29,122 nucleotides of DNA from Tolypothrix carrinoi HA7290-LM1 (GTDB lineage: Bacteria; Cyanobacteriota; Cyanobacteriia; Cyanobacteriales; Nostocaceae). Below, piece by piece: positions 1-29,122 of this stretch (position 1 is its first letter; the number at the start of each line of letters is the position of its first letter). Below the pieces are notes generated by a model, which worked only from the letters and a program-made list of their open reading frames with translations, made no database searches and was not told where the DNA came from. The stretch lies in the NCBI GenBank assembly GCA_019358935.1, contig JAHHIK010000102.1, positions 1 to 29,122 of the forward strand, given 5' to 3'. The translations under genes and the position numbers were made by a program.

Positions 1-195
1 CGCCGAAAACTTGCGTTAAGGTTGGTTCTGTCATAAAACGGGTTTTTCATGAAGTGGATAAATCTGTTTTAATCAGCAATTAAAACTATGTAAATATTCC
101 GGTTATATGTAAATTCGGAACTATTACTGAGGTGCTAAAAAGTAGACACAGATTAGATTAGAGCCATATTTAACTACTAGCTAAATATACAAATA

Positions 196-230
196 TTCCG
201 GTTTAACCAGTGCCAATGGTTAAATCGGAA
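196..230. other. Putative tyrosine-recombinase site (14-bp inverted arms, 7-bp spacer)
   Basis: TTCCGGTTTAACCA-GTGCCAA-TGGTTAAATCGGAA (1 mismatch), 20 bp upstream of the recombinase. A degenerate related copy lies at ~92-120 (AAATATTCCGGTT...AAATTCGGAA). Confidence 0.45.
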
Positions 231-250
231 GTAGTAAAAGGCAAAAAACT

Positions 251-834
251 TTGAAAACAGACAGACATGGACAGGCGTGTTTACTGTCCGATACTGACTA
301 TTCTAAAATCCGCAAGCAAATCAAAAGCAGGAAATATAAATTACTTTTTGATTTGGCTTGGTACACTGGCGAAAGATGGGGTTCGTTAGTGCAATTGCGG
401 ATTGAAGATTGTTACAACCCTTCGGGGGAGTCCTAGAGATCATATCAATTTTCGCGCTCGGACTCGCAAAGCTAGCCCGGACGGGAAACGTCAAACGCGC
501 CAAGTGTTTGTCCATGCGGTTTTACGGGAGTCGTTGCAAAACTATAAGCCAGACTCAAATTCAAGAAAGGATGTTTGCCGATCGCACTGGGGATAAACCT
601 ATAACCCTCAGATGGGCTGATATGATTCTCCGCGCTGCCGTCGAAAAAGCCGGCTTATCGGCTAAGGGGATCAGCACTCACAGCACCAGGAGGAGTTTCA
701 TTACCAAGCTGCACCGCAACGGGACTGACTTATACACAATCAAAAAAATCACCGGGCACAAGGATTTTAAGGCTTTGGAGCGTTATGTGGAAATTGACTC
801 TGACCGTGTAAAAGGAGCAATCGCTGCGTTATGA
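251..834 (+). pseudogene. Small tyrosine recombinase (phage integrase family, ~190 aa) with two frameshifts
   Basis: Three frames join into one protein (251-~430, ~430-565, ~570-834). Catalytic motifs: YTGER (R), STHSTRR (HxxR), ITGH (H), LERY (Y). Confidence 0.85.
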
Positions 835-1299
835 AAATTCTCCTATTTCACCAGCACCTACAACGGACAAGCGAATTAATTTCAGGACGCCTGCTGTTAC
901 TAGACTTGGAGTTGACCAATATTGCTAACATCTACATTGCCACGTCTGGACTGCCCAATAATCAAAAATTTGATTGCCTCTCGTCCCCAGGCAGAGGACC
1001 GATTCCTGCCAATAACGTTATTGGCGTTGACTGCTACCAAGTTTCAACCACACCTATATATATGCCAGAAGTTAAGGGCGTTGAGGGTAACTTTTACAAA
1101 ATTAACCCGCATATGGTGACGGTTAATGGCGTGGAGCGCGGTGACTTTGGGGTGCATTTTGACGCAAATCTACCGGGCAGCAGCGGGTGCGTAGTGCTGC
1201 GAACATCTGTAGGTTGGCAAGCCTCCCTTGAAAGACATGAAAGTTTTATTAACCTTTGGGGTTAAACAAGTCCCCTTATTAGTGAGTTACTGCCGATGA
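831..1299 (+). CDS. Tlde1/L,D-transpeptidase-like hypothetical protein; C-terminus probably frameshifted
   Basis: Motif GDFGVHFDANLPGSSGCVVL resembles the H...SxGC active site of the YkuD/Tlde1 fold. A plausible C-terminus KDMKVLLTFGVKQVPLLVSYCR* lies in another frame and ends at 1299. ATGA overlap with the recombinase stop. Confidence 0.55.
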
Positions 1300-1466
1300 A
1301 CGCATTGTTTTTAGAAATTGAAACTTTTTACGACAAGCTGCAAGCAGGTGAATTTGATGAACCCCTCAAGCTAGCAGGAGTGTTGCAAAAACTGTCAGAT
1401 GCCGCTTGGTCACAGGTTGAGGAGCTGTACCAGTCGGCAACTCGCACACTCTGCGTGAGGTTATAG
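1296..1466 (+). CDS. Small hypothetical protein (56 aa, MNALFLEIETFYDKLQAGEF...)
   Basis: ATG overlaps the upstream TGA (ATGA coupling) and the frame is open to TAG 1466. Below the ORF-track size cutoff. Confidence 0.55.
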   Translation: MNALFLEIETFYDKLQAGEFDEPLKLAGVLQKLSDAAWSQVEELYQSATRTLCVRL

Positions 1467-1600
1467 TGGTTGCGCGCGTAAAGTCCACGCCTGCGATCGC
1501 AGTAGCGTAACGCGTTCGCAAAGCGTTGCCGTACTCGGCATCGCCTTTTCTCTAACTTTAGTACTTTGGCACAATTGGACAAAAGCGTGAGTTGCGTGGA

Positions 1601-2153
1601 CTAACTCCTAAAACTTCGGATCAGCGCGATTATCTCCTGGGGGGATTGTCCGTCAAGAATTGCTTTTTCTACTGCCTGCTTTTTTGACTTAGCCTTATTG
1701 CTTGTGACACTGCCAATATAGACGCGGTGTAGTTTCCTACCCTCCATCCAGGTGTAACGATAATACCAATATTTATTGGTTCCTCTCTCTACCCAGTATT
1801 TTTCAACCGAATGGGTAGCTTTTTCATCACTTAGTTGAGAGTATAATTTCCGCTCGTGTTGGTGAGCAAACTTTAAGGTATCTGATGTAACTTGCTCACC
1901 AACACTTTTACACGCAGAGTCAGAATCAGGAAGTTGCTCACCAACACTCGGTTTTTGTTGGTGAGCAAAAAGTTTATCTACGCCAAAGTCGAGAGCCTTG
2001 CACTCAACTGATGGCAAGAATGCACACGTTACAGTATCGCTGGTTTCCTCTATTTCATCCCAGTAAGGATCGTGTTGGGGAGCAGGGATTAGAGACCCAG
2101 GAGAAGGGGACCAGGGGAGAAAGTCGTCGAACGCTTGATAGTTGCGTATACAT
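1601..2153 (-). CDS. Mobile-element hypothetical protein with SVGEQ/FAHQ repeats and aromatic/basic C-terminal domain; one frameshift near the start
   Basis: The frame of ORF 1601..2017 stays open upstream (FDDFLPW...APQHDPYWDEIEE). ATG at 2153 gives MYTQLS in the adjacent frame. C-terminus contains KYWYYRYTWMEGRKLHRVYIGS. Confidence 0.6.
1856..2085. repeat. Five copies of a 13-14 bp motif (G)TGTTGGTGAGCAA in mixed orientation
   Basis: Copies at 1856-1869 (+), 1892-1905 (-), 1934-1947 (-), 1956-1968 (+) and 2072-2085 (+, degenerate). Confidence 0.85.
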
Positions 2154-2353
2154 TATGACTATCCCTTATGTAGTGGCGCTTTGCAGCCCAAAATGTAGAA
2201 TTCCCGCTGGTTCTAGCTTACGCAAAGTTGTATTGTTCATGGTAGATGTTTATTTTGGTCAAACTCGCCGGCATTGGGCGAGTTTTTATTACTTAGGTAT
2301 TGGTTGGAGCGTAGTTAGTAGTTAGTAGTTGGGCGATCGCGCCATTTAAAAAC

Positions 2354-2638
2354 TCATTGACTATGCGCCTCCGAACGCTTGGGCGGTCCAAAATCGTCTG
2401 GAAGTTGGTCTAGAGTTACTCCCAAAGCGCGGCATAAAGCTTTGGTCTGGGAAATAGTCAACTTTGGCTTGTCCTCTCCACTTTCCCAACGACTAATAGC
2501 TGATTGATTGAGACTTTTAGTCCCAGTCATATCAGGAATTTTTCTAGCCAAATCAGTCTGTGACAAGCCAACAGCTTCTCGAAGTATCTGTAGGCGGGGC
2601 ATTTCTTCTGGATTTTGTACACGCTTCTTTTTAGGCAT
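2354..2638 (-). CDS. XRE-family helix-turn-helix transcriptional repressor
   Basis: LREAVGLSQTDLARK...QSAISRWESG...LCRALGVTLDQL is an HTH_3/XRE signature. Confidence 0.9.
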   Translation of the reverse strand: MPKKKRVQNPEEMPRLQILREAVGLSQTDLARKIPDMTGTKSLNQSAISRWESGEDKPKLTISQTKALCRALGVTLDQLPDDFGPPKRSEAHSQ

Positions 2639-2651
2639 TCTAGCAATTTAT

Positions 2652-2696
2652 ATGCGTGTACGCATTGACAGCTAGAGCCGTTATGCGTATACTCAT
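2652..2696 (+). promoter_or_regulatory. Sigma70-type promoter overlapped by two palindromic putative operators
   Basis: TTGACA 2665-2670, 17-bp spacer, TATACT 2688-2693. Palindromes ATGCGTgtACGCAT 2652-2665 and ATGCGTatACTCAT 2683-2696. Confidence 0.75.
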
Positions 2697-3174
2697 AATA
2701 ACGACAACACAAAGACCCACCAGTTAAAACTGGCTACGCAAAAAGTGGAATTTTTTGTGAGTGGTCTTGCTTAAATTGTCTACTGCATAGTCTATTCATG
2801 CGAATTGAGGAGAGATGGTAGCCTCCTAGAAATGAAAGACCTACCAGCATGAAATTTTTATATGCAGATCATCAAGCCGCGAAACGTTATTCAACTTCGC
2901 GAGTGTTAACTGTGCTGTAGCTACAGACTGTAAAAAACCTTAGTAAGGCATTCTGCCCCAAGCCAGAGCCTATAAGTGGCGGGTGTAAGTGGGTGGCAAC
3001 AAGAGGTGCACGGGCAAGGCGGAAATAAGACCTGGGTGGAAATCCCATAGAGGTAGTCGTCGGGGTAGTGTCTCGACGAACAGTTTCACACGCAATTGTG
3101 TAGCTTTACACATGGAAAGAAGGAAGAGGAGCGATCGCGCTTCGGCCGCAAGCCGGCTGCACTTCCTAAACCTT

Positions 3175-3357
3175 ATGGAACAAAAAGGAAAGTACATCAC
3201 CAAAAGTAAACGCATAACATCACTTGAAAAACAAGTTGAGGAACTTCAAAAACAGATCGAGACTTTAACCATTTATCTGGATCGAAGTCACGAAATGCTG
3301 TTGCGTTCAAATCCGCGTTTGGCGCAATCATTGAGTGCGCGATTGGGAAGAAATTAA
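3175..3357 (+). CDS. Small coiled-coil hypothetical protein (60 aa)
   Basis: MEQKGKYITKSKRITSLEKQVEELQKQIETL shows a heptad pattern. ATG 3175 is preferred over the upstream GTG, which runs through hairpin-rich sequence. Confidence 0.55.
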   Translation: MEQKGKYITKSKRITSLEKQVEELQKQIETLTIYLDRSHEMLLRSNPRLAQSLSARLGRN

Positions 3358-3824
3358 TCCACCACCACCAAAACCCAAACAACCGAAACAACCAAGACAG
3401 CGGTATAAGACATTACCTTTATTACCCCGTGCCGACGCCCGTTTTAACACGAGATTCAAACGGGCGGCTCGTCGCCTCACCCCGCCCCAACAAAGTTTAG
3501 TTGTAAGTTGAGGACTCGCCTATGAGGAAATAATGTTCGCTTTCTTTTTCAAATGACTACAATTACCATTTTTTGCCTGGGGGATTAGTTTTAATCCCCC
3601 TTATTTAGGGACCTGCCAATCATGAACGAAACAACCCAAACAGACACAAAAAAACCCAATTCGCTTACGTCAACGCGCGATCGCTGTACTTACTTTCAAA
3701 GAAGAAGAAATTAGGATTGTTAGTCGATTCTGTGACTATGTACGACGCCACTTGTTACGCAAGTATACTCCGACAAACTAACCCTCACTCTAAATTTTCA
3801 GTGAGATTTTTATCTACCACTACC

Positions 3825-4457
3825 TATGCCGATTAAAAGCATCACCTACAAGCGGGTTTGTGAATCTGGGGAACATTGATGTCAAAAACCCTTGAGGCTA
3901 CTTCCATCATCATATGAAGGGGGTTGCAGGTTTCGGGTGTGGGGTGTAGGGAACCCCATAATTAAAATCAGGGGTTTCTCTCCAAGGATGCCGTATCTTT
4001 CGACGGCAGTCCCACCAGGTGGGGAAACCCGCCCACGCGGCTGCCTCCACTACGTGCCTCAAAATACATCTTTTTTATTTTTCCATACTTAAAAGTACTT
4101 GCTCTGTACCCTTTCCTTCGGGGCTTTTTCGACATGCAACCCCACACCCCACAACGCCACTTGCTTACTGCTGTGGAAACCCGTCCACCGCAGTGGCTCC
4201 CCCACACCCCACCCCGAAGGGGCTGGTCAATGAAGGTGACGATGCGGCGCGGGAAGCGCGAGGAGTTGATTGCTTTTGTGGAGGGAAATCTTTTTCCACC
4301 CCAAGCCGTAAGCGCTCTTGTAGAAAACAGCGCTTTCCAAGCCCTCGCTGCAACCGCCCAAAGCCAAGCCGAAACTCTTGAAATTGCAAGAAGCATAGAA
4401 ACTGCGTTACCCGAACCATCCGCTGACACGGAAGACACAAACATTCCGCCATTTTAG
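3825..4457 (+). pseudogene. Element hypothetical gene interrupted by a ~310-bp repeat insertion
   Basis: 5' part MPIKSITYKRV/NLGN/SKTLEATSII (frameshifted). 3' part NEGDDAARE/EELIAFVEGNLFPP...DTNIPPF*. Confidence 0.5.
3914..4236. mobile_element. Non-autonomous MITE-like composite repeat insertion
   Basis: Flanked by ATGAAGG direct repeats (3914-3920, 4230-4236). G-rich left end (GGGGTTGCA, GGGTGTGGGG) is complementary to C-rich right part (TGCAACCCC, CCCCACACCC). Two internal GGAAACCCG(C/T)CCAC units. Confidence 0.55.
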
Positions 4458-4778
4458 GGAACACATTATAAACGCGATCGCGCTCAGGTACATTCGACTG
4501 TTGCTGTTGCGCGATCGCCTACTCCAAAAAATCGATTGCTGAAATTAGAGTATGAGCCATATTATCATTTCTGTGCCGTCTCTGTACACCTGTAAACTAC
4601 CGAGCCAAGGTTGGATTAATGAGCGCCTTAATCCGCCAAGTTCAATATGACGATTTAAATTATATCCCCATAGCACTTGTGACATAGACGCGCTCTGTAC
4701 AAGACTTGCTTGATAATTCTGACAAGCAAAGGGGTTTTACGATCGTCACAGATTAGGCATGATCGGAGGTTTGAATTT

Positions 4779-5000
4779 ATGCGATTAGAAAACGATGAAG
4801 TCGTAATGGATAAGGAGGAATTTTTAATTAATTCCTTACTTACAGGAATTGCCTGTCAATTACTCGCAAAAATTAGGAAAGAGGAAGTAAGTCATTGGAT
4901 GGAATGTTTATCTGAAGAAGCAGCTGAACAATACAAACAAATGTCTCCCAAACAGCGCGAAGACATGATTAACGCCTACGTACAAATCAGCCAACAATAA
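4779..5000 (+). CDS. Small hypothetical protein (73 aa)
   Basis: Shine-Dalgarno GGAGGT at 4765-4770 before ATG 4779. Stop TAA 4998-5000 abuts the hammerhead. Confidence 0.65.
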   Translation: MRLENDEVVMDKEEFLINSLLTGIACQLLAKIRKEEVSHWMECLSEEAAEQYKQMSPKQREDMINAYVQISQQ

Positions 5001-5057
5001 CGCCTGACGAGGCTACTTAACCCAGTAGCCGAAACGTGGGATTGTTCCCACGTCGCG
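5001..5057 (+). ncRNA. Type I hammerhead ribozyme
   Basis: Stem I CGC 5001-5003 / GCG 5055-5057. Core CUGACGA 5004-5010. Stem II GGCUACU/AGUAGCC (7 bp, loop UAACCC). GAAA 5031-5034. Stem III CGUGGGA/UCCCACG (loop UUGU) plus A-U. GUC triplet with predicted cut after C5054. Confidence 0.9.
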
Positions 5058-5250
5058 GACCCTTGTCCAAACCAGTCATGCCCCAAAAATGCGTGGGATT
5101 GCGGCGTTGAGCTTGAAAAGCGCCATTTATGGCGTTTATTCTTTCAAGCGCAGCTATCCCGCCTCACTTGGGTTTCCCAGTTCGTTTAGGAGTGAATCGC
5201 GCCCCTTTTATGTGGGGCGTTAGGGTGATTCTGGCGAGAAAAAACTGGGT
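5055..5250 (+). ncRNA. Candidate IS110 bridge-RNA-like structured RNA
   Basis: Small 5' hairpin GGAC/GUCC (5057-5068). Domain 1 at 5082-5172 (CCCAA/UUGGG, GGGAU/AUCCC, GCUUGAAA/UUUCAAGC, GCGCCA/UGGCGU). Domain 2 at 5176-5249 (CCCAGUU/AACUGGG, internal loop, GAAUCGC/GUGAUUC, GCCCC/GGGGC). Lies directly upstream of an IS110 gene. Confidence 0.55.
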
Positions 5251-5294
5251 TTAACCGTAACCAAAATAAACATCTACACCTAACAACACAAACC

Positions 5295-6693
5295 ATGACA
5301 ATTGAATTAAAAACTCTGGGAGTTGATGTTTCAAAATCATCTGTCACAGTCCATCTACTATCATCTTACCCAAAAGGAGGTTTAAAAAGTTATTGGGAGA
5401 AAACTAGGAACAAAGCATCAACTTTCTACCCAACTTTCTACAGCAACCCGGATGCTAAGAAAAAACAGAAAAGTGCTTTTGACTTTGCTGATTATATATT
5501 TGAAAGTAAACCGGATGTAGCAATTTTAGAGCCGACGGGCAATCATTACTCACGGCTCTGGGCGTCGATACTCAAAAATTTGGGGGTAAAAATTCGCGCT
5601 TGTGGGACATATCGAATTGCGGCGCTATCGTGGCTCTAAGAATCTGCCGGCGGAAATCCGACGCAAAGTCGTGCTTTGGCAATGGCTGCATATCCCCTCG
5701 ATGTGGAACACCACACAGAAGACGGGGAATTAAATTTAAGATACTTTCTCATGCACCGTCCTGACCCTATCGACGAGTTAAGAGAACTGTGTCAGCAATT
5801 GGAACATCTCAACCGCGTGCAAAGCCCGATAATTAATTATGCACGGCAAATGTTAGCTTGGCAGTTAAGAGAAGTTGCTCACCTCAAGGTGAGCAACTAC
5901 TTTGTCGGGTTTTGTTCCCCCATTATGGGGATGGCTTGCGGGTTTGGAATCTGAGGTGTCACCGCAAAGCTGGAAACGGTTGCAAAATCAATATAGTAAA
6001 TCGATAGCAATTGCAAAAGGTTTAAATATTGACCCGCTGTTGCAGCTTCATGCAAGTTGGGTGTGTGATATCAAAAAAACAGAGCAGCTCTTGGAAGGGG
6101 AAATTGGCAAACTGTTGTCTGACGACTGTTTCAAAATCTACAACCAGATTTTTGACTTATTTGGTTTTGGATTACGAGTGCGCGAAGCGCTTGCTTAGTC
6201 GAATTTATCCGTTTGAGGCTTTTTTAAGTGCCGACGGGAAACCGTTGATTGAGTATGAAGTCAGAGAAGTTAAGAAAGTGGAGAAAGAGAAGAGCGATGG
6301 GGTGAATGTAATTAAGCGATCGCCCGGAGATATCAAACGGGTGAAGCGCAACTTTACTCCGCGATGCATTTAAAATGCGGATCGGAATGGGGACAGTGCT
6401 GGAGCAATCGGGTGATGAGTTGGTAGAAAAAGCAATACTGTTCGGCACTGTGTCGAATGGCTTTATGGCAGTATGTTTTGTGCCAAGTTGAGACTGGTAA
6501 ACTGAAGCCCAACTCGGTTACAAAGCGGCTTTTGGACTACAAAAACGCTTTAAAAAATCTCACCACCCCTCAAGGCAAGCAATTGCTAAATGGCAAGCAC
6601 TTGCAGGGTAAACTTATGGCGAAAGTTGCAAACATGCTTTTTGATGAATTGGTCAAAGCGATCGCGCACCCAACGCTCCAACGCTCCAACTAA
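5295..6693 (+). pseudogene. IS110-family DEDD recombinase/transposase with multiple frameshifts
   Basis: N-terminal RuvC-like motifs LGVDVSK, ILEPTGNHY and KSDA..ALAMA (~5657-5690). Central helical region. C-terminal Transposase_20-like AFKMRIGMGTVLEQSGD with the conserved SG serine. Spread over at least six frame segments. Confidence 0.8.
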
Positions 6694-6904
6694 CTAGAGT
6701 GAAAGTATAGAAAATAATGCTTCAAACTTCTCACAAATATTAGAGGTAATTACTACTTTATGCGTAATTCTGTCATTCTAAGCCAAATCTTAGCACAAAA
6801 AACGAAGTTGCATCTTACGCTTTATTTCCTCTTGCTCGGTAGAAACTCACTATAACAGACTTTCATTGTGTAATTTCTCTAATAATTAACATACACGTCT
6901 CGAT

Positions 6905-7003
6905 ATGTCTACTTTTTTCTTTGCTGGATTTTTTGTTAGTGTACTAACTTTATTTGGTTGTGCAGCGATCGCTTACCTGTTTGGGCAAGATCGTTCCAGG
7001 TAA
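6905..7003 (+). CDS. Putative 32-aa single-pass membrane peptide
   Basis: MSTFFFAGFFVSVLTLFGCAAIAYLFGQDRSR*: hydrophobic helix with a charged tail, followed by a terminator-like hairpin. Confidence 0.45.
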   Translation: MSTFFFAGFFVSVLTLFGCAAIAYLFGQDRSR

Positions 7004-7061
7004 GTAACTCATAATACCTTTTTTCCATCACTCCCACCATATCTGATAAACTTCATTGCCT

Positions 7062-7087
7062 TGCGTCATCATGTGATGGCGCATTTT
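7062..7087 (+). terminator. Putative intrinsic terminator
   Basis: TGCGTCATCA-TG-TGATGGCGCA hairpin followed by TTTT. Confidence 0.45.
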
Positions 7088-7916
7088 CGCTTTCTTGTCA
7101 AAAATAATTCTCGTTTTTAATATTGTTGCGAATATTTATATACACATTTGATAATCATTTTTGGTGCTACAAGCAGCATTCAACTTGTAATCAGCATTTT
7201 TCTTCAGACAAATGTAAAACTTTATACTTTTAACCAAGTGCCAAAATGGCAACATGGATTTGTTTTTTTAGTTATGCTGGAAACTTATCAACAAAAGCGA
7301 ATATCCGAGTATTTTATACCAAAACATAAAAAATATCAAACACTATTTTAGAAGCCACACACCTTGTTCATCCGATTGTTTCATCAATTGTATCTAACTA
7401 TTTTTCACAGTAACACTACGAAAATCGAGAGCAATAAACAAAACCATATATTTGTTTGTAGATGAACAAAGTGCAGCCTGTGAAAATCAAACCCTGATTG
7501 GCGATTACTGACAAGGGCAATTAAGTAAAATTTTTACTTAAGTTTATCTGCTACCCGTATAAAAATTTTTATACACGCAGTAATTTAACAAAATATGTAG
7601 CAGTACTTTGTTTAAATTAGACTAACAGTAGATAAATTTTCTGCCAGAAACACTTTAAAATTTTGATAATAACAAGATTGAGCTAGTTCAAATCATCAGT
7701 ATAATTGCTAGCCAATTGAGTTAGATGAGAAAATAAGTGTAAGTACTGATTTATATGTATTATGTTTTCTACTAACATTTATCTTATTGAAAAATGTATC
7801 ATTGAGATCAAACTCAAAAATTAACTACCGCTGTTCAAACATATGAATGTCCCCCGACAAAATCGTGTAATAATTTCCTCAAGGTCATTTTTGGTAAATA
7901 TTAAATAGCTTAAGGA

Positions 7917-8201
7917 GTGCTAACAGTGCATAAGATTCAAATAGCTTTAGTTATTAGTTACCTGTTGATGACCTGCTATTTTTTTAGCAATTGGCTCAGA
8001 TTTACCTTGCGTCATCCCAGTTCTTCGCCAGAAGATAAGTTTTTATCTTTGGTAATGTTTTTCATCTCAACTGCATTATGGCCCTTACTTCTTCCCCAGA
8101 ATTGTATACAAATGATTAAGACACGGGAATTAGAGTTTAGTGCTGTGTTTCCTGTGATATTAGCAGCGTTTGCGTTTAGTGTTTCGTTCTATCTGAGTTG
8201 A
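7917..8201 (+). CDS. Small membrane hypothetical protein
   Basis: 94 aa with three hydrophobic segments. AAGGA lies just upstream; the start is uncertain (GTG 7917 or GTG 7926). Confidence 0.7.
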   Translation: MLTVHKIQIALVISYLLMTCYFFSNWLRFTLRHPSSSPEDKFLSLVMFFISTALWPLLLPQNCIQMIKTRELEFSAVFPVILAAFAFSVSFYLS

Positions 8202-8564
8202 ATGCATTCATTTGTGTTGTGGTATAAATTTCTGCTGACACAACACAATATCCGAGTCAGGAAATTTTCACTCTTCTTACCTTTGAGATTAAGCGGGTGT
8301 GATAAGTGCGTTATTAAATGAAGACAGATACAGAGAATGGTGATAAGAGATGAAGTTAATATTCAGTCTTAGAAATGGCTATTGATCTGTTTTTACTTAC
8401 TTTCGCCCTTGCCTGACTTTAACCGAAAATTAGACGAAGCACGCTTTTATTTGACACTCAAAGTAAAGTGCGAAAATTCACTACTCAGCCTGGAAACCGT
8501 AACGAGACAGTCTAGGCATCTACCATCTTTATTCAAAGTTCCCTAAAAAAGCATCAATAACGAT

Positions 8565-8606
8565 AAAAGCGATCGCGCGAATGCATTTATAAGCGCGATC
8601 GCTTTT
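8565..8606. terminator. HIP1-containing hairpin, likely terminator for DUF1003 (possibly bidirectional)
   Basis: AAAAGCGATCGCGC...GCGCGATCGCTTTT perfect 14-bp inverted repeat, 15 bp past the DUF1003 stop. Confidence 0.6.
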
Positions 8607-8621
8607 TAATATTTGCACAAT

Positions 8622-9206
8622 TCAATCAGGATTTGATTCCTGGTGCGATCGCGAAGAATTAAGATTATTTTCATCTTTAGATGCTGTAATTGCATCTAAT
8701 CTCTGTAATAATAATTCTTCCATTCGTTGCAGTCGCTGTTGCTGGTCTTTCACCAACTGCGTCAACTCGACAATTTCCACTTCCCGCAAAATATTCATTT
8801 TATCTTGCAGCAGCTCAACTTCTAGTTCGGCTTTCACATTCACCTGATAGTCATGTTCAGAACGCTCTCGATCAATGTTAGACTGCCGATTTTGACTCAT
8901 CATGATAATTGGTGCGGTGTATGCTGCTTGAAATGACAGCATCAGGTTAAGCAAAATGAAGGGATAAGGGTCCCAATGCTTAATTGTGGCAATAACGTTG
9001 AGAATAATCCACAACGAAAGCAGGATACTTTGAATGATGATAAATCGCCAAGAGCCGACTGTAGAAGCCACAGTATCAGCCACGCGATCGCCCATCGTCA
9101 TCTTACTCTTAGGAGGGTGTCGTGCTGGCTCTTGATCGCGCAACCGTTGCAGCATTTGAAATTCTTCTTTACTAACCCGAGGACGCATCCATTTTGGCTG
9201 ACGCAT
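8622..9206 (-). CDS. DUF1003 domain membrane protein
   Basis: GDRVADTVASTVGSWRFII...WDPYPFILLNLMLSFQAAYTAPIIMMSQNRQ family signature. Confidence 0.9.
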   Translation of the reverse strand: MRQPKWMRPRVSKEEFQMLQRLRDQEPARHPPKSKMTMGDRVADTVASTVGSWRFIIIQSILLSLWIILNVIATIKHWDPYPFILLNLMLSFQAAYTAPIIMMSQNRQSNIDRERSEHDYQVNVKAELEVELLQDKMNILREVEIVELTQLVKDQQQRLQRMEELLLQRLDAITASKDENNLNSSRSHQESNPD

Positions 9207-9384
9207 AGCTCAACACCTGTAAGGGAAAGGGGAAAGGGAAAAGGGAAAAGGGGTATGAAAAAAAATGCATTCCTTTACACACTCATAGTGCATTTATAGA
9301 ATGAGTGCAAGAGGTTTATTAATCACTTACAGCATAGAAAAAAATAGGGACAGGCAAAACATGCCTATCCCAGAAAATTTATAG

Positions 9385-9630
9385 AGGGGGAGAGGGGGGG
9401 ATGGGGGGATGGGGAGAGGGGGGGACGACTTGGGGAGGGGGGGACGACTTGGGGAGTATTATTCAAAAATTCTCCTTGTCTCCTTGTCTCCTTGTCTCCT
9501 TGTCTCCTTGTCTCCTTGTCTCCTTGTCTCCTTGTCTCCTTGTCTCCTTGTCTCCTTGTCCTCCTTGTCCTCCTTGTCCTCCTTGTCCTCCTTGTCCCCT
9601 TGTCTCCTTGTCCCCTTGTCTCCCTTGTCA
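9385..9630. repeat. Short tandem repeat tract: G-rich units, then (CTTGTCTC)n 8-mers and (CTTGTCCTC)n 9-mers
   Basis: Visible tandem array at ~9470-9628 and G-run repeats at ~9385-9455, downstream of the protease stop. Confidence 0.9.
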
Positions 9631-9650
9631 AGAAAGGAAGGTGCAAAAAT

Positions 9651-10898
9651 CTATTGCATTTGCTCGGGCAAAGCACCAGGACGCACAGATAAGTTGATTT
9701 TCTGCCCATTGCGACGCAATTCTAGGCGCACATCAGCCCCGATTTGACTATTTTCTACAGCCTGTTGTACGCTGGCAGAATCGGCAACTGATTGACCATT
9801 TAGCTTTTCGATGACATCACCAGCACGTATTCCCGATTTTGCAGCTGGTGAGTTAGGCACAACTTTCATGACTAACACACCTTTATCTTCATTCACGGTC
9901 AAACCGCTATTGGGATCTGAGTTGATGTTTTGCTTTAACTCAGGTGTCAAAGCCTGCATTTGAATTCCCAGATAAGGATGTTGTACTTTGCCTGTACTTA
10001 TGAGTTGATTGGAAATGCGTTGCGCTGTATTGATCGGAATCGCAAAACCTAATCCTTGCGCTCCTTGAATTATAGCTGTGTTCATGCCAATTACCTCGCC
10101 ACGGGCATTTAGCAGAGGTCCACCAGAGTTACCAGGATTAATTGCGGCATCTGTTTGAATATACTGTACTCGTCGGTCGGGTGCGCCAATTTGATAGCTA
10201 GTGCGTCCGGTAGCGCTGATGATGCCGGTAGTTACGGTATTGTCAAGACCTAGGGGATTACCGATCGCGATCGCCCATTGTCCTGGTTGTAGCTGGTCTG
10301 AGTTACCCAATTTCAATGTTGGCAAATTTTCGGCTTGAATCTTGACAACAGCGACATCTGTTAACTCATCTTTACCCATCACCTTACCTTGGAAGCTGCG
10401 CCCATCTTTGAGTATTACCTTCACCTTATCTGCACCATCTACCACATGGGCATTGGTCAAAATGCGACCATCAGCACCGATAATGAAACCAGAGCCGGTA
10501 CCCCGTTGCATCCGGTTTTGTGGTGAATTTGGTAGTTGAGAACCAAAGAAGCGTCGGAAAGCTGGATCGTTAAATTCTTCTGGTAACTGAGTTTTTACAG
10601 TCCGGGAAGCCTCAATCCGTACCACCGCTGTACCGACGTTTTGCACAACCCCGGTGATAAAGTTAGGATCTGTAGAAGCGGGTAAGGGAGGGGCAGCATT
10701 TACTGGACTAACTGCCAACTTAGATGCGCTTTGAGATATGTCTTGCTGGTGCGATGCTAAATAACCGCCGGCAAATGTCATACCCGATCCCAGCAGCACC
10801 AACGATAGATTAAAAGCTGTTTTCTTCCAAGGTGCAGCGTTAGGGGTTTTTTGAGAATAAGCGTTAAAATTATCTTTGTCTTGTGGCTGGTTTTGCAT
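9651..10898 (-). CDS. HhoA/HhoB/HtrA-family trypsin-like serine protease with PDZ domain
   Basis: GTGSGFII, TNAHVV (His), TDVAV (Asp), TDAAINPGNSGGPL (Ser), C-terminal PDZ and N-terminal hydrophobic segment. Confidence 0.95.
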   Translation of the reverse strand: MQNQPQDKDNFNAYSQKTPNAAPWKKTAFNLSLVLLGSGMTFAGGYLASHQQDISQSASKLAVSPVNAAPPLPASTDPNFITGVVQNVGTAVVRIEASRTVKTQLPEEFNDPAFRRFFGSQLPNSPQNRMQRGTGSGFIIGADGRILTNAHVVDGADKVKVILKDGRSFQGKVMGKDELTDVAVVKIQAENLPTLKLGNSDQLQPGQWAIAIGNPLGLDNTVTTGIISATGRTSYQIGAPDRRVQYIQTDAAINPGNSGGPLLNARGEVIGMNTAIIQGAQGLGFAIPINTAQRISNQLISTGKVQHPYLGIQMQALTPELKQNINSDPNSGLTVNEDKGVLVMKVVPNSPAAKSGIRAGDVIEKLNGQSVADSASVQQAVENSQIGADVRLELRRNGQKINLSVRPGALPEQMQ

Positions 10899-11110
10899 TT
10901 GTCTGGAAAGATATAAGGTTATCTAGATATAGTCCCAATCTAGATATACATTATGACGTTTCTGTGTCAGGACTGTGGCATCAGTGTGAACAGGATAATT
11001 TATAGTTTTTTAACAGAGTTAAGAGTTTTTTAGCCGGATATTCCTTAGATATACCAGAATAACCTATACAATTTATTAGAGAAGCTACTGAAACTATTTA
11101 GGCGATTCAT

Positions 11111-11545
11111 ATGGCAACCACATCTAATCTTCAGGTGACAATTTCCTTATCAGACCCGGATTTAGATGACCAGGAGTTGCAAGCAGAAGTGGAAAATTTG
11201 CTACCGCAGGTTAGAGAAGTGGATGGGGTAGAACAAGCAGATTTAGTGGCAGCCACAGAAACCCCGCGAAGTGCAAAGGCTTTCGGTGGCTTTTTGTGGG
11301 GAATGTTAAGTGCAGAAGTCAAACCAGCCAATATAAAAGCTTTGTTTGGATTTTTGAGCGATCGCTTCGGCAACAAACCAATTAAGCTAGCACTTAAAAC
11401 TCCTGACGGCAGAGAAATCAACTTAGAAGCCAGTAGTCGCAAAGAGTTTGAATTCGCTATGCAGCAAGCGCAGGATTTTCTCAACAATACCGAAAATACA
11501 TCAAACAGTAAAGATGGCGAAGGTAGCACTACTGATCGGGGTTAG
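11111..11545 (+). CDS. EACC1-like small protein upstream of a caspase
   Basis: Acidic N-terminus (DPDLDDQELQAEVENL), P..AK.GG motif and hydrophobic helix. Overlaps the caspase start, an arrangement typical of EACC1-caspase pairs. Confidence 0.6.
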   Translation: MATTSNLQVTISLSDPDLDDQELQAEVENLLPQVREVDGVEQADLVAATETPRSAKAFGGFLWGMLSAEVKPANIKALFGFLSDRFGNKPIKLALKTPDGREINLEASSRKEFEFAMQQAQDFLNNTENTSNSKDGEGSTTDRG

Positions 11546-12291
11546 TGAATATAAACATGGTTTAAACCCGCTACCAAGTGCTGTCAAAGATGTCGAAGCG
11601 ATGCAGCGAGTTTTAGCAAACCCAGAAATGGGTGGTTTTGCTGAAGCAGATATCACGGTGCTGAGAAATCCCCAACCGGACGATATCGCATATGCTATAT
11701 ATCATCTGTTTGCCGATCGCCAGAAAGATGACCTGCTGCTGTTTTACTTTTCTGGGCATGGCATTAAACATGACAGAGGTAAGCTTTATCTGTCAAGTTG
11801 TGCCACTAAAAAACTAAATGGCAAGCTAGTAACACCCTCAGCCGTTGCAGCTAGTGTTTTGCACGATAATATTAACGATAGCCGCTCTCAAAGACAGGTA
11901 ATTATCCTGGATTGTTGTTTTAGTGGAGCGATCGCCCAAGGCATGACCGTCAAAGATGATGGTAGCGTAAATGTGCAAGAGCAGCTAGGCGGTAAGGGAA
12001 GGGCAATCCTCACTTCTTCCAGTTCTACCCAGTACTCATTGCGTCTTGAGTTAAAACTTACCCCGGAAGTTGCTGACGCGATCGTGCGCTGAAGTTCAAC
12101 AACCATTACAGGAGTATCAGCGGAAATTAGCAGAGTACGAGGAAACGCTGCTTGAGGCAAAAGAAGCTGAGACAACCCTAAGCGAAACTACGCTCAATGA
12201 CCTGAAAGACTATCAGCAACATCTAGGGCTGAAAGATGAAGATGTAGCATCAATAGAAGAACGAATTATTGGGCAGCGAAAACCGACGTAA
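11514..12291 (+). pseudogene. Caspase-family (peptidase C14) protein, internally deleted and frameshifted
   Basis: MAKVALLIGVSEY, YFSGHG (His), IILDCCFSG (Cys). The domain stops abruptly at SSSSTQYS, joins a helical segment, shifts frame near 12085 and ends at 12291 without an effector domain. Confidence 0.75.
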
Positions 12292-12444
12292 CGAATTGAA
12301 GAAAGGAAAAACTCTGCGTTTCTTTGCGCTTACCGCCATATTGACAGAGGGCACAGCCCCTGTCAAATGGCTCACCTTTGCGTCCCTCTGCGTTTAAAAA
12401 CGCGCTCGTTTTTACGCAACCTTTTACACAGTTATGCTTGATTA

Positions 12445-12691
12445 ACTTGCAGGTCGCAATAATTCCCGCAGAGCGATCGCGCAATCAGGAAATGCCAGCG
12501 GTGAAATTGTCACATATAAACGAAAGTATCGTCTCACTTTGATAGCCATCTGGACTCGGTAAGCGATACACATGCAGTTTACGCTGATTTACATTTAAAA
12601 TCCAGTAATCAGCAATACCTGATTTAGCATAAGCGATCGCTTTCACTTCGCGATCGTATTTCAGACTAGAATCGGCTACTTCAATCAGCAT
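12445..12691 (-). pseudogene. Uma2 (DUF820) endonuclease C-terminal fragment
   Basis: LIEVADSSLKYDREVKAIAYAKSGIADYWILNV. N-terminal half is absent; the tail ISPLAFPD is in another frame. Confidence 0.8.
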
Positions 12692-12769
12692 ATAGGAATT
12701 CTAAATAAGAGCGTGATAACTCTCTTTTTCTCTTTTCTTTGCGCTCTTTGCGTCTTTGCGGTTCGTTTC

Positions 12770-13357
12770 TTATTCCTCGCTCAAGTCAAAATTAACCCGC
12801 TCGTAAATCTCCTGCAAGGAAATTTGAAAATCGAGAGAATTTAATCCTAAAATTGCATCTTCCCCTTCATATTCCTTAAAAATCCATTCTCCGGCTGCTT
12901 TTTTAGCAAATTGTTCCACGGAAAAACTATATTGGTCAATCATAATATATTCCTCAAAGGAAGGAATTGAACGGTAATATTTAAATTTGTCTGTTTTGTC
13001 ATAATTTTTAGTAGAATTTGATAAAACTTCAACTATTAATAACGGGTTAGTTATCTTTGTTGTACCAGTTCCTTCATAAACCGGTTCACCTTTGATGACC
13101 ATAACATCCGGGTAAGTATAGATACGATAATTCGGTATCCATAACTTTACGTCAACCATGTATATGTCATAATCTTGACCTTGTACCGTAGAAGGAAATT
13201 TTCTGCAAAAATTAAGTGCAATCTTGTTGTGGTTGGTTGTCTTGGCTGTGATTGGTCTAATTTCTCCATCTATATATTCACTTCTTTCTTCAGCTTTTTC
13301 TTCTAGTTCCAGATATTCTTCTGGGGTGTAAAAGCGGCTTTCTGTTTGGATTAGCAT
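12770..13357 (-). CDS. Uma2 (DUF820) family endonuclease-fold protein
   Basis: YTPEEYLELEEKAEERSEYIDGEI, YTYPDVMV, IVEVLSNST..YD..DKF..YRSIPSFEEY. Confidence 0.93.
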   Translation of the reverse strand: MLIQTESRFYTPEEYLELEEKAEERSEYIDGEIRPITAKTTNHNKIALNFCRKFPSTVQGQDYDIYMVDVKLWIPNYRIYTYPDVMVIKGEPVYEGTGTTKITNPLLIVEVLSNSTKNYDKTDKFKYYRSIPSFEEYIMIDQYSFSVEQFAKKAAGEWIFKEYEGEDAILGLNSLDFQISLQEIYERVNFDLSEE

Positions 13358-13431
13358 ATAATTCCCTCAATTTAAGTATATTTTTTTCATGTGTTTCAAA
13401 TAATTGTAGCTTAATAATTTATTTTTGAGAT

Positions 13432-13460
13432 GGTGCGTTACGCTTATAACGCACCCTACG
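13432..13460. repeat. REP-like palindrome GGTGCGTTA...TAACGCACCCTAC
   Basis: 9-bp inverted repeat immediately after the tyrA stop. Confidence 0.6.
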
Positions 13461-13461
13461 A

Positions 13462-14316
13462 TTAGTCAGTAAAATTAGGTCGCGCTTTGTGATTTAAGTT
13501 CAACTTTTCTTCAAGCGTAGTCCAATCTTCTTGCTCAATTAAGTTAATTAAATCGTCAAGTTTGTGGCGATATTGTTGCAGGGAATTGAGCAATGCTTGG
13601 CGATTATATCGTGCCATCATCAAGCCTAATTCAGGATTTCCACCACCAACGCGACTTGTATCTTTAAAGCCGGAACTAGCAAATTTTTGGGCTAATTCTA
13701 ATACCTCTGAGTCAGTTTCACTCATGCAAGCAGCAATCAACGAACCACTGACCATTACTGGTAAATGAGAAATCCAACTAACAGCGCGGTCATGTTGTTC
13801 TGGTTGACAATGGTAGATATTAGCATTAAGCGATCGCACAATTTCCTCAACAACTTCAATCGCATAAGTTGGTGTTGTCGATATCGGTGTTAACACATAA
13901 GGCTTCTTGACAAATAAATTACTTTCTCGCGCTTCTATCCCATTATCTGTGCTTCCTGCCATTGGATGACCGCCGATAAAATTATCCCACATGGGAGAAA
14001 GTGCTTTAACTATCGGTGCTTTCACCGAACCAACATCAGTAACAATTGTAGAAGGCGACAAATAAGGAATTAATTCCTCAAATTTGGGAATAATAAGCCC
14101 TAGAGGTGTGCAAATAAATACCACATCTGCTTTTGACAGCAAGCTCAAGTCAACTGAAGCCTCGGAAACACTACCGAGGGCGATCGCTTTTTCACAAGTC
14201 GATTCACGACGGCTGACTCCTAAAACATGATGTCCTTGCGATCGCAAATCCCAACCCAAAGAGCCACCGATCAGTCCCAATCCTAAAATACCAATATTCA
14301 TCTGTGATTTTGACAT
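13462..14316 (-). CDS. tyrA: Prephenate/arogenate dehydrogenase
   Basis: IGILGLGLIGGSLG Rossmann motif, TDVGSVK, GGHPMAG, HDRAVSWISHLP, SSGFKDTSRVGGG. Start at 14316 or 14301, not 14514. Confidence 0.95.
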   Translation of the reverse strand: MSKSQMNIGILGLGLIGGSLGWDLRSQGHHVLGVSRRESTCEKAIALGSVSEASVDLSLLSKADVVFICTPLGLIIPKFEELIPYLSPSTIVTDVGSVKAPIVKALSPMWDNFIGGHPMAGSTDNGIEARESNLFVKKPYVLTPISTTPTYAIEVVEEIVRSLNANIYHCQPEQHDRAVSWISHLPVMVSGSLIAACMSETDSEVLELAQKFASSGFKDTSRVGGGNPELGLMMARYNRQALLNSLQQYRHKLDDLINLIEQEDWTTLEEKLNLNHKARPNFTD

Positions 14317-14377
14317 CGCTTTTACATAATTTCTACATATACCAACTATTAGCCTTGGCATTCGAGGGGTGACATTC

Positions 14378-15937
14378 ATGACTGTAGAGGAATTACTGGA
14401 AAAATACGCTTTCGGAGTCACAGACTTTAGTGGGGTTGACCTTTCGGAAGCGAATCTGAGTGGTATTAAACTCATTGGTGCGAATCTTACGAGGTCTAAC
14501 TTGAGTGTAGTCAACCTCAGTGGTGCAAATCTCAGTGAAGCAAATTTAAGCTACGCCAAGCTGAATGTAGCAAGATTGAGTGGTGCTAATCTCAGCGACG
14601 CTATCTTAAAGGACGCCAGTCTCAATGTAGCAAATTTAATTCGCGCCGATCTCAGTCGTGCTCAACTCAGGTTTGCAACGCTGATTCGCGCCGAGTTAAT
14701 TCGCGCCAATCTCAGTCACGCTGACCTTTTAGAAGCAAATCTTAGCAGCGCCGATTTACGAGAAGCTACACTGCGTCATGCTGTACTTTGTCGCGCTAAT
14801 TTGAGTGAGGCGAACCTGAAAGGCGCTTCTTTGACGCAAGCTAATTGTGAGCAAGCTAATTTCAACGTCACCGATCTGGGTCGTACTGACCTAGAAAGTG
14901 CAAATTTCCGAGAAGCCGAATTTAGACAGGCGAATTTGAAAGCAGCTAACCTCAAAGGTGCTAACTTGAGTGGAGCGAATCTGCGATGGGCAGATTTAAG
15001 CGGTGCGAATCTGCGATGGGCAGATTTAAGCGAGGCAAAATTGAGTGGCGCAAACTTAATTGGCGCAGATTTGAGTAATGCAAATTTAACAAATGCGAGT
15101 TTGGTACACGCCGATTTATCAGAAGCTAAATTAATTAAGGCAGAATGGGTAGGCGCAGATTTAACCGGAGCGACTTTAACTGGGGCAAAACTTTACGCTA
15201 CCTCACGATTTGGTTTAAAAACTGAAGGTATAACTTGCGAATGGGTTGACTTGAGTCCGACAGGCGATCGCTCAATTATCCAACATTTTACCTCTGTTGA
15301 CTCACCAGACTTTTTTAACGAAACTCCGCCGACAATCCGCATTATCGTAGATGCACCCCTAGAACCAGAAGCACATTTTGCCTTAGCTGGCGCTTATTAT
15401 CAAATATCCCAGCAATATCGGCAACTCAGACAACCCCCCAGCATGGAAATCGGGCGGCGTCGGACTGTTTTCACCTTTCGCGTAGATAGCGACGCAGCTT
15501 TATTTCCTACAGCTTACATTGCCATTCTTCCTTTTAAAGATGCCGCAACTACCCAAAGAAATATTCATGAAGTTGTAGAAATAGTTAATCGTGAAGATAT
15601 CTCTACCCAGCGAGAAAATAAGAGCGATCGCGCCAAGCAATTATCTGCTTTGATAGAATCAGCTAGAAATAATGCCTCGATAATTAGACAAATGCAAAAA
15701 ATTCTAGAAATAGCAGCAAAATTCAACTTCTTCCAAACACCTACCCAAACTATATTAACAAATTCCAGCGCTCACACTTTGATTGTGCATGACCATCCCA
15801 ACTTTGGGAAAAAATTTATTAATCGCGGAGCAATTAATCCTTCATATGATGAAAGCTATAACACATCTGCCAATGTTATACTACCTTCGGTAAACACAAT
15901 TGTCGATTTTGTTAAAGGGTTTCATTATATTAGTTAG
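14378..15937 (+). CDS. Pentapeptide-repeat protein with C-terminal domain of unknown function
   Basis: About 260 aa of A(D/N)Lxx repeats. ATG 14378 chosen (GTG 14369 is an alternative). Divergent from tyrA. Confidence 0.92.
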   Translation: MTVEELLEKYAFGVTDFSGVDLSEANLSGIKLIGANLTRSNLSVVNLSGANLSEANLSYAKLNVARLSGANLSDAILKDASLNVANLIRADLSRAQLRFATLIRAELIRANLSHADLLEANLSSADLREATLRHAVLCRANLSEANLKGASLTQANCEQANFNVTDLGRTDLESANFREAEFRQANLKAANLKGANLSGANLRWADLSGANLRWADLSEAKLSGANLIGADLSNANLTNASLVHADLSEAKLIKAEWVGADLTGATLTGAKLYATSRFGLKTEGITCEWVDLSPTGDRSIIQHFTSVDSPDFFNETPPTIRIIVDAPLEPEAHFALAGAYYQISQQYRQLRQPPSMEIGRRRTVFTFRVDSDAALFPTAYIAILPFKDAATTQRNIHEVVEIVNREDISTQRENKSDRAKQLSALIESARNNASIIRQMQKILEIAAKFNFFQTPTQTILTNSSAHTLIVHDHPNFGKKFINRGAINPSYDESYNTSANVILPSVNTIVDFVKGFHYIS

Positions 15938-16023
15938 TGGAGAGTGGCTAATGGCTAATAAAAAGAACAATTACCAATTAGCAATTACCAATTAACAACC
16001 AACAAATCTAAGGAGAATCAAAA

Positions 16024-16617
16024 ATGCGCGATGGCTTTAATAGAATGATGGGTCGGACTCGCTATGTAGTCTGTCGCCTGTTTATACATTTAGCAGGATC
16101 TGAAGTAGCACCGATTTTGGGAGTATTAAATCGGGGGGCACGCCAAGCAATTGATGTCGATGGCGATGTAGAAGTTTTAGGAGAAGGATTGGTAGAACTC
16201 TGCCAAACTCTACTGCAATACGATGAATATTGGACTTCTGCGGCGAATGAAGGAGATGTATTTTGGAGTGAAGGCGAGGCAGGAGATTATGTAAATGAAT
16301 TATTTACCGACTCCGCCGAACGTTATCTGAGTGAACCAGATTTTAGTTCTAACTCTAGGTCGAATGAACCTTTATCTATACCTGTGACGCGCAATGTAAT
16401 TGTGATGATTACATTGGCTTATGAAGGAGAAGTACCAGAATTAGAAAGTGACCTTTCTAACATTCAGGCGTTAAAAGATGGATTGAAAGCGATTATAAAC
16501 TTGCACTACAAACATAAACTAAGAGCAATAAGCGTGCATTTTTCGCCAGCGCAGTTAGGTGACGAACTAAGTAACGATCAGTTGTTGCAATATTACCCAG
16601 AATTGATTCCCTTGTAA
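16024..16617 (+). CDS. DUF1517 domain protein
   Basis: AAGGAG Shine-Dalgarno. The ending ...HFSPAQLGDELSNDQLLQYYPELIPL is typical of DUF1517. Confidence 0.8.
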   Translation: MRDGFNRMMGRTRYVVCRLFIHLAGSEVAPILGVLNRGARQAIDVDGDVEVLGEGLVELCQTLLQYDEYWTSAANEGDVFWSEGEAGDYVNELFTDSAERYLSEPDFSSNSRSNEPLSIPVTRNVIVMITLAYEGEVPELESDLSNIQALKDGLKAIINLHYKHKLRAISVHFSPAQLGDELSNDQLLQYYPELIPL

Positions 16618-16687
16618 CTTGTAGGGTAGTCCCTACTTACTGCCGGAATGAATAACTTGTTAAGCTCGAAGATAGGATAATAGTAAA

Positions 16688-17575
16688 ATGCTGATGTCAA
16701 TAATGCGTAAATTTACAGCCGTTTTTTTAGCCCTAAGTTTGTGCTTGACAACTGTCGGGTGCGGCGGCAATTCAAACCAAGCTACTACTCCTCAAGCTAG
16801 GAATGCTAGCCAAACCTCAACTAACACAAGGCTGAGTGATGGTCAGTATGATGTGCAACAAGCTACATTCGACGATAGCAATGGGGAATACACGCTATTT
16901 TTATTTAATGCTAACCCCCCAACTTTTAAATCTCAAAATCTGCAAATGGCACGGCTTACCGATGATGAAATTAAGCAAGGTAAGAAAAGTTACCTAAAAG
17001 TAGAAAACGGTCAGCCTGCTTTATATTTGACACCAGATTTCAAAATTGAATATGTCCATAATGTCACCGAAAATAGAACAAATCCCCAAACCGGACAGCA
17101 GGAAACAGTTGTAGTCAGACAACAAAATGGCTTCTGGGCGCCGTTTGCTGGAGCTGTGGCTGGTAACATAGCAGGACAGGCGATCGGTAGTTTGTTGTTT
17201 AGACCTCAGTATTATGTCCCGCCTGCTTATCAGCCGGGAGGGGTGATGAGAGGCTACGGCGGCTATGGTAGCAGCTACGGTGAAGCGGTTAGTAACTACC
17301 GAACTCGTTACAATGCGCCACCCGCAGTCGAGAGAAACCGCACTGCTTTCCGCAGCACAGGCTCGATTAGAAGGTCATATCCTGGTAGTTCTAATGTACG
17401 TACTGTACCGCGTCCTTCCACGGGCAACAGCCGCGCCACCGGTTCAGGTTATGGCGGCAGTACTTTAAGACCTTCTGGCAGATCCAGCACCATCAGACGT
17501 CCTTCTAGTAGTGGTTTTGGTAGCGGCAGGCGTTCTGCACCTAGCCGCTCGTTTGGTTCTGGTAGACGACGTTAA
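16688..17575 (+). CDS. Putative lipoprotein with Gly/Ser/Arg-rich low-complexity tail
   Basis: Signal peptide with lipobox TVGC. Tail is SSSGFGSGRRS-rich. Confidence 0.85.
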   Translation: MLMSIMRKFTAVFLALSLCLTTVGCGGNSNQATTPQARNASQTSTNTRLSDGQYDVQQATFDDSNGEYTLFLFNANPPTFKSQNLQMARLTDDEIKQGKKSYLKVENGQPALYLTPDFKIEYVHNVTENRTNPQTGQQETVVVRQQNGFWAPFAGAVAGNIAGQAIGSLLFRPQYYVPPAYQPGGVMRGYGGYGSSYGEAVSNYRTRYNAPPAVERNRTAFRSTGSIRRSYPGSSNVRTVPRPSTGNSRATGSGYGGSTLRPSGRSSTIRRPSSSGFGSGRRSAPSRSFGSGRRR

Positions 17576-17576
17576 T

Positions 17577-17728
17577 AGTTAGGAGTGAAGAGTGAAAAGT
17601 TAGGAGTGAGGAGTGAACAGTTAGGAATTTGGAGAAAAAATAAAGAAAACGAAGAATCTTTCATTCTCCATTCTTCACTCCTAACTCCTAACTCCTAACT
17701 TTTAACTTTTAACTTTTAACTCCTAACT
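17577..17728. repeat. Heptamer tandem repeats in inverted arrangement (AGTTAGG.../CCTAACT, TTTAACT)
   Basis: Located between convergent genes; the two halves are complementary. Confidence 0.8.
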
Positions 17729-17731
17729 TTT

Positions 17732-18787
17732 TCATGCTATGGCGATCGCCTGCTGCCAACGTCCAACTGCTTTACCAATCACGGCTAGTTCTTGCATCAA
17801 ACGGTCGAAACGCTCTGGTGTGAGAGATTGAGGACCATCGGATAATGCTTTGGGGGGGTTGGGGTGAACCTCTATCATCAGAGAATCACATCCGGATGCG
17901 ATCGCAGCCATTGACATTGAAGGCACAAACTCAGACCAACCTGTGCCGTGGCTGGGATCGATCATAATCGGTAAGTGTGTCACTTTTCGCAACACTGGCA
18001 CCACCGACAAATCTAAAGTATTGCGAGTAAATTGCCGATCGAAGGTGCGAATACCCCGCTCGCACAAAATCACATTCGCATTTCCTGCCGCCAGAATATA
18101 CTCAGCAGCCATCAACCAATCTTCTATCGTCGCTGCCATTCCCCGCTTTAAAAGCACCGGTTTCGGCTGCGCTCCCACTTTTTTCAGCAACGAGAAATTT
18201 TGCATATTTCTCGCCCCAACTTGAATCACGTCAGCAACTTCGGCAATTTTATCTAACTCGCTAGAGTCCATCACTTCCGTAATAATACCGAGTCCGCTGA
18301 CTTCTCGCGCTTGCGCTAACAATTCCAAAGCACTTTCGCCGTGTCCTTGAAAAGCATAAGGGGAAGTCCGGGGTTTATACGCTCCCCCCCGCAGAAACTG
18401 CGCTCCAGCCGCCTTTACGCGCTGCGCTGTCTCCACAATCATTTCTTCATTTTCTACCGAGCAGGGACCGGCTACAACGACAACGGGGTGGTGTTCACCA
18501 AATACAACTTTTCCATTAGGTGTATCCACCACTACCTCAGAAGCTTCACCGTGACGGTATTGACGGCTAGCGCGTTTGTAAGGCAATTCTACCCGCAACA
18601 CTTGCTCAATCCAAGGGCTGACTTCTTGAATTTGTAGTGGGTCTAAATTAGCGGTTTCACCTACTAAGCCGATTACAACTTTGTGCTTCCCGACAATTTT
18701 TTCTGGTGTCAGTCCCCAGCTAGTCAGTTCCTCTTCAATGCGGTTAATTTCTTCGGTTGGGGAACCAATTTTCATGACTACAATCAT
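17732..18787 (-). CDS. aroF: 3-deoxy-7-phosphoheptulonate (DAHP) synthase, type I-beta with N-terminal regulatory domain
   Basis: AGPCSVE, RGGAYKPRTSPYAFQG, GARNMQNF, LLKRG, LCERGIRTF, DPSHGTG, IEVHPNP..ALSDGPQSL. Confidence 0.96.
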   Translation of the reverse strand: MIVVMKIGSPTEEINRIEEELTSWGLTPEKIVGKHKVVIGLVGETANLDPLQIQEVSPWIEQVLRVELPYKRASRQYRHGEASEVVVDTPNGKVVFGEHHPVVVVAGPCSVENEEMIVETAQRVKAAGAQFLRGGAYKPRTSPYAFQGHGESALELLAQAREVSGLGIITEVMDSSELDKIAEVADVIQVGARNMQNFSLLKKVGAQPKPVLLKRGMAATIEDWLMAAEYILAAGNANVILCERGIRTFDRQFTRNTLDLSVVPVLRKVTHLPIMIDPSHGTGWSEFVPSMSMAAIASGCDSLMIEVHPNPPKALSDGPQSLTPERFDRLMQELAVIGKAVGRWQQAIAIA

Positions 18788-19153
18788 GTTAAATTTCCTT
18801 GATGGCTACTTTTATCCCACCTGAAGAATACCTAATTTTGTTACGAACCGCCTTCGCGCTTCGCGTCTCGAAGAGAAGGCGCCAAGGACGCCAAGATAAG
18901 AGGAAATAAGTAATCTTAGAGGGGGAAGGGAGTAATTGTTAATTGCTATTATCTATGAGTTATTCATTAGTCGAGAAAATCTATTAAAAAATATAGCGCT
19001 CAGATTGTTTTGTTACTGTATTTTGGGTTTCAAAAAAATTATAAATTTTTAATTAGCAATGTTGAAGTTATAAAAATTATCTAAAATTTAAACTTCAACA
19101 TTTACTTGAAAATTTACCCAACAGTGCAAAAGTTAATACCTGAGCGCTGATAA

Positions 19154-19618
19154 TTATACGTTCTTTTGACGAGTTTCCCGCCAAACTTCGACCATTCGTC
19201 CCCAGTTGGTGCTGAACTCACTTAAGCCCAACAAACCCCCAACTCTCTCTTCGTCCCAAGAGGCAGATAGGACACCATAAGTTATTCCTATGACTCCCAA
19301 ACCGAATAATCCCATGTTAACTAGTAACACAGCGATCGCAGGTAGCCTAATGTGGGCGTAAATAGCTAGCAGATAGCTAACAACTAGGGTGGCAATGCCT
19401 AAAAATGTTGGTACACCACAGAAGCCAGCTACCCGTCTAATCATGCGCTGACTGACAACCTTGGGGATTGCCATTTCTTCTTTGGTGTAACGCTTTTTGT
19501 CAACCTGTTTTTCAGCTTCTTGCTTTACAATCGGCTTATTTTGAGATTTCGGCGCTTTTTGGCGTTTTTTCTTCGGTTCAAAGGGCAATTGACTGCGTTC
19601 GGATTCTTCAGCAGACAT
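19154..19618 (-). CDS. PAM68 family photosystem II assembly factor (DUF3464)
   Basis: IPKVVSQRMIRR, two transmembrane segments, YGVLSASWDEER..LLG..EF..N. Lies downstream of rpsO. Confidence 0.9.
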   Translation of the reverse strand: MSAEESERSQLPFEPKKKRQKAPKSQNKPIVKQEAEKQVDKKRYTKEEMAIPKVVSQRMIRRVAGFCGVPTFLGIATLVVSYLLAIYAHIRLPAIAVLLVNMGLFGLGVIGITYGVLSASWDEERVGGLLGLSEFSTNWGRMVEVWRETRQKNV

Positions 19619-19629
19619 AAGCGTAGTCC

Positions 19630-19899
19630 CTATCCACGAATACCAAGACGACCAATTAAAGCTTGATACTTTTCGCGGCTGTCTTTTTGGATGTAAGCTA
19701 AAAGGCGCTTGCGCTGACCGATAAGCTTTAACAATCCCCGACGCGAAGAATGGTCTTTCTTGTTTGCTTGGAGATGCAAACTGAGACGGTTAATCCGCTC
19801 TGTCAGCATGGCAACTTGGACATCGGCGGAGCCTGTATCGGTTTCGTGAACTTGGTAATTGACGATTATCTCTTGTTTGCGCTCTTGCGTTAAAGCCAT
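19630..19899 (-). CDS. rpsO: 30S ribosomal protein S15
   Basis: [26 protein letters not shown]...[21 protein letters not shown]. Confidence 0.99.
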
Positions 19900-19993
19900 G
19901 ATCGATTCTATTTATATATGCAGCAGTTTCCCATAATATCATAGCCCTCACGCTGTATGTGGAATCACGTTTGCTGCTACGCCTTGAGGTAGA

Positions 19994-20090
19994 TAGGACT
20001 TACGCACTTCCTTCGTCGTCAAAGCTTGAATTTACGTAGGGGCAATTCATGAATTGCCCCTACAAGACTTTAGTCGGTGCGTAAGTCCTA
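19994..20090. mobile_element. 97-bp MITE-like element with 14-bp terminal inverted repeats and an internal 28-bp palindrome
   Basis: TAGGACTTACGCAC (19994-20007) / GTGCGTAAGTCCTA (20077-20090). GTAGA direct repeats on both flanks. GTAGGGGCAATTCATGAATTGCCCCTAC at 20036-20063. Confidence 0.75.
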
Positions 20091-20256
20091 GTAGATACGC
20101 ATGAATCAATTAATGCTAGTATTTGGGTTTTTAGCACTAAAACCCCAAGTACAAGCCAGAAAGCATCTTGTATTTAATTATATGTACATAAAGTAACAGT
20201 TTAATAACTGATTAAAAAGTGGAAGAATGATATAAAGTTAACAAAAAAACAAGTTA

Positions 20257-21687
20257 ATGATTAGCAAGATGAAACCACCTAAAAGCACGCGAAGGCGGGG
20301 ATTTGTGCTGACTCCTGTAGGGCTGAAGCGTTTACAGACGGCGATTTTGGCTGTGGAGATGGTAGAGAACAATGGCATCCGCTTTACTCTCGACGAGCTA
20401 GGCGATCGCATGAATGTTTCAAGCAAAACACTCTCGCGATTGTGGTCTTTGGATACAGGCGTAGACCAAAAAACTTTAAAATTGTGCTTTACCACCTTTA
20501 ACTTGGAATTACGCAATCAAGACTATGCAATACTAAGTGAACCGAACAATACTGAAACTTCTCATGCGCTCTGGTTGAATTTAGATACAGAAGAAGTAAA
20601 TTTGTCTGAGTCTTTATCCGTAAACTCATTTGTTAACCAACAGCCTGACCAACTTGAAAATCTCTGGTCATACCCGGATGGACCCGTACCTTTGGATTCT
20701 CCCTTCTATATCGAACGTCCCCCAATTGAGGAACTGGTTTATCATGAGGTACATCAACCAGGCTGTGTGATTCGGATTCGCTCCCCCAAACAGATGGGTA
20801 AGACTTCTCTGGTGCTGCGACTCTGTGCCTTTGCACAAAAGCAAGGGTATCGCACAGTAAATCTAAATTGCTACCAGATAGATTCTGATTGTCTAACTGA
20901 CTTAAATAAGCTTTTACGTAATTTTTGCTGGCAAGTTGCAACAGAATTAGGCATTGACCCCAACCTGAATGATATATGGGATGAGGAAGTTGGTTGTAAG
21001 TTGAATTGTAGCTTTTACTTGCAGAACTATTTGCTCAAGCAGATTCAAAGTCCAGTGGTTCTGGTGTTAAACGAAGTTGACCGCTTTTTTGAATATCCTC
21101 ACATTGCTACTGACTTCTTTGCCTTGTTGCGATCGTGGTGCGAGTCAGCACGACAAAATCCTAATTGGCAGAAGCTGAGGCTAGTGGTGGTTTACTCTAC
21201 AGAAGATTATGCCACTTTGGATATCAACCGATCGCCATTTAATATCGGACTACCTATTCGTCTAAGCGAATTTACTCAGCAACAAGTAGAAGATTTAGCC
21301 CAGCGGCACGGACTAGACTGGAGTAGTGGTAAAGAATCCGCTCAACTGATGTCACTTGTAGGGGGTCATCCAGCGCTGATTCGGATTGCTCTGTATTATG
21401 TTTGCTCTCAGGTAATTACTTTAGAAGATTTAATGCAGGAGGTAGTTGACAACGGTGGCATTTACCGCTATCATTTATGGCGACACTGGGCGAAACTGCA
21501 AGAAAAACCCAGTCTGGCAAAGATATATGAGAAAGTTGTCACGACTGGGAAAAGTATTTCTCTTAATCCTATAGAGGCTTATAAGCTCGAAAGTATGGGA
21601 TTGATTTGCTTTGAGGGCGATCGCATTCTACCGCGTTGCGAACTCTACCGCGTTTATTTTGCAAAACAGCTATCGGCAATTGTTTAA
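20257..21687 (+). CDS. AAA_35 (AAA-like) domain protein with N-terminal HTH-like region
   Basis: RRRGFVLTPVGLKRL...TLDELGDRMNVSSKTLSRL (HTH-like), PDGPVPLDSPFYIER, Walker A-like SPKQMGKTS, Walker B VLVLNEVD, RSPFNIG, VGGHP. Confidence 0.88.
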   Translation: MISKMKPPKSTRRRGFVLTPVGLKRLQTAILAVEMVENNGIRFTLDELGDRMNVSSKTLSRLWSLDTGVDQKTLKLCFTTFNLELRNQDYAILSEPNNTETSHALWLNLDTEEVNLSESLSVNSFVNQQPDQLENLWSYPDGPVPLDSPFYIERPPIEELVYHEVHQPGCVIRIRSPKQMGKTSLVLRLCAFAQKQGYRTVNLNCYQIDSDCLTDLNKLLRNFCWQVATELGIDPNLNDIWDEEVGCKLNCSFYLQNYLLKQIQSPVVLVLNEVDRFFEYPHIATDFFALLRSWCESARQNPNWQKLRLVVVYSTEDYATLDINRSPFNIGLPIRLSEFTQQQVEDLAQRHGLDWSSGKESAQLMSLVGGHPALIRIALYYVCSQVITLEDLMQEVVDNGGIYRYHLWRHWAKLQEKPSLAKIYEKVVTTGKSISLNPIEAYKLESMGLICFEGDRILPRCELYRVYFAKQLSAIV

Positions 21688-21984
21688 TAAAATACCACAA
21701 TCAAGAGGATTTGTAATCTTCAAATCCCCTTGATTACGAGATGATATTGCCTGCCAAAAGATGTGCGCGAAGGCGTTGCTGAATCAAAATATGAATCATG
21801 CGTAGAAAGTAGCCCGTCGTAGACATCGCCGCAATCATCATCCCCCTATTAGGCAAAGCCTTTTTGAGGGCTTAACTACACAGCCTCAAATTTCCATTTT
21901 TGGTTATCACCTCCTAATTTTTGCCATTGATGCACATTGGCTGTACTATCTTTGCTATTACCAGCTACATCGGCAACCTTGCCA

Positions 21985-22863
21985 CTATGCATTGGCGGGA
22001 ACCAACTTCCAAGGTACTAGATTCGCAGTGTCATCTTTTCCAGCAAGTTTCACGTTATCGCCACTGAAACTGAGGTGCTTATCACAGCGTGAATCATTCT
22101 GCTCGCAGTGCCACCGATTCCGGATGTAGAATTCATCAGTCTTACCAGGCACAGGAATAAACTTCCAAGGTACTAGATTCGCAGTGTCATCTTTTCCAGC
22201 AAGTACCAACTTATCGCCACTGAAACTGAGGTGCTTATCACAGCGTGAATCATTCTGGTCGCAGCGCCACCGATTCCGGATGTAGAATTCGTCAGTTTTC
22301 CCAGGCACGGGAATTAACTTCCAAGGTACTAGATTCGTAGTGCTATCCTTTGAAGCAAGTTCCACGTTGTCGCCAACGAAGCTGAGGAGCTTATCGCAGC
22401 GTGAATCATTCTGCTCGCAGTGCCACCGATTCCGGATGTAGAATTCCTTGTTTGCTAGGTGTGACAGGCTACCAGAGGATGGTTGAGTATCGGTTCCTTG
22501 TTGTGAGAAAGGCTCAATGGCAATCCAATTAATATGCCATTTATAACCATTGGCTTCTTCTGGGGTAATAGCTGTAGTCTTGTAGTCTTTCTCCCATCTA
22601 ATAAATATACGAAAGCCTGTGGCGGTAGCACTGTAGACAGAACTAGCTCCAGTGGTTCCGTAATGGTTGCTATCACCGCCAATTGATGTAACGTATACTG
22701 GTGTTTGAGCAAACCCAGCAGCACTGGTGTCAACATCGACATAAACATAATCGTTTGATTTTTGCCAATTGGTTGCACCTGGTTGGGTTCTTCCCGATGC
22801 AATCTTGGCAACTGTCAACACAGTTGTATTGGTTGTCTGATTTGGTGCGGTTGTGGTTGTCAT
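21985..22863 (-). CDS. Hypothetical protein: N-terminal beta-rich domain plus three ~52-aa tandem repeats (beta-trefoil-like)
   Basis: EFYIRNRW(H/R)C(E/D)QNDSRCDK(L/H)LSF.GD...LA.KD.T.NLVPWK repeated three times with 156-bp DNA periodicity. Confidence 0.85.
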   Translation of the reverse strand: MTTTTAPNQTTNTTVLTVAKIASGRTQPGATNWQKSNDYVYVDVDTSAAGFAQTPVYVTSIGGDSNHYGTTGASSVYSATATGFRIFIRWEKDYKTTAITPEEANGYKWHINWIAIEPFSQQGTDTQPSSGSLSHLANKEFYIRNRWHCEQNDSRCDKLLSFVGDNVELASKDSTTNLVPWKLIPVPGKTDEFYIRNRWRCDQNDSRCDKHLSFSGDKLVLAGKDDTANLVPWKFIPVPGKTDEFYIRNRWHCEQNDSRCDKHLSFSGDNVKLAGKDDTANLVPWKLVPANA

Positions 22864-23099
22864 AATTTGAATTTCCTAAATGACTGAATTACGGGTATAG
22901 TTGAGGCTTTTTCCTTCTCTGTCAACGCGCAGACAACTCAGTACAATAGTTCGCCACAAGACATTAGTCTGTGGCTCAATACTATTGCAGCAGAGTATAT
23001 AATCGCGATTTGAGCGCGTGTCCTGTTTGACAAAGCTCTGAGTAGAAGTTGCCTTAACTCCGTATATACATACTCTTGCTTTTATAGTGGAAATGCAAG

Positions 23100-23167
23100 G
23101 ACAGATAAGACAGTTAAGAAACTACTTGAAAGAAATAACGGACAGTTAAGACAGTTAAGACAGTTAA
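23100..23167. promoter_or_regulatory. Five 9-bp direct repeats GACAG(T/A)TAA in the divergent intergenic region
   Basis: Copies at 23100, 23109, 23141, 23150 and 23159. Confidence 0.5.
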
Positions 23168-23441
23168 GCGAAAAATGGGCAGATGCAAATTTAATGACCT
23201 CGAAAAGTGATAGAATTTGAAGTCAGAGAAAAATGCAGAGTTTAGCTGACTTTTATAATATCCAAGTGGTTGCCAACAGCAACTTGGGCTTTGGAGAAAG
23301 TGAAGAAAAAGAGCGATCGCTTAATATAAGAAAAGCTAGGCGATGTCTAGGCATCAAACTGTGCCATGTTTACTTTCAACAAATTATCTACAAGTTATTA
23401 TTTCTTGGTCTAATATCTTCCTTTTCTAATCACACTTCACT

Positions 23442-26400
23442 ATGAGATACCAGGTTGGTGGTAGCCTCCGCAGTAACGATCCCACATATATTGTCCGTCA
23501 GGCAGACGAACAACTTTATGCCAGCTTGAAAGCCGGTGATTTTTGTTACGTCTTAAACTCTCGTCAGATGGGCAAGTCATCCTTATTACAACGCACCAGT
23601 TATCGTCTGGTGGAAGAAGGGCATAGCTGTGCTTACTTGGACGTAACCCGATTGGGTAGCGAGAATACCACACCGGAACAATGGTACAAAGGTATCATCC
23701 TCAGCTTGTTCTACGACTTAAATCTGGCAGAACACGTCAAGTTTAAAAATTGGTGGGATATGCAAGCCGGTATTTCCCCAGTGCAAAAACTACACTTGTT
23801 TGTTGAAGGAGTTTTACTGCCAAATGTTCAAAACGATCGCATTTTCATCTTCATTGATGAGATTGATAGTTTGTTGAGTTTAAGTTTTCCTGTCAATGAC
23901 TTTTTTGCCTGGATTCGTCATTGCTACAATCAGCAAGCACATGACCGGAATTTCCAACGCTTGGGATTTGCACTATTTGGGGTAGCGAGTCCATCTGACT
24001 TAATTGCTGATAAACGTCGAACACCCTTTAACATTGGTACAGCGATTGAGTTATATGGGTTTCAACTGCATGAAGCCAAACCATTGCTCAAAGGGTTAGA
24101 GGAAGTCATCAGCCAACCCTCTTCAGTGCTGCGGGAAATTATCTACTGGAGTGGAGGACAACCATTTCTGACTCAAAAACTCTGTCAGTTAATTGTCCAA
24201 ATTTCCTTAGAGACATCAAATAGAAAAATTGTTTTACCTCCAGAAACCGCAGCATATTGGGTAGAACAATTTGTGCGATCGCACATTATACAACACTGGG
24301 AATCACAAGACGAACCGGAACACCTCCGCACGATTCGCGATCGCCTACTTTTCAACGAACACCGAGCAGGACGGTTGTTAGGTCTTTATCAGCAGGTGTT
24401 GCTTTGGGAACAAACAGATACTCAAATATCTGGTGTATCTACTGATGACAGTCGGGAACAGACAGAACTTTTATTATCTGGATTAGTCGAGAAATACAAC
24501 GGCTATCTCAAAGTTAAAAATCCTATCTACCGCAGTGTATTCAATTCTGAATGGGTAGTAAGGCAGTTAGATAATCTGCGTCCTTACTCGCAAACATTCA
24601 ATGCTTGGGTAGCATCTGACTATAAAGATGAATCGCGTCTGTTGCGAGGACAGGCTCTAAAAGATACTCAAAATTGGGCACAGGGCAAAAGTCTGAGCGA
24701 TTTGGATTATCAATTTTTCGCTGCAAGTATTGAATGCGAACAGCGAGCTGTGCAAACGGCATTGAAGGCAGCACGAGCCAAAGAGGTAGAAGCACGACTA
24801 GTACAAGAGAAAAAAACGGCTAAATTACAAAGATTTTTGTTAGTTGCAGTGTGTATCGGCTTGCTCGTTTCTAGCGCGTTGGGGCTAGGGAGTTTCACTC
24901 TGTACCGCCAAGCTATTAAAAGCGAAACTCAAGCCAGAAGCAGCGAAATTGAAGCGCTGGTATCTTCTTCTGAAGGACTTTTTGCCTCAAATCGCAGATT
25001 AGATGCGCTTGTAGAAGCAATTAAAGCCAAAAAAAGACTGCAAAAACTGAGTAAACCAGACACAAATATTGAGCGTCAGGTGGAAAATGCATTGAGGCAA
25101 GCAGTTTATGGAGCAGATGAGTACAACCGTTTTTCGGGTCATACAGCAGCTGTTATGGCAGTAGATGTTAGTCCTGACAGTTCTCTAATTGCCTCAGCAA
25201 GTACAGATAAAACAATCAAGCTAATTCGACGTGATGGGTCAGAAGTTGCAACTCTCAAAGGTCATCAGGCAACAGTTAGGGCAATCGATTTTAGCCCTGA
25301 CGGTCAAATACTCGCCTCGGCTAGTGAAGATGGTATCATTAAACTCTGGAAGCAAAACGGTCAGCTGCTAAGAACTCTCAAAGGTCACACTGCTTCAGTC
25401 TGGGGAGTAGCGTTTAGTCCGGATGGTCAGTTTTTTGCCTCTGCCAGTTGGGACACAACTGTGAAACTGTGGAAGAGAGACGGTCAGCTGCTAAGAACGT
25501 TTCAAGATGGCAGAAGGGCGTTTTGGGGAGTCGCGTTTAGTCCTGATGGTAATATCGTTGCTGCCACAAGTCTAGACGGGACAGTAAAACTTTGGAAACG
25601 AGACGCTTCGGGCTGGCAAAATGCCAAGCGCCTACCATCTCTCCAAGGTAACACCGGTTGGGTTGTAGGAGTCGCTTTCAGCCCTGACGGACAGACCATT
25701 GCTTCATCGAGTGAAGATACAACCGTCAAACTTTGGCAGCGAGACAGCACAGATGGAAGCTACCGTCTTGATAAAACTCTTAAAGGTCACAGTGCCGGGG
25801 TTTGGGGAGTTGCTTTTAGTCCGGACGGTCAAACTATTGCCTCTGCGAGTCTCGACAAAACGATTAAACTTTGGAACATTGATGGTACCCAACTGAGGAC
25901 GCTTAGAGGACACAGTGCGTCCGTTTGGGGAGTAACTTTTAGTCCCGACAGCAGCTTTATTGCTTCGGCAGGTGCAGAAAACGTTGTCAGACTCTGGCAG
26001 AAAGAAAATCCATTTCAAAAGTCTATCATTGCCCATCAAGCCGGGATTTGGTCAATAGCTATTACCTCCGACAGTTCGACAATCGCCACAGCAAGCCACG
26101 AAAACACCGCTAAACTTTGGAGTCGCCAAGGTAAATTGCTCAAAACTTTCACTGAATCTGGGAGCATAGTCTTCGAGGCTTCATTTAGTGACGATCGCAA
26201 GTTAATTGCTCTTGCCGGTGACAATGATACTGTAAAACTCAAGAAGCGAGACGGCACTTTGGTTGCTACTTACAAAGATCGTCTCGCTAAACTCTTAGCA
26301 GGAGTATTGAGTCCAGACGGTCAAGCGATCGCAATGTCAAATGTTGACAAAATTGTTCAGATATGGCATCGCGATCGTCCTTCACCGCAGATTCTCAAAG

Positions 26401-27074
26401 GACATCAAGCGGAAGTGTGGCATGTCGCATTTAGTCCCGACGGTCGGCTCGTTGGTTCAGCTAGTGGCGATGGCACCGCTAAACTGTGGACGCTGGATGG
26501 TGAGCCAGCGCTGCGGGAGGGTATCCCTCGTGCCGGCTCTGGCGAACCCCGAAGGGGCAAGTTGTTCAGAACCCTTGTAGGACACTCGGCGGCAGTATGG
26601 AGAGTTGCCTTTAGCCGTGATGGTAAAATGGTAGCTACTGGAAGTGGCGATAATACCGTTAAGCTGTGGACGCTGGACGGCAAGTTGCTGAAAACTCTCA
26701 AAGGTCACACTGCTGCGGTTTGGGGAGTTGCGTTTAGTCCCGATGGACAAATAGTTGCTTCTGGCAGCGTGGATAATACTATCAAGCTTTGGAAGTTGGA
26801 TGGTAGGGAACTAACGACCCTGCGAGGACATACCGCAGCGATTAGGGAAATTGCCATTAGCCCCGACGGGACAATTCTTGCTTCAGGAGGTGATGACAAC
26901 ACACTCATTCTGTGGAATTTGCCGCGAATTCTCAATCTAAATGCACTGACTTATGGTTGCGGTCTTGTGCGGGATTATTTGAAAACTAACATAGTAGTTG
27001 AGAAGAGCGATCGCTCCCTTTGCAATAATATCAGTCGGGATGCAAAGAAAGCGATCGCCGACTCAAATTTTTAG
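23442..27074 (+). CDS. AAA_35 ATPase - transmembrane helix - WD40 repeat protein
   Basis: YQVGGSL...SRQMGKSSL, IFIDEID, RTPFNIG, WSGGQPFLTQKLC. Transmembrane segment FLLVAVCIGLLVSSALGLGSF. About 14 WD40 repeats (GH...VAFSPDG...D.T.KLW). Confidence 0.93.
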   Translation: MRYQVGGSLRSNDPTYIVRQADEQLYASLKAGDFCYVLNSRQMGKSSLLQRTSYRLVEEGHSCAYLDVTRLGSENTTPEQWYKGIILSLFYDLNLAEHVKFKNWWDMQAGISPVQKLHLFVEGVLLPNVQNDRIFIFIDEIDSLLSLSFPVNDFFAWIRHCYNQQAHDRNFQRLGFALFGVASPSDLIADKRRTPFNIGTAIELYGFQLHEAKPLLKGLEEVISQPSSVLREIIYWSGGQPFLTQKLCQLIVQISLETSNRKIVLPPETAAYWVEQFVRSHIIQHWESQDEPEHLRTIRDRLLFNEHRAGRLLGLYQQVLLWEQTDTQISGVSTDDSREQTELLLSGLVEKYNGYLKVKNPIYRSVFNSEWVVRQLDNLRPYSQTFNAWVASDYKDESRLLRGQALKDTQNWAQGKSLSDLDYQFFAASIECEQRAVQTALKAARAKEVEARLVQEKKTAKLQRFLLVAVCIGLLVSSALGLGSFTLYRQAIKSETQARSSEIEALVSSSEGLFASNRRLDALVEAIKAKKRLQKLSKPDTNIERQVENALRQAVYGADEYNRFSGHTAAVMAVDVSPDSSLIASASTDKTIKLIRRDGSEVATLKGHQATVRAIDFSPDGQILASASEDGIIKLWKQNGQLLRTLKGHTASVWGVAFSPDGQFFASASWDTTVKLWKRDGQLLRTFQDGRRAFWGVAFSPDGNIVAATSLDGTVKLWKRDASGWQNAKRLPSLQGNTGWVVGVAFSPDGQTIASSSEDTTVKLWQRDSTDGSYRLDKTLKGHSAGVWGVAFSPDGQTIASASLDKTIKLWNIDGTQLRTLRGHSASVWGVTFSPDSSFIASAGAENVVRLWQKENPFQKSIIAHQAGIWSIAITSDSSTIATASHENTAKLWSRQGKLLKTFTESGSIVFEASFSDDRKLIALAGDNDTVKLKKRDGTLVATYKDRLAKLLAGVLSPDGQAIAMSNVDKIVQIWHRDRPSPQILKGHQAEVWHVAFSPDGRLVGSASGDGTAKLWTLDGEPALREGIPRAGSGEPRRGKLFRTLVGHSAAVWRVAFSRDGKMVATGSGDNTVKLWTLDGKLLKTLKGHTAAVWGVAFSPDGQIVASGSVDNTIKLWKLDGRELTTLRGHTAAIREIAISPDGTILASGGDDNTLILWNLPRILNLNALTYGCGLVRDYLKTNIVVEKSDRSLCNNISRDAKKAIADSNF
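26501..26557. repeat. 57-bp small dispersed repeat inserted in-frame in a WD40 repeat
   Basis: KLWTLDG[EPALREGIPRAGSGEPRRG]KLF versus the next repeat KLWTLDGKLL. Insert contains hairpins GAGGG-TAT-CCCTC and CCCC-GAA-GGGG. Confidence 0.85.
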
Positions 27075-27082
27075 AAGAATTA

Positions 27083-28753
27083 CTACTGGGAAACGAATAT
27101 TTTTGCTGTAAATGGCGCTATATCAGTAGTTAGAATATCTTCATCAACTTTTACAGAAGTTTCAGTCAACCAATCTTGCCAAGATTCAGCCGCTGGGAAG
27201 TTGGGAATCTGATATTCTGGTAAATTCTGGTCAGAGAAATTTACCACGACGACGATGCGAGAACCTTGGAAATTCCAGCGGGTGTAAGCGAGTACTTTTG
27301 CTTCAGGATTTTCGTGGAAAAACTCAATATTATCGCTTTGCAAAGCTGGAGTTTGCTTGCGAAGGGCGATTAGTTTTTTGTAATATTCAAATAAATCGCG
27401 ATTTTCCTCTCTTTCCAATAGGGGCCATGCTATTTTCTTCGGCTGAGTCACAGTTTGGCTTTTGCGCTTGTGTTCGCCAAATTCTTCACCCATCCACAGC
27501 ATCGGTATACCCATTGCTGTTATTAACAGTACAGCACCTAACTTGGCGCGGACAAATGCAGCTTCATCAAAGATACCGCGATCGCCTAATTCTCTAAATA
27601 AATGTTCGCGATCGTGAGTTGCTAAATAATTTACCACATTTATTCCAGTCGCATAACCTTGCTGTTTTGGATCTAAAATCTGCTTTAGATGGTCTAATTC
27701 AAATGTCTCACCGCAAAGGTGAGGAACCAGAAAATAGCGAAAACTTTCATGCCAACAAGAATCCATCGGTCCTTCTGGCGCTGTCACGGTGCTTGTATCG
27801 GGAATGTGTTCGGCAATATTATAAAACGGCTTGGGTGCAGTATTCTTTTTTGATTGTTGTGCCAGCCAATCCAAAAATTCAAAGTTAGCTAATTGCCGCA
27901 CCGCATCAAAGCGAATTCCGTCAATGTGATACTCTTGAACCCAATAGCGCACCACATCCCCAACGTATTTCCAAGCAGGTTTAACGTCTAATTTTTCGTC
28001 ATAATTATCATAATTAAATTCCGGTCCCCAATAATTGTTCGGGTCTTCCGGATAATGCATGTGTTCGTAATACCAATAATTCCTATCAATCAGCATTAAC
28101 GGGCATTCTCCATCTGTATGGTTGTAAATTCCATCCATGAAAACCCGAATACCTCTACTATGACACTCGTCAATAAACCGCTTTAAATCTTCTGTTGATC
28201 CGTAGCTTGATTCTGTTGCGAAAAAGTGCCGCACTGTGTAGCCCCAGCTATAATCACCAGGATACTCATTTACTGGCATTAATTCTATTGCATTAATTCC
28301 CAATTCGCGCAGATAATCTAACTTTTCAATCGCATCTACATATTTTCCACGTTTATGAGGATCAACCTCACCACCTGTAAAATCGGCAACGTGCATTTCA
28401 TATATTACTAATTCATGATTTCCTGGCAATAATTTATCGTCGTGCTGCCAAACATAAGTATCAACTATTCGCTTACCATCTTTGACCCGCGTTATACCGA
28501 CTTTTTTCTCATCATTTACATCTGTGGCGTAAGGGTCAACTACATCCACCCATTCATCAGGCTGAAAATTTGGACTTTTGCTTTGAACGCGAAATTTGTA
28601 TTCATAAACACCGTCTTCTATTTCTACATGAGTACGAAAATAACCATCTTCGCCTTTTTGCATCGGAATCTCTTTCCAATCAGAAAAAGACCCAATTAAA
28701 GCTGCTCCTTGATTACGAGGAGCAAACAAATTAAATTCAATTACACTTGCCAT
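27083..28753 (-). CDS. GH13 alpha-amylase-family glycosyl hydrolase with N-terminal CBM48-like domain
   Basis: FNLFAPRN...IGSFSDW, IYEMHV, LGINAIELMPV, MDGIYNH, DGIRFDAV, IAEH, ATHD. Confidence 0.92.
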   Translation of the reverse strand: MASVIEFNLFAPRNQGAALIGSFSDWKEIPMQKGEDGYFRTHVEIEDGVYEYKFRVQSKSPNFQPDEWVDVVDPYATDVNDEKKVGITRVKDGKRIVDTYVWQHDDKLLPGNHELVIYEMHVADFTGGEVDPHKRGKYVDAIEKLDYLRELGINAIELMPVNEYPGDYSWGYTVRHFFATESSYGSTEDLKRFIDECHSRGIRVFMDGIYNHTDGECPLMLIDRNYWYYEHMHYPEDPNNYWGPEFNYDNYDEKLDVKPAWKYVGDVVRYWVQEYHIDGIRFDAVRQLANFEFLDWLAQQSKKNTAPKPFYNIAEHIPDTSTVTAPEGPMDSCWHESFRYFLVPHLCGETFELDHLKQILDPKQQGYATGINVVNYLATHDREHLFRELGDRGIFDEAAFVRAKLGAVLLITAMGIPMLWMGEEFGEHKRKSQTVTQPKKIAWPLLEREENRDLFEYYKKLIALRKQTPALQSDNIEFFHENPEAKVLAYTRWNFQGSRIVVVVNFSDQNLPEYQIPNFPAAESWQDWLTETSVKVDEDILTTDIAPFTAKIFVSQ

Positions 28754-28974
28754 TTCTACCTTTTTAGATAATTACTACTATAGTTCTGGCTCATAAAATT
28801 ATTTTGTAATATAAATTTATGTTAAGCTTCTTTCTAAAGTAATATCAACAAAATAAAAAATTTATTCGCCCTGCGTCAAGCGATCGCACTCGCGTTCAGA
28901 CGCTTTACCCGCTAGCTCTACGAATTTAGTACAGCATGAGCGTAAAAGCGTAGCGTTTTTAAATGCAGGGGAAC

Positions 28975-29122
28975 GCAATCGCATTGTATCGGGATGCAAT
29001 CGCATTGTATCGGGATGCAATCGCATTGTATCGGGATGCAATCGCATTGTATCGGGATGCAATCGCATTGTATCGGGATGCAATCGCATTGTATCGGGAT
29101 GCAATCGCATTGTATCGGGATG
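28975..29122. repeat. Perfect 21-bp tandem repeat (GCAATCGCATTGTATCGGGAT) x7, runs off the window end
   Basis: Seven identical units with no spacers. Confidence 0.95.

Follow-up and report, generated by a model that had tools for sequence, protein, structure and literature searches.

An IS110-family recombinase with a bridge RNA as the probable integrase of a virus-like element, present as a decayed copy in Tolypothrix carrinoi

At the start of a 29,122-nucleotide stretch of Tolypothrix carrinoi HA7290-LM1 (contig JAHHIK010000102.1, positions 1 to 29,122; the window), an IS110-family recombinase gene closes a group of genes that includes a repressor and a second, tyrosine-type recombinase. 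Is it the integrase of the element to which these neighbours belong, or did it arrive there independently? Annotation lists the element only as "IS110 transposase" and hypothetical proteins. We consider the locus to be, probably, a copy, now decayed, of a temperate virus-like element (10–17 kb) of filamentous cyanobacteria that uses an IS110 recombinase and a bridge RNA as its integrase. The basis for this reading is sequence comparison: the ends, a GAA core, guide-target and guide-donor matches and a common gene layout.

Comparison with related genomes indicates that window positions 1–6703 are the right part of a mobile element that is cut off by the contig start (Table 1). Position 1 is a contig end, not an element end, and the left end of this element is on contig C52 (G000:C52:186-188, minus strand). 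As originally predicted, the IS110-like gene is the last one before host DNA, which runs from 6704 onward. Empty sites in two relatives (G001 and G008) have a single copy of GAA, the short core common to both junctions, and lack the entire element, not just the part at 5.0–6.8 kb. Contigs of run X1 span the element but not the host flank; such a gap proves nothing.

Table 1. Features of the element copy, in window coordinates.
Feature	Position	Strand	Basis and remarks
Inverted-repeat accessory or operator site, arms same as those of the putative crossover site	97..120	.	Direct-repeat family D9
14-7-14 inverted repeat, putative crossover (resolution) site	196..230	.	Sequence
Tyrosine recombinase, catalytic domain only	251..834	+	Pfam PF00589; frameshifted near 421-431 and 568
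Tlde1-like possible cell-wall enzyme, accessory	831..1299	+	Pfam PF10908 E 0.003, below cut-off; frameshifted near 1225
Core gene F2, weak similarity to integrase arm-binding domain	1601..2140	-	PF13356 E 6e-4, below cut-off; start not fixed
XRE repressor, intact	2354..2638	-	Pfam HTH_3 E 9e-10; PHROG repressor families
Rightward promoter-like site, palindromic operator-like boxes over both hexamers	2650..2700	+	Read from sequence; function inferred
Run of small early genes (F5, F10, F20, F26 and a 104-aa gene)	3175..5000	+	tblastn with G001 proteins
317-bp repeat inserted into F10	3909..4225	.	Absent from G001; 38 blastn matches in G000
Type I hammerhead ribozyme	5001..5068	+	Core motifs in sequence; predicted cut after C5054
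Target-binding loop	5101..5153	+	Left guide 5110-5117 (AGCTT+GAA), right guide 5138-5145 (ATTCT+TTC)
Donor-binding loop	5176..5250	+	Left guide 5190-5198, right guide 5223-5231
IS110-family recombinase, pseudogene	5295..6693	+	Last gene of element
Right end of element (TAGAGT) and GAA core	6695..6703	+	Empty sites G001, G008

Complete elements (n = 42) are 10.1–17.1 kb long, with the left end 8–17 kb from the RNA. Gene order is constant across all 42 and across two recombinase clades that are ~40% identical. Homologues occur in 137 of the 301 Nostocaceae genomes, which points to an overlooked virus-like family in close to half of those sampled. Nostoc carneum NIES-2107 has an intact copy. For L240 and two copies in G000, no core gene was present in the 5–9 kb available upstream.

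The RNA at 5001–5250 is predicted to be a hammerhead ribozyme followed by a two-loop bridge RNA, within a structured region at 4990–5300 (z = -4.9). In Rfam, no family reached its gathering threshold for the window RNA, the best E-value matches being chance, and the hammerhead models gave no match to the window even at E ≤ 5. The hammerhead core (CUGANGA, GAAA, NUH and three stems) is present at 80 of 86 loci. Stems II and III and the loop II pairing covary, and none of 500 shuffles had as many compensatory changes, in a set whose kin are not independent; these findings support the original prediction of a ribozyme and RNA. In the window copy, the pairing partner of loop II is damaged. Type I hammerheads with loop II tertiary pairing occur in polycistronic transcripts of phage operons. 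The ribozyme described here resembles these in its type I core, its loop II tertiary pairing and its location within a polycistronic transcript; unlike them, it is fixed right before a bridge RNA (at the same 80 of 86 loci) and scores below all Rfam thresholds.

Guides in the two loops covary with target and donor, as is characteristic of bridge RNAs. The target guides of the window copy match its own site at 5/5 positions on the left and 4/5 on the right, and the donor guides match the right end of the element (and the left end). Target-loop guides covary with the flanks across loci. The right flank has a 5/5 match at 52 of 73 loci (about 20/73 per position by chance), and the matches position by position are 70, 68, 60, 63, 59 and 22 of 73, where chance is ~20. 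The mean right-flank match of 4.68/6 compares with 1.77 ± 0.13 in 10,000 shuffles (shuffle maximum 2.27). A 5/5 left-flank match combined with a left end 8–17 kb upstream was found at 43 of 64 loci (null 1.2, maximum 6), and a matching left end was sought and not found at 19 of 64. Right ends could be located from the target guide alone at 54 of 74 loci (null 2.9); 52 of these 54 finish in the motif predicted by the donor guide, in three covarying classes, and the left donor guide covaries with the right end in 52/54 loci. The 41 two-ended elements occupy 41 different targets, and in every case the target is read by the RNA. Right flanks match at 3/5 positions or fewer in 12 of 73 cases, two of them element-to-element joins, and the left flank in G001 does not match the G001 guide. 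Rewriting of flanks to fit the guide was considered and rejected: the window's site is identical in the empty locus of G001, and the left guide of G001 matches the empty locus of G000. From the ability of the guides to predict insertion sites, we infer that the IS110 system moves the whole element. RNA-guided integration, with the IS110 recombinase as integrase, had been proposed from the window alone, and the guides indeed match both flanks of elements of 10–17 kb.

The window's recombinase gene contains seven +1 frameshifts relative to G001 and G008 (near 5598, 5649, 5665, 5888-5910, 6183, 6358 and 6434). The intact orthologue is assigned to NF051857 (463.8 bits; cut-off 180) and has a RuvC-like DEDD domain (PF01548, E 9e-7). 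D11-E79-D122-D125 and S368 are invariant in 19/19 recombinases, as is the S368-G-D motif; S368 is a candidate catalytic serine, a role that we assume by analogy with IS110 recombinases. PF02371 was not detected in the C-terminal part in a Pfam search, and the sole PDB match of the recombinase profile was ISCro4 (E 0.47).

NCBIfam files this protein as an IS110 transposase, and a stand-alone IS110 might have inserted by chance where an unrelated prophage remnant ends. The far left ends refute this proposal, which we regard as scarcely credible. Of 88 loci, only one has a left-end motif within 2.5 kb upstream of the gene, and that motif has no guide match, in keeping with the original observation that no IS boundary is evident between the upstream reading frame and the RNA; the other 87 have no left end near the gene. 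The tyrosine recombinase is upstream at 60 of the 65 loci with at least 9 kb of sequence. A 1.9-kb derivative in G008 could be taken for a short IS, but because it lacks the RNA and half of the IS110 gene it is a deletion product. No stand-alone IS carrying the gene emerged from the loci compared, and the 42 complete units do not have the canonical compact IS110 arrangement, with RNA at the end and a junction promoter.

The tyrosine recombinase is, as had been noted, of a catalytic-domain-only type: 193 aa in intact relatives. It is present in 42/42 complete elements, with R-K-H-R-H-Y conserved in 40–42 of them. These properties, and the occurrence of F2 with its weak arm-binding match in 41/42, would suit a tyrosine recombinase that is the real integrase or excisionase, aided by F2, with IS110 as a passenger. 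We judge this very improbable. The gene is mid-element (median relative position 0.51 in complete elements) beside its own 14-7-14 site, not by an att site at the element end as in tyrosine-integrase proviruses; the element ends have only three bases in common; and a protein-only recombinase cannot explain so many RNA-read targets. The 14-7-14 geometry recurs in 34/42 complete elements, always with a 7-nt variable spacer (null 1.2), and the accessory or operator motif in 30/42. The tyrosine recombinase thus placed probably resolves dimers at its own internal site. TnpI/IRS and Cre/loxP are tyrosine resolvases with an adjacent internal site. The likeness lies in a site by the gene whose two inverted arms flank a short, asymmetric spacer, together with an accessory site; the difference is that the putative resolvase here is a 193-aa chain without a core-binding domain.

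If the IS110 recombinase and bridge RNA are the integrase, the rightward promoter would, on induction, read through the early genes, and cleavage of the transcript by the hammerhead would free the bridge RNA at its 5' end; this RNA would have no junction promoter because it is too far from the joined ends. Recombinase and RNA would connect the two element ends at GAA, right to left, and the resulting circle could insert at T-N5-GAA-N5 sites read by the guides. Dimers would be resolved by the tyrosine recombinase, and the leftward operon may build a particle of some kind. G070 contains a chromosomal tandem dimer with a right-end/left-end join and 6/6 guide matches on both outer flanks; no such junction was found in G000, and no free circle was seen.

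Known systems share parts of this arrangement. In the portions of the IS621 study available to us (PMC11208160), bridge recombinases have the same DEDD residues, a catalytic serine to which the candidate S368 would correspond, a two-loop RNA with left and right target and donor guides, a short common core and a right-end/left-end donor junction. The element differs in size (10–17 kb versus about 1.3–1.5 kb for IS621-type), in its core (GAA, 3 nt, versus CT), in the placement of the RNA, which follows a hammerhead at a distance of 8–17 kb from the left end and is not under a junction promoter, and in its divergent protein (NF051857, without a PF02371 match). IS110 as a phage integrase is already known: passages on the inoviruses Neisseria Nf, Acinetobacter Af1 and Thermus phiOH16/Zuza (PMC11437467, PMC11209303) describe an IS110-family gene at one provirus end that is thought to integrate and excise the provirus. 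Those passages name no RNA, whereas guides are resolved here. The present element is also larger (Af1 is 7.2 kb), has an unrelated gene set without a recognised Zot or inovirus coat gene, and encodes a second recombinase that has a site to itself. The expanded IS110 elements with cargo (10.64898/2026.08.14.744561, in the text accessible to us) are likewise multi-kb elements mobile as whole units, with guides matching flanks, but their cargo is variable and mostly plasmid-derived, and their ends are often half-matched; in the element described here the virus-like layout is fixed and usually both flanks are matched. The terms "cyanobact", "ribozyme" and "tyrosine" are absent from that text. The literature search, which covered sources other than subscription journals, returned no description of the family; supplements of 10.64898/2026.08.14.744561 and 10.64898/2026.10.21.760802 may include these loci. 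The literature searched likewise contained neither this gene set nor a ribozyme-led guide nor the turnover of guides from site to site. The loci provide many natural bridge RNAs, which appear to move units of 10–17 kb, use a 3-nt core and come with their own ribozyme to release the guide; they may be of use for cyanobacterial engineering.

The element was originally called prophage-like, and this stands for the gene layout but not for a capsid gene, none of which was identified in the representatives scanned. A predicted repressor switch is encoded in 40/42 elements (XRE in 11, RHH instead in 29 others, never both), and there are collagen tail-fibre matches and an amidase; at the position of the Tlde1-like gene, other elements have an amidase or nothing. 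Also present is a small possible holin adjoining the left end (F11 in 21/42, F22 in 12/42). In most elements, no lysis enzyme was recognised next to the tyrosine recombinase. Portal, terminase, Zot and replication proteins were not recognised in the representatives scanned, nor were the Zot/pI ATPase and the small membrane coat protein of Inoviridae in searches of Pfam, PHROGs and NCBIfam; an unrelated AAA-like ATPase occurs in 6/42 elements. For HK97 capsid, portal and terminase there was no sequence match, and structures were predicted for two left-arm families, in one case at low confidence. The predicted folds of F27 (pLDDT 77) and F14 (pLDDT 52) had no BFVD match; F27 had none in PDB (best Z 4.2). 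The F14 profile (122 sequences) found nothing in PDB or PHROGs, F14 is not like F27, and the F3 and F8 profiles had no PDB match. In the ESM Atlas, F4 resembles cyanobacterial clusters without names and a single viral cluster, also unnamed (TM 0.68), and F8 gave only scores under 0.8. Such blank searches are no proof of new folds. No relatives were found among GenBank phages or in IMG/VR (three protein scans); 23 IMG/VR junction-pattern matches were dismissed as chance, since a single weak tyrosine-recombinase similarity was the only trace of an element gene among them. In a crude CRISPR scan of G000 (44 units), no spacer directed at the elements was seen.

The lack of a recognised virion hallmark and the absence from virus collections are also what one would see if the same RNA-guided ends belonged to a non-viral element, either an enlarged IS110 with cargo or a plasmid-like element able to integrate, in which the left operon makes a different structure; cargo-bearing IS110 loci of up to ~100 kb are described in the accessible text of 10.64898/2026.08.14.744561. 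We find this unlikely, given that gene order is fixed across the 42 elements and both recombinase clades, unlike piecemeal cargo, that repressor-switch, tail-fibre-like and amidase genes are present, and that no conjugation or resistance family was found among the scanned representatives.

The window copy itself is, from its sequence, dead and broken, and cannot make recombinase. Frameshifts interrupt both recombinase genes and the majority of the small genes, a point that the original prediction omitted, and the copy is riddled with odd +1 patch scars. The small co-oriented reading frames were correctly recognised as a unit: all but the last are broken, and they are collinear with the intact element in G001. 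The XRE gene was also correctly called. Of the strong divergent promoter there remains a sigma70-like site (2665-2693, divergent from the XRE gene), a consensus match only, at 11/12 positions; it is the best of 19 sites found, with 11 expected by chance. Assembly error was rejected as the source of the frameshifts: nine scars are unchanged in contigs of runs X1 and X2, a check that did not settle the scars inside the IS110 gene. HIP1 sites (8 in 6.7 kb, 1.19/kb, versus 0.99/kb genome-wide; intact elements 0.69/kb, their flanks 0.82/kb) fit a cyanobacterial family, as had been suggested, but do not establish long residence of this copy.

Nearly every copy has a different guide, matching the spot where that copy sits. 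Close copies differ at 5–7 of 10 guide positions. Two copies in G031 are identical over 1,472 nt save for two adjacent guide bases, and each change fits its own flank. Foreign guides have a perfect site in G000 in 13 of 82 cases, and 32 of 45 two-ended elements are in perfect sites. With close copies, different guides and known flanks at hand, the question of how IS110 guides change target in nature becomes testable. A bolder reading, that the elements are small viruses of cyanobacteria that form a new family, with virion proteins lacking any known fold and RNA-guided integration in which the target guide is rewritten to fit each new site, seems to us unlikely. If guides are rewritten in this way, misfires could account for the 5-to-6-nt patch scars in dead copies. 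Two observations tell against rewriting: both G031 copies are still one base short of a perfect match, and two copies in G438 have one common guide, one of them in a 5/5 site and the other in a 4/5 site.

Every feature behind the original prediction of a prophage-like element ending in an IS110 recombinase is present in the window (see table). The window begins at the first base of contig C102 of the T. carrinoi assembly (G000), and the element is thus truncated on the left. Both recombinase genes are frameshifted, there are further breaks in small genes, and a repeat interrupts a gene of element protein family F10. Because this copy is broken, intact relatives were used for the analysis. The last gene of this copy has named relatives in records of Nostoc, Aulosira, Tolypothrix, Plectonema, Dendronalium and Dulcicalothrix.

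Locations of features in the window and in related copies
Feature	Location	Observation
Dead copy, right part	window 1-6700	patch scars
Stretch collinear with an element in genome G001	window 54-6709	
14-7-14 inverted repeat	window 196-230	precedes tyrosine recombinase
Tyrosine recombinase gene	window 251-834	two frameshifts
GC-rich repeat, 317 bp	window 3909-4225	38 blastn matches in G000
RNA region	window 5001-5250	folds far better than shuffled sequence
IS110 gene	window 5295-6693	seven +1 frameshifts relative to G001 and also to G008
Scarred spot in IS110 gene	window 6434	same spot scarred on C142; new bases differ
Right end	window 6695-6703	TAGAGT-GAA-host
Short tandem repeats	window 9400-9650	behind putative htrA (name presumed)
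214-aa ORF	window 11448-12092	presumably caspase-like; apparently cut short
Dead copy on C49	G000:C49:55400-58880	patch scars; +1 vs -1 = 5 vs 1
Deletion derivative, 1.9 kb	L034:14476-16362 (G008:C11)	left end fused to second half of recombinase gene and right end; no RNA
Distant homologues	L213, L217, L218 (1150-1500 each)	hammerhead, then RNAs with repeated units

In two other genomes, G001 and G008, the host DNA that follows window position 6704 is joined directly to DNA located on contig C52 in G000, where the left end reads host-GAA-TCCCC. The element that had been suggested to integrate or excise therefore has a clean empty site, in which the flanks join across a single GAA. Elements with identical ends occupy other places in G001 and G008; the one in G008 splits a transposase-like reading frame, which becomes whole again when its flanks are joined across one GAA. 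A left-end profile gave 19 matches on 17 contigs of G000, and a search with NCBIfam NF051857 gave 24 pieces, one of them a whole gene. Several left ends in G000 (on C21, C40, C45, C120 and C145, and on C22, C55 and C119) lie behind the same repeated host sequence, and thus some guides target repeats. In G075:C1 (L171, L225), left-end-like sequence belonging to another element begins immediately after a right end.

The intact G001 recombinase (458 aa) scores 463.8 bits on NF051857 (cut-off 180) and E 9e-7 on PF01548. Residues D11, E79, D122, D125 and S368 are invariant in 19/19 sequences from the two clades (about 455 and about 395 aa). The family sample has matches in 137 of 301 genomes and the phylum-wide sample in 31 of 301, all of the latter in the same class. 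A stand-alone IS110 would have a left end close to the gene, but the left-end motif lies within 2.5 kb in only 1/88 loci, there without a guide match, and the tyrosine recombinase is upstream in 60 of the 65 loci with enough sequence. The IS110 gene is thus part of a larger unit, as the original prediction held; element core genes are also carried by 12/14 more distant loci. The most divergent recombinase, L240 (G471:C64), comes with a hammerhead and, 2.4 kb upstream, a left-end-like motif; element core genes are absent from 8.7 kb there, and the locus is a candidate short or stand-alone form.

The RNA was aligned for 29 of 42 extracted copies of the 455-aa clade. The aligned structure, a hammerhead (stems II and III plus the pairing of loop II) and two internally looped stem-loops, is 95.6% paired, and 16/38 pairs are changed on both sides. 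Covariation is higher than in any of 500 shuffles or any slid control, the sequences being related and hence not independent. The hammerhead core was found in 80/86 loci. The first loop matches the insertion site and the second the element's own two ends. In three distant homologues (L213, L217, L218) the RNAs lack GAA-type loops, a different guide design. In L076 (G223:C1) the ribozyme is preceded by a second hairpin resembling a target-binding loop, which may be a guide kept in reserve or left from earlier use.

Guides were compared with flanks, as PMC11208160 did in defining bridge RNAs. From 96 recombinase loci, 88 had a parsed target loop and 73 were tested (11 had an unparsed donor loop, three no right-end call, and one was a duplicate); the donor guide alone was used to place right ends. 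At flank positions +1 to +6 there were right-guide matches in 70, 68, 60, 63, 59 and 22 of 73 (about 20 each when shuffled); five bases were perfect in 52/73, and 12/73 had three or fewer matches. A perfect 5-base left-guide match precedes the left end in 43 of the 64 loci whose upstream sequence spans 9 kb or more (1.2 expected, maximum 6 in 2,000). The target guide alone locates the right end in 54/74 loci (null 2.9), and in 52 of those the preceding six bases are the motif predicted by the donor guide, in three covarying classes. Targets have the form T-N5-GAA-N5, with T in 44/45. The window guides match their own site at 5/5 left and 4/5 right positions, and none of the 119 other G000 sites sharing the left half has as many as 4/5 right positions matching.

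All 42 complete units (10.1-17.1 kb) are arranged alike. A leftward operon of uncharacterised proteins has as its last gene, at the left end, a small possible holin; from the middle onwards come the tyrosine recombinase, families F2 and F3, repressor, small rightward genes, RNA and IS110 gene. The repressor is XRE in 11/42 and RHH in 29/42, never together. Other virus-like traits are collagen tail-fibre matches and occasional amidases. No capsid, packaging or replication protein was recognised among the element proteins scanned, and virus collections (IMG/VR, GenBank phages) yielded no relative; that the element is a provirus is therefore an inference, though a probable one.

Transcription would start at the rightward promoter, hammerhead cutting would release the bridge RNA, and the RNA would guide joining of the element ends and then insertion at a matching site. 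Dimers would be resolved at an internal site. G070:C10 (L132, L170) holds a perfect tandem dimer of 15,397 nt, with a donor (right-end/left-end) junction mid-way and 6/6 guide matches on both outer flanks. The tyrosine recombinase retains its catalytic residues and is preceded by the inverted repeat, of variable spacer, in 34/42 units (null 1.2) and by an accessory site; by analogy with resolvase sites, it most likely resolves such dimers. For IS621, two reports indicate that the same complex excises more weakly than it inserts (PMC13626964) and that excision may require the donor half alone, releasing a single-stranded circle (10.64898/2026.08.31.748434). Either could apply here. Composite cases could reflect half-matches or exchange between copies. 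One of them is L029 (G001:C3): its guides and its right flank all indicate a GNAT gene start, but its left flank has another origin, through either the combination of two insertions or a rearrangement.

Earlier reports describe IS110 enzymes believed to act as integrases for inoviruses in Neisseria, Acinetobacter and Thermus (PMC11437467, PMC11209303) and large IS110 units with cargo (10.64898/2026.08.14.744561). No description of the present element family came up in the literature searches. A bridge-RNA survey (10.64898/2026.10.21.760802) would, from the criteria in its accessible text (PF01548 plus PF02371, 1 kb around the gene), tend to miss these elements; neither 'cyanobacter' nor 'prophage' occurs in that text, nor is IS110 mentioned in the accessible part of a provirus border survey (PMC13626063).

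No two of the 41 two-ended elements whose left flank matches share a target. At 90% or greater gene identity (7 pairs), guides differ on average at 5.3/10 positions, and at 85-90% (23 pairs) at 6.6/10. A guide seldom has a perfect site in a foreign genome (13/82 guides do in G000), yet 32/45 elements occupy a perfect site. Our default reading is strong selection on ordinary mutations; active rewriting of guides is a possible alternative. Across 1,472 nt, a pair of G031 copies is identical except at two adjacent guide bases, each change suiting its own flank, and right guides of two G012 copies differ in step with their flanks. Two G438 copies share one guide at 5/5 and 4/5 sites, which counts against obligatory rewriting.

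The window element has 23 isolated +1 and 4 isolated -1 events, compared with 14 and 15 in host and 5 and 3 in an intact element pair. Fifteen of the 23 have at least three substitutions nearby, as if about five bases had been replaced by six. Such patch scars were not seen in host genes and are abundant in dead G000 copies, including those on C98, C127, C142 and C21. Nine window scars recur unchanged in contigs of two sequencing runs (X1, X2) from different studies, X1 possibly being the assembly's source.

Follow-up and report, generated by a model that had tools for sequence, protein, structure and literature searches.

How does a bridge RNA arise when the end-junction promoter cannot be used? 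The window analysed here (a stretch of 29,122 nt, contig C102 of the 7.96 Mb cyanobacterial assembly G000) raises this question. It contains a hammerhead motif, a structured RNA and an IS110-family recombinase gene in tandem (Table 1), and the RNA is located kilobases from the left end of the element, so that a junction promoter cannot drive it. The initial annotation of the window had placed the RNA in a polycistronic transcript with no obvious promoter of its own, and this agrees with what was found, as the RNA abuts an upstream ORF. Since it lies inside an operon of small genes and kilobases from the end junction, it would be transcribed within a long mRNA. We consider it likely that the ribozyme, the bridge RNA and the IS110_2 recombinase together form the integration module of prophage-like cyanobacterial elements of 8-19 kb, in which the hammerhead frees the guide. 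The element ends, the core, the guide code, the anatomy of the ribozyme and its position in the operon are established at the level of sequence; the ribozyme probably frees a guide that steers the element into the chromosome.

Every part of the hammerhead that had been annotated was found in place, with the predicted cut between C5054 and G5055. Stem III comprises 7 bp plus an A-U core pair, and the GUC triplet ends at C5054. The hammerhead core had also been said to start directly after a stop codon; this holds for stem I, which is adjoined by the TAA at 4998-5000, but not for the core, which stem I precedes. In a descriptor search the hammerhead was the single match in the window (mean of 0.0 matches in 300 Markov-shuffled windows). 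The Rfam hammerhead models, suggested as a check in the initial annotation, gave no match in the window at either the gathering cut-off or E<=10, and the best score among 14 loci of the family was 35.8 bits (L050) against a cut-off of 56.3 bits on RF03152. A CUGANGA, GAAA and UH core closed by three stems is present in the window and in the family, and the structure is classed as a hammerhead through this core motif, outside any Rfam family. The pseudoknot is gone in the window copy and in two G000 paralogues.

An IS110-family gene had been placed directly downstream of the RNA. Place and family stand, but the gene is not intact, carrying 14 indels at 5598-6434 relative to the intact orthologue at L002, and its five fragments gave no match to a Pfam family. 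Intact orthologues reach 464 and 463 bits with NF051857 (transpos_IS110_2; cut-off 180) and match PF01548; PF02371 is unmatched in them, the segment with the catalytic serine aligning with a weak score. The DEDD residues of the N-terminal RuvC-like domain (D6, E74, D117 and D120) and S363 in an SG motif of the C-terminal Tnp domain are invariant in 26 homologues, the former aligning with their counterparts in IS621 and ISCro4 and the latter with the ESG loop of these proteins. The IS110_2 clade comprises 556 protein clusters, and NF051857 is above its cut-off in 39 of the 401 sampled genomes of the phylum.

The short tyrosine recombinase of the element is broken too, and large host genes farther down the window read through. 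Intact host genes beside a broken element gene favour real decay over an assembly error in a multi-copy region, and the window copy is probably inactive. Many of the lesions at 5059-5064 and 5598-6434 look less like simple indels than like short segments exchanged for another word with one extra base, and they occur in the ribozyme tail and the recombinase gene alike. Elsewhere in the window, short repeats inside the element (3913-3981 and 4139-4229) recur at dozens of places in the genome, short tandem repeats are found upstream of a serine protease-like gene (9365-9747), and a 21-nt tandem repeat occupies the contig end (28862-29122). An apparently truncated ORF of 214 aa, presumably caspase-like by motif, lies beside a small conserved-looking ORF at 11111-12291.

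Table 1. Features of the window, with positions counted from its first nucleotide.
Feature	Position	Strand	Remarks
Short tyrosine recombinase, catalytic domain only, frameshifted	251..834	+	PF00589 E 6.7e-12, tblastn in pieces; 12/15 mapped elements
Tlde1-like ORF, possible cell-wall hydrolase	831..1265	+	PF10908 E 0.0026, weak, below cut-off; 5/15 elements
Conserved element gene of unknown function, family c1	1601..2095	-	11/15 elements
Cro/CI-type HTH repressor	2354..2638	-	PF01381 E 8.9e-10
Sigma70-like promoter consensus	2665..2693	+	11/12 consensus; divergent from repressor; candidate start of rightward operon
Small ORF	4710..5000	+	Stop codon abuts ribozyme
Type I hammerhead ribozyme	5001..5057	+	Core motif; predicted cut C5054/G5055; stem I just 3 bp
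Hammerhead stem I	5001-5003/5055-5057	+	3 bp
Hammerhead core CUGACGA	5004-5010	+	
Hammerhead stem II	5011-5030	+	7 bp
Hammerhead core GAAA	5031-5034	+	
Small 5' hairpin of predicted released RNA	5057..5068	+	In homologues the hairpin loop pairs with ribozyme loop II (pseudoknot); 2 bp left in window
Target-binding loop domain	5081..5172	+	Left guide 5109-5114 + GAA 5115-5117; right guide 5137-5142 + TTC 5143-5145
Donor-binding loop domain	5176..5249	+	Left guide 5188-5193 + GAA 5194-5196; right guide 5223-5228 + TTC 5229-5231
IS110_2 (NF051857) bridge recombinase pseudogene	5295..6693	+	Codons for first D, E and catalytic-loop S present
Right element end	6695..6703	+	Left-donor TAGAGT + core GAA
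Right half of chromosomal target	6704..6709	+	5/6 match to right target guide

Guides, core and element ends

The predicted 3' product of cleavage (5055-5250) had been described as a small hairpin followed by two stem/internal-loop domains, and this structure was recovered (z = -3.89, with none of 200 shuffles as stable). Within each loop the left arm ends in N6-GAA and the right arm in N6-TTC; among homologues the first loop is variable and the second conserved. Both the outer and the inner stems show better pairing when their two strands come from one locus than when they are combined across loci (36 loci). This was assessed from anchored duplex energies against permutations because RNAalifold, run on a MAFFT alignment, showed two-sided change in just 2 of 21 pairs.

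Guides were parsed at 36 of 49 loci (13 were not), and downstream sequence was available for 35 of the parsed loci. The left guide of loop 2 located the right end of the element at 26 of these 35, guide variants tracking the end sequence, and no clear right end was present within 320 nt at the remaining nine. The six bases 3' of the GAA matched the right guide of loop 1 at 4.69 of 6 positions on average (n=26), compared with 1.99 under permutation (max 2.85). At least four of the six bases matched at 24 of the 26 loci, and the flank of L060 matched at only one.

The left end of the window element lies outside the window, on the minus strand of G000 contig C52 at ~180-194. The right flank of the window element at 6704 joins C52 in two of the five relatives searched. 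The empty site in G001 reads TAGCTT-GAA-AGTATA and the left end in G000 TAGCTT-GAA-TCCCCA, the target guides of the window being GAGCTT and the complement of AGAATA. Each of the four elements tested yielded an empty site; those of two paralogues, C12 and C127 (found in G001 and G003), and of G149 (found in three relatives) were clean. Occupied and empty sites had only the GAA core in common at the junction. Another contig, C78, carries a 14-nt perfect match to the naive prediction of the left end; this match was discarded, as the empty site links the window with C52. Also ruled out was a right donor end that is the straight reverse complement of the guide (TCACCC), the actual end being TCCCCA.

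A left-end motif learned beforehand was sought in 25 long regions, two of which were unparsed. It was present in 13 of the other 23 (13 of the 17 with at least 12 kb), and in 9 of 12 when only regions outside the learning set are counted. Of 14 GAATCCCCA sites, 13 carry the sequence of the locus's own guide in the five bases preceding the core (permutation mean 1.1, max 7). Two loci have a different right donor guide, and their left end differs correspondingly. The motif is also present at G001/L002, where the flank mismatches the locus's own guide, and no left end was found in 12.6 kb of L145. The bridge-RNA-like reading of the initial annotation is thus borne out, in that the loop guides match target and donor halves at real element ends and empty sites around the GAA core. 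Judged by these matches, the structured RNA downstream of the hammerhead is a bridge RNA.

G000 contains several more copies of the element family with different targets (on C12, C98, C127, C49, C30, C142, C146, C47, C59 and others). For the C12 and C127/C98 copies, the guides identify the copies' own left ends, which lie on C47 and C59, and 138 nt within each of these ends a second one is nested. The ribozyme is also present at the deep-branching loci L061 and L126/L207:12418-12650, where it is joined to an RNA of another type that has repeated arms and may have nested loops and a different core.

The hammerhead across the IS110_2 family

Forty nine non-redundant IS110_2 loci were screened with a looser, family-derived hammerhead pattern because the strict descriptor missed variant ribozymes. 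A hammerhead was present at 43 of them, and the first catalytic codon follows its cut site by 205-300 nt. The six without were L005, L044, L049, L062, L076 and L055, the last with only 149 nt of sequence present. The same pattern found a hammerhead at none of 20 loci of other IS110 genes and gave 8 non-family matches across the 7.96 Mb G000 genome. Conversely, a metagenome search that began from the ribozyme returned 58 matches, 53 of them non-redundant, and the recombinase gene lay downstream at 44 of these, with a contig end at 8 and the gene absent at 1. The initial annotation had named homologues without the ribozyme or the structured RNA as the result that would count against it; the homologues keep both the ribozyme and the two-loop RNA. 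In a quick tree the ribozyme was found in every major subclade, the ribozyme-less loci being scattered. Since all loci form a single clade with one origin, these numbers do not stand for independent events.

Across 34 aligned hammerheads, the sequence is invariant or conserved to at least 90% at most positions of the core, while stems II and III keep their pairing as their sequence varies freely. In all 41 copies examined the cleavage triplet reads GUC or GUA. Of 41 parsed copies, 35 can pair loop II with the tail after stem I over at least 4 bp to form a pseudoknot (10.7 on average and 20 at most under permutation), and several different sequences are used for this pairing. The stop codon of an upstream ORF falls within the span from 15 nt ahead of the core to 8 nt inside it at 34 of the 43 loci, against 11% of 864 control positions; 33 of these 34 ORFs have at least 40 codons and one is cut by a contig end. 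At 17 of the 43 loci this stop is the core's own UGA, and the core is therefore partly constrained as a stop codon too.

The cut site lies 56-62 nt before the first core GAA at 30 of 35 loci. This fixed spacing between cut and first guide bears on the main rival to guide release, namely that the cut merely tunes the mRNA. The bridge system would then be real and the hammerhead an ordinary prophage operon-processing ribozyme, which separates the early genes from the recombinase mRNA (control of stability or translation) and is unneeded for the guide. Prophage hammerheads do flank genes near integrases and cut polycistronic RNA (PMC3088659), a hammerhead of the same type precedes an unrelated small ORF in a viral record (L127), and IS621 bridge RNAs extended at both ends stay active, with a two-fold or so loss that leaves about half the efficiency (PMC13626964). 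Moreover, L044 and L049 have no ribozyme, yet their gene is intact and their ends match the guides, so that the ribozyme may be dispensable or recently lost. Against this stand, besides the spacing, the two-way linkage of ribozyme and gene, the retention of the ribozyme across recombinase proteins down to ~30% identity, and the use of the pseudoknot tail as the 5' hairpin of the RNA as well. We therefore regard a role confined to operon processing as unlikely, and release of the guide as the better reading.

Far less probable is that the hammerhead-like fold does not cleave and is a structural relic or a regulatory switch, unfolded for example by terminating ribosomes: all scores lie below the Rfam cut-offs (the best being that of L050 given above), the core UGA doubles as the upstream stop at 17 of 43 loci and the pseudoknot is lost in the window and two paralogues, but the conservation of the core beside variable, still paired stems and the GUC or GUA triplet in every parsed copy argue for a fold that cuts.

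Some variants of the ribozyme region were also observed. An extra insertion of up to ~50 nt lies between the CUGAUGA core and stem II at L033, L053, L064, L066 and L068, and at four of these five loci it holds the palindrome GCGATCGC, which we take to be HIP1. Hairpin-rich sequence replaces the hammerhead at L062 and L076 and might be another processing element; that of L062 has no Rfam match. At L201 a ribozyme and a two-loop RNA are present with no recombinase detected within 1.4 kb downstream, possibly a non-autonomous unit. The hammerhead in the viral record mentioned above (L127:3001-3062, 43.8 kb) has a pseudoknot-like tail. A tyrosine integrase is encoded nearby, and the 6 kb inspected contain no IS110 gene; this hammerhead is a possible source of the family ribozyme.

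Gene content of the elements

Left ends were located 6.8-17.8 kb upstream of the recombinase gene, so whole elements measure ~8-19 kb. They carry cargo genes and have the RNA at an internal position, and in both respects they depart from the canonical compact IS110 (~1.5 kb, recombinase only, with the bridge RNA beside the end and under the junction promoter). What the initial annotation missed is that the mobile unit is a large prophage-like element, of which the window holds a decayed copy. A common layout is seen in 14 mapped elements and in the part contained in the window. It opens with unknown genes, grouped in a module that gave tail-fibre-like and collagen matches, continues with a short tyrosine recombinase, a Tlde1-like gene, an HTH repressor and small early ORFs, and closes at the right end with the ribozyme, then the RNA and then the recombinase. 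In the window a terminator-like hairpin (3579-3600) lies downstream of the candidate promoter. The middle of the window element falls in an assembly gap, and C52 ends in a multi-copy repeat.

Among 63 proteins annotated in five chromosomal elements there were tail-fibre-like, collagen, S74, repressor and Tlde1-like matches, and no capsid protein was identified. Integration by the short tyrosine recombinase, with the IS110 module as a passenger, is highly improbable: a tyrosine recombinase bearing the motifs R, HxxR and H..Y is encoded by 12 of 15 elements, but it is a protein of ~190 aa with a catalytic domain only, no copy turned up in three elements or the viral record, and both element ends match the locus's own guides, with nothing beyond the GAA core in common between occupied and empty sites.

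Protein-based scans of viral contigs found no member of the family, and a DNA-pattern scan found two records. The IMG/VR record G442 (15,387 nt, with a 127-nt terminal repeat) encodes small and large terminase subunits, a portal, a scaffold and a major head protein, together with the ribozyme, a structured RNA and an NF051857 gene over the cut-off; PF00589 was not found in it. CheckV completeness of this record is only 18%, its RNA arms differ from those of the family, and its guides did not map to the junction. A near-identical intergenic repeat of ~30 nt occurs in two copies in this 15.4 kb viral record (L207:7107 and 14756). Two conserved cargo proteins (L129:9145-9957 and L129:10062-10631, with 267 and 29 homologue clusters) are candidate virion proteins of unrecognised fold. 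Their fold models are confident (pLDDT 90.9 and 87.7). Searches of BFVD (E<=0.001) and PDB (Z>=8) returned no match to them, and the ESM Atlas gave none that was usable.

A model for guide release and its precedents

The rightward transcript would perhaps start at the consensus promoter opposite the repressor. Within it, the hammerhead would cut at a fixed distance, separating the upstream ORFs from the message with guide and recombinase and giving the RNA a defined 5' end, whereupon the pseudoknot tail of the ribozyme may refold as the 5' hairpin of the RNA. The 3' end would not be set by the ribozyme, the product running on into the recombinase mRNA. The IS110_2 recombinase and the two-loop bridge RNA would then recombine a donor junction, T-N5-GAA-TCCCCA, with a target, T-N5-GAA-N6, the target being named by the variable loop and one GAA being left at each end. 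RNA-guided strand exchange, and excision fed by read-through transcription, are proposed here by analogy with IS621, as far as the available parts of PMC11208160 and PMC13626964 describe it. The window copy, as a decayed insertion, would need recombinase supplied in trans.

Likenesses to IS621 and ISCro4, as treated in the same portions of these two papers, comprise the DEDD and Ser recombinase and an RNA encoded upstream of it, in which a 5' hairpin is combined with a target loop that varies and a donor loop that is conserved. Left guides likewise read as the top strand and right guides as its complement, donor and target have a core in common, and the right donor guide fits best if one base is bulged out. 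In contrast, the core is GAA (3 nt) here and CT there. Each loop here has ~5+6 guide bases, with an invariant T at -6 and four arms that are pseudo-repeats, and a natural hammerhead is fused 5' to an RNA that lies far from the end junction in an element of 8-19 kb. The protein differs as well, with 390-460 aa and no match to Pfam Transposase_20. All three mentions of a ribozyme in the available text of PMC11208160 refer to an engineered HDV ribozyme, as does that in the accessible part of PMC11187229.

Expanded cargo-bearing IS110 elements (bioRxiv 10.64898/2026.08.14.744561) are likewise IS110-bounded units, of up to ~20 kb, that move whole. Their cargo is accreted and mostly plasmid or resistance DNA, and their ends are often half-matched, whereas here both ends match and the gene order is common to the elements and phage-like. 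The part of that preprint available to us does not mention ribozyme, hammerhead or cyanobact. In the Neisseria Nf and Thermus inoviruses a virus is also thought to integrate through a terminal IS110-family gene, but with other hosts and gene sets, and the sections seen of PMC3454330 and PMC11437467 mention neither bridge RNA nor ribozyme. Prophage hammerheads resemble the present one in being type I, in the pseudoknot tertiary contact and in an operon context near integrases (PMC3088659), but here the hammerhead is fixed to a guide RNA. The supplement of that paper gives at least six cyanobacterial type I matches as coordinates only, from which membership of the IS110_2 family is not readable. 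Release of a DNA-targeting guide RNA by a natural hammerhead in a phage context is described for VIPR vrRNA arrays (bioRxiv 10.64898/2026.04.26.720920); these hammerhead-interspersed arrays involve a different protein and guide and no recombination. A divergent hammerhead cluster (1,533,398), for which the accessible part of 10.64898/2026.10.21.760802 does not give the gene context, could overlap with the IS110_2-linked hammerheads.

The initial annotation knew of no hammerhead-bridge RNA fusion, and no natural one was found in the full-text literature, a scope that leaves most subscription papers and bioRxiv supplements outside. Each component has precedent; a ribozyme-fused, operon-embedded guide RNA combined with large prophage-like cargo appears to be new to the IS110 bridge system. 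It offers a natural and testable answer to how a bridge RNA arises when the end-junction promoter is unusable. The code of this bridge recombinase clade is readable from sequence, with a GAA core, ~11 guide-matched bases per site and a natural cargo of 8-19 kb, and the clade falls outside pipelines that require the two-domain Pfam architecture (such as that in the available text of 10.64898/2026.10.21.760802). A self-processing guide within a single transcript would be useful for genome engineering, particularly in cyanobacteria.

A family of prophage-like elements is also exposed that has precise ends and conserved proteins without a recognised fold. We suggest, tentatively and at somewhat less than even odds, that these elements are widespread, undescribed small temperate viruses of cyanobacteria, with a bridge recombinase as integrase, obligatory maturation of the guide by the hammerhead, and retargeting through mutation of ~11 guide bases. 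If this is true, the catalytic UGA that serves as the upstream stop at 17 of 43 loci would couple release of the guide, and hence integration or excision, to translation.
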